Shown here: piece by piece, positions 1 through 64,000 of the stretch | How the letters are laid out: each line of letters begins with the position of its first letter | How positions within the stretch are numbered: position 1 is the stretch's first letter | Assembly: GCA_027080345.1 (NCBI GenBank) | Contig: JALWSB010000042.1 | Coordinates: 22,967 to 86,966, forward strand | Reading direction: 5' to 3' | Length of the DNA stretch: 64,000 bases | Origin: Robiginitomaculum sp. | Lineage (GTDB): Bacteria; Pseudomonadota; Alphaproteobacteria; Caulobacterales; Maricaulaceae | Program-made: the position numbers and the translations under genes | The notes under the pieces: generated by a model | Databases searched by the model: none | What the model saw: only the letters and a program-made list of their open reading frames with translations | Told to the model about the DNA's origin: nothing

Positions 1-370
1 TCCCGCGCAAGGTATCGCGCGCCGTCTTGCGTGTGCGTTTTTCAAGTACCCATTCGACGGGAATAATAATGTCCTGGCCCTTTGGCACCACCCGCAGAGC
101 ATCAGCATTGGCCATAAACATTAAATCCGGGCGGTGCGCCTTCAAGGCATCAAACACCGCCACCCCATCAGCCAGCCCCGTCGGGTGATTGGCGATAACC
201 ATAAGACGGCCGCGTTTGGGAATATACTCCAGCCCCGCCGCTTCAATGCGCAAGGAAAGAAGCCGCGCAACATGGGAAAATGCTTCAAAGCCGTTTAAAG
301 ACGCGATTTGATCGGCCATGGCGCGGGCCTTTTTATAGCCCAAAAGGCGATAAAGCCCGCCGCTTAACAT
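1..370 (-). CDS. Acyltransferase, PlsC/lysophospholipid-acyltransferase-like; C-terminal part lies outside the window, start uncertain
   Basis: Absent from the ORF track because it is cut by the window edge. Hand translation of the minus strand gives MLSGGLYRLLGYKKARAMADQIASLNGFEAFSHVARLLSLRIEAAGLEYIPKRGRLMVIANHPTGLADGVAVFDALKAHRPDLMFMANADALRVVPKG..., which contains an acyltransferase His...Asp block (ANHPTGLAD). In-frame ATGs at 370 and 320. Confidence 0.45.
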   Translation of the reverse strand, partial: MLSGGLYRLLGYKKARAMADQIASLNGFEAFSHVARLLSLRIEAAGLEYIPKRGRLMVIANHPTGLADGVAVFDALKAHRPDLMFMANADALRVVPKGQDIIIPVEWVLEKRTRKTARDTLRG

Positions 371-533
371 CCCCCACAAGATTTTCGATGAACGCAAGGC
401 AACGCAACGTTCTTCAATCAACTCATCTACAATATGCCTGTCTTTAGCCAATAGCGCGGGTGCCCATTCTTGCCTCTTGGACCTGAATATGGATTAATGG
501 GCGTCAATCTTCAAGACAGGACAGGAGTAGTTC

Positions 534-1136
534 ATGCCTGTTATTAGCCCCAAAACATCCCCCATAGCCATTCTGTCAACCTTGTTGTTAGCGCTCCCGG
601 CCACAGCATTGGCACAAAGCGCGCCCAAAGCACCGTGCGCAGATGCGGCCTATCGCCAACTGGATTTCTGGGTTGGTTCCTGGGATTTATGGTTTGATCA
701 GGGTAAGGGTAAACCGCGCGGCACAGCGCATAATACCATCACCAAGGATGCCCTTGGCCAGTGTGTCATTACCGAAAATTTCACCATGGGCAGCTATGCC
801 GGTATGAGCGTTTCCACCTTTCACAAAAAAATTGGTAAATGGCGCCAGACCTGGGTCGATAATGGGGGCAATTATTTTGACTTTGTTGGCGGTCCCGCTC
901 CCAAAGGCAGTGATTATGATTTTGGGCTGGAACTGGTTCACCCCGAAGGCATCAAGGCCCCGTTTTTACGCATGATCTGGAAAATCAAGGACAAGGACAA
1001 TCTTGTCTGGCGCTGGCAGGAACATAAGGATGGAGACACCAAATGGCAGGATAAATGGGTGTTGCACTATGTCCGCGAAGGCCGATTGCCCATCCCGCCC
1101 CACGCCACCGAAGCCAACGCCAATAATCCGCAATAA
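534..1136 (+). CDS. Exported protein of unknown function
   Basis: 200-aa ORF. N-terminus MPVISPKTSPIAILSTLLLALPATALAQS reads as a Sec signal peptide ending AxA. AGGAG RBS a few nt upstream of the ATG. Trp-rich mature part (FWVGSWDLWF). Confidence 0.65.
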   Translation: MPVISPKTSPIAILSTLLLALPATALAQSAPKAPCADAAYRQLDFWVGSWDLWFDQGKGKPRGTAHNTITKDALGQCVITENFTMGSYAGMSVSTFHKKIGKWRQTWVDNGGNYFDFVGGPAPKGSDYDFGLELVHPEGIKAPFLRMIWKIKDKDNLVWRWQEHKDGDTKWQDKWVLHYVREGRLPIPPHATEANANNPQ

Positions 1137-1142
1137 GGCACC

Positions 1143-1946
1143 TTATTCGGGTGCGCGTGAACGCACCAGTGGCCAGATCAACTGCTCGCCTGCGCTAATA
1201 TCAGGCAGGTTTTCCACACCAAATTTTTGCGGGTAGGTGCGGGTGATCTTGGCCGTGCCAAAAAGCACATCCCAGAAAAACAACAAATTGCCAAAATTGC
1301 CCTTATAATGGGTCACCCCGTCGGCCTTGTGCCGCCCGTGGTGCATGGCGTGGGTTGAGGGCGTCGAAATGGTCCGCTCGACCACCCACATGACGGGCGA
1401 CAGCCATTTTATCTTATAAAGCGGCGCATCCCAGCGTACACTGCTGTGCGCACCCATAATCACGCTCAATTTAAGCACCAGATAAAACGCATAAACCCAG
1501 CCCAGCCCCAGATAGACCAGCACCGCCGAAAGCCAGATTCCGGGCATCAGCGCGTAATAAAAAAGATTGTTCCGGTAAACAATACGCACGCTTAAATACC
1601 GGGCATTATGGTGCGGGCGGTGCAAGTGATAAAGCAAAGGAAATGTGTGCGACGCGCGGTGCCACCAGTATTGCGCCAGATCATCAAACACCACAAACAT
1701 CAAAAATTGCACCACAACAGGCAGACCCGCCCAGGCGTTGTGCATATCTGGCAAAGCGGCGCCCATGCCCGCATTAACGCCGAAGATAATTAAAGGCTGC
1801 ACCAGCCCCAAAAGCACAATGGTGGAGAAAAAATCGACCAGACCATCGCCCTTGACGGCCTCTTTTTGGCGAAAAAAACCACCCGCCAGCGCTTCCAGCA
1901 CAGCAAAGCCCAAAAAGATAATAAAAATAACGAGCTTTACATTCAT
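1143..1946 (-). CDS. Fatty acid hydroxylase / sterol desaturase-family membrane di-iron enzyme
   Basis: 267 aa with the family His boxes (WWHRASH, HLHRPHH, HAMHHGRH) and N-terminal hydrophobic helices. ATG at 1944-1946. Confidence 0.8.
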   Translation of the reverse strand: MNVKLVIFIIFLGFAVLEALAGGFFRQKEAVKGDGLVDFFSTIVLLGLVQPLIIFGVNAGMGAALPDMHNAWAGLPVVVQFLMFVVFDDLAQYWWHRASHTFPLLYHLHRPHHNARYLSVRIVYRNNLFYYALMPGIWLSAVLVYLGLGWVYAFYLVLKLSVIMGAHSSVRWDAPLYKIKWLSPVMWVVERTISTPSTHAMHHGRHKADGVTHYKGNFGNLLFFWDVLFGTAKITRTYPQKFGVENLPDISAGEQLIWPLVRSRAPE

Positions 1947-2059
1947 AAAAGGTACTCATGGGTTACCGGGATATTTTGCCCCCCTTATAACCCAAAACCA
2001 GACTCTATAAAGAGTGATATGACTCGTACGTATTGCCGCGCTTGTATCTTGAAAAAATA

Positions 2060-3415
2060 TTATCCGGCGCGCACTTTTTGCAAGAAGTCCTGCACCTGAC
2101 CGCGCATGGTCTCAGCCTGTTTGCCAAGTTCACCGGCCGCATCAACCACATTGCCCGACGCCGCGCCGGTCTCATTGGCCCCTTCCAGCACTTCGGCAAT
2201 GTTTTTGGAAACGTCTTGCGTACCGATTGCCGCTTCTTGGGTATTGCGGGCAATTTCCTGGGTCGCGGCGGACTGCTCTTCAACGGCGGCATTAATGGCC
2301 ACCGAAACCTCGTTCATCTCATCAATTGTGGCGCGAATAGAGGTAATCGCCTCGACCGACTGACCGGTAATTTCCTGCATGCTTTGAATTTGTGCGGCGA
2401 TATCTTCGGTCGCCTTGGCCGTCTGGGTGGCCAGGGATTTAACTTCCGAGGCAACAACCGCAAAGCCGCGCCCGGCCTCGCCGGCCCGCGCCGATTCAAT
2501 GGTCGCATTAAGCGCCAACAGGTTGGTTTGTTCGGCAATATCGGAAATCATATTAACTACCAGACCGACTTTTTCCGCCGCTTTGGCCAAAGATTCGATG
2601 GTGTCATTGGTGGTTTGCGCCCGCGTTACCGCCTGACTGGCAATCTCGGTGGAATGGGAAACCTGTTGGGCAATTTCGCTGACCGACGAGCCCATTTCTT
2701 CAGCCGCCGTGGCGACAACCGAAACATTGGCGGTGGCTTCTTCGGCGGCCGCCGACACAGTGGTGGATTTTTCCGATGTGTGTTCAGCGGTTTTGGCCAT
2801 GGTCTGCGCCGTTGTTTCCAGCTCGGTTGCCGCGGCGGCGACCGATTCAACAACGCCCATCACATTTTGCTCGAATGTGTCGGCCATTTCTTCCATAATG
2901 CGGTTTTTCTCCGCTTCGGTTTCTTCCAGATAAATGGAAATGGCAAAATCCATATCCAGCATTGCCGCCTTGGTAAGGGCGTTGATATAAAGCTCTCTTT
3001 TGTCGGCATTCTTGTCGCCACCAAGCCCTTTACCACTAAATTCCTTGGCAACAAAAACCGTTAACTCGGTCAAAATCATCGCATAACCGGCAATATACCA
3101 GCGTGGCTCAAGCCCCAGCCGGGCATGCACCTTGCCAATGGTGCGCACAGAGTTGACATAAGATTCATCAAACGTGCCGGTGGCAATATTCATCCAGTGG
3201 TCAAGCTGCTTTTGTTTGGCATGTTCCATCATGCCCGGCGTGGTGAAAAACCGCGCAACCTGCGGCCATTGGCGGATTTTGTCATAAAAAGCATCCAGAA
3301 TGCCCGGCAATTGCGCGGCAATATACGGTGACAATTCGCGCAAGGCTTCATCACAGCGCCCCCGCTCAATGCCGATAAATTTCATCCGCTCGTCAATGGC
3401 GATGGTATCTGTCAT
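2060..3415 (-). CDS. Globin-coupled methyl-accepting chemotaxis protein (HemAT-like soluble aerotaxis transducer)
   Basis: C-terminal MCP signalling domain with the conserved hairpin tip ([37 protein letters not shown]). N-terminal ~150 aa align by eye with globin-coupled sensors (DAFYDKI...; [19 protein letters not shown] resembles the HemAT proximal-His helix). No TM segment. ORF-track start 3496 trimmed to ATG 3415 ([11 protein letters not shown]), which has a GAGGGA RBS upstream. Confidence 0.85.
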
Positions 3416-3620
3416 GATCTGGTCCCTCTGGTCACAATAAGTTTGGGCGGCCAGCAAACAGATTCTCCCAATCCAGCCAGCGCCTTGAAAAGGCATAAGA
3501 AGGTGATTTGGTTACTAAATGATTAGCAAGAGCGTATTGCCAAAACACAATTAATACGTGTATTTTTATACAATGAATACCCACGTAAAGGTTGCAGGGT
3601 ATGGTGAAAAATCCATAGAT

Positions 3621-4163
3621 TTAACGCGCGGCGGAAAACCCGCGTACATAATCAACCAGCGAATAAAGGGTTATGGCCATGGCCAGCCAGATCAGGGCCA
3701 TGCTGACACCACCAGACAAATCAAGCATATGCGCACCAATAACGCCAATTTGTGCACCGCCCTGAATCACCGCCTTGATTTTCCCCGACAGGCGCGCACC
3801 GATTTGCACCCCGCGGGACGCCGCCATAATACGCGCGTACGAAACAATAATATCGCGAAACAAAAACGGAAAAATCATCCATAACGGCATCCAGCCCGCC
3901 GCCGCGAAAGCCATAAAAACGCTAAGGCGGTAAAGACTGTCACACATTGGATCCAGCGCCTGGCCAAGGCCGGAGGCCTGATTCATTTTGCGTGCCGTCC
4001 AGCCATCAAGAAGGTCGGTAACCTCGCCCAATATTGCCAGAACAAGAACAATCATCAATCCGGGTGAAACCGGATAGGCCAGAAGATAAAATATACCAAG
4101 ACCCAGTGCGATACGCGACAGGGTGAGAAGATTGGCCGGTGTCAAAAAAGATGTGGTTTTCAT
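3621..4163 (-). CDS. pgsA: CDP-alcohol phosphatidyltransferase, PgsA-like
   Basis: 180 aa polytopic protein with the motif D-x2-DG-x2-AR-x8-G-x3-D-x3-D (TDLLDGWTARKMNQASGLGQALDPMCDS). Size and position downstream of uvrC match the widespread uvrC-pgsA synteny. Confidence 0.7.
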   Translation of the reverse strand: MKTTSFLTPANLLTLSRIALGLGIFYLLAYPVSPGLMIVLVLAILGEVTDLLDGWTARKMNQASGLGQALDPMCDSLYRLSVFMAFAAAGWMPLWMIFPFLFRDIIVSYARIMAASRGVQIGARLSGKIKAVIQGGAQIGVIGAHMLDLSGGVSMALIWLAMAITLYSLVDYVRGFSAAR

Positions 4164-4172
4164 AAGCTGTTC

Positions 4173-4970
4173 CTAATCCAAAAATGGCGCGCGCAACAGC
4201 GCCTTTGTCACCTGCGCAAAACCCCTGGCCGCATCCTCTTTGGTCACAAAGGCCGGCAGATCACTTTCAGGCAGGTCAAATGTGCTGATCGCGCTGACGC
4301 CGACGGAGAGAGGAAAAGCCTTGAACAGCGGTACATCATTGGGTGAATCGCCCATATAGATCGCCGCGTCTTTAATGTCCTCAAGGGCTACGTTTTGCGT
4401 TATTTTCAGCCACCGTTCAAACATGGTGCGCTTGTCATAAGTCCCGAACCAGGCATTGACGTGAATCGAGCTGACCTTGGCGGTTGCGCCCGCATCGGCA
4501 AACCGCGCGGCAATGGCGTGCGCCACATCCAGCGGTAAAGGCGGCACATCTTCACAAAAATCCACCGCCACATCACTAGCCCGCCAGGGTGTGTCCTGCG
4601 CCAGAGCGGTGCCGGGAAAATCGGCCATAATGTCTTTGGCAATCTCTTTCAAGCGCCGCAGGCCCGCTTCACGCACCACCGCCTCATCCTGCCATAGCTG
4701 GCGGATATGCGCCCCGTCACGATAAAAGCACAAGGCCCCGTTTTCACCGACCACCGCATCAATGGGGAAAAACCGCGCCATCATATCGCACCAGCCCGCC
4801 GGGCGCCCGGTAATCAACACCACTTTGCGCCCGCTTTGGCGTACATCTTCCAGCGCCTGATAACTCGATGCGGGCCATTGGCCGTGCGCCGTAATGGTGT
4901 CGTCAATATCAGACAAAAGATAGCCGACGCGGGCGAGCGCTTTTTCCGGGAATTTACTAAACGGCTTCAT
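4173..4970 (-). CDS. HAD-IIB (Cof/sucrose-phosphatase-like) phosphatase
   Basis: 265 aa. HAD motif I SDIDDT, motif II ITGR, motif IV GDSPND. There is a 12-nt gap after uvrC and a 9-nt gap before pgsA-like. Confidence 0.75.
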   Translation of the reverse strand: MKPFSKFPEKALARVGYLLSDIDDTITAHGQWPASSYQALEDVRQSGRKVVLITGRPAGWCDMMARFFPIDAVVGENGALCFYRDGAHIRQLWQDEAVVREAGLRRLKEIAKDIMADFPGTALAQDTPWRASDVAVDFCEDVPPLPLDVAHAIAARFADAGATAKVSSIHVNAWFGTYDKRTMFERWLKITQNVALEDIKDAAIYMGDSPNDVPLFKAFPLSVGVSAISTFDLPESDLPAFVTKEDAARGFAQVTKALLRAPFLD

Positions 4971-4982
4971 GGATAAAATATC

Positions 4983-6857
4983 CTATTGCTCATCATGAAA
5001 ATAATCATAAATGGTTTTGGCCATGCGCTTTGACACTCCTTCGGCGGCCTCCAGATCGACCAGTTTGGCGCTGGCCACCGCCTTGGCAGAGCCAAAGCGC
5101 GCAAGCAAGGCTTTTTTGCGTAAAGGGCCAATGCCCGGCACCGCATCCAGCGGGTTGGTGTGCGCCGCTTTTGTGCGCCGCCGTCGATGCGCGCCAATGG
5201 CATAACGGTGCGCTTCATCGCGCAGACGTTGCAGGTAGTAAAGCACCGGGTCACGCATTTCCATGCGAAAGGGTTTTCGCCCGGGCAGGAAAAACTGTTC
5301 GCGTCCGGCGTCGCGCTCCACCCCCTTGGCGATCCCGACAACGGCAATATCGTCGGTGGAAATGCCCAGATCCTTCATCACCGCAAGGGTGGCGGATAAT
5401 TGTCCAGCCCCGCCATCGATCAGCACCAGATCGGGCACAATGGCGGTGCCTTTTTCGCGCTCTTTTAAAAGGCGCGAAAACCGCCGGGTCAGCACTTCGC
5501 GCATCATCCCGTAATCATCGCCCGGGGTGATGTCTTTGGATTTGATATTAAAGGTCCGGTACTGATTTTTTTCAAATCCGTCCGGCCCGGCCACCACCAT
5601 GCCGCCAACCGCCAATGTGCCGCTAATATGTGAGTTATCATAGATCTCAATACGCTGCGGTGGCGCTTTGAGGCCAAACACCTTGGCCACGCCTTCCAAC
5701 TGGATTTTGCGGCTGGCCCCTTCGGCCAGACGCCGCCCCAGCGCATCGCGGGCATTATCAAGCGCCTGACGCATCAAATTCGCCTTTTGCCCGCGCCGGG
5801 GGCGTATAATATCAACATGCCGCCCGGCCCGCAGGCTCAAGGCTTCGGTCAGAAGATCAGCTTCGGGCAGATCGTGACTGACCATCAATATTTTCGGCGG
5901 GCGCTTATTCTCGTAAAACTGCGCCAAAAAGGCCCCCAATACCTCTTCGGGAGTCGCCGCCTTGTCATGGCGCGGAAAATAAGCCCGCTCGCCCCAGTTT
6001 TGCCCGGCGCGATAGAAAAACATCCGCACACAGGTCTGCCCGCTTTGCCTGTGCAGGGCGGCAAGGTCGGCATCAACAATACCCGCCGGATTAACATCCT
6101 GGCGCGCCGTTACCGCGCTCAAGGCGCGAATACGGTCACGTAGATCCGCCGCCCGCTCAAAGTCCTGCACGGCGGCGGCGGCCTGCATTTGCCGGTTAAG
6201 CGCTTCGTGCAGGGCATCTGAGCGCCCGTGTAAAAAATCCGCCGCCTCGGCCACCAATTGCGCATAATCCTCAAGATGAATTTCGCCCGTACACGGCGCG
6301 GCGCAGCGTTTGATCTGGTGCAACATGCATGGCCGGGTGCGGCCTTCGAAAACCGAATCCGAGCAGGTGCGCAGCAAAAATGCCTTTTGCAATATATCCA
6401 AAGTCTGATTGACCGCCGAGGCGCTGGCAAAGGGGCCAAAATATTCACCTTTGATAGAATGTGCGCCCCGGTGTTTCAGCACCTGCGCCGCCTTGTGGTC
6501 CTTGCGCAGCACAATATAGGGAAAGGATTTATCATCGCGCAGCAAAATATTATAGCGCGGCTTTAGCCGTTTTATGAGGTTGGCCTCAAGCAATAAGGCC
6601 TCGGTCTCGGTCTCGGTAAGGACAAACTCCATGCTCCGCGTGGCGCTGATCATGCGGGCGATACGGACCGACTGGCGCTCCGGCCGGGTATAATTCACCA
6701 CCCGTTTTTTAAGGTTTTTCGCCTTGCCCACATAAAGCACATCCCCGTGCGCCCCCAGCATCCGATAAACGCCGGGCTTGCCGGGCAGACGGCGCACATG
6801 ATCTGCGATCAGGGCCGCGCCTTGCAACGCACCGGAAGATGGCACCGTTTCAGTCAT
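4983..6857 (-). CDS. uvrC: Excinuclease ABC subunit C
   Basis: 624 aa. N-terminal GIY-YIG block ([25 protein letters not shown]), UVR domain, and C-terminal endonuclease plus HhH region. Confidence 0.95.
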
Positions 6858-6900
6858 AACCCCATGATACCCGCTTGATGATATTCAGCCAGCGTGCGGC

Positions 6901-7275
6901 TCAGTTATGATCTTCACGCACCCGGCATATCTCCACCCCAGCGGCATTGGCGGCGGCCAATGCGTTGGGTTTTTCAATGCGCACCCGAACGGCCAAAACC
7001 CGGCGGTCCCGCAAACACCAGTCGGCCAGCCGTTCGGCCAGGGTTTCGACCAATTGCACATGCCCGGCGCGGGCAAGATCGCGTGCCTTATTGGCCACCG
7101 CTTCATAATCGATGGTTTCCGCCAGACGGTCATCTTGCGGGCGCATGCCCCCGACATCCAGATAGACATCAATAAATATCGGCTGAGTGCCTTCGTGCTC
7201 ATGCGGGTGCACCCCGATTGAGGCATCAACCCGCAGGCCTTTGACAAATATCTGCATGCTGGCCCCATTGCTCAT
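6901..7275 (-). CDS. folB: Dihydroneopterin aldolase
   Basis: 124 aa. MQIFVKGLRVDASIGVHPHEHEGTQPIFIDVYLDV is FolB-like. The ATG at 7275 overlaps the stop of the upstream SDR gene (ATGA). ATG 7257 is an alternative start. Confidence 0.8.
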   Translation of the reverse strand: MSNGASMQIFVKGLRVDASIGVHPHEHEGTQPIFIDVYLDVGGMRPQDDRLAETIDYEAVANKARDLARAGHVQLVETLAERLADWCLRDRRVLAVRVRIEKPNALAAANAAGVEICRVREDHN

Positions 7276-8030
7276 TCGCTGACCCCGTCAATATCGGCGG
7301 TACGCCATAATAAATGCTGGCCACCATCGACAATAATCATCTGGCCGGTCACCGCCTGCGCTTCGAGTAAATAACGCACAGCACGAACAATTTCAGGCGC
7401 AGGCGAGCCGGTTTGCAGCAAGGTGGCGCGCACCTGGCGTTCAAAATCCTCTTCGCTTTGACGGGCATTGCGCAAAGTTGGCCCCGGCGCCACCGCATTG
7501 ACCCGTATGGCCGGTGCCAACGCCTGGGCCAGTGTGCGCGTTGCCGCCTCCAAAGCCGCCTTGGAGAGGAAATAACTGAAAAAATGGGGGCTGGGTTTGC
7601 GCACCCGCTGGTCGATCAGATTAATCACACTGGCCGGTGCGTCGCCGTCCACTTGCGCGGCAAATGCCTTGGCCAGAAAAACCGGCGCGCGCAAATTGGC
7701 GTGCATGTGCTGATCCCAAAGATCGTGCTCCAGCGTTTGCAAACGATCATCGACAAAGTGCGATGCATTATTGATCAAGGCGGTGAGCGGGCCAACCGTT
7801 GCGCGCGCCGCATCAATAAGGGCCGCCGGCGCATCGGGAAGGCTCAAATCAGCCTGCACGCTGGCGGCCGTTCCGCCTGTATCGGTGATTGATTTGACAA
7901 CCTCTTGCGCCGCCTCCGCTGAGCGGCGGTAATGCACCGCAACGGCCCAGCCATCTTCGCCCAGCGCCAGCGCCAGCGCCCGGCCAATGCGCGTCCCGGC
8001 CCCGGTGATCAGCACCGCGCGGGTTGTCAT
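7272..8030 (-). CDS. Short-chain dehydrogenase/reductase (pteridine-reductase-like, folB-linked)
   Basis: Rossmann motif ITGAGTRIGRALA and an SDR core. ORF-track start 8168 trimmed to ATG 8030 (MTTRAVLITGAG), which overlaps the upstream gene stop as ATGA. Confidence 0.8.
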   Translation of the reverse strand: MTTRAVLITGAGTRIGRALALALGEDGWAVAVHYRRSAEAAQEVVKSITDTGGTAASVQADLSLPDAPAALIDAARATVGPLTALINNASHFVDDRLQTLEHDLWDQHMHANLRAPVFLAKAFAAQVDGDAPASVINLIDQRVRKPSPHFFSYFLSKAALEAATRTLAQALAPAIRVNAVAPGPTLRNARQSEEDFERQVRATLLQTGSPAPEIVRAVRYLLEAQAVTGQMIIVDGGQHLLWRTADIDGVSE

Positions 8031-9001
8031 AACACCCCGGCGCGCAGCATCAGCCCGGCGATATAGGCCCCATAGCCCACAAGTAATAGCAGCCCGAGGG
8101 GCCAGCGCAGTTTGATCCGGGCAAGCGAGAAAATCCCCAATAAGGCCGCAGAACCCAGCATCACCCATAAATCATAGTGCTGAATACTCTGCGGTACAGC
8201 CAGATCACCAACCATGGATGATGCCCCGCCAACGGCAAATATATTAAAAATATTCGAGCCAAAAGCATTACCCACGGCCAAGTCGCTGTGGCGGCGCAAA
8301 GCCGCAATCACTGATGTGGCCAATTCGGGCAGGGAGGTGCTGATAGCCACAATGCTCAGGCCGATCACCGCCGTTGAAACATGCATGCTTTGGGCGATGC
8401 TGACCGCATGACTGCCCACAAGCTGTCCACCAAAGGGCAGGCCGACAACGCCAAAAAGAATAAATGCAAAGACCACCCAGGGACGCCTTGGCAGGCCGGG
8501 CATATGTTCCACATCGGCCAATTCGCGCACATCCGCCGCCGCTTTGCCAGCCCGCGCCTCGAAAAAGAGATAGGCAAGATAAAGGATAATCAGAGCAAAC
8601 AACAAAGCGCCCTGCCAAAAGCTGATGGTTCCGCGCAGCGCCATAAAGGTGAATATCAGCGAAGCGATAAGGGCAATCAGGACATTGCGCCCGGTCCCCG
8701 ACGAAGACGTGCATATGGGGTAAATCAAGGCAGGTACGCCCAGAACAAGCAGCATGTTGGCAATGTTCGAGCCAACAATATTACCCACCGCCAGCCCCGG
8801 TTCGCCATGCAAGGTAGCCCCGACACTGATCACCAGTTCCGGCGCAGACGTGCCCAGCGCCACAATGGTCAAACCGATAATCAGCGGCGGCACACCCCAG
8901 TTTTTTGCCAAGGATGCCGACCCGCGCACAAGAATATCGCCCGAGAACAACAGAACAACCACACCGACAACAAGCCAGATGAAATGAATATAAACGGGCA
9001 T
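8027..9001 (-). CDS. Ca2+/Na+ antiporter, CaCA (YrbG-like) family
   Basis: 324 aa polytopic protein with the two alpha-repeat signatures (GTSAPEL and STSLPEL). Confidence 0.85.
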   Translation of the reverse strand: MPVYIHFIWLVVGVVVLLFSGDILVRGSASLAKNWGVPPLIIGLTIVALGTSAPELVISVGATLHGEPGLAVGNIVGSNIANMLLVLGVPALIYPICTSSSGTGRNVLIALIASLIFTFMALRGTISFWQGALLFALIILYLAYLFFEARAGKAAADVRELADVEHMPGLPRRPWVVFAFILFGVVGLPFGGQLVGSHAVSIAQSMHVSTAVIGLSIVAISTSLPELATSVIAALRRHSDLAVGNAFGSNIFNIFAVGGASSMVGDLAVPQSIQHYDLWVMLGSAALLGIFSLARIKLRWPLGLLLLVGYGAYIAGLMLRAGVL

Positions 9002-9192
9002 ACTCTTCCCTTAAGACGTCCGGCACATGCACCGGTCTTGATAAGGGCGCAAGTGTGCCGGAGCCACCGATAAAAGAAAAGAGGCAGGTGCATGTTGCGC
9101 AAAAAGAAAATTAAAAAAAGCCGTTTTCCTTTTGTAAATACTTAAAGTTGTATTTATACGAATCGCTACCATTAACCCAAAGGAATATCGCC

Positions 9193-10365
9193 ATGCCCGA
9201 TGCCCACCCGCAAACAAATACAAAAAGCAAAACCGCCAAACCCCAGACGGTAAAAACAAGGACTGGCATTACCCTGCCGGAAAAACTGACCGGGCGGCTT
9301 GATGATATAGGGCATCAGGTTCGCACCTCACTGACGGATATTATGGGCATGGCGCGGCTGTTGCAGGAAACCGCCTTGAACGAGGAGCAAGCTGATTATG
9401 CCGACACCATTACCCGCTCCAGCCACGAATTGTTATTGCTGGTGGATAATTGCCTTGATCTGGAACGATTGGAAAATGGCACTTTGGGGGTCAGTGAAGA
9501 ACAGTTTGGAATCACCGAGGCCCTGTTATCGATGATTGAACGCATCCGCCCGACAGCGGCGGCCGCCGCCATGCCGATCAGTCTTGAATTTGCCCCGGAC
9601 ATTGATCACCACATTTGTTGCGACAAGGCCCGGCTTTCACAAATGGTTTACAACCTTGCCGCCTATCTTATTGCCAACAGCCAAAAGGGCGTGTTGCGCA
9701 TGGCCGCGTCTTTAAGTGAGGACGAATGGGGCGATCATTTAACGCTGGTTTTGAGCGCCGGCAAACCTTTAGAGACAAAAACAGATAGTGAAAAGCAAGG
9801 GAATATCGCCCTTGAAATGAGTAAAAAACTGGCCCGGCTGATGGGCGGTGACATCACTATTGAGCAACAGGAAAAGCAAAACATTTGCGCCACCGTTCAC
9901 ATTCGCGTTTCCACCACAGCCCAGGAAGAAGAAAACGCTGAACCGGAAAGAAAAGTCCGCCTGCTTGTGGCCGAAGACAGCCGCGCCAACCAACGCCTGA
10001 TTGGCCTGATCCTCTCCAAACTTGGCTATGACTATGACATGGTTGCCAATGGTGCCGAAGCCGTCGACGCGATTAATACCAGCCATTTTGATATGATCCT
10101 GATGGACCTGCACATGCCGGTTATGGACGGGTTTGCCGCCACCCGGGCCATTCGGGCGCTGGACGATGGGCGTGCCCGCACGCCGATTATTGCCCTGACA
10201 GCCGATGTCAGACCCCAGGCCCGCACCGAAGTTTTGAGCGCGGGCATGGATGCTTATCTGATCAAGCCCATTGATGTGCCCAAGCTGGCCCAGACAGTCG
10301 AAGACATGATGCTGCGCAATCGCACCGGGGGGACGCATGTGCCGGTCCAGCGCGCCAGCGCCTGA
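9193..10365 (+). CDS. Soluble HisKA - degenerate HATPase-like - receiver protein (hybrid kinase-like, probable phosphotransfer protein)
   Basis: H-box IGHQVRTSLTDIMGM. C-terminal REC (RLLVAEDSRANQ...DMILMDLHMPVMDG...ALTADV...KPID). By eye the N, G1 and G2 ATP-binding boxes are degenerate (see findings). TTG start 9148 trimmed to ATG 9193, which has an AAGGA RBS. Confidence 0.7.
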   Translation: MPDAHPQTNTKSKTAKPQTVKTRTGITLPEKLTGRLDDIGHQVRTSLTDIMGMARLLQETALNEEQADYADTITRSSHELLLLVDNCLDLERLENGTLGVSEEQFGITEALLSMIERIRPTAAAAAMPISLEFAPDIDHHICCDKARLSQMVYNLAAYLIANSQKGVLRMAASLSEDEWGDHLTLVLSAGKPLETKTDSEKQGNIALEMSKKLARLMGGDITIEQQEKQNICATVHIRVSTTAQEEENAEPERKVRLLVAEDSRANQRLIGLILSKLGYDYDMVANGAEAVDAINTSHFDMILMDLHMPVMDGFAATRAIRALDDGRARTPIIALTADVRPQARTEVLSAGMDAYLIKPIDVPKLAQTVEDMMLRNRTGGTHVPVQRASA

Positions 10366-10443
10366 GCAAAACGCTCACGCTGGCGTGCTTTGCGCCGATC
10401 ACCCAAAACTTACCAATATGGGTGTGTTGCCCGCCATCAAAAC

Positions 10444-10484
10444 CTTTGGACTTCTTTAACTTTGGTTAACGGGATTCCCATAGC
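10444..10484 (+). promoter_or_regulatory. Conserved ctrA upstream block, copy 1: TTAAC-N5-TTAAC direct repeat plus GANTC (GATTC)
   Basis: CTTTGGACTTCTTTAACTTTGGTTAACGGGATTCCCATAGC. TTAAC at 10456-10460 and 10466-10470. GATTC at 10473-10477. Only 4 mismatches to the block at 11371-11411. Confidence 0.5.
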
Positions 10485-10556
10485 CTGCAAATACGTTAAT
10501 AATACCATATCAGAAGCGGCCAAAGCCGCTTGGCGACAATTTAAAGGGAGGGGCTC

Positions 10557-11246
10557 ATGCGGGTACTCTTGATTGAGGATGATCACGCCACGGCACAAAT
10601 GATCAAATTGATGTTGAAATCAGAAGGCTTTGTCATCGATACAACCGAGCTGGGCGAAGAGGGTGTCGATATTGGTAAAATCTATGATTACGATATCATT
10701 CTTCTGGATTTGCAATTACCGGATATGCCCGGCTCTGAAGTCCTCAAGAAATTACGCCTTTCCAAGGTGGAAACCCCGGTCATTATTTTGTCGGGAACCT
10801 CTGACACCGAAGTGAAGATCAAAAACCTGGGATTTGGTGCGGATGATTATCTGACCAAACCTTTTAACAAAGGCGAGCTGATAGCCCGTATCCGCGCCGT
10901 GGTGCGGCGCTCCAAAGGTCATGCCCAATCGCTCATTACCACCGGGCCGGTTTGCGTCAATCTTGATGCCAAAACCGTTGAGATCAATAAACAGCGCATA
11001 CACCTGACCAGCAAGGAATATGAGATTCTGGAACTCTTATCCTTGCGTAAAGGATCAACCCTGACCAAGGAAATGTTCCTCAATCACCTTTATAACGGTA
11101 TGGATGAACCGGAACAGAAAATCATTGACGTGTTTATCTGCAAATTGCGTAAGAAAATTGCCGATGCCACTGGCAATAAAGACTTTATTGAAACCGTCTG
11201 GGGGCGCGGCTATGTGCTGAATGACCCCAAAGAAGAAGCGGCATAG
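10557..11246 (+). CDS. ctrA: Cell-cycle/motility response regulator CtrA, copy 1 (OmpR family)
   Basis: 229 aa. Near-collinear with CtrA as I remember it (MRVLLIEDD...[10 protein letters not shown]...[12 protein letters not shown]...[11 protein letters not shown]...[48 protein letters not shown]...[11 protein letters not shown]). Strong RBS AAAGGGAGGGG. Confidence 0.9.
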
Positions 11247-11277
11247 ACGAAAACACATAACATAGAGCACATTGAAA

Positions 11278-11303
11278 ACGGCCCCCTTCGGGGGTCGTTT
11301 TTT
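11278..11303 (+). terminator. Rho-independent terminator after ctrA copy 1
   Basis: ACGGCCCCC-TTC-GGGGGTCGT followed by a T6 run. Confidence 0.7.
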
Positions 11304-11370
11304 ATTTAACCGGCAATGGCCTGCGCTTTTTTCTTTCAAATATGAACACTTTTTTACGCGCCGCCAGAAT

Positions 11371-11411
11371 CTTTGGATTTGTTTAACTTTGGTTAAGGGG
11401 ATTCACATAGC
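11371..11411 (+). promoter_or_regulatory. Conserved ctrA upstream block, copy 2: TTAAC-N5-TTAAG plus GANTC
   Basis: CTTTGGATTTGTTTAACTTTGGTTAAGGGGATTCACATAGC. TTAAC at 11383-11387, TTAAG at 11393-11397, GATTC at 11400-11404. Confidence 0.5.
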
Positions 11412-11423
11412 GTAACGATGGAG

Positions 11424-11431
11424 TTAACCAT
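11424..11431 (+). promoter_or_regulatory. Perfect CtrA half-site TTAACCAT upstream of ctrA copy 2
   Basis: Read directly (gagTTAACCATgacg), 51 nt upstream of the ATG. No equivalent upstream of copy 1. Confidence 0.35.
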
Positions 11432-11481
11432 GACGCAGAAGAGCAAATAAAGTGATTCGGCGACAGTAAAGGGAGGGGCTC

Positions 11482-12171
11482 ATGCGGGTTCTCTTGATCG
11501 AGGATGATCGCGCAACAGCGCAAATGATTGAACTGATGTTAAAGCCGGAAGGGTTTATCATCGACACAACAGAACTGGGAGAAGACGGCGTCGAAATCGG
11601 CAAGATTTATGATCACGACATTATCCTTCTGGATCTGCAATTACCGGACATGTCCGGCTCTGATGTGTTAAAACAATTACGGCTGGCCAAGGTGGAAACA
11701 CCGGTGTTGATCCTGTCGGGCACCACCGATACCGAAGTTAAAGTCAAAAACCTGGGCTCTGGCGCAGACGATTATCTGACCAAACCTTTCCACAAGGATG
11801 AACTGGTCGCCCGCATCCGCGCCGTGGTGCGGCGCTCCAAAGGCCATGCCCAATCGCTCATCACCACCGGTTCGGTTTGTGTTAATCTTGATGCCAAAAC
11901 CGTCGATGTAAACAAACAGCGCGTCCATTTGACCGGCAAGGAATACCAGATGCTGGAGCTTTTGTCCTTGCGCAAGGGGACAACCTTGACCAAGGAAATG
12001 TTCCTCAACCACCTTTATGGTGGCATGGATGAGCCGGAACTGAAAATCATTGATGTATTTATCTGCAAATTGCGCAGAAAACTGGCCAATGCCACCGGCG
12101 GTGAACACTTTATCGAAACCGTTTGGGGGCGCGGCTATGTCCTGCGCGACCCGGAAAGAGAAGCCGCATAA
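11482..12171 (+). CDS. ctrA: Response regulator CtrA, copy 2 (tandem paralogue)
   Basis: 229 aa with no indels relative to copy 1. About 37 substitutions by hand count. Phospho-acceptor context [10 protein letters not shown] is retained. Same RBS as copy 1. Confidence 0.9.
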
Positions 12172-12193
12172 ACCCTCGCGCGACACCATGATG

Positions 12194-12220
12194 AAAACGG
12201 CCCCTCGCGGGGCCGTTTTT
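12194..12220. terminator. Bidirectional terminator between ctrA copy 2 and cheR
   Basis: AAAACGGCCCC-TCGC-GGGGCCGTTTT, a perfect 11-bp stem flanked by A-run and T-run. Confidence 0.75.
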
Positions 12221-12257
12221 ATGCCTGAATTATCGTAAAAACGAGGACTGCCCTCTA

Positions 12258-13091
12258 TTAAGCGACTTTCGCGGCCGGACGGTCTTTGCGCACATAAAGC
12301 CCGCGTTTTCCCGGCACAGGCGCAAACGCATCGCTTAGCCCCATAACCGTTTCTGCCGCCCCCAAAAACAAATACCCGTCCGGAGCCAACGCCTGAGACA
12401 GGCGATTAAGAATATCTGATTTGGTGGCCTGATCGAAATAGATCAGGACATTGCGGCAGAAAATAACATCAAAAGTGCCCATGGTGCGAAAGTTTTCCAG
12501 AAGATTGAACTTTCTAAACGTGATGTTTTGCCGCAAAGACGGATCGATCCGCCACAAATCGCCAGCCTTTTCAAAATATTTGACCAGCAATTGCACCGGC
12601 AAACCCCGTTGCACTTCGAATTGCGTATAAAGGCCGGTTTTGGCTTTTTCCAACACCTTGTCAGAAATATCTGTGGCCAGAATATCTACATTCATACCGT
12701 TCATGCGCGGCGCTTCTTCCTTGGCGATCATGGCGATCGAATAAGGTTCCTGGCCACTGGATGCAGCGGCGCACCAGATTTTGGCTTTCGCACCGGGGCG
12801 CCGGTTGGCGCTTAAATGCGGAATGACCTCCGTTTTGAACAATTCAAACGGCGTTTTGTCACGAAAGAAAAATGTTTCATTGGTGGTCATCGCTTCGGTG
12901 ACCTGCCAGTTCAGCCCCTCATTGGGCCGGGTGCGCATGGCGCGCACCAACTCCTCGACCGAACCATACCCTTCGCGCCGGGCAATCGGTGACAAACGGC
13001 TATCCAGAAGATAGCCTTTGTCAGGCGACAATACGTGGCCGGACTTCTTTTTGAGCATTTGAACAAGAAATGCGAAGTCTTCTGTATTCAT
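12258..13091 (-). CDS. cheR: Chemotaxis protein methyltransferase
   Basis: 277 aa. CheR N-domain plus a SAM methyltransferase (IWCAAASSGQEPYSIAM, VIFCRNVLIYF). The ATG overlaps the cheB stop (ATGA). Confidence 0.93.
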   Translation of the reverse strand: MNTEDFAFLVQMLKKKSGHVLSPDKGYLLDSRLSPIARREGYGSVEELVRAMRTRPNEGLNWQVTEAMTTNETFFFRDKTPFELFKTEVIPHLSANRRPGAKAKIWCAAASSGQEPYSIAMIAKEEAPRMNGMNVDILATDISDKVLEKAKTGLYTQFEVQRGLPVQLLVKYFEKAGDLWRIDPSLRQNITFRKFNLLENFRTMGTFDVIFCRNVLIYFDQATKSDILNRLSQALAPDGYLFLGAAETVMGLSDAFAPVPGKRGLYVRKDRPAAKVA

Positions 13092-14206
13092 TTTACCTGT
13101 TCTCCACTAACCATACGCAAAACCGTTGGTGCAACTTGTTTTAAGGGTTGAATGCTCTGGGCAAGACCCGCCCTGGCGATTGAGCCGGGCATGCCCCAAA
13201 CCACAGAAGTAGCTTCGTCCTGCGCAATAATGGCGGCCCCGGTTTTCACCATATTTTCCGCCCCCGCGCAGCCATCATGCCCCATGCCGGTCAACACAAC
13301 GCCCAGCGCTTTATTGCCATAAATTTCAGCGGCAGAACGAAACATCGGATCAACCGCCGGTCGGCAATAATTCTCTGGCGGACGTTGATCCAGCCCGATC
13401 ACAACGGTGGCGCCCTTGCGCCGCACCGTCATGTGATAATCACCCGGTGCCAAATAGACCCCGTTGGCCTTGACCGGCATGCCATCACGCCCCTCGACCA
13501 CCAGTTTACGCGAGGCCTTGGTCAGGTGTTCGGCCAGAACCTTGGTAAAGGCCTTTGGCATGTGCTGGGTAATAAAAATTGGAATATCAAGTTTTGGTCC
13601 CAAAACGGCCATAACATCACGCAAAGCCTGCGGGCCGCCGGTAGATGAGCCGATAAACAGGGCCTGCGCTTTGGGGCGGGGCCCTTTTTGTGCGGGCACG
13701 CGGTTGACCCTGGCCGGCGGGGCGGCCGTGGCGCGCGCAGGCGCGGCGCGCCGGTGCTTGACCTCGCCCAAGGCGCGTACTTTGGCGATCAGGGCATCGC
13801 GAAAATCATTGGCACTGGCCAAAGTACTTGATTCAGGTTTGGGAACATAATCAGCCGCGCCTTTCGATAAGGCGCGCAAGGTAATATCGGCATTGCGATG
13901 CGTCAGTGTCGAGGCCATAACCACTTTGCTTGACGGAGAGGCTTTGAGGATTTGCGGCAAGGCGCTCAAGCCATCGAGCCGGGGCATTTCAATATCGAGA
14001 ATAACCACGTCGGGTTTATATTGCTGCGCCGCTTTGATGGCCAATTCGCCATCACTGGCCTTGGCAACGATTTCAATATCTTTTTCCGCGCTCAGCCAGC
14101 GCGCAACCAAGCCGCGCACAACCGCCGAATCATCCGTTACGAGAACGGTGATTGTCTTGCCAGACGATGCCTCCGAAGGCGCCGCATATGAAGGGTTGTG
14201 CACCAT
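13088..14206 (-). CDS. cheB: Chemotaxis response regulator protein-glutamate methylesterase
   Basis: REC (VLVTDDSAVVR...VVILDIEMPRLDG) plus an esterase domain (GSSTGGPQAL, GMGHDG). TTG start 14233 trimmed to ATG 14206, 4 nt after the cheY stop. Confidence 0.92.
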   Translation of the reverse strand: MVHNPSYAAPSEASSGKTITVLVTDDSAVVRGLVARWLSAEKDIEIVAKASDGELAIKAAQQYKPDVVILDIEMPRLDGLSALPQILKASPSSKVVMASTLTHRNADITLRALSKGAADYVPKPESSTLASANDFRDALIAKVRALGEVKHRRAAPARATAAPPARVNRVPAQKGPRPKAQALFIGSSTGGPQALRDVMAVLGPKLDIPIFITQHMPKAFTKVLAEHLTKASRKLVVEGRDGMPVKANGVYLAPGDYHMTVRRKGATVVIGLDQRPPENYCRPAVDPMFRSAAEIYGNKALGVVLTGMGHDGCAGAENMVKTGAAIIAQDEATSVVWGMPGSIARAGLAQSIQPLKQVAPTVLRMVSGEQVK

Positions 14207-14210
14207 ATGC

Positions 14211-14576
14211 TCAGACCAGCCCCGCTTCAGCAAATTTGGCGTTCAGAATGTCTCCGTCAAAGGGTTTCATAATATATTCATTGGCCCCGGCGCGCAGTGC
14301 TTCGGAAATGTGGCCCATATCATTTTCGGTTGTGCAAAAAACAACAATCGGCTGATCGCCACCACTTTCTTTGCGCAACGCGCGTAAAAAATCGATGCCG
14401 CTCATCACCGGCATATTCCAGTCCAGAAGAATGGCGTCAGGCATGGTTTTGCGGCAATGCTCCAGCGCCTGCGCGCCGTCAGCGGCCTCGTCGCAATCAA
14501 ATTCCATACCTTCGAGAATTCTGCGGGCCACTTTGCGGATAACCCGTGAATCGTCAACTACAAGGCAGTTTTTCAT
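14211..14576 (-). CDS. cheY: Chemotaxis single-domain response regulator
   Basis: 121 aa REC (CLVVDDSRVIR...AILLDWNMPVMSG...YIMKPF). Confidence 0.9.
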   Translation of the reverse strand: MKNCLVVDDSRVIRKVARRILEGMEFDCDEAADGAQALEHCRKTMPDAILLDWNMPVMSGIDFLRALRKESGGDQPIVVFCTTENDMGHISEALRAGANEYIMKPFDGDILNAKFAEAGLV

Positions 14577-14608
14577 AGCTCTTCCATCCCTATATGCACC
14601 CTGAATAA

Positions 14609-15094
14609 TCAGGCTGCTTGTGCGCTTGGCGTCTCGACATTCAACATCTTCTTGATGTCGAGAATAATCAGCAACCGTTTATCAAGACGGTAAATACCTT
14701 TTGACACCGCTTGCCATTGCGGATCCATATTGCACGGAACTGCTTCACAATTCCTTTCCAAGAGGCGTAAAACTTCACCGACCTTGTCAATCAACAGGCT
14801 GTAGGACTCATTTTCGATCTCCACACCAACGGCCATGCAAGGTTTGTCCTCGTCTTCGCGGGGCGGCAGGCCGAGGCGCTGGCGCGCATCAATTGCCGTG
14901 ACAATACGGCCCCGTAAATTCAGAACCCCACGCACTTCGGGCGGCGCCATGGGCACGGCGGTCAGGCATTGGGGTTGAAATACGTCATGAATATCCGTGA
15001 CCTCGATACCGAAAAGCTGATCAGCAATTTCAACGGTTACATATTCCTGGCTGTCCGCATTGATGTGGATGGATTGTTCTTCGGACTCGCTCAT
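14609..15094 (-). CDS. cheW: Chemotaxis coupling protein
   Basis: 161 aa CheW-like domain (GVLNLRGRIVTAIDARQRLGL). The ATG overlaps the cheA stop (ATGA). Confidence 0.9.
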   Translation of the reverse strand: MSESEEQSIHINADSQEYVTVEIADQLFGIEVTDIHDVFQPQCLTAVPMAPPEVRGVLNLRGRIVTAIDARQRLGLPPREDEDKPCMAVGVEIENESYSLLIDKVGEVLRLLERNCEAVPCNMDPQWQAVSKGIYRLDKRLLIILDIKKMLNVETPSAQAA

Positions 15095-17850
15095 GCCGCT
15101 TCTCCTTGGGATTGTAAGACATAATCGATTGTGGATATGAGCGATTCGCGGTCCGCTTTACGCACAATATCGGTAAAGGCCTCTGTTGCGCCGATCCGGT
15201 CGAGATCATTTTGCGCCAGCGCCGAAAGCGCCAGCCGCGGTACATGGGACCAGCGCTCGTCATCGGCAAGTTTGGTGGCAAAGGCGACGCCGGTTTCGTC
15301 GGGCATTTCAATATCAGAAACAATGACATCAAATTCAGCACCCCCAGTATTCAGCTCCCACGCCTGGGCGGCGCTGCTGACCGCGGTCACCTCATAGCCC
15401 GCCGCGCTGATTAATGGCGCGACCATATTGCGGAAAAACGCATTATCATCGACCAGCAAAACCCGGCGCTTTTGAATCGATTCCGATTCATCACCCTTTT
15501 TGGCAACCTCAAACCAGTCATGGAAGGCCTGGGCCAGGTAATACCCGACATCAATAACCTCGGTGGCCTTGCCTTTAAGAACCGCTGCACCGATCACCCC
15601 TGGTGCGCTGCCGCTCATTTCAACATCAAGAACTTCTTCAACAATATCAATAATTTCATCAACAACCAGGCCGACAGAGCGCCCCCCATCAGTAAAGACC
15701 AGAACCGACTGATGGGTTTTATCCGCCAGTTCCGCATAGCCGCCGACATGAACCAGCGGCATCAGGCCGCCACGATATTGCACGAGCTGTTCGCCATTAA
15801 CCTCTTCCACCGTGCTGGTTTCTATTTCCTCCAACCGGGTAACCAGGCTCAACGGTACCGCTTTTGGTTCATTACCACCTGCGTTGAATAACAGCATGGC
15901 TGTTTTCTCGCTCCCGGATTCCACGGCACGGTCTTCGGCCTTTGTGGTTTTTTCAATCTCGTCGCTGGCGCTGACGGCCTTGGCCACGCCATTTGGATCA
16001 ATGATCATAATCACCGATCCATCGCCCAAAATCGTATTGCCAGAGAATACGGAAATATTGCTCAATATATTGGCCAGCGGTTTAACAACAATTTCTTCTG
16101 TGTCGAAAACATTATCGACGACAACCCCGAAACGCTGTTCCCCAACCACCATAACCACAACAAAAGCGGTGTCACTTTGTGTCTGCGCTCTGGGCAGACC
16201 CAAAACATCGGCAAGATCGACCAACGGCAGCAAGGTGTCGCGCAAACGCAGCACCCGGGTGTCGTGAATATGCTCAACCTGATGCTCCCCGTCAGGGCTG
16301 GTACGCACCAGTTCCAGAATGGAAAGTTGCGGAATGGCAAAGCGGCCATTTGCTGATTCGACAATCAGCGCCGAAACAATCGCCAGGGTAAGCGGAATTT
16401 TGATTTTAAATGTTGTGCCTTCGCCATCAACCGATGACAAATCTATCGTGCCGCCAATTTGCTCAATATTCGAGCGCACAACATCCATGCCCACGCCGCG
16501 CCCGGAAATCGATGTCACCTTGGCCGCCGTTGACAGGCCGGCGGCAAAAACCAGCCGGTGGATCTGGTTTTCAGTCATTGTCTGCGCTTCGGCTTCGGTA
16601 ATCACCCCGTTATCAATCGCTTTGCGACGAATTTTGGAGGTGGGCAGCCCGGCCCCGTCATCGGCAATTTCGATAACAATATGCCCGCCTTCATGATAGG
16701 CGGAAAGGTGGATCTGTCCGGCCTCAGGCTTGTTGGCCGCGCGGCGAATGTCCGCCGGTTCAATACCGTGATCACAGGAATTACGCACCATATGGGTTAA
16801 AGGATCACGAATCAGCTCCAGCACCTGCCGGTCCAGCTCTGTGCTTTCCCCACTCATATGCAGGTCAATCGCCTTGCCAACCGCTTTGGACGAATCGCGC
16901 ACGATCCGGGGTAGTTTTTTCCAGGCATTGCCGATTGGCTGCATCCGGGTTTTCATCACCCCGTCCTGCAATTCCGCGGTCACGCTGGACAAACGCTGCA
17001 AGGGTACTTTTATATCGCTATCGTCCATTGTGCGCACAATTTGCATTAATTGATTGCGGGTCAGGACCAGTTCCGAGACCATGGTCATCAGGTCTTCGAT
17101 AACATCAACATTGACGCGAATGGATTGTGCCACCAGCGGATGGTCACCACCGCCCTGTTTGGCTTTTTCCGCTTCGCGTTTCTTTTTCTCTTCTTCGGCT
17201 TTTTTGGCTTCGGCTTCAGCTATTCTGGCTTCCTCTGCCAGTTTATCCAGATCCGGGCCATCGGCCTCCTGGAAGGCCTTTTCCAGATCCGCCAGCGATA
17301 CCTCGCCCGGGCGCAAAGGACGATTGAGATCAGCATCGTATTCACCACCTGATTCACTGGACTCTACCGGCGCTTCGGTTTGCTCTGGCGCGGCCTCCAC
17401 GGTTTCTTCAGGCGCTTCAGCCACCGTTTCAGGTTCAGCCACCGCTTCAGTGTCTTGCGCCACCGCGGCCCCTTTGCCTTCCGAGGCTTCGACCAGCGCC
17501 GCAATCATATCGGCGTCATCGCCTTCTGGCTCACTTTGTTCGGCTTCCAGATGATCCAGAATAACCCGCAACTGGTCAATCGATTCAAGGATCAATGTGA
17601 CAGAGGCCGGGTTGGGCATCAGTGTTTTATCACGATATTTACCCAGCAGCGTTTCGCCGGCATGGGCCAGAGCTTCCAACCGGGGCAGTCCCAAAAAGCC
17701 GCACGTCCCCTTGATCGTATGGACCAGACGGAAAATATTATTCAGGGTTTCCTCATCGCCCGGGTCCTGCTCAAACTTGATCAGTTCCGCATCAACGGTT
17801 TCAAGGCTCTCAGCGGTTTCGGTCAGAAATTCGCCTAATAAATCATCCAT
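15091..17850 (-). CDS. cheA: Chemotaxis histidine kinase CheA with C-terminal receiver domain (CheA-REC hybrid)
   Basis: 919 aa. Hpt (FRLVHTIKGTCGFLGL), acidic/lysine-rich linker, dimerisation plus HATPase (IADDGAGL, GRGVGMDVV), CheW-like domain, and C-terminal REC (RVLLVDDNAFFR...DVIVSDIEMPDETG). Confidence 0.93.
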   Translation of the reverse strand: MDDLLGEFLTETAESLETVDAELIKFEQDPGDEETLNNIFRLVHTIKGTCGFLGLPRLEALAHAGETLLGKYRDKTLMPNPASVTLILESIDQLRVILDHLEAEQSEPEGDDADMIAALVEASEGKGAAVAQDTEAVAEPETVAEAPEETVEAAPEQTEAPVESSESGGEYDADLNRPLRPGEVSLADLEKAFQEADGPDLDKLAEEARIAEAEAKKAEEEKKKREAEKAKQGGGDHPLVAQSIRVNVDVIEDLMTMVSELVLTRNQLMQIVRTMDDSDIKVPLQRLSSVTAELQDGVMKTRMQPIGNAWKKLPRIVRDSSKAVGKAIDLHMSGESTELDRQVLELIRDPLTHMVRNSCDHGIEPADIRRAANKPEAGQIHLSAYHEGGHIVIEIADDGAGLPTSKIRRKAIDNGVITEAEAQTMTENQIHRLVFAAGLSTAAKVTSISGRGVGMDVVRSNIEQIGGTIDLSSVDGEGTTFKIKIPLTLAIVSALIVESANGRFAIPQLSILELVRTSPDGEHQVEHIHDTRVLRLRDTLLPLVDLADVLGLPRAQTQSDTAFVVVMVVGEQRFGVVVDNVFDTEEIVVKPLANILSNISVFSGNTILGDGSVIMIIDPNGVAKAVSASDEIEKTTKAEDRAVESGSEKTAMLLFNAGGNEPKAVPLSLVTRLEEIETSTVEEVNGEQLVQYRGGLMPLVHVGGYAELADKTHQSVLVFTDGGRSVGLVVDEIIDIVEEVLDVEMSGSAPGVIGAAVLKGKATEVIDVGYYLAQAFHDWFEVAKKGDESESIQKRRVLLVDDNAFFRNMVAPLISAAGYEVTAVSSAAQAWELNTGGAEFDVIVSDIEMPDETGVAFATKLADDERWSHVPRLALSALAQNDLDRIGATEAFTDIVRKADRESLISTIDYVLQSQGEAA

Positions 17851-17954
17851 GGAATATACTCCCCCCTTGGGTCACAGCCGCCATAAGGCCATCCGGTTAT
17901 GTCCATCATTAACCGGAGTGGTTAAGAGGGTCCTAAAATGCTCTGAATACAGAG

Positions 17955-17985
17955 ATTTATATACACTTTTTACGTGTATATAAAT
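17955..17985. promoter_or_regulatory. Perfect 12-bp AT-rich inverted repeat between the ChpT-like gene and cheA
   Basis: ATTTATATACAC-TTTTTAC-GTGTATATAAAT. Abuts the ChpT-like stop codon. A second small palindrome CTCTG-AATA-CAGAG lies at 17941-17954. Confidence 0.4.
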
Positions 17986-18638
17986 TATTCGCTATTTTTG
18001 GTAAGAATCGTGAAGTCAACACCATCAGGTGTTTCAACCGCTTCAGCCCGCCCGCCAAGCTCCCGCGCCAGCAATCCAGTGTAAAAAGGCTGGATGCTAT
18101 GGCCATCAAACCCGTCTTCAGGGCATTGACCTTGCAAGATGGATTGAATTGTTGGTTTGAGTATGGTTTTGCCGCCGCGTACCGCAATGTGGACGCGTGC
18201 CATTGAATTACCTTCAATAGTAATTTCATTTTTTTTCAGCGCCGCCTCCTCGGCAAGAAGAGCCAGGTTAAGCAAAAGCCGGGCTTCAACTTTTGTCACT
18301 TCGGCAAAAGCGATACGCCAATCGAGCTTGATGTCAGAAATTTTATACAAATCTTCGACCACCTCTCTTAGTGTGTCTGTAAAAATATTGCCCTTAATGG
18401 CTGTCGCCGAGCCAAAAGCCAGTCGGGAAAAATTAAGTTTGGCCATGGCCAGATTGACATGCTCGTGTAGCATCTGACTTGCGTCTTCACGCAAACTGCC
18501 TTTGGCATGTTCTTCCAGATACTCCAGCGTCATTCCTATCGTACCCAGAGGCCCGGCAAAATCATGGCCCATCCGCGAACATAATATGGCCGCAAGGTCC
18601 AGGGGCGATATATCATAGGGTTCAATATTTTCGGGCAT
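17985..18638 (-). CDS. ChpT-family histidine phosphotransferase (HPTransfase-like)
   Basis: 217 aa, soluble. LAAILCSRMGHDFAGPLGTIGMTLEYL resembles the ChpT H-box as I remember it from Caulobacter (LAARLCHDFISPASAI). A second motif FSRLAFG is present. No ATP-binding boxes. Confidence 0.7.
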   Translation of the reverse strand: MPENIEPYDISPLDLAAILCSRMGHDFAGPLGTIGMTLEYLEEHAKGSLREDASQMLHEHVNLAMAKLNFSRLAFGSATAIKGNIFTDTLREVVEDLYKISDIKLDWRIAFAEVTKVEARLLLNLALLAEEAALKKNEITIEGNSMARVHIAVRGGKTILKPTIQSILQGQCPEDGFDGHSIQPFYTGLLARELGGRAEAVETPDGVDFTILTKNSE

Positions 18639-18870
18639 GAGCGTAACTCGGCTTTCTCAATGGTGTTGCATCTGTGTACAGGCTGACGCCAGAGGCTTAC
18701 CAAGAGATGAAAAAACACCGCTGATGTGAAAAAATACACGCAACTGGGGCAAAACCTTGGATTCAGCAAGAGTTTGCGCCATTGTGCCTCGCCGGGCAGT
18801 GAGACTTTCTTAACCCGGATTGTGTTGTCTACGCAAAACACACGACAAACTGAAAAAGGGCAAACCTGAC

Positions 18871-20271
18871 ATGATCTTGGACATTGTGCATGAGCGGCGT
18901 TTTGAGCCGGCCCGGATTGCCTTTTTTGCCCTGATGATTATTCCCGCCGGCTTGCTGGCCCTGGCTGTTATTAATCTTGGCAGCAACGCAAAGACAACGC
19001 ATAAGCCAGCCCATACAGTAACTGCCAGCCTCGCCGTGCCTGCGCCCATACCTGTTCCGCCGGATATGGCGGCGCTGGAGCAGGCCGCTTTTCGCGCCGA
19101 CGCATGGTCCCGGCTGCAAAACCTCACGCACAAATCCGTGCGCGTCAAACCCGGCGCGACCCTGGCCGGCCTGTTACAGGATGAAGGCATCAGCCGCAGC
19201 GAGACCGCCTCGGCAATCAGCGCCCTGGCCCGGGTCTATAACTTGCGTCACTTGCGCGCCGGACAAAATCTGGCGCTAACGCTGGAAACACCACAAAAGA
19301 CAGTGGCACCCGGTGAAACGCCTGCGCCGGTGCGTCTGGCCGGGTTGATCGTACGCCCCGAAGCCACCAGAACGGTTGTGCTGGAACGCAATCACAATGG
19401 TGTGTTTAAAGCCAGAGCGCTGGAGATGGAAGTTCAGAAGCAAACCGCCCGCGCCGCCGGGAAAATCAACACCAGCCTTTATGTTGACGGCCTCGCCGCC
19501 GGGGCCAGCGATGCGACCATTGCCGAATTTGCCCAACTTTTTGCCTATTCCGTTGACTTTCAACGTGGCATGCGGCCCGGCGATGCGTTTGATATTGTGT
19601 TTGAACAGGTTTTGGACGATCGGGGCAACCGGGTAAAAACCGGCAATATTCTTTACGCCATGCTGGCACCACGGGGCAAAGAACGGGCCTATTACCGCTT
19701 TGAAACAGCTGATGGCGATATTGGCTATTATGACAAGAACGGCCAGAGCGCCCGGCGGTTTTTAATGAAAACACCGGTTAAGGGTGCGCGTATTTCCTCG
19801 CGCTATGGGCGCCGCCACCACCCGGTTCTTGGCTATACAAAAATGCACAAGGGTATTGATTTTGCGGCCCCGCGCGGCACGCCGATTATGGCCGCCGGCA
19901 ATGGCGTGGTCGAGCGCGCCAGCCGTTTTGGCTCGTTTGGCAATTATGTCCGTATTCGCCATGCCAATGGCTATAAAACCGCCTATGCCCATATGTCCCG
20001 TTTTGGCCGCGGTGTGCGCAAGGGCAAACACGTCCAGCAAGGACAAATCATTGGCTATATCGGGACCACTGGGCGCTCTACCGGGCCGCATTTGCATTAC
20101 GAGGTTCTTAAAGGACGGCGCCAGGTCAACCCCATGACCGTCAATGTGCCAACGGGGCGCAAACTTAACGCCGCGGAGAAAAAACTTTTTGATCGCGAAA
20201 GATTACGCATTGATGCCTTGCGGACCACAACAATGGCGGCGCAAAAAACAGCGTCTGCATCAGCGGGTTAA
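18871..20271 (+). CDS. M23 (LytM-type) peptidoglycan endopeptidase, membrane anchored
   Basis: C-terminal M23 motifs HKGIDFAAPRGTP and GTTGRSTGPHLHYEV. N-terminal TM helix. TTG start 18820 trimmed to ATG 18871. Confidence 0.85.
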   Translation: MILDIVHERRFEPARIAFFALMIIPAGLLALAVINLGSNAKTTHKPAHTVTASLAVPAPIPVPPDMAALEQAAFRADAWSRLQNLTHKSVRVKPGATLAGLLQDEGISRSETASAISALARVYNLRHLRAGQNLALTLETPQKTVAPGETPAPVRLAGLIVRPEATRTVVLERNHNGVFKARALEMEVQKQTARAAGKINTSLYVDGLAAGASDATIAEFAQLFAYSVDFQRGMRPGDAFDIVFEQVLDDRGNRVKTGNILYAMLAPRGKERAYYRFETADGDIGYYDKNGQSARRFLMKTPVKGARISSRYGRRHHPVLGYTKMHKGIDFAAPRGTPIMAAGNGVVERASRFGSFGNYVRIRHANGYKTAYAHMSRFGRGVRKGKHVQQGQIIGYIGTTGRSTGPHLHYEVLKGRRQVNPMTVNVPTGRKLNAAEKKLFDRERLRIDALRTTTMAAQKTASASAG

Positions 20272-21065
20272 TTTTTCTTTTTCTTGTGTTTCTGTCTTTT
20301 CAGGAAAGCGGCTAATTTGGCTGATGACGGGCGACCGGCAAAGCCTTGTTCCGGCACAATAGATATTTTCAATACATGGTTATCCAGTATAATATTTTGT
20401 GCGTCAGCACGGCTAAGCTGCGCCCCGCGAATATCAGGCAAAGTGGATTTCTTACCCTTCGGCCGCGCCGACAAAGAGCGAATGGCGCTGCGTAAATTCA
20501 GGGCCGTATCAAGATAAACCCAGGCGGAGGGTTGGTCAGCTCCGCGCATGGCAAGGGTGACCGTATCACGATCAAGATCGACCGCCATATCGTGCGCGAC
20601 CTCTGCCATGGCCGGGCGCAAATTGGCAAGGCCAATGCTTTGTGGTCCCAAAGGCGGAGCCGTCCCCGCCCGCCAGGCCGGCACCCCGCCTGGCGTCGCA
20701 ACACTGAACAAAATTGGCCCGCCAATACGGGTCATGCGGACCATGACCGTGCCTTGATCATTTTTTAAAATGATATCACCTCGCGGACCGGGAACCCGGT
20801 GCAGGACATAAACCTCGCGCGCGCGTTCAAACCGAAACAATGTGGCGCCGCGGCGCGTATCAAGAATAAACGGCCGCCCCCCATTGGCCGCCTCAAACCG
20901 CGTTACCGTAACCGTATTGGCGGGGGGGGCATAGGCATCACGCAAGGCCTGCGACCCGGCATCGCCCGCCCGGGCAAAAGGCGCGCACAACACACCCAGA
21001 ACCAACCCCAGTAAAAAAGCGGGCGCAGCAAAACCAAACATGGTAGAAAAAAACCGTGCGTTCAT
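20268..21065 (-). CDS. Exported protein of unknown function with Lys-rich C-terminus
   Basis: Start trimmed to ATG 21065 (MNARFFSTMFGFAAPAFLLGLVLGVLCAPFARAGD, a signal peptide). Ends KRQKHKKKKN. The stop overlaps the convergent M23 stop (TTAA). Confidence 0.55.
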   Translation of the reverse strand: MNARFFSTMFGFAAPAFLLGLVLGVLCAPFARAGDAGSQALRDAYAPPANTVTVTRFEAANGGRPFILDTRRGATLFRFERAREVYVLHRVPGPRGDIILKNDQGTVMVRMTRIGGPILFSVATPGGVPAWRAGTAPPLGPQSIGLANLRPAMAEVAHDMAVDLDRDTVTLAMRGADQPSAWVYLDTALNLRSAIRSLSARPKGKKSTLPDIRGAQLSRADAQNIILDNHVLKISIVPEQGFAGRPSSAKLAAFLKRQKHKKKKN

Positions 21066-21128
21066 AAATTCACCCTGCGCGCGAACTGCGGCAGATTTTG
21101 GGCCATTGTGTATCTTCAAGGTCACAAT

Positions 21129-21851
21129 CTAATACATGTGTTGCCCGCCATTAATCGATAATGTCGAGCCGGTGATAAAACCGGCATTGTCAGAAACAAG
21201 AAATTGTACGCCGCGGGCAATTTCATCGGCATTACCAAGACGGCCAACCGGGATGCGCGCGACAATTTTCTCCAAAACGTGCGGTGGTACAGCGGCAACC
21301 ATATCCGTATCCACATAACCCGGCGCAATAGCATTGACCGTTATACCGCTGGCCGCCCCTTCCTGGGCCAAGGCTTTGGTAAAGCCGTGAATACCTGATT
21401 TTGCCGCCGCATAATTGACCTGGCCATATTGACCCGCTTGCCCATTTATCGAGCCTATATTGACAATCCGCCCAAAGCGGCGCGCCAACATGCCCGCCCA
21501 CACGGCGCTGGACATATTATAACAGCCGCCAAGATTGACCGCGATGACCTTTTCCCAAGATTGCGGGGACATCCGCTTCATGGTGCCATCGCGGGTAATC
21601 CCGGCATTGTTGACCACAATATCAACGTCTCCCAAATCAGCCGCCACCCGGGCCACCCCGTCGGCGCAGGCCTGATAGTCCGACACATCCCATTTATAAA
21701 CGCCAATGCCGGTTTTATCAGAAAACGCGCTGGCCGCCGCATCATTACCCGCATAAACCGCCGCCACGCTACATCCCGCTTTGGCCAGCCGTAGCGCTAT
21801 CGCCTGACCAATACCGCGTGTGCCGCCTGTTACGATTGCCACTCTTGCCAT
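21129..21851 (-). CDS. phaB: Acetoacetyl-CoA reductase (PHB synthesis)
   Basis: 240 aa SDR (VTGGTRGIG...NNAGITRD...YAAAKSG...NGGQHMY). Divergent from phaR. Confidence 0.85.
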   Translation of the reverse strand: MARVAIVTGGTRGIGQAIALRLAKAGCSVAAVYAGNDAAASAFSDKTGIGVYKWDVSDYQACADGVARVAADLGDVDIVVNNAGITRDGTMKRMSPQSWEKVIAVNLGGCYNMSSAVWAGMLARRFGRIVNIGSINGQAGQYGQVNYAAAKSGIHGFTKALAQEGAASGITVNAIAPGYVDTDMVAAVPPHVLEKIVARIPVGRLGNADEIARGVQFLVSDNAGFITGSTLSINGGQHMY

Positions 21852-21981
21852 GATCGCTCCCCTTTTGCGTGTGGATCAGCTTTGCAAATCGTGCATGAAA
21901 AGAAAAGGGCTGCATAATAATAAAGGCTTGCCCACAGCCGTCCGACTTGCCACATTACGGGTTTATTGACAAAGGCCTGCT

Positions 21982-22566
21982 ATGCGCAAAACCCGTAATG
22001 AAAATGACCCGGTGGTGATTAAAAAATACGCCAATCGCCGTCTTTATGACACGGCCAAAAGCGCCTATGTCACCCTTGACGATCTGGCCGCCATGGTCCG
22101 GGCCGGGACTGATTTTGTGGTCCGGGATGCCAAAACCGGGGAGGATCTGACGCGCACAATCCTGACCCAGATTATTTTTGAGCAAGAAGGCCGGGACGGC
22201 CATTTATTGCCTGTTGATTTTTTGCGCCAACTGATCGGCTTTTATGGCGACAGCATGCAAGGCATGGTGCCGGGCTTTTTGGACATGAGCATGAAAACCC
22301 TGGCCGACAACCGTCACCGCATGCGCAAACAGATGAGCCAGGCCATGGGGCGCGAGTCTCTCAATCTGATCGAAGAGCAAATGCACAAGAACTTTGCCCT
22401 GTTTCAAAAAACCATGCAGATGTTTTCTCCTTTTACCATGGGGACCGGCGCGGATACGGCAAAAGAAAAAGCTGACGCACCTGCCAAAGATGATGATTTG
22501 AGCGCCCTGCGCGCGCAAATGGCCGCGATGCAGGAACAGCTCGACAAGCTGGATAAAAAAGGCTGA
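21982..22566 (+). CDS. phaR: Polyhydroxyalkanoate synthesis repressor
   Basis: 194 aa. N-terminal IKKYANRRLYDTAKSAYVTLDDLAAMV is the PhaR signature. Confidence 0.9.
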   Translation: MRKTRNENDPVVIKKYANRRLYDTAKSAYVTLDDLAAMVRAGTDFVVRDAKTGEDLTRTILTQIIFEQEGRDGHLLPVDFLRQLIGFYGDSMQGMVPGFLDMSMKTLADNRHRMRKQMSQAMGRESLNLIEEQMHKNFALFQKTMQMFSPFTMGTGADTAKEKADAPAKDDDLSALRAQMAAMQEQLDKLDKKG

Positions 22567-23133
22567 TCGGCACTGTTTCGTTTTGAAACAGCGCGTAAGG
22601 TCCGCCGCGATAATATTATGGTTAATTGCCTCTTAACGGCACAAAACCACCCTTTCTTTGCCAAAATTCAAGGCACGGGTTTTGCGCGCCATTGCGCATG
22701 GCAGCTATGGTATCATCTTTGGTCTATCCGGTTGCGGCGCAAAACCCGCCGCGGCGCCGCACGCGCAAAAACGCGGCAAAAAACCCACAAAAATCCATGC
22801 TGCCGGTCCCGGTTCAGCCGCGCACCCGCCACACCCCGTTGCCCGTATCAGGAAAGACCACTTTCTATCAGCCTGATTGCCGCTATCAGGCGCAGTGCCT
22901 TGCCGGATCTCCACGCCGGGGCCTTAAGGGCGACCCGCGTGAACAAGCGCGCATTCATGCGCTTTACGCCGCGCCCCCGGGCACAAAAGTGGCGCGCACA
23001 GTGCGCTGGGCTTAAGACCGTATATTTAAATACAAACTTATATAAAATTTATCCGCCGCGTTTACGTCATAATAAGGCGATGCTGTTAGGCTCTCTTCTG
23101 ACACGGATGTTACCGCAGTTTTGAGACGCCCTT

Positions 23134-24483
23134 ATGAAGTCACTTGCCGCCCATATTGATACACTGGAACCGCGCCGGTTCAGTGGCCGCATCACCGCCG
23201 TTAATGGCATGATGGTCGAAGCATCCGGCCCGGCAAGTGCACTGGAACTTGGCGCGCGGGGTGCGGCGCAAACCCGCCACGGCCCCGTCTCCTGCGAAGT
23301 TGTCGGCTTTCGCGGCTCCCATGCCCTGATGATGCCTTTCGGGCCGATGGAAGGCATGCGCGCCGGAACCCGGATGGACATTGACCCGGATGGGGCCTTT
23401 GTGCGCCCGAGCAGTGCCTGGCTTGGGCGAGTGGTTGATGCGTTTGGCACCCCGCTGGATGACGGCCCGCCGCTGATAAATGGTATGCACGCTTACCGCC
23501 TGCGGGGCCGTCCGCCCGCCGCCCACACCCGCACACGGGTTGGCGAGCGCATGGACACGGGCGTGCGCGCCATCAACACGTTTACGCAAATATGCAAAGG
23601 CCAGCGCATGGGTGTTTTTGCCGGCTCCGGGGTTGGCAAATCGGTATTGATGTCAATGCTGGCGAAAAATGCTGATTGTGATGTGACAGTTATCGGCCTG
23701 ATTGGCGAACGGGGCCGCGAGGTCAAGGAATTTATCGATGATGTGCTGGGGCCAGAGGGCTTGAAGCGCGCCGTTGTTGTTGTCGCCACGTCTGATGAAC
23801 CGGCCTTGAAACGCCGCCAGGCGGCGCAACTGACCCTGACCATATCAGAATTTTTCCGTGATCAGGGCAAGCATGTTTTATGCTTGATGGATTCGGTTAC
23901 CCGCTTTGCCATGGCCCAGCGCGAAATTGGTCTGGCCGCAGGCGAGCCACCAACCACCAGAGGCTACACGCCATCGGTCTTTAATGAATTGCCACGGCTT
24001 TTGGAGCGCGCCGGGCCGGGCAGACGCACCGATGGCCGCCCGGAAGGGGCGATTACCGGTATTTTTACCGTTCTGGTCGATGGCGATGATCATAATGAAC
24101 CCATTGCCGACGCGGCGCGGGGTATTCTGGATGGTCATATTGTCATGGAGCGGGCGATTGCCGAACGGGGCCGCTTTCCCGCCATTAACATCCTTAAAAG
24201 CATTTCGCGCACCATGCCCGGATGCTGCCGCGACGATGAATTGCCGCTGATCAAAGAGGCCCGCCGGGCCTTGGCTGATTATGCCGATATGGAAGAACTG
24301 ATCCGGCTTGGGGCCTATGCCCGCGGATCAAACGAGGGCGTTGATCGCGCCATCGCATTGAATGAACCGCTGGAAGCGTTTTTAGCGCAGAGTAAAGAAG
24401 AAGCCACCTCAACCGAGGAGAGCTTCCACCGCCTGCGTGCGATTATGGGTGACAATAACGGACCGGAACAACCGGTCGTATGA
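23134..24483 (+). CDS. fliI: Flagellum-specific ATP synthase
   Basis: 449 aa. Walker A GSGVGKS, Walker B LCLMDS, F1/T3SS ATPase fold. Confidence 0.93.
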
Positions 24484-24494
24484 TGGAGGGATAA

Positions 24495-24917
24495 ATGCGC
24501 AATTTTGCATCTTTGGTGAAACTGGCCCGTTTCAAGGTCGAGGAAATGCAAAAACGAATGGCCGTGCTCGATGAAGCGCGCGCCGCTCTTGAGGACCGGG
24601 CCGCCGATCTGGAACGGCGGGTGCCCGAAGAGCAGGTCGCCGCCGGGGAAAGCCGCGAAGGTTTCTTGGCCTATGGCTCTTATGCCCAGGCAGTGATTGA
24701 GCGCAAAAACAATTTGCGCGCCTCAATGGTTGAGCTTGACGCCCAAACCGCCGCTTTGCGGGTGCAGCTTCAGGACGCGTTTCGCGAATTGAAAAAGTTT
24801 GAGCTGATGGAAGAGCGCCGCCTTAAAAAAATTGCTGCCGCGCAAAGCAAAGCCGAACAGGCCGATAGCGACGAAATCGCCGGCACGCGTGCGGCCCGGC
24901 GCGCGCGCGGCGTTTAA
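24495..24917 (+). CDS. fliJ: Flagellar export chaperone/stalk protein FliJ
   Basis: 140 aa predicted coiled coil, 11 nt downstream of fliI. Confidence 0.65.
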   Translation: MRNFASLVKLARFKVEEMQKRMAVLDEARAALEDRAADLERRVPEEQVAAGESREGFLAYGSYAQAVIERKNNLRASMVELDAQTAALRVQLQDAFRELKKFELMEERRLKKIAAAQSKAEQADSDEIAGTRAARRARGV

Positions 24918-24929
24918 AAACAACTCCCT

Positions 24930-25244
24930 TCAAGGGCGTCCGGACGCCGTTTTGATGCCAAAAAGAATACTGATGGCACCAAAATAAATCAGCACGCGCA
25001 CCAAAAGGGCGAGGCCATTGTCCCCGGCAAGACGCACCCAGGAGTCTGCCAAAGCGTTCCCTGCCGATCCGCCGGTGATCAGCGCATAGGCGCCGGGCAA
25101 TAAAAGATCGGCCAACACGGCAATAATGACAGCCACGAACACCTGGCTATAGCGGCGCATGGCCCCGGTGCAAACCAGCGCAATCGCACTGATCAAAAAC
25201 CAGTCCGCAGCGGTAAAACTGTGTTGTAACAATCCTGCATCCAT
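24930..25244 (-). CDS. Small 3-TM membrane protein, translationally coupled to flhA
   Basis: 104 aa with three hydrophobic helices by eye. Its ATG overlaps the flhA TAA by 1 nt (TAATG). Confidence 0.55.
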   Translation of the reverse strand: MDAGLLQHSFTAADWFLISAIALVCTGAMRRYSQVFVAVIIAVLADLLLPGAYALITGGSAGNALADSWVRLAGDNGLALLVRVLIYFGAISILFGIKTASGRP

Positions 25245-27349
25245 TACACTTGCCCCACGACTTTGAGCTTTGCTTTAGGGTAAATTTCATTTTGCGACAT
25301 GACAATAGTCTGCGCCCGAAAGCGCTCGACAATGGAACGGACATAGGGGCGGATCGCCGGTGATGTCAGCAAAACCGGCACATCTCCGGCCAGCGCCGCC
25401 GCATCAAAGGCATCGCGCACGGCGGCAATAAACTCATGCAGTTTTGACGGCGGCAAGGCCAGTTGTTGCGTGTCCCCATCACCGATAAGCGCTTCGGCAA
25501 AAGCCTGTTCCCATTCTGGCGACAAGCCAAGAATGGGCAAAGAGCCATCAGGCGCAGCAGCGGCATGGCAAAGCTGGCGCGCCAGACGCGTGCGGACATG
25601 TTCAATGATCGCTCCCAGATTCTGGGTGCTGGCACTGGCCTCGGCAATAGCCTCAAGAATAGCCGGCAAATCACGAATAGAGACCCGTTCTTTAAGCAGC
25701 CCTTGCAATATCTGTTGAATGCCCGAACGGCTGATTTGCGATGGTGATATGTCTTCAAGAAGTTTTTTATCCTCCTTGCCCAGACCCTCGAGAAGCTGTT
25801 CTGTTTGGGCAAAAGACAGAAGGTCGGGCATGCTGTCGCGTAGGATTTCCGTCAGATGCGTCGCCAGAACGGTTGCCGGATCGACAACTGTCAAGCCGCG
25901 AAACGACGCCTCTTCGCGCAAGGATTCGGTGATCCATGTAGCGGGCAGGCCAAAAGTCGGTTCCTTGACATGATCGCCGGGCAGATCAACCTGCGCCCCA
26001 GTCGGGTCCATAACCAGTAAATGCCCCAGTTTAAGCAATCCTGATCCGGCTTCTATTTCCTTGACCCGGATAACATATTGATCGGCCTCCAATTGCATAT
26101 TGTCCAAAATACGCACCGGTGGCATGACAAAGCCCATATCCTGGGCCATTTGTTTGCGCAGCGCCTTGATCTGGTCGGTCAGACGCCGCCCTTCCATATC
26201 ATTGATCAGGCTAAGAACATTATAGCCCAGTTCAATTTTCAACCCATCAATATGCAGACTGTCGGTAATGGGCGCGTCTTTCTCTTCCTCTTCGGCGGCG
26301 CTCTTGGCAGTTTTGTTTTCCTCCTGAACCGCTTCGTGTTTTTTGCGTACATATAAAAACCAGGCGCTGCCGCCAAAAAGCGCCGACATCAGGGAAAACG
26401 GGATAAACGGCATGCCCGGTAAAAGCGCCGCCATAAACGCAATACCGGCAACCAGGCTCAAGCCTTGTGGATAGCCCGACAATTGTGCCACCAGCGCCTT
26501 GTCCGCCGCCCCTTCAACGCCCGCTTTGGATACCAGAAGACCTGCCGCAACCGAAATCACCAATGCCGGGATCTGGCTGACCAGACCATCACCAATGGTC
26601 AGCATGGTATAATTCGATGCCGCCTGGGCAAACGGCATGCCCTCCTGACCGACGCCGATAATCATGCCGCCAATAATGTTGATCGCCGTGATCATAAGAC
26701 CGGCCACCGCATCGCCGCGCACAAATTTCGAGGCCCCGTCCATGGAACCGAAAAAGTTCGATTCCGCCTCCAGGTCTTTGCGTTTTTGCCGCGCCGCATC
26801 CTCATCCAGAAGCCCAGCGCTCAAATCCGCATCAATGGCCATTTGTTTGCCCGGCATGGCATCAAGAGAAAACCGCGCCGCCACTTCGGCAATCCGCCCG
26901 GAGCCTTTGGTGATCACCACAAAATTGACAATGACGAGAATGATAAAGACGATGATGCCGATAACATAATTGCCCTGGGTGATAAAATCGCCAAACGCCT
27001 TGATAATCTGCCCAGCCGCATCCGGCCCCCGCGACCCGTCAGACAGGATCAACCGTGTCGAGGCCAGATTAAGCCCCAATCTGAGCATTGTTGAAAGAAG
27101 TAAAACAGAAGGAAAAGCGCTGAATTCCAACGGCTTGCGGATAAATAAGGCAGTCATCAACACCAGAACAGAAAACGAGATCGATACCGCCAGCGCAATA
27201 TCCAAAAGCCATTTTGGCATGGGCACAATCAGCATGAGCAAAATAGCAATAATGCCAAGCGCCAGCGCCACATCACCGCGCAGGGCGGCCTTGAAAAACC
27301 GCCGCACGTCCAACGCCGTTGGTGATGCTGTTGGCACCGATTCAGACAT
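25244..27349 (-). CDS. flhA: Flagellar export gate protein
   Basis: 701 aa. FHIPEP-family TM domain plus a cytoplasmic ring domain. Confidence 0.95.
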   Translation of the reverse strand: MSESVPTASPTALDVRRFFKAALRGDVALALGIIAILLMLIVPMPKWLLDIALAVSISFSVLVLMTALFIRKPLEFSAFPSVLLLSTMLRLGLNLASTRLILSDGSRGPDAAGQIIKAFGDFITQGNYVIGIIVFIILVIVNFVVITKGSGRIAEVAARFSLDAMPGKQMAIDADLSAGLLDEDAARQKRKDLEAESNFFGSMDGASKFVRGDAVAGLMITAINIIGGMIIGVGQEGMPFAQAASNYTMLTIGDGLVSQIPALVISVAAGLLVSKAGVEGAADKALVAQLSGYPQGLSLVAGIAFMAALLPGMPFIPFSLMSALFGGSAWFLYVRKKHEAVQEENKTAKSAAEEEEKDAPITDSLHIDGLKIELGYNVLSLINDMEGRRLTDQIKALRKQMAQDMGFVMPPVRILDNMQLEADQYVIRVKEIEAGSGLLKLGHLLVMDPTGAQVDLPGDHVKEPTFGLPATWITESLREEASFRGLTVVDPATVLATHLTEILRDSMPDLLSFAQTEQLLEGLGKEDKKLLEDISPSQISRSGIQQILQGLLKERVSIRDLPAILEAIAEASASTQNLGAIIEHVRTRLARQLCHAAAAPDGSLPILGLSPEWEQAFAEALIGDGDTQQLALPPSKLHEFIAAVRDAFDAAALAGDVPVLLTSPAIRPYVRSIVERFRAQTIVMSQNEIYPKAKLKVVGQV

Positions 27350-27366
27350 TAGCTAGCCTCATCCTT

Positions 27367-28758
27367 TTAAAGCGCGCCTGCGGCCCGGCTGTCCCCCGGT
27401 TGCGGAACCTCCACGCCATGGCCGGCATAAAGTTTGAGTTTATTGCGCAAGGTTCTTATTGAAATGCCCAAAATATTCGCCGCATGGGTGCGGTTGCCAA
27501 GGCAGTGATCGAGCGTATCCAAAATAAGGTCCTGTTCGACCTGGGCCACGGTTTGCCCGACGACGCCCAGTGCGGCGCGCTGCGCCGCCCCGGCCGCATG
27601 ATGGCTCATTGCATTATCAGCGCCGTGCCCGGTATGGGTCGGCGCCGCGCCGATGACCGAGCCGTCAGGAGCACGTAAATCCTCTGCGGCAATAACATCG
27701 CCAGTAGCCAGAAGAACCGCACGATGCATGGAATTTTCCAGCTCCCGCACATTGCCCGGCCAGCTCCTGTTTAGCAGAACATGGCGCGCCTCATCGCTGA
27801 TCGGGCGCGCCGGAACGCCATTGGCCGCCGCGTACGTAGCGCAAAAATGATCGGCCAGGGCCACAATATCGCCGGGCCGTTCACGAAGCGGCGGCAATTG
27901 CACATTGATGACGTTCAGCCGAAAAAATAAATCTTCGCGAAAGCTGCCATCCGCGACCGCTTTTTGCAGATCGCGATTGGACGTTGCCAATACGCGAATA
28001 TCCACCTTGACCGGCTTGGTTCCGCCAACCCGGTCGATCTCGCGCTCTTGCAAGGCACGCAATAATTTGGCCTGCAGGCGCGTATCCATTTCGGAAATTT
28101 CATCGAGCAGCAACGTGCCGCCGCTGGCCTCTTCAAACTTGCCTACGCGGCGGGCAACCGCGCCGGTGAACGCGCCTTTTTCATGCCCGAACAATTCTGA
28201 TTCGAGCAAATTATCAGGAATCGCCGCACAGTTTATCGAGATAAAGGGTTTGGCCGCCCGTTTTGACTTGCTGTGAATATGCCGCGCGATCACTTCCTTG
28301 CCCGATCCCGATTCACCGGTAATCAAAATAGACGCATTCGACGGGGCCACCTGTTCGGCCAGATCAACAATTTTACGCATGACCGGATCGCGGGCAATCA
28401 TCGGGCGCGAGTCATCTGAAACCGCCGCCAAAACTGCCGCAATCAGCTCCGCATCCGGGGGCAAGGGAATAAATTCACGCGCCCCGGCACGGATGGAATC
28501 CGCCGCTTGCGTCGGTGTCGCTGACACACCGCAAGCAACGATTGGAATATGAATGCGTTCGTTTTGTAACGCCTCGTCCAGCGCCTTGATATCATGGCTG
28601 ACATCAACCATTAAGAGGTCCGCCCCCTGCCCGGCCCGCAAGGCCTTCAAGGCCGTCGCAACCCCATCCACATGGGCCACTTTTGCGCCGCTTTTGACGG
28701 CAATGGATGTGGCCTCGCCAAGCTGTCCGCCCAGACTGCCTATAATCAATACCCGCAT
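27367..28758 (-). CDS. flbD: Sigma-54-dependent flagellar transcriptional activator (FlbD/FleQ type)
   Basis: 463 aa. Atypical N-terminal receiver-like domain (no DD pocket: MRVLIIGSLGG), AAA+ core (GESGSGKE, GAFTGA, ESELFGHEKGAFTGA), and a C-terminal Fis-type HTH. AAGGAG RBS. Confidence 0.8.
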   Translation of the reverse strand: MRVLIIGSLGGQLGEATSIAVKSGAKVAHVDGVATALKALRAGQGADLLMVDVSHDIKALDEALQNERIHIPIVACGVSATPTQAADSIRAGAREFIPLPPDAELIAAVLAAVSDDSRPMIARDPVMRKIVDLAEQVAPSNASILITGESGSGKEVIARHIHSKSKRAAKPFISINCAAIPDNLLESELFGHEKGAFTGAVARRVGKFEEASGGTLLLDEISEMDTRLQAKLLRALQEREIDRVGGTKPVKVDIRVLATSNRDLQKAVADGSFREDLFFRLNVINVQLPPLRERPGDIVALADHFCATYAAANGVPARPISDEARHVLLNRSWPGNVRELENSMHRAVLLATGDVIAAEDLRAPDGSVIGAAPTHTGHGADNAMSHHAAGAAQRAALGVVGQTVAQVEQDLILDTLDHCLGNRTHAANILGISIRTLRNKLKLYAGHGVEVPQPGDSRAAGAL

Positions 28759-28785
28759 AATTTTCTCCTTCGTCGCCGCGCGCTA

Positions 28786-29202
28786 TCAGGCGCTGCCGTC
28801 GCCATCCTTAATGATTTCAGTCATCGTCACGCCAAGTTGATCTTCGATCACCACCACCTCACCGCGCGCCACCAAGCGATTATTCACATAGATATCGATG
28901 GCCTCGCCGACTTTGCGATCCATCTCCAGAACCGAACCATGTTTGAGGTTCAGCAATTCATTCACATCAATCTGGGTCCGTCCAAGCACTGCGGAAATGC
29001 GCACGGGGACATCAAAAACCGGCTCCAGATCGGCGGCAATTTTTTGCTCCTCGACTTCTGGAGCAATCTCCGCTGGCGGGGCGGGCGGCGCTGGCTGCGC
29101 AGCAGCTTGCGCGGCCTCATCGGCCGCCGCATCATCGGCAAAGTCTTCCAGTTTCAGATCCGAATCGGGATCGGTTTCCGCTTCGGTTTCAGAATCAGAC
29201 AT
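28786..29202 (-). CDS. fliN: Flagellar motor switch protein
   Basis: 138 aa. C-terminal SpoA domain (VRISAVLGRTQIDVNELLNLKHGSVLEMD...VARGEVVVIEDQLGV). Confidence 0.9.
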   Translation of the reverse strand: MSDSETEAETDPDSDLKLEDFADDAAADEAAQAAAQPAPPAPPAEIAPEVEEQKIAADLEPVFDVPVRISAVLGRTQIDVNELLNLKHGSVLEMDRKVGEAIDIYVNNRLVARGEVVVIEDQLGVTMTEIIKDGDGSA

Positions 29203-29890
29203 TATTCTGTTCTCCAGTTGGGTTCAGTGGCGCGGCGAAAAGATCGCCTTGCGCAGACTCTTCATATTCCATGGCGGCCAGCCAGCCGCGTATGGCCGCA
29301 TCAACCCTTTGCGCAATCTCTTCAGTATTGATGCAAACCTGCCCGTCAGCCCATTCAATGCTGACATCCCCGTGTTGTAATTCCGGGTCATCTGTAATCA
29401 GCAATGCGCCGACAAAATGTTCTTCCTTGCCCAGTTCGACAAGGCGCCCCCTGGCCTGCGGCGGCATATCCGGGGGACAGGAAATACGGATTTGCGGCGC
29501 GCCGCGCAAATCCTCAACCATGCTATGGATCAATTGGGTCACCCGCTCTTGCGGAAACCGCTCAAGCGCCGTGCCGGCAATTTTGCGGGCCGCCACCAAA
29601 ACCAACTCCATTGCCTGGTTGCGACAGTGATCGCTTTGTGTTTTCAGATCCCCAAGCATCTGCGTGCATTTATCGGATATTTGCGCCAAATGCGCGACAG
29701 CCTCGGTGTCCTGAAGCGCTATTTCATCTTTGCGCCCGGCCTCATAAGCGGCCGCGCGCACCTCTTCAACTTCTTCTTTGGTATAGCTTTGACGCCATTT
29801 ATCACCATCCCGCAAAACCTGCCCATCAGCGTCAAACACTGTGGAAAAGGAGAATTTCTGCGGGCTTTTTTTTGTGCTTTTCGTGACCAT
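29195..29890 (-). CDS. fliH: Flagellar assembly protein FliH-like
   Basis: 231 aa between fliG and fliN. FliH-like charged central helix. Overlaps the fliN start by 8 nt. Confidence 0.6.
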   Translation of the reverse strand: MVTKSTKKSPQKFSFSTVFDADGQVLRDGDKWRQSYTKEEVEEVRAAAYEAGRKDEIALQDTEAVAHLAQISDKCTQMLGDLKTQSDHCRNQAMELVLVAARKIAGTALERFPQERVTQLIHSMVEDLRGAPQIRISCPPDMPPQARGRLVELGKEEHFVGALLITDDPELQHGDVSIEWADGQVCINTEEIAQRVDAAIRGWLAAMEYEESAQGDLFAAPLNPTGEQNNV

Positions 29891-29891
29891 T

Positions 29892-30926
29892 TTAATAAAT
29901 CAACTCATCATCCGCGCCGCCATCGGCAAGCAGAATTTCGCCCTTGGCAGCCAGATCCTTGGCCATATTGACCATGGCCTGTTGCGCCGCTTCAACGTCT
30001 TTAAGACGCACCGGCCCCATGGCCTCCATATCTTCACGCAGGATTTTGGCGGCACGCTCGGACATGTTGGAGAAGAAAAGATCGCGCAAGGTTTCCGACG
30101 CCCCCTTCATGGCCAGGCCCAATTGTTCCTTGTCAACCGCCCGCAACAATGTTTGCGCGCCACCCGGATCCAGCTTTTGCAAATCTTCAAAAACAAACAT
30201 CAAGGAGCGGATACGTTCAGAGGCGTCCCGGTTACGCTCTTCCAATGCCGCCAGAAAACGGTTCTCTGTCTGGCGGTCAAAATTATTAAAAATTTCCGCC
30301 ATCATTTCATGGCTGTCGCGTGAAGATGTGCGGGCCAGATTGGACATAAATTCGCGCCGCAATGTGGATTCAATTTCGTTCAGAATATCCCGCTGAACCG
30401 GCTCCATCCGCAACATGCGGGTAACAACCTCCAGTGAAAAATCCTCTGGCAAAGCGCTTAACACCCGCGCGGCATGGTCCGTTTTGACCTTGGAAAGAAC
30501 AACCGCAACCGTTTGCGGATATTCGTTTTTAAGATAATTGGCCAACACGCTTTCATTGATATTACCCAGCTTGTCCCACATGGTCCGCCCGGCCGGACCA
30601 CGAATTTCCTCCATGACCGTATCGACCTTGTCTTCGGGAAGAAAACTGGCGAGCAGACGCTGTGTGGCATCATAAGAGCCTGAAACAGACCCGGTTGATG
30701 ACATCTGGCTGACGAAATCAACAATCAGATTCTCAACGGCTGATGAAGTGACCGTGCCCAGGTTTGACATGGCTTGAGAGACTTCCTTGATCTCCTCGTC
30801 ATCCATAAGCTCCCACATTTTGTGGTGCTCTTCACCAAGCGACAACAAAATAATGGCCGCCTTGTCCGGACCGCTCAGGCGGCTGATATCACTGATTGGC
30901 GCACGTTTTTTGGAAGGAGGTGCCAT
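29892..30926 (-). CDS. fliG: Flagellar motor switch protein
   Basis: 344 aa. The FliG N, middle and C domains are recognisable ([15 protein letters not shown]..., EDL...GAQTLLRAV...). Confidence 0.93.
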
Positions 30927-30929
30927 AGT

Positions 30930-32573
30930 CTATTCCTCGTGCAGCCAGGTGCGTAAAATAGACATGGCTTCATCAGGGTGAGAATCAACTATTTTCGCCA
31001 CCTTTTTAACCGATGACACTTTCACCTGGCCTTGAATTCTGGCCACATCAATGCTGTCATTATCATCATCGCCCGCCGTCGGTGCCGGCAGAATTGCCGG
31101 GGTCCCTGATTCATCAACCGCGGCGACAGAGCCAGGCAATTGCGGTAAATCAGTATTGCCGGCCGCCAAGGCGCCACCGGCAAGCACCGGACCACCACCA
31201 CCAAGACCGGTAATTAGTGGCTTGCCGATAAAAATCATCAAGGCAATGGACACAACAGCCAGAATAAACAATTCCAACCCCCGCATAATATCGTTCTTGT
31301 CGAAAGAAAATTTCGATGGCGGCGGCACATCACCCAATGGGGCCGGGCGGGAAAACCGCACATTGGTCACGGTAACCGCATCTTTACGGGCCGGATCAAA
31401 TCCCATTGCCGATTTTACCAATGCCTCAATCTGGCTCATTTCATCGGCGCTACGCGGCGTATACACTTGTTTACCATCGGCATCGGTGCGCAAAGAGCCA
31501 TCAACAACCACAGCCACAGACAGGCGGGTAATTGCCCCGGCCTGACGGATCACCGTACGATCCGTTTTCGAGTTCCCGTAATTCAGAATTTCACTGTTGC
31601 GCGATGTCGCCGCGCGGGTCTTGGGGCCATCGCTTGTATCTTTTTTTGCTGACGGCACATTGCTGCCGACAGAAACACCGCCGGCGTTCTCATTTTGCAC
31701 ATCATCGCTGGTTTCCTCGGTAGTGTCGCTGGAGACAATCACCCGACCTTCAGGATCATAAACCGTCGAGGTCTCAGTCACCCTGTTCATATCAAGAACC
31801 GCAGCGACCTGTACCTGCACCCCATCCGAACCGGTAATCGGCTGCAACATGGATTTAATCTTTTTGCTGATGGCCATTTCAACCATAGTGCGCTGGCCAT
31901 CACCAAGGTCCGTACCGTTTTCATCGTTTTGCGGCTTGGCCAACAACCGCCCGCTCTCATCAGCGACCGTAACACCTCCGGCTTTCAGACCCGGAACGGC
32001 ACTGGCCACAAGCTGGCGAATGGCACGTGTCTGGCTGGCGCCAATAACATTATCCTGCAATCGAATAACAACAGAGGCTTTTGGCGCGCTGCTTTCGCGT
32101 TGAAACAGTGTTCTTTGCGGCAGAACCAGCAGAACCCGCGCCGCACTCACCCCGTCCAGGGTGGTAATTGTACGTTCCAACTCCCCCTGCAAGGCCCGCA
32201 ATTGCGCCATATTCTGGGAAAACCCGGTTTGCCCAATGGTGGAACTTTTATCAAATATTTCATAACCCATCGACCCGGAACTGGGCAGATTGTCTTTGGC
32301 CAGCGCCATGCGCGCTTCCATAACCTTTTTACGCGGCACAAAAATCGCCGACCCGCCACCCCTTAGATCATAAGCAACACCCATCTGATCAAGCTTGGCG
32401 GTCATGACGCTGGCCTCTTTAAGGTCCAGACCGGAAAACAGCAATGCTTTTTCGGGAGAGCCTATCCGAAAGGACATCATCAAAAGCGCCATTGTAACAC
32501 CAATGGTAATGCCCATGATGATAATCAGGCGGGTTGGCCCGAGACGGGTCAGTGTTGCCAGTAAAGAATTCAC
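30930..32573 (-). CDS. fliF: Flagellar MS-ring protein
   Basis: YscJ/FliF family. TTG start 32606 trimmed to GTG 32573 (MNSLLATLTRLGPTRL), which has an AGGAAA RBS. Confidence 0.9.
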   Translation of the reverse strand: MNSLLATLTRLGPTRLIIIMGITIGVTMALLMMSFRIGSPEKALLFSGLDLKEASVMTAKLDQMGVAYDLRGGGSAIFVPRKKVMEARMALAKDNLPSSGSMGYEIFDKSSTIGQTGFSQNMAQLRALQGELERTITTLDGVSAARVLLVLPQRTLFQRESSAPKASVVIRLQDNVIGASQTRAIRQLVASAVPGLKAGGVTVADESGRLLAKPQNDENGTDLGDGQRTMVEMAISKKIKSMLQPITGSDGVQVQVAAVLDMNRVTETSTVYDPEGRVIVSSDTTEETSDDVQNENAGGVSVGSNVPSAKKDTSDGPKTRAATSRNSEILNYGNSKTDRTVIRQAGAITRLSVAVVVDGSLRTDADGKQVYTPRSADEMSQIEALVKSAMGFDPARKDAVTVTNVRFSRPAPLGDVPPPSKFSFDKNDIMRGLELFILAVVSIALMIFIGKPLITGLGGGGPVLAGGALAAGNTDLPQLPGSVAAVDESGTPAILPAPTAGDDDNDSIDVARIQGQVKVSSVKKVAKIVDSHPDEAMSILRTWLHEE

Positions 32574-32632
32574 GGTTCTGCATTTCCTGCTATCAAGACC
32601 ATTCAACTAGGCAGTAATTTCCCACCTCGTCG

Positions 32633-32648
32633 TAAACGCATGCTTAAC
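32633..32648 (+). promoter_or_regulatory. CtrA-box-like element upstream of fliF (TAAA-N7-TTAAC)
   Basis: TAAACGCATGCTTAAC, 60-75 nt upstream of the fliF GTG. One mismatch to TTAA-N7-TTAAC. Orientation is opposite to the gene. Confidence 0.3.
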
Positions 32649-32675
32649 AAAACAGCCGAACCGCTTGAAAATGTG

Positions 32676-32705
32676 AAAAAAAGGTCAGGTTTTTACACCT
32701 GACCT
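32676..32705 (-). terminator. Rho-independent terminator after the sciP-like gene
   Basis: On the minus strand: AGGTCAGG-(8-nt loop)-CCTGACCT followed by T7. Confidence 0.75.
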
Positions 32706-32745
32706 TCTCGTATCGGATTATTGGACATTAATCATCACATTTGCG

Positions 32746-33051
32746 CTAGCGATAATCCTGTACTTTTGTTGCCCGCAGACCGGCTAATCCATGCTTGTCG
32801 ATCATATGCTGCCAGCCAACAAACTCTTCAACTGTCAAACGATAGCGGCGACAGGCATCTTCCAGCGTCAAAAGCCCGCCGCGCACCGCAGCCACAACCT
32901 CTGCCTTACGCCGGATGACCCAACGTCGGGTTTCCGGTTTGGGCAGATCGGCCAGCGTCAAAGGACTGCCGTCCGGCCCAAGTACCAGCGTTTCTCTTGT
33001 TTTGCGTGCGTAACCCATTTCACCATACCCCATTGTTTTTTGTTCGGACAT
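32746..33051 (-). CDS. sciP: SciP-like small HTH protein (DUF1153 family; CtrA-associated regulator in Caulobacter)
   Basis: 101 aa. RRWVIRRKAEVVAAVRGGLLTLEDACRRYRLTVEEFVGWQ matches my memory of SciP/DUF1153. It sits between fliF and flgE as in Caulobacter and has its own terminator. Confidence 0.6.
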   Translation of the reverse strand: MSEQKTMGYGEMGYARKTRETLVLGPDGSPLTLADLPKPETRRWVIRRKAEVVAAVRGGLLTLEDACRRYRLTVEEFVGWQHMIDKHGLAGLRATKVQDYR

Positions 33052-33188
33052 TTTTGTCTCTGCCCCTGACCATAGGGACAGAGTTTAAATATCTGACGAA
33101 TGAAGCTGGTGAATTTCTTGGCAAGATGAAGCCTAAAATTTTACTCAAAATCATCTCTCCTCATGGATTAAGACCCTGCGACCCGACG

Positions 33189-34574
33189 TTACCGTTTGAT
33201 CCTGATCAACTCGTCCAGCATTTCGTCAGCTGTGGTGATGATCCGCGATGATGCCGAATAGGCCCGTTGCACGGTGATCAGATTGGTAAACTCCTTGGCC
33301 AGATCAACATTTGACCCTTCCAGGGTTTGCGAGGCGATTTTACCAACGCCCTGCCCGGCTGCTTTCAGATTTAAAGAGCCTGAATCATTACCGACGCTAT
33401 AGGCGTCACCATCTTCGGCGCGCAGGCCATTGGGGTTAATGAATGTCGCCAGAGGCAATTGATAAATTTTCTTGATCACGCCGTTAGAGAAATTCGCCGT
33501 GACAAAACCGTCATCGGAAATATCGATACCCGAAAGACTGCCAAAAACAGCGCCATCAACAAGGGCCGAATCCAGAACCGATGGGGAATCGAACTGTGTC
33601 AGACCATTTGTGCTGCCCGAACTGCCAAGATCCAAAGACACGGTTTGCGCCGCTATACCTTCTGCGGTGGCCCATTTAACCTGCCCAGCCCCCGGCGCCC
33701 CGGCGCTTGAAGCCAAAAAGCTCAAAGTTGAGGGCAGTGTTGAGTTTGCCGCATCAAATTTCCCGGTGGCATCAAAAGCAACAGTCCCCACAGCGACCTG
33801 ACCATCAACAAGGCCGGTACCTGTGGTAACGTCACTGGCCGGGCTGGCGTAAACTTCGGTATGCCAAAGATTTGGCGACGTGGCGTCCTTCAAAAACCCG
33901 ACGTTCAAATTACGCACACCGCCCTGGGAATCAAAAATCTGGATGGTTCTGACAAAATCCGGTGTCACCGCACCCGATGCCATATTGGTTGCCGACACTG
34001 TTGAGGCATAAGTCGCAGCGGCCGCAGAAGGCGTCTGGCTGGCTTTCAGATTGGCATTAATCTGGACATTGGCGGTGGCCTCGGCGGCGCCACTTACCGA
34101 CGCAATATTGACCGTTGAAAGGGCCGTCGTATCAGAGGCATTCGTTACAAACGTACCGTCGGCCTTGGCCGCCCAACCACGCAGATAATAACCCGCCGCA
34201 TTGCGCAGATTACCGGTTTCATCTGCTGAGAAAGCACCGGCGCGGGTGAAGCGTAACACATCACCGGTGCTGCCATTCACCGCGTCAGTACCAACAACAA
34301 AAAACCCGCTGCCGGCAACCGCAAGGTCGGTATTTGACGAAGAACTTTGTAATTGTCCCTGCGCATCAACCAGGCGTTGGGCAGATGTATTCACCCCCGC
34401 GCCCGCATCAAGCGGGTTGGCATTTGACGTCGTTACCAGCGAAGAAAAGTCCGCGCGGGTACGTTTAAATCCAATTGTATTGACGTTGGCGATATTATTC
34501 GAAACACCGCTGAGCGCTGAAGAATTAGCCCGCAGGCCGGCAACGCCGATGGTCAAAGCTGAGTAAAGTGACAT
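33189..34574 (-). CDS. flgE: Flagellar hook protein
   Basis: 461 aa. Conserved rod/hook termini (MSLYSALTIGVAGLRAN...NNIANVNTIGFKR; C-terminal ...TVQRAYSASSRIITTADEML). Confidence 0.93.
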   Translation of the reverse strand: MSLYSALTIGVAGLRANSSALSGVSNNIANVNTIGFKRTRADFSSLVTTSNANPLDAGAGVNTSAQRLVDAQGQLQSSSSNTDLAVAGSGFFVVGTDAVNGSTGDVLRFTRAGAFSADETGNLRNAAGYYLRGWAAKADGTFVTNASDTTALSTVNIASVSGAAEATANVQINANLKASQTPSAAAATYASTVSATNMASGAVTPDFVRTIQIFDSQGGVRNLNVGFLKDATSPNLWHTEVYASPASDVTTGTGLVDGQVAVGTVAFDATGKFDAANSTLPSTLSFLASSAGAPGAGQVKWATAEGIAAQTVSLDLGSSGSTNGLTQFDSPSVLDSALVDGAVFGSLSGIDISDDGFVTANFSNGVIKKIYQLPLATFINPNGLRAEDGDAYSVGNDSGSLNLKAAGQGVGKIASQTLEGSNVDLAKEFTNLITVQRAYSASSRIITTADEMLDELIRIKR

Positions 34575-34650
34575 GGGTAGGCTCCTTTATGTTCACCCGA
34601 TTGTGGAGCTTCTGCTTGTTGCAGACCGGTTCCCGGCCCGTTGATTGAAT

Positions 34651-35313
34651 TTAAGCGTCGGCACTAACCGACAAGACTTGTGAAAATGGCAGGCGTAACG
34701 AACCGGCCTGCAAGACCGGTTGATCGCCGGAGAAATCTGCACCGGTAATGGTCACACTGACCGAAACCGGCACGGTAAGAAGGGCATTATTGGCATCAAG
34801 GGCACTGGCTTCCAGCGTGTATGCTCCATCGGCCAGAAGATTGCCGGCATTGTCGCGGCCATCCCAAACAAAGCTTTGCGCGCCCGGTGCGGTTGCACCA
34901 TCCGTCTGGAATACCACCTTGCCGCCGGCATCCTTGACAATCAAAGATGAACTGACCGCCCCATCAGGGAGTGTGTAATCCCATTGTGCCGCGCCATTTT
35001 GTAAAGTCGCCGTATCATTAAGAACCGTTGCGGTTTTGCCGATAAAGGCCACGGCGGATGTGGCGGCACTGGTCGCGCTCTGGCTAATCAGTGATTCCAG
35101 ATTGCGGTTTTGATTAATTTGCTGCTCGACGTTTGAAAACTGTACAAGCTGGCCAACAAACTCCGTTGAATCGAGCGGGCTGAGCGGATCCTGATTTTTC
35201 AACTGCTCGGTCAACAGCGTTAAAAATGTATCGAAATTATTGGCCAGCCCGCTGCCTGCGGTCTGCGCCTGAGCGGGCGTTGAAATTTGTCCCAATCCAC
35301 TTAATGCTGGCAT
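34651..35313 (-). CDS. flgD: Flagellar hook capping protein
   Basis: 220 aa. FDTFLTLLTEQLKNQDPLSPLDSTEFVGQLVQFSNVEQ is the FlgD signature. Confidence 0.9.
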   Translation of the reverse strand: MPALSGLGQISTPAQAQTAGSGLANNFDTFLTLLTEQLKNQDPLSPLDSTEFVGQLVQFSNVEQQINQNRNLESLISQSATSAATSAVAFIGKTATVLNDTATLQNGAAQWDYTLPDGAVSSSLIVKDAGGKVVFQTDGATAPGAQSFVWDGRDNAGNLLADGAYTLEASALDANNALLTVPVSVSVTITGADFSGDQPVLQAGSLRLPFSQVLSVSADA

Positions 35314-35322
35314 TTTAACGTC

Positions 35323-36984
35323 CTATATATGTACATCAACGCGGCCATCAGCCACACGGTCGAGACCATAACCAAGATCAATCCGGGCCGTGGTCACAGG
35401 GTCAATATCGAGGTGCTCAGGCAGGCGGGCGTAAGAAAAAGAGGGTGCAAAACCACCCTGATTCTCCTGGCCGCCTTGCGCGCCACTATGATCAAGCGAA
35501 AAGCTCAAATCGCCCGGATCAAGATCGAAGCCCTGATCGACCAAAGCGCGGCGCAACCCATCAGCGCCTTTTTGTAAATCTGCCAGAACCTCCGGTCGAT
35601 GCGTGCTGAGCACCGCCTCGACCCGATTATCCGGGCTGACATCAATGCGCACTTTCACCCGGCCAAGCTCTGCCGGGTCAAGGCGCATCTCAAAACGTGT
35701 ATTGCCATTTTGGGCGCGGGCCGCCAGACGCGTTGCCAGATGCGCCAGTGCCGCCGCATCAAGGCGCGGGGCGTGGTTTGCATGTGCTGCATTTTGCGGT
35801 GTCGGCGAAACGTGCGCCCGGCTTGTCAGATTTCCATTCTGATCAACGGAAGAACCCGTAACGGACCCCGAAGCACCCGGATCAAAAGCCAGACCGTCAG
35901 CCTGCCCTCCGCCACCTTGCGCAGGCGCTGAAGAGGCAATTGGGGCATCGCCAGCAAAGTTTTGTTTGCTGTTCAGCGCCGCCGCCTCAAGAGGGAGCGT
36001 TGCCAGACCGGCTTTTTGCGTCTGCGCGGCGGCCAAAAGTGCTTGCGTATTGGCCGGTGATGCACTTGTCGTGCCTTTGGCCTGCGCCCCTGAAGAAGTT
36101 GCGCTGGCGGTCTTCTTGCCATTAACAGAAGCGCCAAAGGCGCGCGGCTTTGCCGCCGTCAATGCCGATGGGGCCGGTGAAGCCGCCTGGGCAAATGACA
36201 GGGTGGGGGTCGTGCCCACAGTACTGGCACCCGCGTTGGCAGTCGCTTGTCCGGCACGCGCCAGAATGTGCGCTGATAAAGGTGTTGAGCCCTGGCTCTG
36301 AGGTTGTTCTACGCGCGAAAATAATCCTGCCTGATCAGACACCTTTGTCAAATCGGGTACAGCCACGCCCTTTATAACCGTTTGATTTTTGGCCTCTTGC
36401 CCAAGAGCGCCCGGGTTTTGCTGTTTTTGCGACCCGCTTTTCACCAAGGGGGCAGAATTGGGTTGCACTGCCGCATTGATCTGATCCGAGACAAGAGATT
36501 GAGCAAAAATACCATCACGCAGATTGGTAGCGGTTTGCGCCACCGGCCTGAAGGCCGCTTGGCCGTCACCGTCTGTTGTCAGGAGCGGCTTTGTTTGCCC
36601 CCCCTCAGCGCCAGACACGCCTTTGGCCCCACCCTTCACCGCCGCTATCGCGGGGGTATTTTGCGCCGCCGCCGGTGGAATGAGAAAAGTACCGGCAAGC
36701 AATGCCGCAGCTTTCTGATCCTCTGATGCACCGTCTTGCGATATCAACGCACTGTCTGATGCGCCGCCTTGCGATATCAGCGCGCTGTCTGGTGTTATTT
36801 TTTGGGTTTTTTGTCCTTGCCCTGCGCTGGTTGATTTTGCGCCCGCTGCCGTCACCAGTGCTGCGAACGCCGCCCGGTCCGCACCATCACCACCAGACAC
36901 CCCTTTGGTCACACCCTTCGCCGCCGCTGCCCCAGGGGACGTCGGGGAGAGTAACCCGGCAATTTGTGACGCTGCACTGCTCAT
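35323..36984 (-). CDS. fliK: Flagellar hook-length control protein FliK-like
   Basis: 553 aa. Low-complexity Ala/Gly/Gln-rich N-terminal part and a C-terminal Flg_hook-type domain (RFEMRLDPAELGRVKVRIDV...VLSTHRPEVLADLQ). Confidence 0.7.
   Translation of the reverse strand: MSSAASQIAGLLSPTSPGAAAAKGVTKGVSGGDGADRAAFAALVTAAGAKSTSAGQGQKTQKITPDSALISQGGASDSALISQDGASEDQKAAALLAGTFLIPPAAAQNTPAIAAVKGGAKGVSGAEGGQTKPLLTTDGDGQAAFRPVAQTATNLRDGIFAQSLVSDQINAAVQPNSAPLVKSGSQKQQNPGALGQEAKNQTVIKGVAVPDLTKVSDQAGLFSRVEQPQSQGSTPLSAHILARAGQATANAGASTVGTTPTLSFAQAASPAPSALTAAKPRAFGASVNGKKTASATSSGAQAKGTTSASPANTQALLAAAQTQKAGLATLPLEAAALNSKQNFAGDAPIASSAPAQGGGGQADGLAFDPGASGSVTGSSVDQNGNLTSRAHVSPTPQNAAHANHAPRLDAAALAHLATRLAARAQNGNTRFEMRLDPAELGRVKVRIDVSPDNRVEAVLSTHRPEVLADLQKGADGLRRALVDQGFDLDPGDLSFSLDHSGAQGGQENQGGFAPSFSYARLPEHLDIDPVTTARIDLGYGLDRVADGRVDVHI
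36723..36788 (-). repeat. Two tandem 33-nt units inside fliK (11-aa repeat DSALISQ[G/D]GAS)
   Basis: 36723-36755 and 36756-36788 differ at a few positions. In frame. Confidence 0.8.
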
Positions 36985-37088
36985 CTGTGTTCACACACTC
37001 TTTTCTTTGTCGCGGCCCTTTATCGGTACGCTGTTATATGGAGGGCCGCCCGGATCGTTTTTCCGGCGCACGCCTGTTGCCGATCAGA

Positions 37089-37104
37089 AGCAATCTTTGG
37101 ACCA
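37089..37104 (-). promoter_or_regulatory. Sigma-54-type promoter for fliK-flgD-flgE
   Basis: The minus strand reads TGGTCC-AAAGA-TTGCT (GG-N10-GC spacing correct), about 105 nt upstream of the fliK ATG. Confidence 0.55.
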
Positions 37105-37136
37105 TTTATTACAATCAACACAACTATATGTTTTTA

Positions 37137-37160
37137 TTAACCTTTATTCGTTATGGTTAA
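37137..37160. promoter_or_regulatory. Inverted pair of CtrA-type half-sites between the divergent sigma-54 promoters
   Basis: ATTAACC-N12-GGTTAAT. The minus-strand arm reads as a perfect TTAACCAT (37160-37153) and the plus arm reads TTAACCTT (37137-37144). Confidence 0.35.
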
Positions 37161-37262
37161 TGAATATAAAAGAACCGGCGGCGCTTTTTGCCCGGAAGAA
37201 CCCGGCCCATGGTGCATTTTTGCCGAGCATCTGGATCAAATGTCAAAACCCTGTTGGCCAGT

Positions 37263-37278
37263 TGGCCCGGGCTTTGCG
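37263..37278 (+). promoter_or_regulatory. Sigma-54-type promoter for flgK-flgL
   Basis: TGGCCC-GGGCT-TTGCG (GG-N10-GC spacing correct), about 190 nt upstream of the flgK ATG. Confidence 0.55.
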
Positions 37279-37465
37279 TTAACCCTGTTACAGAGGATCA
37301 GGAAAAATTGGGAAAATGAACCGAAATTCCATAAATATGCATTTTAATTCAATGAATTACAGGAAATTACCCGCGTCTTACTGTGTGTTGAGCGGGCCGG
37401 AAGAAATGACCCTGTACACGGCAAGACCTGCCGCAAACGCTTCTTTTGAACGGGAATAATTCGCC

Positions 37466-39595
37466 ATGTCGATCAATGCCATACTTGGAAATGCCCTGAC
37501 GGGATTGAACACCAGCCAAAGCGCGCTGCGGGCGACATCGAATAATATCAGCAATGTCAACACGGCCGGTTATGCGCGCACCAGCGTTGATCTGGTGGCG
37601 CGCAATGTTGCCGGAGCCGGCATTGGTGTTGAGGCGTCGCAATTACGGCGGATTTCCGATAACTTTCTTTTTGGTGCGTCTTTGAATGCAGCGGCGGATG
37701 AACGCTCTGCGGGCATACGCGCCGAGGTTCTTGACCGGCTGCAATCACAATTTGGTACGCCCGGCGATGCCGGTTCGCTGTTTTCACGGCTCAATGATGC
37801 CTTTGCCGAAATCGGTACGGCGGCGTTGGACCCGGCCTCTGGCGTCCGCCGCCTGACCGCGGTTAATGACATACAGTTTGTGTTTGATGATTTTGCCCGG
37901 CTGGATGGGGAAGTGCGCAATGCCCGCGCTGAAACCGAACGTCAGATCAGTGCCAATGTTGACCGGATAAACAGCCTTATCGAGCAAATACAGGCTTTGA
38001 ATGAGGATGTTTCGCGCGGCCGGATCACCGGCGATTCAACGGGTGCGGAAAACCGCCAGGCCCCTCTTATTGACGAATTGGCCGGCCTTATCGACGTCAA
38101 GGTTTCGCGTACGGAAAACGGCGCGGCGGTCCTGCGCACCACAGATGGCGTGCTTTTGCTGGGTCAGGTTGCCATTACCCTGGAGGCCCCGACCACCGGG
38201 TCAGGCAGTTTGAGTGAAACATTCACCCCCATTCAGGGGCGGACGCCATCGGGTGGCGTTGTTGATATCCAATCCCACATTAAGTCCGGCGCTCTGCATG
38301 GCCTTCTGGCTTTGCGTGACCAGAGCCTGCCACAATTGGCGCTGGAATTATCTGAACTGGCGGCCAGCACCGCAGATGCCCTCAATGAGGCACACAGCAA
38401 TGCCTCCGCTGTGCCGCCACCAGGGCAATTGACCGGCCGCAATACCGGCCTTTTATCCACGGACGCGCTGGGCTTTACCGGCAAGACCACATTGGCGCTT
38501 AGCGATAGCAGCGGCGCGCTGACCCGGCGCATCGATATTGATTTTGATGCCGGTACGTTAAGTGTTGATGGCGGCGCACCGGCGGCGTTTGCCGCCACAG
38601 TCGGTGGCATTGCCAGCGCCCTCAACACCGCCCTTGGGGCATTGGGCAGCGCCAGCTTTACCAATGGGGTCTTGGACTTAAACGCCGCGGCGGGCAATGG
38701 CTTGTCATTCTTGCAGGACGGCACCACACCATCAGCCCGCGCCGGGCGTGGCTTTGCCCACTTTTTTGGCCTCAACGCATTGGTCACCAGCGCACAACCG
38801 CACTTTTTTGAAACCGGCCTTGGCGGCACCGATGCCCATGGTCTGGCCGCCGGGGGAACCTTGTCATTTGATGTTATCAACCCCAATGGACAAACCACAA
38901 AGCAGGTCAATATCACCGTCGCCGGCACGACCATAAATGATATATTAAGCGCCCTGAACAACACCGTTTCCGGGCTTGGCTCTTTTGCCACATTCAGCCT
39001 TGATAGCAATGGCAATTTGACCAGCACACCAGTCAGCGGCGCCGAAAATTACGGTCTCCAATTAACCGACGACACCACCACGCGCGGTACAACCGGGGTC
39101 TCGTTTTCACAGCTATTTGGCCTTGGTGATGCGGTGCGCGGCACCCGCGCCAGCGCCTTTGCCATTCGTTCCGATATTGCCAATAATCCTGATCTTTTAT
39201 CCTTGGCGCAGGTAGAGGTTTCGGCCAGCACTGCGGTTGGCGATATTGTTCTTGCGCCCGGCGATGGCCGGGGCGGGCAGAACATCCAACAGGCGCTCGA
39301 AACGGTGCGTACATTTCAAAGCGCCGGTGCCTTGTCGGGGACCAACTCGTCTTTAAGCGATTTTGCCGCCCGCTTTGCCGCTGACATTGGCGCGCGCAGC
39401 AGCCGCGCGGAAAGCGAAAGTCTCGCCGCCCAGGCTTTGCGCGATGAAGCCAATGTGCGCCGGGCCAATGTTGAAGGTGTCAATATTGACGAGGAATTGG
39501 CCAACCTGACCAAATTCCAGCAATCCTATAATGCCTCGGCGCGCCTGATACAGGCTGCCAAGGAACTGACTGACACGTTATTGTCCATCATCTGA
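37466..39595 (+). CDS. flgK: Flagellar hook-associated protein 1
   Basis: 709 aa. N-terminal MSINAILGNALTGLNTSQSALRATSNNISNVNTAGYAR and a conserved C-terminal helix (LTKFQQSYNASARLIQAAKEL). Confidence 0.92.
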   Translation: MSINAILGNALTGLNTSQSALRATSNNISNVNTAGYARTSVDLVARNVAGAGIGVEASQLRRISDNFLFGASLNAAADERSAGIRAEVLDRLQSQFGTPGDAGSLFSRLNDAFAEIGTAALDPASGVRRLTAVNDIQFVFDDFARLDGEVRNARAETERQISANVDRINSLIEQIQALNEDVSRGRITGDSTGAENRQAPLIDELAGLIDVKVSRTENGAAVLRTTDGVLLLGQVAITLEAPTTGSGSLSETFTPIQGRTPSGGVVDIQSHIKSGALHGLLALRDQSLPQLALELSELAASTADALNEAHSNASAVPPPGQLTGRNTGLLSTDALGFTGKTTLALSDSSGALTRRIDIDFDAGTLSVDGGAPAAFAATVGGIASALNTALGALGSASFTNGVLDLNAAAGNGLSFLQDGTTPSARAGRGFAHFFGLNALVTSAQPHFFETGLGGTDAHGLAAGGTLSFDVINPNGQTTKQVNITVAGTTINDILSALNNTVSGLGSFATFSLDSNGNLTSTPVSGAENYGLQLTDDTTTRGTTGVSFSQLFGLGDAVRGTRASAFAIRSDIANNPDLLSLAQVEVSASTAVGDIVLAPGDGRGGQNIQQALETVRTFQSAGALSGTNSSLSDFAARFAADIGARSSRAESESLAAQALRDEANVRRANVEGVNIDEELANLTKFQQSYNASARLIQAAKELTDTLLSII

Positions 39596-39627
39596 TCGCA
39601 ACCGGATAGCCATCAAGAGAAACACCC

Positions 39628-40554
39628 ATGACCCGCATTGCCACAAATATTTCCAATCAATCCGCCTTGGCGGAACTTTTGCGCAATCAACGCGATCTGG
39701 TCACCGCGCAAAACCAGCTGGCCAGCGGTAAAAAAGCCACTGACCTTAAAGGTCTGGCAAAAGAAGCGGCCAGCCTGACATCGGCGCAAGCGCTCAAATC
39801 CCGCAATGAAGGCTTTACCCAGGCCGCCAAGGAAGTCAGTGGCCGGTTGGCGACGCAAGATCTTGCCTTGAATGAAGCGGCCGGGGCCGCCGCCGATTTA
39901 CGCCAGGCCCTGACCGATGCGCTGGCGCTGGATAATGGCAACAGCATTATGCAGCAATTGGGCGCGGTTTTTGACCGGGCCACCAATGCGCTGAACCAGA
40001 AATTTGCCGGCCGCAGTCTCTTTGGCGGCACGCGCACGGATGTTAACCCGGTTAATATTGCCACCTTGAATGATCTGGCCGCCGCGCCAACCATCGCCAG
40101 CATATTTTCCAATACGCAAGTCAAACCAACCGCGAGGGTCGAAGACGGCCCACCCTTTGAAGTTGGTTTTCTGGCCGATAAGGTCGGCACAGAACTTTTT
40201 ACCGTGATCCGCGATATCAAGGCCTTTAATGATGGCGCATCCGGGCCTTTTGGCACCAGTTTGACGGCGGCACAAAAGACCTTTTTGCAAACCACGCTGG
40301 CCAGCGTCATTACCGCCAATGACAATCTCAATATTGAGGTAAGTAAAAACGGCTTGTTGCAAAACCGGGTCAGCGCCGCGCAAGACCGTTCCGAGGGGCA
40401 GCAAAACCTGCTGGTCGGGATTATTGGCGATTTGCAGGATGCGGATCTGGCCCAGACCGCCACCCGTCTGCAACAGGCGCAGACCGCCGTTGAAGCCTCG
40501 GCGCGAACCTTTTCGCTGCTCAGCCAACTGTCCTTGTTAAATTTCCTGCGCTAA
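39628..40554 (+). CDS. flgL: Flagellar hook-associated protein 3
   Basis: 308 aa flagellin-like protein directly after flgK. Confidence 0.85.
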   Translation: MTRIATNISNQSALAELLRNQRDLVTAQNQLASGKKATDLKGLAKEAASLTSAQALKSRNEGFTQAAKEVSGRLATQDLALNEAAGAAADLRQALTDALALDNGNSIMQQLGAVFDRATNALNQKFAGRSLFGGTRTDVNPVNIATLNDLAAAPTIASIFSNTQVKPTARVEDGPPFEVGFLADKVGTELFTVIRDIKAFNDGASGPFGTSLTAAQKTFLQTTLASVITANDNLNIEVSKNGLLQNRVSAAQDRSEGQQNLLVGIIGDLQDADLAQTATRLQQAQTAVEASARTFSLLSQLSLLNFLR

Positions 40555-40598
40555 GCATTGTGTGAAATACCCACACAAACGCCATAGCAGGTTTTCCC

Positions 40599-41729
40599 AT
40601 GATTCATATTTCCAGCGCTTTTGATGCGGGGAATATCAGCGTCATCACCGCCGATAACCCCCAAGACATACAGCTTGCCATCAACACCGATCATAATTCA
40701 CATTTTTATCAATGGTTCTATTTTCGCCTGACCGGCGCGCGCGGTGTACCGTGCCATGCGCGGCTGATGAATGCGGGCGGGTCGGCCTATGCCAAGGGCT
40801 GGGAAGATTACCGCCCGGTGGCCTCCTATGATCGGGAGCACTGGTTTCGGCTGGATGCCAGTTTTGACGGCAGCGTCCTTGATATAACCTTTACCCCGGA
40901 CGAAGATGCCATCTGGATTGCCTATTTCGCCCCCTATTCCATGCAGCGCCATGCGGATTTAATCGCCAGTGTTCAAAGCGCGCCGCGGGTGCGCCTGTCG
41001 GTCCTTGGGCAAACGCTGGACGGCCAGGATATGGACCTGTTGCATATTTCAGACGGCCATGATGGGGATAAAAAAACCTGCTGGATTATCGCCCGCCAGC
41101 ATCCAGGCGAAAGCATGGCCGAATGGTGGATGGAAGGCTTTATTGCCCGCCTTATCGACGAGACCGATCCGGTGGCGCGCGAGCTGTTAAAACGCTGTGA
41201 TTTTTATGTTGTGCCCAATATGAACCCGGACGGTTCGCGGCGCGGGCATTTGCGCACCAATGCTGCCGGGGCCAATCTTAATCGCGAATGGGACAAGCCG
41301 GATATGGCCCGCTCACCCGAAGTCTTTCTGGTGCGTGAGAAAATGCGCGCAACCGGGGCGCAGTTTTGTCTTGATGTGCACGGCGACGAGGCCCTGCCTT
41401 ATAATTTCATCGCCGGGGCTGAGGGTACGCCAGGGTGGAATGATAAACGGGCCAAACAATTGGCCGCCTTCAAACAGGCGCTGGTTCAGGTCAGCCCGGA
41501 TTTTCAGACCGCGCACGGCTATCCGGTATCGCCCCCCGGCACCGCTGATATGAGCATGTGTACCAATTGGACCGCCGAAGAATTTTCCTGTCTTTCCATG
41601 ACATTGGAAATGCCGTTTAAAGATACGGTGGAGACCCCCGATGAAAATCAGGGCTGGTCGCCGGAACGGTCCGGCGCGCTTGGCAGTGCCATGCTCGATG
41701 CCCTGTGGGCGCAAATCGATAATTTTTAA
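40599..41729 (+). CDS. M14 zinc carboxypeptidase, cytosolic-carboxypeptidase-like (no signal peptide)
   Basis: 376 aa. An N-terminal beta-rich domain followed by the M14 zinc motif ARQHPGESMAEWWMEGF and later HGDE. Confidence 0.75.
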   Translation: MIHISSAFDAGNISVITADNPQDIQLAINTDHNSHFYQWFYFRLTGARGVPCHARLMNAGGSAYAKGWEDYRPVASYDREHWFRLDASFDGSVLDITFTPDEDAIWIAYFAPYSMQRHADLIASVQSAPRVRLSVLGQTLDGQDMDLLHISDGHDGDKKTCWIIARQHPGESMAEWWMEGFIARLIDETDPVARELLKRCDFYVVPNMNPDGSRRGHLRTNAAGANLNREWDKPDMARSPEVFLVREKMRATGAQFCLDVHGDEALPYNFIAGAEGTPGWNDKRAKQLAAFKQALVQVSPDFQTAHGYPVSPPGTADMSMCTNWTAEEFSCLSMTLEMPFKDTVETPDENQGWSPERSGALGSAMLDALWAQIDNF

Positions 41730-42892
41730 ACGCCAAAGGCTGAAAAATAGCGCTCCAGAATACGTTCATATATTGCGCTTAACGTTTCGATGTCTTGCGT
41801 TGGCACGTGCTCATTAACCTTGTGCATGCTGGCCCCGGCGAGGCCAAATTCGGCCACCGGTGCAAACGCCTTGATAAAGCGCGCATCCGATGTGCCGCCG
41901 CCCGTGGTCAGGGCCGGGCGCGTGCCCGCCACCTCTTCCACCGCATCTTGCAAAAGCGTCGTAAAATCACCCGGCGGGGTTAAAAACGCCTCGCCCATAA
42001 CCCGTAAATCAAGATCGACCCGGCACCCGTGCGCCGCTTCTTCGGCGCGCGCCTCGGTCTCTATCCAGCGCCGCAATTGCGCCCCGGTATGGGTGACATT
42101 AAAGCGGATGTTCAGGCGCGCACTGGCCCGTTCGGGAATAATATTATGGGCCGGGTTATCCACATCAATACTGGTCACCTCCAGATTGGAGGGCTGAAAA
42201 TCATCGGTGCCATCATCAAGCAGCCGCGCATAAAGGCGGTTGATGATGTCGATCAGCGGCGGAATGGGGTTTTGCGCCCGCTCCGGGTAAGCCACATGAC
42301 CTTGTGTACCGGTCACGGTAATAATCGCATTCAAAGACCCACGGCGGCCGTTTTTGATTTCCTCACCCAAATAATGCGGATTGGACGGCTCACCCACCAG
42401 ACAATGATCAAAGCGTTCGCCCGCCTCATCAAGCGCCGCCAATACCCGTTTGGTGCCGTTGACCGCCTCGCCTTCCTCATCGCCAGTGATAAGCAGGCTG
42501 ATCGAGCCGGGCAGCGGGTCGGTTTTGGCGCTATAGCGCGCCGCCGCGCCGATAAAAGCGGCAATCGCCCCTTTCATATCCGCCGCGCCGCGGCCCCATA
42601 ATTTTCCATCCTCAATGTTGGCATCAAACGGCCCATGCGCCCAGGCCGTAACATCTCCCGCTGGCACCACATCCGTATGCCCGGCAAAACAAAAATCAGG
42701 CGCTTTATCACCAAGCCGGGCGTAAATATTACGCACCCCGTCAAAATCATAAGGCGTAACGCTAAACCCCAAGGCCTGTAATTGGTCGATCAGAATAGTC
42801 ATCGCCCCGTCATCGGCGGGGGTCACAGAGCGGCAGCGGATCAGCCGCGCCGCCAGTTCGAGCGGATCAGGCGCTTCAAGCCCCGCTGCCAT
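41726..42892 (-). CDS. dapE: Succinyl-diaminopimelate desuccinylase
   Basis: 388 aa M20 peptidase (FAGHTDVVPAG..., GRGAADMKG..., GDEEG). Confidence 0.88.
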   Translation of the reverse strand: MAAGLEAPDPLELAARLIRCRSVTPADDGAMTILIDQLQALGFSVTPYDFDGVRNIYARLGDKAPDFCFAGHTDVVPAGDVTAWAHGPFDANIEDGKLWGRGAADMKGAIAAFIGAAARYSAKTDPLPGSISLLITGDEEGEAVNGTKRVLAALDEAGERFDHCLVGEPSNPHYLGEEIKNGRRGSLNAIITVTGTQGHVAYPERAQNPIPPLIDIINRLYARLLDDGTDDFQPSNLEVTSIDVDNPAHNIIPERASARLNIRFNVTHTGAQLRRWIETEARAEEAAHGCRVDLDLRVMGEAFLTPPGDFTTLLQDAVEEVAGTRPALTTGGGTSDARFIKAFAPVAEFGLAGASMHKVNEHVPTQDIETLSAIYERILERYFSAFGV

Positions 42893-43686
42893 CAGGCATT
42901 GGCCTTGTTAATCAGCGCCAGTAATTGCGGCTGAATCTGCGCATTGCCGGCAATAATAATGGCCGGATCGATGGTGTTTTCGCCCGTATCATCGCCGACA
43001 AGACCGCCTGCCTCGCGGACAATCAGCGCCCCGGCCGCAACGTCCCAAAGCTGTATATTACGCTCCCAATAACCGTCATAACGCCCCGCCGCCAGCCAGC
43101 AAAGATCCAGCGCCGCAGAGCCAAAGCGCCGTACGCTGGCCACATGCGGGGTAATTCTGTGCAGCTCTTTTAAAAACCGCGCATGACCGGGCCTGCCCAT
43201 ATGCGGAATACCGGTGGCAATCACCGCATCGGCCATAAGGGCCCGCGATGACACCTCCAGCCGCCGGTCGTTTAAAAACGCGCCTTTAAAGCGCTCGGCG
43301 CGAAACATCTCGTCGCGCATGGGGTCATAAACCACCCCGGCGACAATTTCGCCTTCGCGCTCCAGGGCGATGGAAATGGAAAAATGCGGAATCGCATGTA
43401 AAAAATTGGTGGTGCCATCCAGCGGGTCGATGATGAACCGGTGACTGGGGTCCGTACCCTTGACCGCGCCGCTCTCTTCAAGCAAGAACCCGTAACCGGG
43501 GCGCTTTTCTTCAAGCACCTCGACAAGTATACGTTCCGCCGCCTTATCCGCCGCCGAGACGAAATCCGCCGGGCCTTTTTTGGAGACCTGGAGGTTTTCC
43601 ACCTCACCAAAATCACGATTGAGCTTACGCGCCGCCTTGCGCGCCGCGTCCATCATAATATTTAAAAGTGCCGAAGCCTGTGCCAT
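42892..43686 (-). CDS. Inositol monophosphatase family protein (SuhB-like)
   Basis: 264 aa with IMPase motifs (LLEESG, IDPLDGTTNF, WDVAAG). Confidence 0.85.
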   Translation of the reverse strand: MAQASALLNIMMDAARKAARKLNRDFGEVENLQVSKKGPADFVSAADKAAERILVEVLEEKRPGYGFLLEESGAVKGTDPSHRFIIDPLDGTTNFLHAIPHFSISIALEREGEIVAGVVYDPMRDEMFRAERFKGAFLNDRRLEVSSRALMADAVIATGIPHMGRPGHARFLKELHRITPHVASVRRFGSAALDLCWLAAGRYDGYWERNIQLWDVAAGALIVREAGGLVGDDTGENTIDPAIIIAGNAQIQPQLLALINKANA

Positions 43687-43691
43687 GAGAC

Positions 43692-44255
43692 CTAGTCCGC
43701 CCGGCGCACATAAGTGCCGTCACTGGTGGAAACAATAATTTTTTCGCCCACGCCAACAAACGGGGGCACAGTGGTCCGGATACCGTTTTCCAGTGTTGCG
43801 GGTTTAAATGAATTGGCCGCCGTCTGGCCTTTGACCACCGGCTCCGTATCGGCCACTTCCAAAGTGACGTGTTCGGGAATGCTCAGGGCGATCGGGCGCT
43901 CTTCATGAAATTCAATGGTTACGGCCATGCCGTCCTGCAAATAGTTTTGCGCATCGCCAACAAAGTCTTTCAGCAGTTCGACCTGTTCAAAACTGGTCGA
44001 ATCCATAAACGCCAGCGTGTCGCCATTGTCGTACAAAAAAGTATGGTCTTTTTGTTCAAGGCGAACCTTTTCCACTGTTTCGGAGGCGCGGAACCGCTCG
44101 TTAAGTTTGCGGCCATCTTCCAAATTTTTCAGCTCGACCTGATTAAAGGCCCCGCCCTTACCCGGTTTGACCGCATTGCATTTTACCGCAACCCATAATC
44201 CGTTTTGATGCTGGATAATATTACCCGGCTTGATCTCATTACCATTGATTTTCAT
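43692..44255 (-). CDS. efp: Elongation factor P
   Basis: ORF 43692..44615 trimmed to ATG 44255, giving 187 aa ([44 protein letters not shown]...). Confidence 0.92.
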
Positions 44256-44289
44256 AAGGCACCCACATAGCGACTGTTCACCGGGTGCT

Positions 44290-45438
44290 CTAGCGGGGGT
44301 CCGCATTGCGGTCAAGCGATGCGCTGTTGGCAAAGACCAGTAAAGGCTGGCGCGCAATCTCTTCAATGCGGGCGCGGGTCGGACCGGGCAAAGAGCGCGC
44401 CAGCGCCAATGCCAGATCCCGACGAGTGCCGTCTTCGGGATCGTCTCGCACCGCGCGCACGGCCCATTCATAGGCCGCCTCGCGATTTTGCAACACCCCT
44501 TCACCCTTGGCCAGCGCCACCGCATAAAGATATTGCCCTTCGCCATCACCGGCCAGCGCGCCTTTACGAAACCAGCGCGCCGCCTTGGCCAAAAGGGGTG
44601 GTTTTTGGTGGGCAATATAAAGCCCCCAGGCGGTCATACCTTCAGGCAGGCCCGCGTGCGCTGCCTGGCGTAATAACGGCGCGGCGGCGGCCTCATCATG
44701 AATTTTGCCTTGCGGATCGGCCAAGGCAATGCCGCCGCGATAGGCAGCGCGGGCATTCCCATCCATCGCCGCCTGACGATAAAGTGAAACAGCGGCCGCT
44801 TCTTTGCCCTGCATATAATAAAGATCAGCCAGGCGGCGTTTGGCCTCGGTACTGCCATCGGCCACGGCGGCAAGAAACCAGCGTTTTGCCTCCTCTTCGT
44901 CCAAGGGTCCGCCCATGCCCGATAAAAATACCTGACCAAGGACAATTTTGGCTTCAACCGACTTTTTAGCCGCCGCCTGGCGCAAGAATGCCCGCCCGTC
45001 ACCGGCCGCCAAACCGCCCTGATTCTCAAACGCCATATGCGCCAGCGCCAGCAAAGCCCCGACCTCGCCTTTTTGCGCCGCCGCGCGATACCAGCGCACC
45101 GCGCCTACCGTATCAACCGCGCCGCCAAGGCCGCTACGCAGTAAATGCGCATAAAGGAACATATCAGCACCGATACCGGCTTCGGCACCGGTGGCGGCCA
45201 GCCGCCGCGCCATATCATATTTTTTTTGCGTGAACGCCTCAGCGGCAACAGTATTATTGGCCTCAAATGTCTGCTTGGAAAATTCAGGGATTTCAATCGG
45301 CGGCGGCAAATCCTGCGGATCGAGAACAATACCCTCTTCGAATGACAAAGGCACATTGGGATCGTCATCGGCGACCTGCGCAACCGCCGTGCCGGACCAC
45401 ACGGCGCCCAAAATCAACAAGGCGGCAACACCCCTCAC
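44290..45438 (-). CDS. Exported Sel1-like (SLR/TPR) repeat protein
   Basis: Repeated Sel1 modules (..A..WYR.AA..G...A...LA..Y..G.G). Start trimmed to GTG 45438 ([21 protein letters not shown], a signal peptide), which overlaps the thiE stop as GTGA. Confidence 0.7.
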
Positions 45439-46067
45439 GCTGCGTCCATGGCGGCGTTCAGCGCCCTGACCGCCTGCGCCGGTCCATCCGCATCCGACCA
45501 AACGCCGGAACAGACGGCCAGAAAATCCGCGCCTGCGCGCACCAAAGGGGCGCAATTGCCCGCCGTTATGCCACCAATTGCCACACATGGGATTTCAAAT
45601 AACTCCGACCACCAACTTAATATATCTGTTGTTGCCTGCATTTTAGGCGTTTTCGTGGCGCTTTCAAAAAAAGCGCCAAAAGCTACATAATCCGCCCCGG
45701 CCTCGCCTGCCAACATTGCCAGATGACGCGAATTATGCGCCGTAACGCCAATGGTTTTTTGTGGACCCAGCAAAGCCCGGGCCTTGACCGCCGGTGTATC
45801 CTCCTGACCCAAATGCACCCCGTCAGCATCCAGTTTGTGCGCCAGATCAGCCCGGTCATTGATCAACACCGCGACATTGCGGGCAAAGGCCACCGGTGCC
45901 AAATGTTCGTAAGCGCGGCAGACCATATCATCATCACAGTCTTTCAGGCGAATCTGCAAAGCCGCCACCGGCCCGGCATCCAGCGCCCCGGCCAGCACAT
46001 CGGCAAAGGCCGCCACATTGTTGATGGACGGCGGCGTTATCAGGTAAAGCTCGCATTTTTTTGTCAT
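45435..46067 (-). CDS. thiE: Thiamine-phosphate synthase
   Basis: 210 aa TMP-TENI family (LQIRLKD..., [11 protein letters not shown]). Confidence 0.85.
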
Positions 46068-46144
46068 ACCTGCTCATAGCGCACCCGGCGCGCGCCGCCT
46101 AGATCATGTTGACACTCAGCTTGAGAGAGGCTACCCGCCGCCCC

Positions 46145-47002
46145 ATGAGCACGAAACCACACATACTCAACACGCTGGATGATATCAGCGATAATTATGA
46201 CGCCGTCTTATGCGATGTCTGGGGGGTGCTGCATAATGGCCGCGCCGCTTTTGATGATGCGGTGCAGGCATTGAGTCGATTTCGCCAGGCCGGGGGCTTT
46301 GTTGTGCTTTTGACCAATGCGCCGCGCCCGATGTTTGAAATACCCCCGCAGCTTAGGTCCCTGGGCGTGCCAGACAGCACCTGGGATGATATCGTTACCT
46401 CCGGTGATGCCACCCGGGCGTTGATGATGGCGCGGGCGCCGGGGCCGGTTTTTGCCCTTGGCCCGACCAAGGATGCCCGGCTTTATGACGGCACCGGCCT
46501 TGCCTTTGGGTCATTGCAAGAGGCCACATTCATCTCCTGCACCGGGTTTGATGATGACACCCACCAGACACCAGACGATTACAGCGCGCTTTTGCAAGAA
46601 GCCCGTGCGCTTGATCTGCCGATGATTTGCGCCAATCCTGATATCATGGTGCACCTTGGGGACAAGTTGATTTATTGTGGCGGCGCGCTGGCCAAAGCCT
46701 ATGCCGACCTTGGTGGCACGGTCGCCTTTGCCGGCAAGCCGCACGCACCGATTTACCAGTTGGCCTTTGACAAAATTGCACAATTGGCGGGAAAACCCAC
46801 CGAGCGGGCGCGCATTCTGGCCATTGGCGATGGCCTACCAACCGATATTGCCGGGGCGCAGGCCATGGGTCTTGATTGCCTTTTTATCACCGGTGGTTTG
46901 CACCAGGAGCATTTTCAAAATGGTCTTGATGCGGGTGCGGTGGCCAAACTTCTCGCCGCACACAAAACCTGCGCACGATATGCCCTGGACACATTGCGTT
47001 AG
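46145..47002 (+). CDS. HAD-IIA family hydrolase (TIGR01459-like)
   Basis: Motif I CDVWGV, LLTNAPR, and C-terminal GDGLPTDI. TTG start 46106 trimmed to ATG 46145. Confidence 0.75.
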   Translation: MSTKPHILNTLDDISDNYDAVLCDVWGVLHNGRAAFDDAVQALSRFRQAGGFVVLLTNAPRPMFEIPPQLRSLGVPDSTWDDIVTSGDATRALMMARAPGPVFALGPTKDARLYDGTGLAFGSLQEATFISCTGFDDDTHQTPDDYSALLQEARALDLPMICANPDIMVHLGDKLIYCGGALAKAYADLGGTVAFAGKPHAPIYQLAFDKIAQLAGKPTERARILAIGDGLPTDIAGAQAMGLDCLFITGGLHQEHFQNGLDAGAVAKLLAAHKTCARYALDTLR

Positions 47003-47011
47003 CGCGTAAAT

Positions 47012-47431
47012 TTATTCCGCGTCATCATCAATCATCAACGCTTCACTGCGCGGCGCGCTGATGGCAATAATAAACCCCGACGCCATATTGAGCAGCACCA
47101 TCACGGTGATGAGAAAAAACAAGGATGAGGCAAATGCCGAAAAGAGAAGAAACTCGATCAGGCAGATAATAAAAATAGCCAGCAGCAAGGCCTGACGGAT
47201 AATCGCCGCGCGACCTTCAGACGGCGCTTTGAGCATTTCGGCGAACAACATGAGAAGGGCGATAATCATCACCACATCCCCCGATGTCACCACCCACATA
47301 GCCCCGGACGCCATGGGAATGGCAAAGCGTGCGCTTTGCAAAGAAGCCAACGCGCCCTGCGGGCCGGCACCAAACGCCATCACATTATAGATAAGCACTG
47401 GTATCGCCATCAATGGAAAAAGATTAAGCAT
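47012..47431 (-). CDS. Small polytopic membrane protein, unknown function
   Basis: Trimmed to ATG 47431 (MLNLFPLMAIPVLIYNVMAF...). Four hydrophobic helices and an acidic C-terminus. Confidence 0.5.
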   Translation of the reverse strand: MLNLFPLMAIPVLIYNVMAFGAGPQGALASLQSARFAIPMASGAMWVVTSGDVVMIIALLMLFAEMLKAPSEGRAAIIRQALLLAIFIICLIEFLLFSAFASSLFFLITVMVLLNMASGFIIAISAPRSEALMIDDDAE

Positions 47432-47536
47432 GCCTGCCCCCGCCACTCCTGAACACGCGCAGTCTAGCGGCCAGTGGCCGAAAAATCCATATCGAAGATT
47501 GCTTTTGTCCGGGGGGAGCGAACCCGCCACAAGGAT

Positions 47537-47621
47537 CGCCATGCCTTAACTACCGCGCGGGGGGACAAATCCGGTTGGTAACCAAACGACCCCGGGGAGG
47601 GTATGGTTTTAAGGCATGGCG
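47537..47621. other. Long hairpin (13-bp perfect terminal stem) in the MAPEG / membrane-protein intergenic region
   Basis: CGCCATGCCTTAA ... TTAAGGCATGGCG enclose 59 nt that contain further palindromes (CCGCGCGG, CCCCGGGG). Confidence 0.4.
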
Positions 47622-47632
47622 AAACTTGGTGT

Positions 47633-48040
47633 TCAGATCATCGCCAAAACTTTGAGGACAATGGAAATTTCCACGCCAACACCGGCCAGAAATAAAAGCT
47701 GGCGAATGGTCGGCATGCCCAGCGTATAGACGATAAAATGCGCAAAGCGGATAAAGAAGAAAATCAGCGCCGCCTTACCCATGAAAACAGGATCGGTTCC
47801 CGCCAGGTGCGCAATAATGACCAGCGGCGCAAACACCACCAGGTTTTCGACCGCATTGGCATGCGCCCGTTTGGCCAGTTTCGCCCACTGCGCCTTTGAA
47901 GACAGATCGTGCAACGGATCAGTAAACCCACGGATCAGCCCTTCTTGCACGACTAATTGCGCGACATATGGCACCCACAAAAGGCCCGTAAACATGGCCA
48001 GCATCATCAGCCAAAACAGATCAGCGCTTAGCGTATTCAT
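47633..48040 (-). CDS. MAPEG-family membrane protein
   Basis: ORF 47633..48367 trimmed to ATG 48040, about 135 aa (MNTLSADLFWLMMLAMF...RAHANAVENLVVFAPLV...), which is the typical MAPEG size and pattern. Confidence 0.65.
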   Translation of the reverse strand: MNTLSADLFWLMMLAMFTGLLWVPYVAQLVVQEGLIRGFTDPLHDLSSKAQWAKLAKRAHANAVENLVVFAPLVIIAHLAGTDPVFMGKAALIFFFIRFAHFIVYTLGMPTIRQLLFLAGVGVEISIVLKVLAMI

Positions 48041-48143
48041 AAACCACCTCTTTTGAGCTTTGCCAAAACCATGCCGGCAAGACCGCTTGAAAACATCCAC
48101 AAGAAACACCGCGCCCCTTGTTAAACTGTGTGCAATATGTAAT

Positions 48144-48161
48144 CTACCTATTAGTAGGTAG
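48144..48161. promoter_or_regulatory. Candidate TetR operator palindrome
   Basis: CTACCTA-TTAG-TAGGTAG in the divergent MAPEG/TetR intergenic region. Confidence 0.45.
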
Positions 48162-48324
48162 TCAAGCTGAATTATGCAGATAACATTGAAAGGGCAGCGC
48201 GGCACAAAAACATTCATTTTAAACGATGAATGAGGGCCGAAAAACGTGCCGGGCAAACCCAAGGCGCCCGCCCTTTGGCACCTGCGCGCTGGCGAAAGCT
48301 GGCATAACCCGTTAAAAAGCCTGA

Positions 48325-48915
48325 ATGAAACCCATGAGCAAAACAGCAACCGCCATTGCCGATGCATTTCAGGATCTGGTGATGCAGCGCGGCTATAACG
48401 CCGTCAGCTATGCGGATCTGGCGCAATTATTGGGCATGCGCACCGCCAGCATTCATTACCATTTTCCGGGCAAGGCTGATCTGGGGCTGGCTGTTTTGCG
48501 CCGCTATACGGAGGCGTTTTTTCAAGCGCTGAAAGAGCCAACCCCGGACGATCCGCAAAGCTATGTAACCGCGTTTGAGAGCTTTCTTGCCCCCATCAGG
48601 CACATGTTAACCCGTGATGATACCAGTTGTTTGTGCGGCGTTATGAGCGCCGAATATGCCAGCATGAGCGAAGACATTCAAAACGAACTTGGGGCTTTTT
48701 TTGCCAAACAGAGTCATTGGCTGGCCACCGTATTGGACGGCGGCACGCGCGCCGGTGTCCTCACCTGCCCCGGCCCGGCAAAGGAAACCGCCCGATTGAT
48801 GATTGCGGCCCTGCAGGGCGCAACCCTGATCAAGAAAAGCACGCATGATGCGCGTTATCTCGAAAATGCACTGGATGGGCTGGAGGCGTTGATTATACCC
48901 GGCAAAAAAACCTGA
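48325..48915 (+). CDS. TetR-family transcriptional regulator
   Basis: 196 aa. N-terminal HTH (GYNAVSYADLAQLLGMRTASIHYHFPGK). Divergent from the MAPEG gene. Confidence 0.85.
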   Translation: MKPMSKTATAIADAFQDLVMQRGYNAVSYADLAQLLGMRTASIHYHFPGKADLGLAVLRRYTEAFFQALKEPTPDDPQSYVTAFESFLAPIRHMLTRDDTSCLCGVMSAEYASMSEDIQNELGAFFAKQSHWLATVLDGGTRAGVLTCPGPAKETARLMIAALQGATLIKKSTHDARYLENALDGLEALIIPGKKT

Positions 48916-48955
48916 AATCACAGCAAGAAATGAGGGCCGGGTAATAAAGACGGGC

Positions 48956-50806
<1,851 letters not shown>

Positions 50807-50890
50807 CGGATCTCCTTGATATTCTGCCCGCCTATCTTAGAGCACTGGCCGGGCAAGAAAAGCACGCAATGCAGAACAACAGGTACAGGC

Positions 50891-51763
50891 TTATTTTTCA
50901 CCGACACCGGCAAAAAAATCAGCAATAGCGCGTTGCGATTCGGCCTCGTCCAAAGTCGGCACATGGCCGGTATTGGCAATCTCGATGGTCTGCATGGCCG
51001 GATGGCGCGCCCCCATTTGCGCCAATGTATCCGGTGACAAAATATCGCTTAATGCCCCACGTATAACAAGCACAGGCACGGCGCAAAGCGCCTCAAAAAG
51101 CGGCCATAAATCAGCCGGCGCATTGTCTGCCGACAATAACGCCTTGGCGATTGCCGGGTCGTAATCGGTAATGATTTCGCCGTCTTGTTCACGGCAGGTG
51201 CGGCGGGCAAAATCGTCCCAAAACGCCGCGTCCCGGTCCGGGAAAGCCGCTGCGCCCAAGGCCCGCAAGGTGCGTGCCGCCTGCGCCCAGCTTTGCATCG
51301 GTTTGGCCTTGCCGACATAACCGGCAATGCGCGCCAGCCCGGCCGGATCAACCGTCGGGCCAATATCATTGATCACCGCCGCAGCGATACGATCAGGGGC
51401 CAGGGCAGCAATAATCATGCTCATAATACCGCCCATGGAGGTGCCGATAAACCCGGCCCGCTCAATGCCCAGATGATCCAGGAAATCCAGCACATCCTGT
51501 GCATAGGTCAAAGGATGGTAGCGCGTATGATCGGGGTCATAAGCCGAGGCCCCGCGCCCGCGCACATCAAAGGCCAGAACCCGATGGCCTTGCGCCCTTA
51601 AAAACGGGGCCAGACCGTCAAAATCGCGGGCATTGCGGGTCAGGCCATGCAGGCAAACCAGCGGCAGGCTATGGGTCAGATCATCACCCCCATAATCAAA
51701 TACCACCAGATCAAGACCGTCTTTATTGGTAAATACGCGCTTTTTCGCCGCCGAACCGCTCAT
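50891..51763 (-). CDS. Alpha/beta-fold hydrolase
   Basis: Nucleophile elbow GTSMGG and HG oxyanion motif (LHGLTRN). Start set to ATG 51763, which overlaps the upstream stop (ATGA). Confidence 0.8.
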   Translation of the reverse strand: MSGSAAKKRVFTNKDGLDLVVFDYGGDDLTHSLPLVCLHGLTRNARDFDGLAPFLRAQGHRVLAFDVRGRGASAYDPDHTRYHPLTYAQDVLDFLDHLGIERAGFIGTSMGGIMSMIIAALAPDRIAAAVINDIGPTVDPAGLARIAGYVGKAKPMQSWAQAARTLRALGAAAFPDRDAAFWDDFARRTCREQDGEIITDYDPAIAKALLSADNAPADLWPLFEALCAVPVLVIRGALSDILSPDTLAQMGARHPAMQTIEIANTGHVPTLDEAESQRAIADFFAGVGEK

Positions 51764-52911
51764 GACGCGGTACCGCAATCAGGAAGGTCCGCCGCAGTTT
51801 CCTCAATCAGGTGCGTCACCACCTGGCGCAAGGCATCCTTTTCATCAGCGCCATTGGCAAGGGCTTCTTCAAAAACCCCAAGCTGTTGGCTGGCCGATGT
51901 GCCACGTTCAACAATACGCCGCGCATGGTGTAATTCATCCACGCAATCAAGCGCCACCGCGTCTTCTTCAACAAGACCGATAATTTCTTCCAGTAAAGCG
52001 CCGTAAGGCGTTTGCTCGCCCTTGCCAAGATCGACAAGACGGCCATTAACGCCAAAGCGCGAGGCCAGCCAGCGGTTTTCCTGTACCAGCAGGCGCGGAT
52101 ACACCCGCCATTTCATATTGCTGCGGCGCAATCGCGACAGCATACGCAGCAAGCACTGATAAAGCGCCGCAATGGCCAACGCATCTTCCAGCCGCGTACA
52201 GATATCGGTAATGCGCATTTCCAGCGTCGGGAAATTTGCCGACGGGCGTAAATCCCACCAGATTTTGGTTGAATCCTCGATCACCCCGGCCATAATCAGA
52301 CGCTTGCACAAGCGGTCATACTCGCCCCAGCTTTCAAAGCGATCGGGAATGCCATTGCGCGGCATGCCGTCCCAAACGGTAGTGCGATAGGACATCATAC
52401 CCATCCGGTGTCCGCCCCAAAACGGCGAAGAGGTCGACAAGGCCAAAAGGTGCGGCAGGAAATAGCGCATCTGGTTCATCAGATCGATGCGCATATCCTT
52501 GTCATCTATGCCCACATGCACATGCATGCCGCAAATCAGCATGCGCCGGATCGCCCCTTGCAAATCCGCATCCAGCTTTTCATAACGCGGCGCGTCGGTA
52601 TGGCGCTGCCCCGACCAGTCGGCAAAGGGGTGTGTCGAGGCGGCAATCAGATCAAGATCATAGTGTTGCGCCGTGCGTTTGATACACGAACGCATGGTGG
52701 TTAAATGCCGCCGCGCCTCGCCAATGGTTTCACAAACCGGGGTGCCGATCTCGATCTGGCATTTGAGAAATTCATGGGTGACATGATCACCCAGCTCCGC
52801 ATGACAATCATCAAAAAGCGCCTGCGGCGGATCCTTGGCCAGATCCCCGGTAACAGGGTCAACAAGAAGATATTCCTCTTCAATACCCATGGTCAGTGGT
52901 GGCATGGTCAT
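51760..52911 (-). CDS. Carboxylate-amine ligase, GCS2/YbdK family
   Basis: Trimmed to ATG 52911 (MTMPPLTMGIEEEYLLVD...). The family pattern GMHVHVG is present. Confidence 0.8.
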   Translation of the reverse strand: MTMPPLTMGIEEEYLLVDPVTGDLAKDPPQALFDDCHAELGDHVTHEFLKCQIEIGTPVCETIGEARRHLTTMRSCIKRTAQHYDLDLIAASTHPFADWSGQRHTDAPRYEKLDADLQGAIRRMLICGMHVHVGIDDKDMRIDLMNQMRYFLPHLLALSTSSPFWGGHRMGMMSYRTTVWDGMPRNGIPDRFESWGEYDRLCKRLIMAGVIEDSTKIWWDLRPSANFPTLEMRITDICTRLEDALAIAALYQCLLRMLSRLRRSNMKWRVYPRLLVQENRWLASRFGVNGRLVDLGKGEQTPYGALLEEIIGLVEEDAVALDCVDELHHARRIVERGTSASQQLGVFEEALANGADEKDALRQVVTHLIEETAADLPDCGTAS

Positions 52912-52936
52912 CCCGGCCCTCCCCTTTTGTTTCGGC

Positions 52937-53698
52937 CTAAACGCTCTTTGCGACGCAATCTTCCCCCAGCAAAGCCTGTAAAGGCGGCATGAGCAAGTCG
53001 GCCCATTGTCGCACGTGCGTTTCATCCACCAGTAAATCCTGTCTGATTTCCAGTGTTAAATGCCGCAAGCCCCGCGCCCCCACATGCCGGTCAATGGTGT
53101 AATTATAGGCTTTGGCCGAATAGGGCTTGTTATCACCGACATCAAGACCGGCCCCGTGCAGGCTGTCAATCATCAGGCGGGCGCTTTGTTCATCATCTTT
53201 CCACAACACCCCCGCTTCCCAGGGACGGTGTGCATGGGTATAGCGCAAAGCGCGGACAAAACTGTGTATCGAGATGATCAAAGGATCGTCATAAAGCGCC
53301 ATATGCGCGTCCAGTTCCCGGTCCAGAAGATCATGGTAGGGGTCAAAATAACGCGCAATACGATGCCTGCGTTCTTCATCCGTCACCTGCGTATTGGCCG
53401 GTATCGTGATGCTGTCGCTTTGCGCGATAATCAGATCATCGCGCTCAACCCCCCGGTTAGGGTCGATCAGAAGCCGCGAATAGCCGCAATAAAGCGCCCG
53501 CGCCTGCAAGCGCGCCGCCAGAGCGCGGGTCAGCGCCCCGGCACCCGGATCCCAGGCAATATGATCGGCCAGTTGTTCCGCGCTCAGACCAAGGCGGTTA
53601 TAGGCGACCGGCAAGGTATTGGTCGCATGATCGCAAAACAAAAACGCCGGGCTAAAGCCCCGCTCTCCTCCGGTTTGCGCAATTTGAAACTCTGACAT
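52937..53698 (-). CDS. N-formylglutamate amidohydrolase-family protein
   Basis: Trimmed to ATG 53698 (MSEFQIAQ...FLFCDHATN...LIDPNR...SIHSF), which are FGase-family motifs. Confidence 0.75.
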   Translation of the reverse strand: MSEFQIAQTGGERGFSPAFLFCDHATNTLPVAYNRLGLSAEQLADHIAWDPGAGALTRALAARLQARALYCGYSRLLIDPNRGVERDDLIIAQSDSITIPANTQVTDEERRHRIARYFDPYHDLLDRELDAHMALYDDPLIISIHSFVRALRYTHAHRPWEAGVLWKDDEQSARLMIDSLHGAGLDVGDNKPYSAKAYNYTIDRHVGARGLRHLTLEIRQDLLVDETHVRQWADLLMPPLQALLGEDCVAKSV

Positions 53699-53750
53699 AG
53701 GGTCTACTTTAACCACAGCCATTGTAAAATTCGATAGGGCAGGCGCAGTT

Positions 53751-55916
53751 TTACTGCGCCCCGCCAATATGCGAAACGCTTTCGGTCTCGTGGCTTAATG
53801 CCTCATTCGAAAAGGGAAACAGTCGTAAATTTTGCTGCGCAAACAAAGCCGCCTGATCGGCGAAATGCACAGACGTCTTGTCCAGTGTGGCGCTGCCAAA
53901 CTGGTGACGGGTGCGGGCGCTCATATTTCCCTTCGCATCCCAGGCGACAATGGCGATATAGGTATCCCCGGCGACGGCGGTCAATGTGCCGTCCTCTTCC
54001 AGATCGTGACCGGCGCTATAAACCGCACGCAATATATCCGGGCCACCGGCGATAGGCACATTCACATCGCCCCGGCGCAAACGATTAATCGTCCCCCAGG
54101 GCACATCAAGACGCCCGTAATGGGTCATCAGGTCTTTGGCCGACGCCAATACGGCCTCCTTGGGGTCCATCAGCCAGGGGTCCCCCGCATGGGTGTCCAG
54201 CCCGATACATTTGACCGAGACCAGCACCCCAAGAGCGGCGGCCATATTGGCCTCATCCGTGCGCAAATCCCACCCGCCAAGTAGCTTTTGCGCGGTGGCC
54301 AAAAGCGCATCATCCGTGCTGTCGAGCGCGGCAATTTCACGCAGCAGCCGCGCTGTTTGTGATTGCTCTGAATAGGCAAGGTCAAACTTTATGACCTCCA
54401 GCCCCGCTTCATCAATGGATGTATTGGCCTGCATCAGCTCCAGCGCCCGCAGGCCGCGATTGGTCATATAATGCTCTATCCCGAAACGCGGGGAAAAGTC
54501 CGCAGGATCCGGATTGTCATCCGGCGCGGAAGAGCGAAAGGGTGTGTTATTGGAATTGATCACAAAACCCGACGCCGGATCGACCACTTTTGGCAAGGCG
54601 GAAACCGGCACAAAGCCGCGCCACAAAGCGGCGCTGGTATCGCCCGGCAGATAGGCCCGCCAATCATAGCCCGGCCCGCGCCTTGGCATGCGCGCATTAT
54701 AAAAATAGCCAATATGGCCCTCCTTATCCCCGTAAACCACATTCAGGCTGGGAATGGCATTCATCGCCATGGCCGTCTGCCATTGCGCAAAATTTTGCGC
54801 CTTGTTCATTTGGTACCATTGCTGCACCGCACGAATTTCAAAAAGCCCGGAAAACCGCAGCGCATAAACCCCGTGCGGGCGGCGCAAGACCGGCCCGTGC
54901 ACCGACCATAAGACCTCTTTGGATATGCGCACGCTGAACGGCCCCCATAATTTGATTCGCAAAGGCGCTTTTGTGCGCTCAAAATCGCGCCAGCCGCCAT
55001 CAAACCAATATTGGTTTTTATTGTTGGGGTTGATTTTCAGCACATAAATATCAGCCAGATCGGGTTTGTTGACCGTATGCGCCCAGCCCAGGTTTTTGGT
55101 AAAGCCGTGCAAAATAACCGGCGTGCCGGGGAATATGCCCCCGGCGGCATTCCAGCCCTCGTCGGAGCTGACCTGAATTTCATACCAGGCCACCGGGCCG
55201 CTATAGGGCTGGTGCGAATTAATCACCAGCCGTGTGGTTTGATCGGCGCTGCGCGCGGGCGCAACCGCAAAGGCATTGGAGCCAAATTCAGGATTGGCGG
55301 CGTCAGTGGTTAAAAACGCGGTTTTTGCATTTGCCAGCGAAATATGCCGGGCGCGTGTTGATTTGAAAAGCTCCGCCAGATCGCCTTCAAGGCCATAAAA
55401 AAACGGCGCGCGGAACACAAATCCGGCGATCACGTCTTGCGGCATTATGGGCAAAACCCCGGCGCGCACCGCCTTTGGATGATCCAGCGCATAAAGATTA
55501 AGCCCGGCCACATAGCCTTCCAGCAAAGCGCGGGTTTGCGCAGATAAATCGGTGTCATATTTTTGCGCCACCAGATCGCGTATCCGAAAAAGATTGACCA
55601 GATAATCCGTGCGCGCCCCGTCCATCCCCTGGTAATGGGCAAGCGTTCCACGTGATGCCAAAATCATTGTCTCAATGGTTTTCCAGTCGTCCTGCGCGTG
55701 CGCATAGGCCAGCCCAAACGCCGCATCCGCATCGCGCGACCCATGCACATGCGGCACCCCCAATGTGTCGCGGGTGATAGTGGCGGCATATTTATTGGCC
55801 TGCGCCCGCAAAGCGGCCTTATCCACAAGCCGGGCTGGCGGTGTGATCAACAACCCCGTCCCGATCAGTAAAACCACCGCAACAAGACCCACCAATCCTT
55901 TGAGTACTGTTTTCAT
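53751..55916 (-). CDS. Penicillin/AHL-acylase-family Ntn hydrolase, exported or membrane anchored
   Basis: 721 aa. N-terminal hydrophobic anchor and a GSNAFAV autoprocessing site (catalytic Ser of the beta subunit). Confidence 0.85.
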   Translation of the reverse strand: MKTVLKGLVGLVAVVLLIGTGLLITPPARLVDKAALRAQANKYAATITRDTLGVPHVHGSRDADAAFGLAYAHAQDDWKTIETMILASRGTLAHYQGMDGARTDYLVNLFRIRDLVAQKYDTDLSAQTRALLEGYVAGLNLYALDHPKAVRAGVLPIMPQDVIAGFVFRAPFFYGLEGDLAELFKSTRARHISLANAKTAFLTTDAANPEFGSNAFAVAPARSADQTTRLVINSHQPYSGPVAWYEIQVSSDEGWNAAGGIFPGTPVILHGFTKNLGWAHTVNKPDLADIYVLKINPNNKNQYWFDGGWRDFERTKAPLRIKLWGPFSVRISKEVLWSVHGPVLRRPHGVYALRFSGLFEIRAVQQWYQMNKAQNFAQWQTAMAMNAIPSLNVVYGDKEGHIGYFYNARMPRRGPGYDWRAYLPGDTSAALWRGFVPVSALPKVVDPASGFVINSNNTPFRSSAPDDNPDPADFSPRFGIEHYMTNRGLRALELMQANTSIDEAGLEVIKFDLAYSEQSQTARLLREIAALDSTDDALLATAQKLLGGWDLRTDEANMAAALGVLVSVKCIGLDTHAGDPWLMDPKEAVLASAKDLMTHYGRLDVPWGTINRLRRGDVNVPIAGGPDILRAVYSAGHDLEEDGTLTAVAGDTYIAIVAWDAKGNMSARTRHQFGSATLDKTSVHFADQAALFAQQNLRLFPFSNEALSHETESVSHIGGAQ

Positions 55917-55934
55917 CTTTCCCCCTCTTTGGCC

Positions 55935-56372
55935 TTAATCACAGCCGGTTATTGTTTCAAGCGCCCGGCGCAACGGCGCACTTAAAGGCATTGGGCGGCG
56001 GCTTTCCCTGTCCACATAAACATGAACAAAGCGGCCGCGCGCCGCCGTCTTGTCGGTATTTTTGGCAAAAACGCCGATATCATAACTTACGCTGGTGCGA
56101 CCAATATGCGCCACTTTCAGGCCCGCTTCCAGACTTTGCGGAAAAGACAGGGGCGAAAAATACTGGCAACTGGTTTCCACCACCAGACCGATTTGCGCAC
56201 CCTTATGAATATCAAGGCCCGCCTCTTCGATCAAAAACCGGTTCACCGCCGTATCAAAAAAAGCATAAAAAACGACATTGTTAATGTGCCCGTAAATATC
56301 ATTATCATGCCAGCGCGTCGGTATATCCGTAAACCAGACATAGTCAGTTCGAAGGGCGGGCGCGGCTCTCAT
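55935..56372 (-). CDS. Acyl-CoA thioesterase, 4HBT (hot-dog) family
   Basis: Trimmed to ATG 56372, which overlaps the upstream stop (ATGA). DIYGHINNVVFYAFFD is a YbgC-like motif. Confidence 0.75.
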   Translation of the reverse strand: MRAAPALRTDYVWFTDIPTRWHDNDIYGHINNVVFYAFFDTAVNRFLIEEAGLDIHKGAQIGLVVETSCQYFSPLSFPQSLEAGLKVAHIGRTSVSYDIGVFAKNTDKTAARGRFVHVYVDRESRRPMPLSAPLRRALETITGCD

Positions 56373-57523
56373 AAAACGGACCGATAAAGCGCCAGTATCT
56401 GCGCCTCGTCTATATCCCGCGGATTGTTGACAAGAAGCCGCTGCACTTTTATCGCCTCCGCCGCCATGTGAGGCAGATCGTCGGCGCTGATACCCACTTG
56501 TGTTAACTGGCGCTGCAAACCAATCGCCTGGCACAAACGTTCCATCTCATCGGCCAAGGCGGTAGCAGCAACCCCATCATCTGCGCCATCATAAATCCCC
56601 AAATGCCGGGCAATCTGCGCGTAAACCGGGGCGGCAACCGGCGCATTAAAGCGCATCACAGCGGGCAACATCAGCGCATTGGAAAGCCCGTGCGAGACAT
56701 GAAACAAACCACCAATGGGATAGGCCAGCGCATGCACTGCACCAACCGGCGCATTGGCAAAGGCCTGCCCCGCCTGCATCGCCCCCAGCATCATGTCGGC
56801 GCGCGCGGATGCGTCGCTTTCTTGCCCACAGGCGCGCTCTATAGCGCCATGCAAACGCCGCAAAGCGGCCAGCGCAAACATGTCGGAAACCGGGTTCTTC
56901 AAATGTCTTGAGGTCATCGCCTCAATGGCATGCACCATGGCGTCAATGCCGGTGGCGGCACTGACATGCGGCGGCAGGCTGGCCGTCAGGGCCGGATCAA
57001 GCAGCGCCAGATCCGCATAAAGCACCGGCGAGACAACCCCGACCTTGGCCCCGCCCTCTTTGGTGACAACCGATATGCAGGTCACTTCGGACCCGGTACC
57101 CGCCGTTGTTGGCAGCAAAACCAGCGGCAGGCGCGGCCCTTTGGCATTATCCATGCCGTAAAGATCATCCAGATGTTGCGGGCTGGCACACAAATGCGCC
57201 ACCAATTTAGCCGTATCCATGGAACTGCCGCCGCCAAAGCCGATAATGCAATCGGGGGCAAAGGCCCGCGCGTTTTGTGCCGCTTCCAACACCATGCTGT
57301 GTGGCGGATCGGCCTGCACACCGTCATAAACATCGACCTGCACACCGCCAGCGCGCAGGTTTTTTATCGGCTTTTCCAAAAGACCCGCGCCGCTGACCCC
57401 TTTATCTGTAACGATAAAGACCCGTTCAAACGCGCCCAGCAGCGCCAAATGCCCGGCCAGATTTTGTGCGCCGCCCTCATCCAGAACAATACGGGCGACA
57501 CTGGCAAATGAAAAATTCTTCAT
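56369..57523 (-). CDS. Iron-containing (group III) alcohol dehydrogenase
   Basis: 384 aa with GGGS.D..K and His-rich metal motifs (GIDAMVHAIE, HALAYPIGGLFHVSHG). Confidence 0.85.
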   Translation of the reverse strand: MKNFSFASVARIVLDEGGAQNLAGHLALLGAFERVFIVTDKGVSGAGLLEKPIKNLRAGGVQVDVYDGVQADPPHSMVLEAAQNARAFAPDCIIGFGGGSSMDTAKLVAHLCASPQHLDDLYGMDNAKGPRLPLVLLPTTAGTGSEVTCISVVTKEGGAKVGVVSPVLYADLALLDPALTASLPPHVSAATGIDAMVHAIEAMTSRHLKNPVSDMFALAALRRLHGAIERACGQESDASARADMMLGAMQAGQAFANAPVGAVHALAYPIGGLFHVSHGLSNALMLPAVMRFNAPVAAPVYAQIARHLGIYDGADDGVAATALADEMERLCQAIGLQRQLTQVGISADDLPHMAAEAIKVQRLLVNNPRDIDEAQILALYRSVL

Positions 57524-57697
57524 ACCTTCGATTACCCCAGCTCCCCCGCGACCTCAACCGCAAAACCAGCCGGTTTTCAGGAAATATGTGAATCCTGTCG
57601 CCTCTATCGGTTGCGCCCCGGCGCACATCGTGCGAAATAGCAAAGATTCGTAATTTGCGCTATTTTTGGGGGCGCAGCAGACTAAGGGGGCCGCCAC

Positions 57698-58435
57698 ATG
57701 GGCGATCTGTTCTGGAATAAAATTTTTGGGGCCTTTCTGGCCGTTGCCTTGGGTATTTTTGCCTTGCGTGAATTGGGTCATGCGCTGATTCACAGTCACG
57801 AGCCAGCCAAACCCGGCTATGCAGTGGCGCTTGATGAAGCACCAAGTGCCGCCAAGCCCGCAGAAGAAGTCAAGGAAGTCAGCCTGGCTGAAATGCTGGC
57901 CGGTGCCAGTGCTTCATCGGGTGAACGCGTTGCCAAAAAATGCGCCGCCTGCCACGACCTGACCAAAGGCGGGCCGAACAAAACCGGGCCTAATCTGTGG
58001 GGCGTTGTCGGCCGCACAGCGGCCAGCCATGCCGGGTTTAAATACTCGCAGGCCATGACTGACTTTGGTGGCGACTGGACATTTGAAAATCTCAATACTT
58101 TCCTGACCAGCCCCAAAGGTTTTGTCAAAGGTACGGCCATGTCATTTGCCGGTTTGAAAAAAGCCAAGGACCGGGCCAATCTTATAGCGTATTTGCGCAC
58201 TTTGAGCGACGATCCGCTGCCGCTTCCTGCAATTGCCGCGCAGGCGGCTGATGCCGCCGCAGACGCGGTTGATACGGCCAGCGCTGCCGCTGATACAGTG
58301 GTGGATGCGGCGGGTGATAGCCTTGAAAAAGCCGCCGACACAGCCAAGGATACCGTGCTGGATGCGGCCAAAGCCGTCGCCGATGAAGCCAAAGACAAGG
58401 CCGAAGAGGCGCTGGCCACCCCGGACAAGCCTTAG
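57698..58435 (+). CDS. Membrane-anchored class I cytochrome c (CycM-like) with Ala/Asp/Lys-rich C-terminal extension
   Basis: N-terminal TM helix, CAACH haem motif, distal GTAMSFAGL, then a tail of about 65 aa of A/D/K/T residues. Confidence 0.85.
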   Translation: MGDLFWNKIFGAFLAVALGIFALRELGHALIHSHEPAKPGYAVALDEAPSAAKPAEEVKEVSLAEMLAGASASSGERVAKKCAACHDLTKGGPNKTGPNLWGVVGRTAASHAGFKYSQAMTDFGGDWTFENLNTFLTSPKGFVKGTAMSFAGLKKAKDRANLIAYLRTLSDDPLPLPAIAAQAADAAADAVDTASAAADTVVDAAGDSLEKAADTAKDTVLDAAKAVADEAKDKAEEALATPDKP

Positions 58436-58507
58436 GTCGTAACGCATAAACAGCCAAAAGACCTGACATCGCCGCCGCGCAGACCTTTAGTTACGTCGTC
58501 AGCCCTC

Positions 58508-58861
58508 GGGTTAACCAGAGGGTCCATCAAAAGGTTAACCCAACACGGCGATTCACAATGGTCCTTCTGGTGCTCCAATCAAGTCGGAGGATGGCCAGAG
58601 GATAACAAGGTGGGGAATGACGAAGAGAGAAGAATTTCTTGACCCATTCCTTTATCTCCACATGTGTCATCCCGGGATACGCCGGGATCCATAGTGCCGT
58701 TGCCTCTCACTATAGACCCCGGATAAAACTGACGTTTTTCCGGGGTGACAGGGTTAGTAAGAACATGAAGCCTGAACCCTGTTCCACCTATTCACCTTTT
58801 CCGGTATCGTATAACGCCCTAAAGCCGCCGGATAGCCGTTATCGGTCCGGCGGCTTTTTTT
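58508..58861 (+). ncRNA. Candidate structured RNA or long structured 3' UTR ending in a strong terminator
   Basis: Five perfect stem-loops: 58508-58541 (9 bp), 58669-58688 (7 bp), 58691-58713 (6 bp), 58716-58746 (7 bp), 58749-58781 (7 bp). No credible ORF. Not matched to any RNA family I know. Confidence 0.3.
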
Positions 58862-59670
58862 ATGCGCGCCGCCGCTGCTGCCAAGGGTTCACTGGCTACC
58901 ATCATGTGGTGCGCATTGGCGTGCAACAAAGTTTTTGCACTGGACATCAGGCCCACATGCCCGGGCCAAAAGATCAAATCCCCGCGTTGCAAGGGTGTTT
59001 TCTCAAGCTCTGGATCCAGTCCTTCGCCCACTGTCTCCACTTGCATATCCGTATCGCGCAGGCATTTTTGCCCCGTGGCCTGCAATGCCAATTGCACCAG
59101 GGCCGAGCAATCAAGCCCGGCGGCGCTGCGCCCGCCCCAGACATAAGGCACGCCCATATATTTTTCCGCCACCGCAACATAATCTGACGGTCTTTGGTCC
59201 AGCGGCGCGACATGTGCCATATGCACCCAGCCAAGTCCCTCTATTTGATGATAATCACCCACACTTTTACCAAGGCATAACTGGCTGTTGGCGTATAAAA
59301 AGCATTGCACCGGAGATTTTAAGTCAGCAGCCTTGAAAACCGGGGCGCTTTGTGCGGCGACGGTATGGGTTGGCTTATTCACACCCTCTCGCAGTGCCGC
59401 AGCGCGCACATAGCCCACATACCCGTCCCCATCAGCCTGCCCCCAAAGCCAGCCATCCTTTTGCTCATAAACGGTAAAACCTTCTCCCCACAGCAATTGG
59501 GTTTGCAGGCCGCTCGCCGCATCCGGTTTGGCGAACAAGGAAACAACGGGGCGGGCGGCCCACCATGGTGTGCCATCCACATAGCGCGCGGCGCGCACAC
59601 GCCCTTGCAGGCTTTTTGCCGCCAGATCAGCACGCGCCGGGGTCAAACGAGGGTCGAACACATCAGCCAT
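58819..59670 (-). CDS. NlpC/P60 (C40) peptidase with N-terminal SH3-like domains
   Basis: 283 aa. C-terminal catalytic region (GLDCSALVQLA...GDLIFWPGHVGLM). Confidence 0.8.
   Translation of the reverse strand: MADVFDPRLTPARADLAAKSLQGRVRAARYVDGTPWWAARPVVSLFAKPDAASGLQTQLLWGEGFTVYEQKDGWLWGQADGDGYVGYVRAAALREGVNKPTHTVAAQSAPVFKAADLKSPVQCFLYANSQLCLGKSVGDYHQIEGLGWVHMAHVAPLDQRPSDYVAVAEKYMGVPYVWGGRSAAGLDCSALVQLALQATGQKCLRDTDMQVETVGEGLDPELEKTPLQRGDLIFWPGHVGLMSSAKTLLHANAHHMMVASEPLAAAAARIKKAAGPITAIRRL
58821..58861 (+). terminator. Rho-independent terminator (plus strand) overlapping the 3' end of the convergent NlpC/P60 gene
   Basis: AAAGCCGCCGGA-(13-nt loop)-TCCGGCGGCTTT running into a T7 tract. Confidence 0.65.
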
Positions 59671-61033
59671 AGCGCGCCTTCAGCATAGCGAAAACCGCGC
59701 GCGGGCCTTGCGCATCGCCGCCCTTTGGATGCCCCGGCCGGGGGCTGGCCACCCAGGCGAATATATCAAAATGCAGCCAACTCTGCGCGCTGACAAAACG
59801 GCGCAAAAATAATGCCGCGGTCACTGACCCGGCCATCGGGCTGGAAGCCGTGTGGCAAATATCGGCAATCGGGCTGTCGAGCAATTTGTCATAGCCGGAC
59901 CATAAGGGCATACGCCAGACCGGATCGCCGACCTGCGCCGCCGCGCCCTGCAAATCAGCGGCAAGAACGTCATCATCGGTATAAAACGGCGCCAGTTCCG
60001 GCCCCAGCGCCACCCGCGCCGCGCCGGTCAAAGTGGCAAAATCGACAAGCAGTTCCGGCTTGTCTTCACTGGCGCGGCATAGGGCATCGGCCAGCACCAG
60101 CCGCCCTTCGGCGTCGGTATTATCAATTTCCACGCTCAAGCCTTTGCGGCTGGGCAAGACATCGCCGGGGCGATAGGCATTACCGGCAATGGCATTGTCA
60201 ACAATCGGGATGACCACATGCAGGCGCACATTCAGACCCGCCGACATAATCAGCCGGGCCAGCGCCAGCGCATTGGCCGCGCCGCCCATATCCTTTTTCA
60301 TCAAACGCATATATTGCGCCGCCTTGATGTCCAGACCGCCGGTGTCAAACACCACACCCTTGCCGACAATAGCGATGCGCGGGGCGTTTTTTTTGCCCCA
60401 ATGCAGCTCGGCCAGACGCGGCGCGTGCGTTGACGCCCGCCCCACTGCATGGACCAAGGGATAATTCTCCTTCAAAAGATCATCGCCCACACAAACCCTG
60501 TATGTGGCATCAAAATCCTTTGCCAGGGCTTTGACAGCATCGGCCAGCGCTTCGGTACCAAGATCATTCGCCGGGGTATTAACAAGGTCGCGGGCCAGAT
60601 AGACCGCCGCGGCCTCATCGCGCGCTTCATCGCGCCGCGCCGCATGAATATAAAGCTGGGCCGGGGCGCGGCCATCCTCCTTCTTGTAGCGATCAAACTG
60701 ATACGCCCCCATCTGCCAGGCCAGCGCCAGCGCTGTGCGCTCGATCGCCGCCGGGGCGAAAGCGAGTTTGTAATCCCCCTCGGGCAGGTGCCTTGCCCCA
60801 TCGCCAAGCGCAAAAGCATCAGCGGCATCACCGCATCCCAAAAGCGCCACCGGCGGCGCATCAGGCCGGGGCACAAGAAGCGCCTGCCCACGTTTACCGG
60901 CAAAGCCCGCATCGGTAACAAATGCCGCCTGCTGCGCGGGCACCGCCGCCAGCCAGCTTGTCAGGCATTGCGGGCCGAGAATATGCAGCGGTCTTTGCTT
61001 TGCGGTTTCTTTTTCAAGTAATGACGCACTCAT
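59663..61033 (-). CDS. M17 leucyl-aminopeptidase-family protein
   Basis: 456 aa with VFDTGG, MKKDMGGAA and NTDAEGRLVLADAL motifs. Overlaps the next gene by 8 nt. Confidence 0.88.
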   Translation of the reverse strand: MSASLLEKETAKQRPLHILGPQCLTSWLAAVPAQQAAFVTDAGFAGKRGQALLVPRPDAPPVALLGCGDAADAFALGDGARHLPEGDYKLAFAPAAIERTALALAWQMGAYQFDRYKKEDGRAPAQLYIHAARRDEARDEAAAVYLARDLVNTPANDLGTEALADAVKALAKDFDATYRVCVGDDLLKENYPLVHAVGRASTHAPRLAELHWGKKNAPRIAIVGKGVVFDTGGLDIKAAQYMRLMKKDMGGAANALALARLIMSAGLNVRLHVVIPIVDNAIAGNAYRPGDVLPSRKGLSVEIDNTDAEGRLVLADALCRASEDKPELLVDFATLTGAARVALGPELAPFYTDDDVLAADLQGAAAQVGDPVWRMPLWSGYDKLLDSPIADICHTASSPMAGSVTAALFLRRFVSAQSWLHFDIFAWVASPRPGHPKGGDAQGPRAVFAMLKARYG

Positions 61034-61130
61034 AATCAGCTCTTTTCCTCTTTACGCGCCCATTAACGGATTATTGACCTTGGGCGCGCATCTTCAAGTC
61101 TCGTTAACCCTGTTTTGCACGAGTCATCAG

Positions 61131-61943
61131 ATGCGTACAGTAAAGAAAATACATCACGCCGCGCCACTTGCACTCCTTTTGGTCCTTGGGGCCTGCTCTA
61201 CCGCGCCCAATCCTGAAGAAGCGGCCCTTAAAGTCAGCCTGCAAAAAGACATCGCCCCGCAATCGCGCGAATCACGCGATACCATCGCCCGCGCCGATAT
61301 TCTCACCCAAGGCACCTTCTGGGCCAAGGAATACAATAAAAACCCCGGTGATCGCGAAGCCGCCCTGCACATGGCCAAGGTTGTGCGCACGCTGGGCAAT
61401 CCCGAACGCGCCGCCACTGTCGCCACCCAGGCGCTGGCGCTCTATCCTGATGATCTGGAATTATTGATGGTTGCCGGGCGCGCCCTGATTGAAAGCGGCC
61501 AAAGCGCCAAGGCCATTGATTATCTTGATCAGGCCATCGCCAAAGCCCCCACTGACTGGCATATTTATTCGGCTTTGGGTGTCGCCTATGATCAGGAAGG
61601 CAAGATCAAACAGGCCCGAGCCGCCTATAATCAGGCTCTGCGCCTGAGCCCCGGCAATGCGCAAGTGCTCTCAAATCTGGCCATGTCTTACGCCGCTGAA
61701 GGGTCACCGGAACGCGCTGAAACCTTGCTGAAAAAAGCTATTACCCGGCCCGAAGCCACCGCCCTGATGCGGCAAAATCTGGCGCTCGTTCTGGGCCTGC
61801 AAGGCAAGTTTGACGAGGCGCGTAGCATCGCCGCCAAGGATTTGCCGGCCAATATGGCCAAAAACAATATTGATTATGTGCGGGACATGATTGTCCGCCC
61901 CCGGCGCTGGGATAGTTTGCGCAACAGTTCTGATCCATCATGA
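61131..61943 (+). CDS. TPR-repeat lipoprotein
   Basis: Trimmed to ATG 61131 (MRTVKKIHHAAPLALLLVLGAC, a lipobox). Several TPR units follow. Confidence 0.7.
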   Translation: MRTVKKIHHAAPLALLLVLGACSTAPNPEEAALKVSLQKDIAPQSRESRDTIARADILTQGTFWAKEYNKNPGDREAALHMAKVVRTLGNPERAATVATQALALYPDDLELLMVAGRALIESGQSAKAIDYLDQAIAKAPTDWHIYSALGVAYDQEGKIKQARAAYNQALRLSPGNAQVLSNLAMSYAAEGSPERAETLLKKAITRPEATALMRQNLALVLGLQGKFDEARSIAAKDLPANMAKNNIDYVRDMIVRPRRWDSLRNSSDPS

Positions 61944-62317
61944 GCGCCTCACTGTCACACCCTGCCGATCGGCTTTTGGGGGCGCTGGGTGCTCTCTATG
62001 GCATGGGCGCTGTAATAGCGCTGGCCCTGGCCAGCCATGCGCTTGCCGATCCGGATGCCGCCGCTCTGGTTGAGCGCGGGGCCACTATGGCGCTTTTTCA
62101 TGCTTTGGCGATTTTTGCCGCGCTTGGTCTGCGCCTGCGGTTAAGCGCAAGTCTTTTTGCTTTGGGTGCTTTTTTGTTTTCCGCCGCGCTTTATACCCAT
62201 GGGTTTACCGGCAGTCGCGCGCTGATCATGCTGGCCCCGTTTGGTGGTATGAGCTTAATTGTCGGCTGGGTCTGGCTTTTTGTGCGCTTCGCTTTTCCCG
62301 TCCGCCGACAAAGATGA
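61940..62317 (+). CDS. DUF423-like small membrane protein
   Basis: 125 aa with four helices. The ATG overlaps the upstream stop (ATGA). Confidence 0.6.
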   Translation: MSASLSHPADRLLGALGALYGMGAVIALALASHALADPDAAALVERGATMALFHALAIFAALGLRLRLSASLFALGAFLFSAALYTHGFTGSRALIMLAPFGGMSLIVGWVWLFVRFAFPVRRQR

Positions 62318-62857
62318 AGAAAACCGCCGCACGGATTGGCGCCAGATCAGAATCTCATCAAGAAGATTACGCAAGCCCAGCCCGCCGCCAATATAAATAT
62401 CCATCTCCAGTATAAGGGCCGTCTTTTTTTTGTAGGCATGGGTAAAGCGGTTATTGGCGTTCCATCTATTGACTTCCAGAAGCGCATTGTCGCGCACCGG
62501 CCCTGTGGCGGGCAGCAAGAACACCGCGCGTAATTGCAATTCATGACAAGCCGCCGTATCGGGCGCGCAATCATAGCCAAAAACCGACCAGTCCAACTGA
62601 TCATGCACGACAAGCCGCTGGTTGGCGACCACGCCTTCGCCCTTAATGTCCTGGACCTCATAGGACAAACCCGCCAACAACATGATCTGGCCAACATCGG
62701 CCATGGTCAAGGCGTTATAAACCGGATTATCAGGCACAGGCGCCGCTTTGGGCGCAGGCTTGTTTTTTTCTTTGGTTTGCGCCGTCATCCCAGCGGCGGG
62801 AAGCGCAAACAGTCCGGCGCAAACAAGCGCGCACAGTGTTTTATTCAACATTGACAT
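62255..62857 (-). CDS. Exported YbjN-like domain protein
   Basis: Start set to ATG 62857 (MSMLNKTLCALVCAGLFALPAAG, a signal peptide). The core LLEVNRWNANNRFTHAY is YbjN-like by memory. The 3' end overlaps the convergent DUF423 gene by 63 nt. Confidence 0.45.
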   Translation of the reverse strand: MSMLNKTLCALVCAGLFALPAAGMTAQTKEKNKPAPKAAPVPDNPVYNALTMADVGQIMLLAGLSYEVQDIKGEGVVANQRLVVHDQLDWSVFGYDCAPDTAACHELQLRAVFLLPATGPVRDNALLEVNRWNANNRFTHAYKKKTALILEMDIYIGGGLGLRNLLDEILIWRQSVRRFSSSLSADGKSEAHKKPDPADN

Positions 62858-62874
62858 GGTGTGCACAAACACCC

Positions 62875-63429
62875 TCAAAGGCCGGGCAACCGTATCCGCC
62901 CACCTTTGCGAATGACCACCTTGCCGCCGCCCGTGGCCTCCTTAATCAACTCTTCACGATGAATCCGGTCCGCTTCGGCATCTGCATCAAGCGGCGTGTT
63001 GTCCACCTTGTTTTTGCCCCGGCCCCGCCAGAACAAAATCCGGTCAGCGAAGCTTTTGGATTTGGTGGTCAATTGCGCGGTTTCCGCATCCAACTTGGCG
63101 CGCACGGTCGGGTCAAGATTACGCCCGCGCGCCGCCTGATCGATCAATGCCTGCTCGCCGGCTGAAAGGGCGGCCCCTGAATCAGATGGTTGTCCCAGCA
63201 TGGCCTGACGGGCGCGCTGCGAGGCTTTCAGATCGTTCGGACCGGCCTCACCGGGGCGCGGCGGCAGCAAATTATATTCCGGCGGCACCACAAGCGGCGC
63301 TTTGGTCAGCACCCGAAATTCATCGGGGCGATTTTTACCGCCACCGGCGGCTCTGGAAAGGCTGGCACAACCGCCAAGGGCCACAGATGCGGCCGCACAC
63401 GATATAACGACCAAAGAGATTTTATTCAT
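62875..63429 (-). CDS. DUF3035-type lipoprotein (BamF-like)
   Basis: Trimmed to ATG 63429, which has a GGGAG RBS. MNKISLVVISCAAASVALGGC is a lipobox, followed by RPDEFRV...PPEYNLLPPRPG. Lies downstream of lspA. Confidence 0.65.
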   Translation of the reverse strand: MNKISLVVISCAAASVALGGCASLSRAAGGGKNRPDEFRVLTKAPLVVPPEYNLLPPRPGEAGPNDLKASQRARQAMLGQPSDSGAALSAGEQALIDQAARGRNLDPTVRAKLDAETAQLTTKSKSFADRILFWRGRGKNKVDNTPLDADAEADRIHREELIKEATGGGKVVIRKGGRIRLPGL

Positions 63430-63485
63430 CAGTTTACTCCCTAAGCGCGCGAGGGTACCCGCGCTGCCCGTGCCAGCCAAGACCT

Positions 63486-63983
63486 TCATACACTCTTTTG
63501 CTGTCGTTCGGCCAGCCAAACATCCAGTAGCATCAGAACAACACCAATACTGATGGCCGAATCGGCCACATTAAACACCCAGATAAAATGAATATCCGAA
63601 AAATCAATAAAATCGACCACCATGCCAAAGCGCGCCCGGTCGATCATATTACCCAGCGCGCCGCCGATAATCAGACCCAAAGCCAGCGCCCCGAATTTGC
63701 GCGTTGATGTCAAAAGCCAGTAAGACAGCACAGCCACAACCGTCAACCCAAAGGCCAAAAGCAGCAGGCGAGCGGCAAGGGAATCGGCCTTGAACAGGCC
63801 AAAGCTCACCCCCTTATTCCACACAAAGGTCAGATCAAAAACTGGCGACAATTCGACATGGCCAAAGGGCTTGTCGCGCAAATGAAGGATGTTGAGCACC
63901 CAGTATTTCGATACTTGGTCAAGGGCAATGACCAGCGCCGCAATGGCAAACCCAAAGCGCAAAAAAACCGTTTTCTCAGCCAT
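63486..63983 (-). CDS. lspA: Lipoprotein signal peptidase
   Basis: About 165 aa with signal peptidase II motifs (WNKGVSFG, FNVADSAISIG). Confidence 0.9.
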   Translation of the reverse strand: MAEKTVFLRFGFAIAALVIALDQVSKYWVLNILHLRDKPFGHVELSPVFDLTFVWNKGVSFGLFKADSLAARLLLLAFGLTVVAVLSYWLLTSTRKFGALALGLIIGGALGNMIDRARFGMVVDFIDFSDIHFIWVFNVADSAISIGVVLMLLDVWLAERQQKSV

Positions 63984-64000
63984 GCACCGCATCCCATTCT

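Follow-up and report, generated by a model that had tools for sequence, protein, structure and literature searches.

The chpT-che-ctrA neighborhood of Robiginitomaculum and its relatives: a Che1-type chemotaxis operon with a likely CtrA-dependent promoter

In alphaproteobacteria, CtrA is the key factor through which both the cell cycle and motility are regulated. The CckA-ChpT-CtrA/CpdR relay is described from Caulobacter, Brucella, Sinorhizobium, and Sphingomonas. That CtrA controls chemotaxis and flagellar genes has been established elsewhere among the alphaproteobacteria (Brilli 2010, PMC2877005), and cheOp1 of Rhodobacter sphaeroides is a CtrA-controlled chemotaxis operon (PMC9430884).

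In the Che1 system of Azospirillum brasilense (cheA1-cheW1-cheY1-cheB1-cheR1), CheA1 and CheY1 regulate the swimming speed of the polar flagellum (PMC8100600), and mutations in che1 affect clumping and cell length by a mechanism left unexplained (PMC8561660). Neither chpT nor ctrA is mentioned in the Azospirillum Che1 papers examined. The Wsp system of Pseudomonas and the Che3 systems of Myxococcus and Rhodospirillum centenum are CheA-receiver fusions with non-motility outputs and with two-component genes beside the che cluster; in these systems CheA hands phosphate straight to the output regulator, and signaling by a motor-type CheY is absent or secondary. Small CheY-like proteins genetically tied to the CtrA pathway are DivK, which acts via DivL, and Osp of R. 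sphaeroides. Osp is without the Mg-binding Asp pair, and in this it resembles a CheY-like relic located between chpT and ctrA in Sinorhizobium meliloti. It has been reported only in Rhodobacterales, where its gene adjoins a TetR-family gene (PMC9430884).

Organization of the locus and its described counterparts

The window is a stretch of 64,000 nucleotides (64 kb) from Robiginitomaculum sp., and all positions refer to it. The following genes were recognized.

17985..18638, minus strand: chpT, histidine phosphotransferase ChpT of 217 aa with the phosphorylatable His25
15091..17850, minus strand: cheA, hybrid CheA of 919 aa, from Pfam domains
14609..15094, minus strand: cheW, PF01584 with 103 bits
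14211..14576, minus strand: cheY, single-domain response regulator
13088..14233, minus strand, likely start at ATG 14206: cheB, receiver plus methylesterase, NCBIfam CheB 414 bits against a cutoff of 293
12258..13091, minus strand: cheR, methyltransferase with CheR and CheR_N domains
11482..12171, plus strand: ctrA2, convergent with cheR, product ending in EAA
10557..11246, plus strand: ctrA1, diverged tandem duplicate with its own promoter and terminator
9193..10365, plus strand: gene for a protein with HisKA, a degenerate CA domain, and REC, outside the conserved module
2060-3496: protoglobin-MCP gene, near the che locus
23134-24483: fliI, identified as FliI

The operon has the Che1-type order cheA-cheW-cheY-cheB-cheR with tightly coupled genes and without a receptor gene. 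The cheA/cheW and cheB/cheR junctions read from the sequence are ATGA overlaps, cheW and cheY are separated by 32 nt, and cheY and cheB by 4 nt, provided that cheB starts at ATG 14206. Upstream of cheA, on the same strand and co-directional, lies chpT, with a spacer of 134 nt, and the whole chpT-che-ctrA block adjoins flagellar export genes. The gene positions, domains, and junctions of the original prediction were all borne out by the reading of open reading frames, domains, and sequence. This extends to the six receiver domains (six Pfam Response_reg matches within 9.2-18.6 kb), to CheA as the only protein with intact ATP-binding boxes (the sole HATPase_c above the Pfam threshold in this interval), and to the absence of MCP, CheD, CheZ, and CheX from the same interval in the domain search. 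Genes cckA, divL, and cpdR were not found within the 64-kb window.

The window CheA has the architecture P1(Hpt)-P3-P4-P5-second CheW-like-REC (Pfam Hpt, H-kinase_dim, HATPase_c, two CheW-like domains, and REC), terminates in GEAA, and shares 57% identity with its counterpart in the five-gene che cluster of A. brasilense Sp7. Because of this identity and the identical organization of A. brasilense che1, the window operon was called Che1-type, which would probably be class F5 in the MiST/Wuichet-Zhulin scheme. The two operons agree in gene order and in the architecture of CheA down to its C-terminal receiver and -AA tail, with 73% identity for CheY and 71% for CtrA, and the flanks correspond as well, with chpT upstream and ctrA, fliI, and fliJ downstream. 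In Azospirillum, unlike the window, ctrA is present once and is separated from cheR by about 1.2 kb that contain small open reading frames and a cold-shock gene. The membrane isoform TMX-CheA1, known in the literature from an Azospirillum laboratory strain, is absent from both the window and the Sp7 reference record. In contrast to Wsp and Che3, the window has a highly conserved CheY, and the orthologous Azospirillum pathway is motor-directed. In contrast to Osp and DivK, the window CheY is encoded in the che operon, has an intact pocket, and belongs to another family and genomic context.

Identity of ChpT, CtrA, and the neighboring histidine kinase-like protein

The assignment of the 217-aa protein to the ChpT family, made in the original prediction, could be sharpened to a genuine ChpT. 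It matched PF10090 with 76.4 bits (cutoff 22.9), its best PDB matches were the Brucella and Caulobacter ChpT structures (4QPJ, 4FMT/4FPP), and His25 in the motif RMGHDF is invariant across 16 homologues and corresponds in alignments to the CHD motif found in 4QPJ and 4FMT. The protein scored below the cutoffs of the NCBIfam ChpT equivalog models (NF046025, NF046018), with 147.5 against 225 bits for the Caulobacter model and 143 against 240 bits for the Brucella/Rhizobium model. These models appear clade-specific, since Azospirillum ChpT is likewise under their cutoffs (131 and 112 bits).

The window chpT is syntenic with chpT of Brucella, Sinorhizobium, Sphingomonas, and Azospirillum; the convergent chpT-to-ctrA frame is shared with Brucella, Mesorhizobium, and Sinorhizobium, and the chpT-cheA pair with Sphingomonas and Azospirillum. 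The S. meliloti replicon contained a single chpT match. Because of the frame common to the window and the three rhizobial and Brucella genera, the window ChpT is assigned by synteny as the canonical ChpT and not as a Che-dedicated paralogue, and input from a CckA encoded elsewhere in the genome is therefore expected. The locus thus resembles the described relay in the PF10090 fold family and conserved phospho-His of ChpT, in the equivalog score and -AA end of CtrA with a candidate CtrA-like box (one mismatch) in its own promoter, and in the chpT-to-ctrA frame. It differs in the five-gene che operon between chpT and ctrA, in the tandem ctrA, in the lack of cckA, divL, and cpdR from the 64 kb, and in the ChpT equivalog scores.

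Both CtrA proteins, carrying REC and Trans_reg_C domains, exceeded the NCBIfam CtrA equivalog cutoff of 350 (CtrA1 392.3 bits, CtrA2 403.9 bits) and share 84% aa identity. The relatives carry a single ctrA, and in loci L002 and L011 this lone gene at the same position is 84-85% identical to ctrA2. The ancestral copy is ctrA2, and the tandem is lineage-specific.

The 9193-10365 product matched HisKA (51.6 bits) and Response_reg (87 bits), and its partial HATPase_c match of 18.3 bits is below the 26.4 cutoff. Its orthologues (51-57% identity) have HisKA and REC and no HATPase_c, their genes adjoin a Na/Ca exchanger gene in neighborhoods free of ctrA and che genes, and no CtrA box was present upstream of them. 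The gene stands beside che and ctrA only here because of a lineage-specific rearrangement, and the participation of its product in a relay, suggested originally, has found no support.

Conservation of the neighborhood and of CtrA boxes

The neighborhood was surveyed in two ways, with loci picked on ChpT and with metagenomic loci picked on CheA alone. In the latter set, chpT was located directly upstream of cheA on the same strand in 53 of 62 loci (85%), and among the 35 loci with enough downstream sequence cheW-Y-B-R followed in 32 and ctrA in 18. The ChpT-selected loci contained the full chpT-cheAWYBR order in Robiginitomaculum, Oceanicaulis, other Maricaulaceae, Methylobacterium, Rhabdaerophilum, and many MAGs; in these loci a convergent ctrA and fliI often come next. 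The full order was also found in Azospirillum lipoferum, A. brasilense Sp7, and Sphingomonas, where ctrA is absent after cheR. In all full loci the CheA architecture Hpt-dimerization-HATPase-CheW-CheW-REC was matched domain by domain. In Brucella, Mesorhizobium, and Sinorhizobium the frame is reduced to chpT-(CheY-like)-ctrA-fliJ. Maricaulales-type loci share syntenic genes for an M23 peptidase and a DUF4908 protein, while in Sphingomonas and Sinorhizobium the region upstream of chpT contains rpoH and rluA.

The chpT-cheA(REC)-cheW-cheY-cheB-cheR-ctrA layout thus recurs in Maricaulales, Hyphomicrobiales, Sphingomonadales, and Rhodospirillales and is a real, old alphaproteobacterial neighborhood. 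Chance juxtaposition of a motility che operon with ctrA, the fallback of the original prediction, is countered by this conservation across four orders, and the che/ctrA adjacency is kept in many relatives.

CtrA boxes were defined as TTAA-N7-TTAA, with at most one mismatch allowed for a match. The elements of interest in the window are listed below.

17922..17936, minus strand: CtrA-box-like element TTAGGACCCTCTTAA(CCA) with one mismatch, in the chpT-cheA spacer, ~86-90 nt before the cheA ATG
17956..17984, minus strand: perfect palindrome TTTATATACAC-gtaaaaa-GTGTATATAAA, directly after the chpT stop codon
22618..22636, plus strand: perfect CtrA box TTAATTGCCTCTTAA with the overlapping half-site ATGGTTAA, ~500 nt upstream of fliI
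11382..11431, plus strand: ctrA2 promoter block with the CtrA box TTTAACTTTGGTTAA (one mismatch) and the half-site TTAACCAT at 11424
10455..10469, plus strand: ctrA1 promoter block with the TTTAACTTTGGTTAA element as in the ctrA2 promoter

The spacer box recurs at an equal distance from cheA in loci L003, L011, and L100, among the closest relatives of the window. Of the 75 orthologous chpT-cheA spacers, 49 contained a box, which was perfect in 14, while about a third had no recognizable box. Shuffling gave a mean of 2.8 and never more than 8, and far lower counts were also obtained with control spacings and with control half-sites. The enrichment is strong only across these orthologous spacers; over the whole window the count of perfect boxes, represented by the one upstream of fliI alone, is not above chance. 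The region upstream of chpT itself yielded no CtrA box. The TTAGGACCCTCTTAA element is likely a CtrA-dependent promoter of cheAWYBR, and because a CtrA box is conserved in the spacer, CtrA would activate the operon, which is the reverse of the flow proposed originally. The palindrome was not seen in the orthologous spacers and does not have the form of a canonical intrinsic terminator.

Relation of the che operon to the CtrA relay

The reading we favor, with a probability of about 60%, is that of an old neighborhood in which chpT and ctrA, the genes for the last two steps of the CtrA phosphorelay, enclose a flagellar chemotaxis operon of Che1 type and CtrA switches the operon on, the regulator lying beside its regulon. 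ChpT would receive phosphate at His25 from a hybrid kinase, presumably CckA, whose gene lies elsewhere, and, as known for its family, would hand it to CtrA2 and probably also to CtrA1. CtrA~P would bind the boxes seen in the chpT-cheA spacer and upstream of fliI and there turn on the chemotaxis operon and flagellar genes. The Che proteins would form a conventional receptor-coupled pathway with the flagellar motor as its target and with receptors encoded elsewhere, such as the protoglobin-MCP at 2060-3496. CheA would use its C-terminal receiver internally, as a sink for phosphate or for regulation, and its conserved -AA tail may be a ClpXP degron. The tandem ctrA and the rearrangement that placed the whole block beside the unrelated HisKA-pseudoCA-REC gene are specific to this lineage. 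Most genes of the CtrA regulon are not known to adjoin chpT, and a regulator-target relation alone is rarely known to hold two genes together in 85% of loci over several orders, so that the chpT-cheA pair may need more than co-regulation. The clumping and cell-length effects of Azospirillum che1 mutations are likewise not accounted for by chemotaxis alone.

A partnership of ChpT with the single-domain CheY, either by phosphate exchange as with CpdR or by CheY modulating CckA-ChpT like DivK or Osp, would couple motor signaling to the CtrA state, and we consider it unlikely. Decayed loci retain a CheY-like gene, as chpT-CheY-like-ctrA in Mesorhizobium, Sinorhizobium, Ochrobactrum-type Brucella species, and Hyphomicrobiaceae, and Hellea and Litorimonas have chpT-degenerate CheA-CheY-CheR-like. 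The relic preserves the N-terminal signature of the che-operon CheY (MKxCxxVDDSxVIRKVAxRIL) and is not called CpdR by NCBIfam. However, one of the acidic residues of its pocket is gone in S. meliloti (DD to DG), so that it may simply be decaying, and the classical-type Brucella loci L044 and L050 are entirely without it. The che-operon CheY is unusually conserved across the loci (64-88% identity; the window protein is 87-88% identical to L002 and L011 and 73-74% to Azospirillum), and the control of CckA by the single-domain receiver Osp is a precedent (PMC9430884), but Azospirillum CheY1 has a motor phenotype.

More doubtful still is a chemoreceptor-gated branch alongside CckA, in which phosphate would pass from CheA via its own receiver (D846) to ChpT His25 and on to CtrA1 and/or CtrA2. 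The acid pocket of this receiver is complete in the window CheA (D801 D802 / D846 / S876 / K898) and canonical in 63 of 74 chpT-linked CheAs against 7 of 12 in unlinked loci (Fisher p = 0.04, without phylogeny correction). It is, however, degenerate in 11 of the 74, with EA/D/G in Maricaulaceae and ES/D/V in Methylobacterium and Rhabdaerophilum beside a kept chpT-cheA pair, and DN or DD/E/A in some MAG lineages with the pair; no Pfam REC was recognizable in the Sphingomonas CheA, though the pair is kept there too. Since such lineages keep the pair, the linkage is independent of a phosphorylatable receiver. The CheA receiver also evolves fast, with 32-47% identity from one order to another, in contrast to the highly conserved receiver of CtrA, and the closest solved relatives of the CheA receiver are CheY-type and not phosphorelay receivers. 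The position of chpT as immediate upstream neighbor in 85% of loci, stronger than usual for co-regulated genes, would suit such a branch, as would the unexplained Che1 effects on cell length and clumping in Azospirillum, and in Sphingomonas melonis more than one hybrid kinase reportedly can feed ChpT (Francez-Charlot 2015, cited in PMC6472365); but the conserved CtrA box implies a flow from CtrA to che, and no paper was found that describes CheA-to-ChpT wiring or the chpT-che-ctrA linkage. What stands of the originally proposed link between che and CtrA is the non-chance adjacency and the genuine ChpT, while the spacer box, the canonical nature of ChpT, the degenerate CheA receivers, and the motor output of the orthologous Azospirillum Che1 pathway do not support its direction from che to CtrA.

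An inherited gene order without present function, leaving an ordinary motility che operon between chpT and ctrA, is the least probable reading: some neutral synteny does persist, since the unrelated neighbors (M23 peptidase, DUF4908; rpoH, rluA) are syntenic too, and ctrA is within downstream reach in only about half of the loci and missing after cheR in Sphingomonas, but the chpT-cheA pair was kept in four orders and in 85% of loci chosen regardless of chpT, it outlasted rearrangements of the surrounding genes, including the window's own, and a CtrA-binding motif is conserved inside its spacer.

Across at least four orders, chpT, a Che1-type operon, ctrA, and fliI-fliJ form a conserved neighborhood, of which the Rhizobiales chpT-response regulator-ctrA locus can be read as a reduced remnant. 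The predicted, conserved CtrA-type promoter of the che operon lends breadth to the view that CtrA originally served to control motility, and without further coupling the locus would be an ordinary member of the CtrA regulon. That the chpT-cheA placement reflects direct signaling between Che1 and the CtrA relay, through the CheA receiver or CheY, with chemoreceptors tuning CtrA~P, is rather unlikely. If true, motility, attachment, and cell division or cell length would be tuned through CtrA~P; this would explain why Azospirillum che1 mutants are altered in clumping and cell length and why Rhizobiales keep a CheY-like relic between chpT and ctrA. With its existing che1 mutants, A. brasilense Sp7 is a ready genetic system for such chemosensory-CtrA coupling.

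Gene content of the locus and its surroundings

All genes named in the original prediction were recovered with a six-frame ORF list and profile searches, together with their junctions: two ATGA overlaps, a 32-nt gap, 134 nt between chpT and cheA, and a 4-nt cheY/cheB gap, which agrees provided that the ATG at 14206 is taken as the cheB start. Six receiver domains were present in the region, CheA was the sole protein there with a complete ATPase domain, and the cluster carried no receptor, CheD, CheZ, or CheX gene, all as claimed. The features are as follows.

Left side: Na/Ca exchanger gene, short-chain dehydrogenase gene, folB, uvrC, protoglobin-MCP gene
9193-10365, plus strand: HisKA-pseudoCA-REC protein, 390 aa, HisKA and receiver domains, partial sub-threshold HATPase_c match (18 bits, cutoff 26)
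10557-11246, plus strand: ctrA1, OmpR family, NCBIfam CtrA equivalog match of 392 bits (cutoff 350)
11482-12171, plus strand: ctrA2, OmpR family, NCBIfam CtrA equivalog match of 404 bits (cutoff 350)
Downstream of cheA to the cheR end at 12258, minus strand: cheW, cheY, cheB, and cheR, from profile searches
17850-15091, minus strand: cheA, with Hpt, dimerization, HATPase_c, two CheW-like, and receiver domains
17922-17936, minus strand: CtrA-type box TTAGGACCCTCTTAAcca in the chpT-cheA spacer, about 86-90 nt before the cheA start
17956-17984: perfect 11-bp inverted repeat TTTATATACAC-gtaaaaa-GTGTATATAAA, directly after the chpT stop codon, AT-rich, no T-tract
18638-17985, minus strand: chpT (PF10090)
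Right of chpT: M23 peptidase gene, DUF4908 gene, putative short-chain dehydrogenase gene, phaR
Beyond phaR: flagellar cluster with fliI, fliJ, flhA, sigma-54 activator, fliN, fliG, fliF, DUF1153 protein, flgE, flgD, fliK, flgK, and a flagellin-like gene

The ChpT-like protein retains its phospho-accepting histidine, the invariant His25, and its closest solved relatives are the ChpT structures of Brucella and Caulobacter; it scores under the NCBIfam ChpT cutoffs, which belong to clade-specific models. No cckA, divL, or cpdR was found within the 64-kb window. In the flagellar cluster, the DUF1153 protein (32746-33051, between fliF and flgE, 136.8 bits) belongs to a family that includes the CtrA inhibitor SciP, and an FlbD-type sigma-54 activator (27367-28758) adjoins flhA; the pair is consistent with a flagellar hierarchy of the Caulobacter CtrA/SciP/FlbD kind. 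The protoglobin-MCP gene (2060-3496) encodes a HemAT-like heme-based aerotaxis receptor, a possible source of input to the che operon, and its neighborhood with uvrC and the Na/Ca exchanger is common to three related loci (L093-L095).

The two CtrA copies share 84% protein and about 80% DNA identity, each with its own promoter block and terminator. The gene is single in relatives, and ctrA2 is nearer to the orthologues than ctrA1. The duplication is lineage-specific and not recent.

Conservation of the chpT-che-ctrA order

The gene-neighborhood survey proposed with the original prediction revealed that the adjacency of chpT to cheA-REC is conserved across many alphaproteobacterial loci. It used a ChpT profile on one genome per species, and the 80 returned loci were annotated with the proteins of the window; the ChpT pattern of the genome-collection scan was …CHD, and the window ChpT (…GHD) falls outside it. 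The complete chpT-cheAWYBR order was present in Robiginitomaculum, Oceanicaulis, another member of the Maricaulaceae, Methylobacterium, Rhabdaerophilum, and about 10 unclassified alphaproteobacterial metagenome-assembled genomes (MAGs), with ctrA and fliI downstream in most of these loci. From the loci that match best, the source organism seems to be a relative of the Robiginitomaculaceae (Maricaulales). A metagenome locus with a 40%-identical ChpT read DUF4908, M23, chpT, cheA-REC, cheW, cheY, cheB, cheR, convergent ctrA, fliI, and fliJ. In a Sphingomonas parapaucimobilis record, rpoH, rluA, and chpT were followed, after a 59-nt gap, by cheAWYBR. The Azospirillum lipoferum 4B record carried chpT, cheAWYBR, ctrA, fliI, and fliJ, a layout identical in A. 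brasilense Sp7, and this cluster matches the che1 of the literature, with exactly the same five genes in the same order (PMC8561660).

A metagenome scan with a CheA profile was performed to avoid selection on ChpT. Among loci with at least 900 nt of upstream sequence, a ChpT gene lay immediately upstream of cheA on the same strand in 53 of 62 (85%), with gaps of 106-377 nt; where at least 5.5 kb was available downstream (35 loci), cheW-Y-B-R was present in 32 and ctrA in 18.

Just upstream of chpT, rpoH was observed in Sphingomonas, Sinorhizobium, and Azospirillum (L092:7607-9528, L091:1157-3290, and L096:144-1022), accompanied in Sphingomonas and Sinorhizobium only by the RluA-family pseudouridine synthase gene rluA; the conserved neighborhood thus reaches past the motility genes. 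In A. lipoferum 4B, the opposite strand encodes a histidine kinase of 601 aa (L096:4706-6511), about 670 nt upstream of chpT. It carries a hybrid kinase/response regulator annotation, and its best partial matches in NCBIfam are to the cell-cycle kinases PdhS and DivJ. For A. brasilense Sp7, the reference record (L098:7943-8290) shows the CheA of the five-gene cluster beginning at the P1 domain. Only 236 nt separate its ORF from the end of chpT, which leaves no space for an N-terminal seven-transmembrane (TMX) domain, in contrast to the TMX-CheA1 isoform reported from "our laboratory's strain" (PMC8561660).

Reduced forms were found in two groups. In Ochrobactrum-type Brucella, Mesorhizobium, Sinorhizobium, and their relatives, a small CheY-like gene lies between chpT and convergent ctrA, with fliJ next. 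The CheY-like gene shares an N-terminal signature with CheY of the che operons (L049:10799-11212, L091:7870-8238, L034:10693-11157) and, from its sequence, appears to be a remnant of the cheY of such an operon; it gave no CpdR match, and CpdR was rejected as its identity. The S. meliloti copy has DG in place of the DD acid pair, and the literature search found no published study of the gene. In Hellea, Litorimonas, and Algimonas, chpT is accompanied by a degenerate CheA fragment of 290-347 aa, CheY, and a CheR-like gene. The protein after chpT (L015:10750-11622; also L013, L016-L022, L024, and L031) had no Pfam match and by eye resembled the N-box region of the CheA ATPase domain; the locus looks like a decayed Che1-type operon still joined to chpT. 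The simplest reading is an ancestral chpT-cheAWYBR-ctrA-fliIJ neighborhood that was eroded in several lineages, which makes the window ChpT the positional orthologue of canonical ChpT. A single chpT match was obtained in the one S. meliloti replicon searched.

The HisKA-pseudoCA-REC gene, regarded in the original prediction as a possible sink or phosphatase branch, was rejected as a part of the module, as its orthologues lie in a Na/Ca-exchanger context without ctrA or che. These orthologues (51-57% identity, in Robiginitomaculum-like genomes) likewise lack a recognizable ATPase domain and form a conserved family of about 365 aa (P0024-P0037), always adjoined by the Na/Ca exchanger gene in Robiginitomaculaceae-like genomes. 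The G1 box is gone and the G2 box is reduced to NIAL, and the best structural-sequence match, the hybrid kinase 6QRJ, covers the DHp and receiver domains only; judged by sequence, the protein is probably a pseudokinase of the phosphatase or phosphotransfer type. About 40 nt ahead of the gene are a one-mismatch CtrA box TTAAAGTTGTATTTA (9142-9156) and a TTAACC half-site; no CtrA box was found upstream of the orthologues in L093-L095.

Relatives share the order protoglobin-MCP, uvrC, folB, Na/Ca exchanger, HisKA-pseudoCA-REC with the window, and continue with genes that sit inverted at 41.7-47 kb in the window. Compared with L093-L095, a ctrA-che-chpT-flagellar block of about 31 kb (10400-41730) stands between the HisKA-pseudoCA-REC gene and this inverted M20...HAD-hydrolase segment. 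The gene order of the relatives indicates that the block was moved there by a rearrangement in the lineage of the window, and the adjacency to ctrA says nothing about function. Within the block, fliI lies on the chpT side in the window and on the ctrA side in another locus, L011.

CtrA boxes and the CheA receiver

The CtrA box TTAA-N7-TTAA was present with at most one mismatch in 49 of 75 orthologous chpT-cheA spacers, perfect in 14, compared to 2.8 on average and at most 8 in shuffled controls; over the same 75 spacers, other spacings gave 7-22 and other half-sites 0-15. Its distance to cheA is the same in the closest relatives, and the Azospirillum spacer element is GTAAGGTTCTCTTAA. No CtrA box was found upstream of chpT. 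Upstream of fliI is the sole perfect box of the window, overlapped by a TTAACCAT half-site; ctrA1 and ctrA2 share an identical one-mismatch box. Window-wide, one perfect box against 0.64 expected is not significant, and the signal emerges only with the orthologous spacers pooled. CtrA is an established regulator of chemotaxis and flagellar genes in other alphaproteobacteria (PMC2877005, PMC9430884) and, with the conserved spacer box, the sequence supports activation of cheAWYBR by CtrA through putative binding in the spacer. The orthologous spacers lack the inverted repeat behind chpT. It does not have the form of a canonical terminator, and might act as a weak one or bind a protein.

Most loci, the window among them, encode a CheA receiver with a complete acid pocket. 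Exceptions with a degenerate pocket are Maricaulaceae (EA/D/G with a deletion), Methylobacterium and Rhabdaerophilum (ES/D/V), and some MAG lineages; in Sphingomonas, CheA has no Pfam receiver. All of these lineages keep chpT beside cheA. The receiver alpha-5 motif K(A/F)DRxxLIAAL is kept even where the pocket is lost. The best structural-sequence matches of the receiver were CheY-type proteins, which is uninformative as to a likeness to phosphorelay receivers.

An -AA end was found in 93 of 100 CheAs of this class (loci including L100-L179, L003, L011, L066, L096, and L098). The window CheA ends in GEAA (15091-15096), and both CtrA copies also end in -AA (EEAA and REAA). In Caulobacter CtrA, the C-terminal AA is required for degradation by ClpXP. 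By analogy, this suggests that ClpXP may degrade the -AA-ended CheAs, with a possible coupling of their turnover to the ChpT-CpdR branch.

Regulatory model and alternatives

The layout is best explained as a regulator kept beside its regulon, with CtrA acting on the che operon and the flagellar genes (probability about 0.6). Starting from gene identities, synteny, and motif enrichment, which were directly observed, we infer every phosphotransfer step and CtrA binding. The kinase phosphorylating ChpT would come from another part of the genome, with CckA the expected one, and ChpT would pass the phosphate to CtrA2 and probably also to CtrA1. CtrA~P would then switch on the che operon from the spacer promoter, plus the flagellar genes. 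The Che proteins would form an ordinary receptor-coupled motor pathway; the orthologous CheA1 and CheY1 of Azospirillum control the swimming speed of the polar flagellum (PMC8100600), which argues for a motor-directed output.

Improbable itself, a link to ChpT through CheY is at least as plausible as a relay through the CheA receiver, because CheY survives beside chpT when the operon decays. The originally predicted chemoreceptor-gated relay from the CheA receiver through ChpT to CtrA is rather improbable in this organism, given that chpT is retained next to CheAs with a degenerate or missing receiver; a weak hint the other way is that the complete pocket is commoner in chpT-linked loci (63 of 74 against 7 of 12 unlinked; Fisher P = 0.04, kinship ignored). 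Pure historical contingency is quite unlikely, and the coincidental juxtaposition that had also been considered is contradicted by the wide recurrence of the layout among relatives.

The literature search yielded no paper tying chpT or ctrA to cheA or Che1 or naming a chpT-che-ctrA neighborhood, with a mention in a subscription journal being possible, and no mention of CtrA or ChpT was found in the Azospirillum Che1 literature examined. The effect of Che1 on cell length is described there as of unknown mechanism (PMC8561660). No component is of a new family: ChpT and CtrA are canonical, and the operon is of the Che1 type. The comparative chpT-che-ctrA pattern is a useful lead that has apparently gone unremarked.

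Follow-up and report, generated by a model that had tools for sequence, protein, structure and literature searches.

CtrA is the central regulator of the cell cycle and of development in the Alphaproteobacteria, and the model species have one gene for it, with tight control over its amount, timing, phosphorylation and proteolysis. The closest described counterpart to the locus considered here is the single-copy ctrA of Caulobacter crescentus, of the Caulobacterales and of the Hyphomonadaceae, the response regulator of the CckA-ChpT-CtrA phosphorelay, and in Caulobacter the C-terminal Ala-Ala of CtrA is a ClpXP proteolysis signal. The present locus differs from this Caulobacter-type arrangement in having two genes, of which only one (ctrA2) keeps the full set of cis-motifs, while the other (ctrA1) has a derived DNA-binding-domain surface.

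Additional ctrA genes are known from plasmids. CtrA genes named by PGAP occur on ten small Methylobacterium plasmids (37-67 kb), and further examples are found on a 95-kb plasmid of Mesorhizobium sp. AR02 and a 220-kb plasmid of Sphingomonas sp. JE1; since the hosts presumably also carry a chromosomal ctrA, the copy number of the gene is not fixed at one. These plasmid genes belong to mobile or accessory replicons, and the copy whose surroundings were examined is solitary and lies among MucR, transposase and DMT transporter genes. The pair described here, in contrast, is chromosomal and monophyletic, occupies the ancestral locus and stems from a local duplication. No published account of ctrA paralogues or of a ctrA duplication, whether tandem or plasmid-borne, was found in the literature.

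A third point of comparison is the general two-component model, in which duplication of a response regulator is followed by insulation or subfunctionalisation. Like other diverging response-regulator paralogues, the pair represents a duplicated OmpR/PhoB-family regulator with asymmetric substitution, receiver helix alpha1 and the beta5-alpha5 loop being among the parts affected; unlike the typical case, the duplication here concerns a global cell-cycle regulator, the dosage of which model species keep under tight control.

Results

Two ctrA genes lie head-to-tail on the + strand of the 64-kb stretch of DNA that was analysed (the window), ctrA1 at 10557-11246 and ctrA2 at 11482-12171, with their starts 925 bp apart, as an earlier note on this DNA had proposed. 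Each encodes a protein of 229 aa, and the note's estimate of about 37 substitutions without indels, or roughly five residues in six identical, proved exact: there are 37 amino-acid differences, no indels and 83.8% identity. Against the NCBIfam CtrA equivalog NF045991 (curated cut-off 350 bits) ctrA1 scores 392.3 bits and ctrA2 403.9 bits, so that each exceeds the threshold, and the next-best family, PmrA, scores 172 and 163 bits, respectively, under its cut-off of 330. A receiver domain (REC; PF00072, residues 3-113) and a winged helix (Trans_reg_C; PF00486, residues 146-221) are found in both copies, as are D8, D9, D51, S79/T81 and K101. The C-terminal tails read KEEAA in one copy and EREAA in the other, both proteins ending in -EAA; these tails, the phospho-acceptor context at D51 and the DNA-binding wing are all as the note had described them. 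The equivalog match, D51, the combination of REC with an OmpR-type winged helix and the AA end are features shared with the single-copy CtrA of Caulobacter and its relatives, and both genes are predicted still to encode phosphorylatable CtrA-type response regulators.

At the nucleotide level the two genes differ at 128 of 690 positions (81% identity), with 33, 9 and 86 differences at codon positions 1, 2 and 3, respectively, so that the divergence does fall mostly at third positions, and the longest identical run between them is 29 nt. The NG86 method gives a dN of 0.087, a dS of 0.905 and a dN/dS of 0.096 for the comparison of ctrA1 with ctrA2, the ratio being 0.07 for REC and 0.13 for the DNA-binding domain. 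Together, the dS (about 0.9) and the dN/dS (about 0.10) indicate that the duplication is old and that both copies are under purifying selection; the ratio, whose calculation the note had suggested, is well short of the value near 1 that characterizes relaxed selection. Gene conversion between the copies was considered and set aside, as the signal was not significant (permutation p of 0.19 for a sliding window and of 0.08 for the longest identical run). Moreover, dS in REC is not below that in the DNA-binding domain, which argues against recent conversion having produced a false appearance of sisterhood.

The earlier note regarded the pair as an old duplication under purifying selection rather than an assembly artefact or a decaying copy, and the dS and dN/dS values, the intact open reading frames and a second assembly all agree with that assessment. 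The second assembly (ENA ERZ23491061, scaffold_306, 71 kb) contains the same pair with no differences within it, agrees with the window to 99.9% across 12.1 kb and ends at a different point from the window's contig. The source is evidently metagenome-derived, and the second assembly perhaps comes from the same or a related sample, which makes its independence partial. Nevertheless, the idea that two variants of one ctrA from a mixture of strains were stitched together head-to-tail appears extremely improbable: at 81% identity and with no identical run beyond 29 nt the copies are not confusable by an assembler, the 235-nt junction contains unique sequence, namely the terminator of the first copy and then a promoter with motifs that the first copy lacks, the identical pair recurs with a different contig end, and neither variant was found in other organisms among 5.8 billion proteins, an unexpected absence if two strains 19% apart co-occurred. 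As for the decay of ctrA1 into a pseudogene, this is indeed the faster copy and the one that has lost promoter motifs (see below), but the reading is almost certainly wrong. The reading frame is intact at 229 codons, with no indels, no stop codons and an identical ribosome-binding site; 86 of the 128 nucleotide differences lie at third positions; the promoter block is still 90% conserved and the NF045991 cut-off is exceeded; and with a branch dN of 0.068 and a dS of about 0.45 on each branch, omega comes to roughly 0.15.

The homology runs past the coding sequences, positions 10432-11245 pairing with 11359-12170 at 80.5% in blastn, and reaches both promoter and terminator, so the duplicated segment is a whole transcription unit of promoter block, ribosome-binding site, coding sequence and terminator. 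The promoter block of ctrA1, CTTTGGACTTCTTTAACTTTGGTTAACGGGATTCCCATAGC (10444-10484, + strand), contains a pair of TTAA half-sites 6 nt apart together with a single GANTC (GATTC at 10473), and that of ctrA2, CTTTGGATTTGTTTAACTTTGGTTAAGGGGATTCACATAGC (11371-11411, + strand), has a GANTC at 11400, with a further GANTC at 11367. The two 41-nt blocks are identical at 37 positions, a mismatch count with a probability of at most 2e-5 under drift like that of neutral sites; that the blocks are 90% identical while 53% of synonymous sites differ indicates constraint on both promoters. The core of the block, TTTAACTTTGGTTAA[CG]GGGATTC, also lies upstream of the single ctrA in five related metagenome-assembled genomes (MAGs; L082, L085, L093, L094 and L095). 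The shared block was rejected as a canonical CtrA box because its TTAA half-sites are spaced by N6 rather than N7, and this makes CtrA autoregulation through the promoter block uncertain.

Downstream of the promoter block the upstream regions of the two genes are not equivalent. Alignment with the relatives and a motif scan delimit a diverged leader in ctrA1 (10495-10531, + strand), which has GTTAATAAT at the place of the relatives' GAGTTAAC[CT]AT and a palindrome with a 7-bp stem, AAGCGGCcaaaGCCGCTT (10514-10531), at the place of their TGATTCG. Each of these motifs occurs upstream of ctrA2 and of the ctrA of all five single-copy relatives; ctrA1 alone has lost them. The palindrome was also considered as a structured RNA and rejected, its fold being no better than that of shuffled sequence (z -0.03). 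In ctrA2 the first motif takes the form TTAACCAT (11424-11431, + strand), which we take to be a motif of the CtrA half-site type and which occurs on the + strand once in the 64-kb window in a motif scan, upstream of ctrA2. The second, TGATTCG (11453-11459, + strand), is a GANTC methylation site and matches the best GcrA recognition consensus, given as 'TGATTCG or, more broadly, YGAKTCK' (PMC4647560). Caulobacter ctrA is transcribed from methylation-, GcrA- and CtrA-controlled promoters, and the pair resembles its P1/P2 region in having GANTC sites and TTAA-type motifs upstream; by analogy, TTAACCAT and TGATTCG are assumed to act in the control of ctrA2 as they would in Caulobacter.

The ribosome-binding region of ctrA1, AAAGGGAGGGGCTC (10543-10556, + strand), is identical to that of ctrA2 (11468-11481, + strand). 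The identity extends over the whole string AAAGGGAGGGGCTCATG (10543-10559 and 11468-11484), and the core GGGAGGGG is kept in four of the five relatives. Folding places an intrinsic terminator, a GC hairpin with a U-run, after each gene: GAAAACGGCCCCCTTCGGGGGTCGTTTTTTATTT after ctrA1 (11274-11307, + strand; -20.4 kcal/mol, z -4.0, with 0 of 200 shuffles as stable) and GAAAACGGCCCCTCGCGGGGCCGTTTTTAT after ctrA2 (12193-12222, + strand; -24.1 kcal/mol, z -5.2), the latter between the convergent ctrA2 and cheR. The two are homologous in sequence and position, and that of ctrA1 is positionally homologous to the hairpin after the single ctrA in L082/L083; the promoter block and the terminator position of the pair recur at the single ctrA of the five related MAGs. 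A consensus terminator scan picked up neither hairpin, because the stems run into A and U tracts, and folding reveals both clearly; an Rfam scan of the entire window gave no matches. The shared ribosome-binding site, the conserved 41-nt block and the separate GC hairpin terminators had each been reported by the earlier note and are upheld here.

The same five MAGs all carry a single ctrA between fliJ-fliI and cheR, so the pair is not clade-wide, a question that the note had raised. In the window ctrA2 is convergent with cheR, followed by cheB-cheY-cheW-cheA, as in the five relatives, and the convergence with cheR is also found in Azospirillum (L092). The fliIJ / ctrA / cheR-cheA neighbourhood is common to the relatives, even to Azospirillum, and its fliIJ side has been rearranged away in this organism. 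With no counterpart in the relatives or in Azospirillum, ctrA1 is the extra copy. The position next to cheR, a nearly unchanged DNA-binding domain and the retention of the full upstream region identify ctrA2 as the ancestral-type gene, and the nearest single-copy orthologues are 85.6% identical to it and 79% identical to ctrA1.

In the CtrA tree that the note had called for, ctrA1 and ctrA2 are sisters, with neighbor-joining bootstraps of 93% for the whole protein and 99.7% for REC alone. The sister grouping and 17 derived residues common to the two copies favour a duplication within this lineage over horizontal transfer. In trees of the DNA-binding domain alone the copies are not sisters (10% bootstrap), which we attribute to the long ctrA1 branch, and this leaves room for a more complex history. 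A second ctrA acquired, for instance, from a Methylobacterium-like plasmid and inserted beside the resident gene would fit with the DNA-binding-domain trees and with the fact that extra ctrA genes do travel on plasmids. We nonetheless consider such a transfer very unlikely in view of the shared derived residues and the sister bootstraps, of the clade-specific promoter block, ribosome-binding site and terminator common to both copies, of native base composition (GC3 of 0.55 and 0.61, inside the range of neighbouring genes), and of a dS in REC that is not under that of the DNA-binding domain, against recent conversion; nor was a closer donor present in any database searched.

Indeed, in the JGI metagenomes and a set of 5.8 billion proteins no orthologue more than 86% identical to either copy was found, and neither orthologues of ctrA1 nor other tandem pairs were found in the genome collection (80 loci), the JGI metagenomes (80 loci), the 5.8 billion proteins or plasmids. 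The earlier note's statement that CtrA is normally a single-copy regulator stands as a rule, since a tandem second ctrA is absent from all 170 ctrA loci of other organisms, but it is not absolute, given plasmid-borne ctrA such as that of Methylobacterium.

The two copies have diverged asymmetrically. The ctrA1 branch has a dN of 0.068 and the ctrA2 branch one of 0.015, with about 4.6 times more non-synonymous change in ctrA1. Almost all of the change in the DNA-binding domain belongs to ctrA1, the branch dN of ctrA2 being about 0 there. Copy-specific derived residues over the whole protein number 21 in ctrA1 and 10 in ctrA2, a borderline difference (p 0.05-0.07), and those in the DNA-binding domain 13 and 3 (p about 0.01-0.02). 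Changes in ctrA1 at positions that are at least 97% conserved in 108 close CtrAs are G152S, Q156E, M157I, T167S, G180N, L187Q, L201I, G207N and R222N. In an AlphaFold model (pLDDT about 80 for this domain; the receiver is of low confidence, with pLDDT <50 for residues 24-123, and use of the model was restricted to secondary structure within the DNA-binding domain) the ctrA1 changes in the DNA-binding domain sit on helix alpha1, the alpha2-alpha3 loop and the flanks of the wing, the latter comprising the pre-wing connector and the residue that follows the wing. In ctrA1 an essentially intact recognition helix and wing are retained, and both elements are nearly identical in the two copies, which may therefore be simply redundant at the DNA level. 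Three of the changes, T167S, G180N and L187Q, fall within residues 167-191, a highly conserved region in which T168/T170 set the choice between late-S and G1 promoters in Caulobacter (Delaby et al.). Changes in the receiver include E17K (helix alpha1) and N104 and G106 (beta5-alpha5 loop) in ctrA1, and S22P in ctrA2. The note's suggestion that substitutions in the alpha4-beta5-alpha5 region and the tail bear on dimerisation, partner choice or proteolysis may hold, as a conjecture.

A ChpT-type protein is encoded at 17985-18638, 6 kb from the pair (PF10090, 76.4 bits); against the NCBIfam ChpT models it scores 147.5 and 143 bits, below their cut-offs of 225 and 240, and the presence of a chpT homologue is a further likeness to the Caulobacter-type system. 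Upstream of fliI, at 22622, there is a TTAA-N7-TTAA box. Genes for cckA, gcrA, ccrM, sciP and cpdR were not seen within the 64-kb window, nor was a duplicated kinase or phosphotransferase accompanying the pair. A HisKA-REC gene upstream of ctrA1 (9193-10365) was considered as a partner acquired together with it and rejected: its orthologues lie in the same uvrC-folB-SDR-Na/Ca-exchanger neighbourhood in the relatives, with no ctrA near; the gene has long belonged to a locus of its own, and the adjacency to ctrA1 results from rearrangement. A functional link between the HisKA-REC gene and ctrA1 could still exist.

Discussion

An ancestral ctrA unit of about 925 bp, comprising promoter block, leader with ribosome-binding site, coding sequence and terminator, was duplicated head-to-tail in this lineage, after its split from Robiginitomaculum-like relatives and early enough for synonymous sites to have become nearly saturated. 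Each copy is very probably transcribed from its own promoter and ends at its own terminator. Asymmetric divergence followed, with ctrA2 retaining TTAACCAT and the GcrA/CcrM-type methylation site TGATTCG and ctrA1 keeping just the distal promoter block and the ribosome-binding site. We propose that the two genes now supply forms of CtrA that differ in their timing or in their regulation. CtrA1 and CtrA2 would be expected to bind the same or very similar TTAA-type sites and to differ in their preference for promoter classes or in their protein partners. The sequence itself establishes the duplication and its age, selection on both copies, the asymmetry and the loss of motifs; separate transcription, different timing and different activity of the two genes are what we infer from these features, and on balance we think it probable that the locus reflects regulatory and functional subfunctionalisation of a master regulator after an old tandem duplication.

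Alternatively, ctrA1 might be a redundant dosage duplicate, encoding an interchangeable CtrA that is kept for more CtrA or for more robust ctrA expression, its differences being neutral or nearly so. The copies agree in phospho-acceptor pocket, recognition helix, wing, ribosome-binding site, distal promoter block and C-terminal AA, and both exceed the CtrA equivalog cut-off, all of which would suit such a duplicate. Full redundancy, however, is not expected to last to a dS of about 0.9 with both copies at a dN/dS of about 0.1; the change is strongly one-sided and falls at positions at least 97% conserved in other CtrAs; and two cis-motifs kept in all six other promoters were lost by ctrA1 alone. 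We thus regard simple dosage as rather unlikely, though worth keeping in mind.

It is also conceivable that ctrA1 acts as a modulator rather than as a second activator, for instance by forming heterodimers with CtrA2 or by competing for CtrA boxes or for ChpT phosphate, and that it dampens or redirects the output of CtrA2 through its altered alpha2-alpha3 loop and alpha1 surface. The alpha2-alpha3 loop contacts RNA polymerase in OmpR/PhoB-family regulators, and the ctrA1-specific changes cluster on surfaces of the DNA-binding domain that do not contact DNA, including this loop (G180N, L187Q). In response regulators, partner specificity is set by receiver helix alpha1 and by the beta5-alpha5 loop, and ctrA1 has E17K in the former and N104/G106 in the latter. 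D51, K101 and the dimerisation region are nevertheless largely conserved, and an ordinary activator fits equally well, so that we hold a modulator role to be improbable.

Returning to subfunctionalisation, we may tentatively speculate on the form that it takes. The paralogues might split the jobs of the single Caulobacter CtrA: a CtrA2 fed by GcrA/methylation and by CtrA would operate next to a CtrA1 with different timing, and the changes of the latter in the 167-191 region and the alpha2-alpha3 loop would make it favour either one of the promoter classes (late-S versus G1) or silencing of the replication origin, perhaps with heterodimers. This more specific proposal is possible at best. If it were true, the pair would represent a natural genetic separation of functions that are otherwise separable only by point mutants like T168/T170.

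The practical value of the locus is limited because the organism, a marine alphaproteobacterium represented by metagenome assemblies, is uncultured and the functional statements are drawn from sequence. Two diverged and selected copies of ctrA that have long been kept nevertheless constitute a natural experiment, in which the substitutions of ctrA1 adjoin the residues by which CtrA is known to be switched from one promoter class to another. From such a pair it could be learned which functions of CtrA are separable, and on which residues and cis-elements they depend.

The tandem ctrA pair

The upstream gene ctrA1 (10557-11246, + strand) and the downstream gene ctrA2 (11482-12171, + strand) are open reading frames of 229 codons each, with starts 925 bp apart. 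Gap-free alignment of the proteins shows 37 differing positions (83.8% identity), and 128 of 690 nucleotides differ (33, 9 and 86 at codon positions 1, 2 and 3), much as the earlier note had it: no indels, about 37 substitutions and mostly third-position divergence. Every motif it quoted was found, namely the D51 context and an 11-residue motif in both copies and the tails KEEAA/EREAA. It had also credited each copy with the same RBS, a 41-nt block and its own terminator; the RBS string AAAGGGAGGGGCTCATG is indeed letter-identical, the upstream blocks (10444-10484 for ctrA1 and 11371-11411 for ctrA2, both + strand) agree at 37/41 positions, and a GC-rich hairpin with a U-run lies 3' of each gene (-20.4 kcal/mol, z-score -4.0, for ctrA1; -24.1 kcal/mol, z-score -5.2, for ctrA2; 0/200 shuffles equally stable). 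A simple terminator scan detected neither hairpin because the stems extend into flanking A and U tracts.

That the pair was created by the assembler, which the earlier note had discounted, is very unlikely, because a second assembly agrees, the shared runs are short and the ctrA1-ctrA2 junction is unique sequence. Scaffold_306 (71 kb) of ENA ERZ23491061 is 99.9% identical to the window across 12.1 kb, with another contig end, one internal SNP and zero differences inside the pair, and the longest identical run between the genes is 29 nt. The two assemblies may share related samples as their source. We regard the tandem pair as real and its earlier interpretation as supported.

Family identity and selection

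Both proteins exceed the 350-bit cut-off of the NCBI curated CtrA equivalog (392.3 bits for ctrA1, 403.9 for ctrA2), with the next family at less than half that score, and both carry a receiver and an OmpR-type winged-helix domain and keep D8, D9, D51 and K101. Between the copies dN is 0.087 and dS 0.905 (Nei-Gojobori), giving a dN/dS of 0.096 (receiver 0.07, DNA-binding domain 0.13). With synonymous sites near saturation the duplication must be old, and both genes have evolved under purifying selection, as had been proposed. The promoter block, the 41-nt upstream stretch, is 90% identical whereas 53% of synonymous sites differ, a degree of conservation that neutral drift would leave with a probability of at most 2e-5; constraint thus extends to both promoters. 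GC3 of the copies (0.55 and 0.61) falls within the spread of the genes around them (0.59 +/- 0.05).

Origin of the duplication

Among 5.8 billion proteins the closest CtrAs, several of them named Robiginitomaculum sp., show 79-80% identity to ctrA1 and 85-86% to ctrA2, and neither this set nor the JGI metagenomes yielded an orthologue of either copy. There is only one ctrA in each of five relatives (L082, L085, L093, L094 and L095; genomes or contigs), which lie at roughly genus-to-family distance (UvrC 77%, CheA 68% identity). In all five, as in Azospirillum, fliI-fliJ is transcribed away from ctrA and cheR-cheB-cheY-cheW-cheA towards it; in the window ctrA2 adjoins cheR, the ancestral position. 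Relative to the consensus of 108 close CtrAs, 17 derived residues are common to ctrA1 and ctrA2, and the copies are sisters in neighbour-joining trees with 93% bootstrap for the whole protein, 99.7% for the receiver and only 10% for the DNA-binding domain. Permutation tests for gene conversion between the copies gave no signal, and receiver dS is not lower. The block core TTTAACTTTGGTTAA[CG]GGGATTC precedes the single ctrA in 5/5 relatives and is missing at the 80 other alphaproteobacterial ctrA loci first fetched; at L082/L083 a terminator hairpin lies 3' of ctrA in the same position as in the window. Synteny, shared residues, sister grouping, block and hairpin together show that a complete ancestral ctrA transcription unit was duplicated in place within this lineage, in line with the whole-unit duplication first proposed.

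Asymmetric divergence of protein and promoter

Polarised with the 108 close CtrAs, the 37 differences comprise 21 changes in ctrA1, 10 in ctrA2 and 6 undecided. The receiver changed about equally (8 vs 7), the DNA-binding domain 13 times in ctrA1 vs 3 in ctrA2 (binomial p 0.02). With two outgroups, the ctrA1 branch has a dN of 0.068 and the ctrA2 branch one of 0.015 (0.09 and about 0 in the DNA-binding domain). Nine ctrA1 changes fall at positions at least 97% conserved (G152S, Q156E, M157I, T167S, G180N, L187Q, L201I, G207N and R222N). On an AlphaFold model (DNA-binding-domain pLDDT about 80; the low-confidence receiver was left out), these changes map to helix alpha1 (152-163), the alpha1-alpha2 turn, the alpha2-alpha3 loop, the alpha3 end and the wing flanks, with recognition helix and wing strands essentially unaltered. 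T167S, G180N and L187Q lie inside residues 167-191, described by Delaby et al. as highly conserved; the late-S vs G1 promoter preference of Caulobacter CtrA is set by the side chains of two threonines in this stretch, T168 and T170, both unchanged in both copies. By these patterns ctrA1 and ctrA2 are not equivalent.

When the sequences upstream of both copies and of ctrA in the five single-copy relatives were aligned, three conserved elements emerged between -125 and the RBS: a distal block (a GANTC site, GGATTC, and two TTAA half-sites separated by 6 nt); GAGTTAAC[CT]AT; and TGATTCG, the top reported GcrA recognition sequence at methylated promoters (PMC4647560). At Caulobacter ctrA the promoters bring together a GANTC site, a TTAA half-site that represses and a TTAA-N7-TTAA site that activates; against the latter, the 6-nt spacing here is non-canonical. 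All three elements are present in ctrA2 and 5/5 relatives, whereas ctrA1 kept the distal block alone, with GTTAATAAT replacing the second element and a palindrome with a 7-bp stem replacing TGATTCG. By analogy with Caulobacter, we infer that ctrA2 keeps the full ancestral control and that ctrA1 may have lost part of it.

Genomic surroundings

Upstream of ctrA1 lies a HisKA-REC gene (9193-10365, + strand) for a soluble protein with HisKA, a degenerate ATP-binding domain and a receiver, resembling ChpT plus a receiver domain; its HATPase_c match is partial only (E 0.003), and by eye neither the second N-box Asn nor the G1 or G2 box can be recognised. Its orthologues (P0122-P0135, about 365 aa, 51-57% identity), a small family in Robiginitomaculum-like MAGs, have no HATPase_c Pfam match and share the uvrC-folB-SDR-Na/Ca-exchanger neighbourhood, where ctrA is not adjacent; the adjacency to ctrA1 is thus a rearrangement product. 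A protoglobin-MCP (globin-coupled chemoreceptor) gene (2060-3496, - strand) upstream of the uvrC block is positioned as in relatives L087/L088.

The ancestral divergent fliJ-fliI/ctrA order is broken: fliI (23134-24483, + strand) is found 11 kb to the right, with flhA, a sigma-54 activator, fliG, fliF and hook genes after it, and relative to fliI the ctrA-che-chpT segment has been inverted. Compared with the five relatives, the intervals concerned are 10366-10443, the left junction beside the HisKA-REC gene and directly upstream of the ctrA1 promoter block, and 22500-23133. The pattern is consistent with an inversion, one of whose breakpoints appears to be in what was the intergenic region between fliI and ctrA. 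Directly beyond cheA lies a ChpT-type histidine phosphotransferase gene (17985-18638, - strand), where L082/L083 have a TonB-dependent receptor gene; its product passes Pfam PF10090 and scores 147.5/143 bits against two NCBIfam ChpT equivalogs, below their cut-offs of 225/240. The sole canonical TTAA-N7-TTAA site in the 64 kb (TTAATTGCCTCTTAA, 22618-22636) overlaps a reverse-strand TTAACCAT; located some 500 bp 5' of fliI, it is likely a CtrA target site of flagellar class II genes.

Rarity and significance

A second CtrA-like gene was found in the fetched flanks of 0/170 ctrA loci of other organisms (tblastn E <= 1e-30; 121 with flanks of 1.2 kb or more on each side), and our full-text literature search found no paper describing ctrA paralogues, tandem ctrA or plasmid-borne ctrA. 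That CtrA is normally single-copy, as the earlier note had it, holds as a rule but not universally: tblastn against PLSDB recovered plasmid genes that PGAP annotates as ctrA (records such as NZ_CP107534.1, L090). They sit on ten Methylobacterium plasmids, nine measuring 37-67 kb and the tenth 586 kb, and on a 95-kb Mesorhizobium and a 220-kb Sphingomonas plasmid. The one plasmid copy whose surroundings were inspected is solitary amid unrelated genes; one Methylobacterium plasmid has a MucR-family regulator about 8 kb from ctrA. Five top-scoring database "CtrA" entries (P0001, P0004, P0005, P0033 and P0035; 261-350 aa, from 1-3 kb contigs) contain internal CtrA-segment repeats, look like assembly chimeras of co-occurring strains and raise bit scores in homology lists.

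While the CtrA family and pathway are already well known, a chromosomal in-locus pair of tandem ctrA paralogues is new, as is their asymmetric divergence in protein and promoter. The pair is a natural case of ctrA separated into two genes, each maintained by selection, in an uncultured organism.
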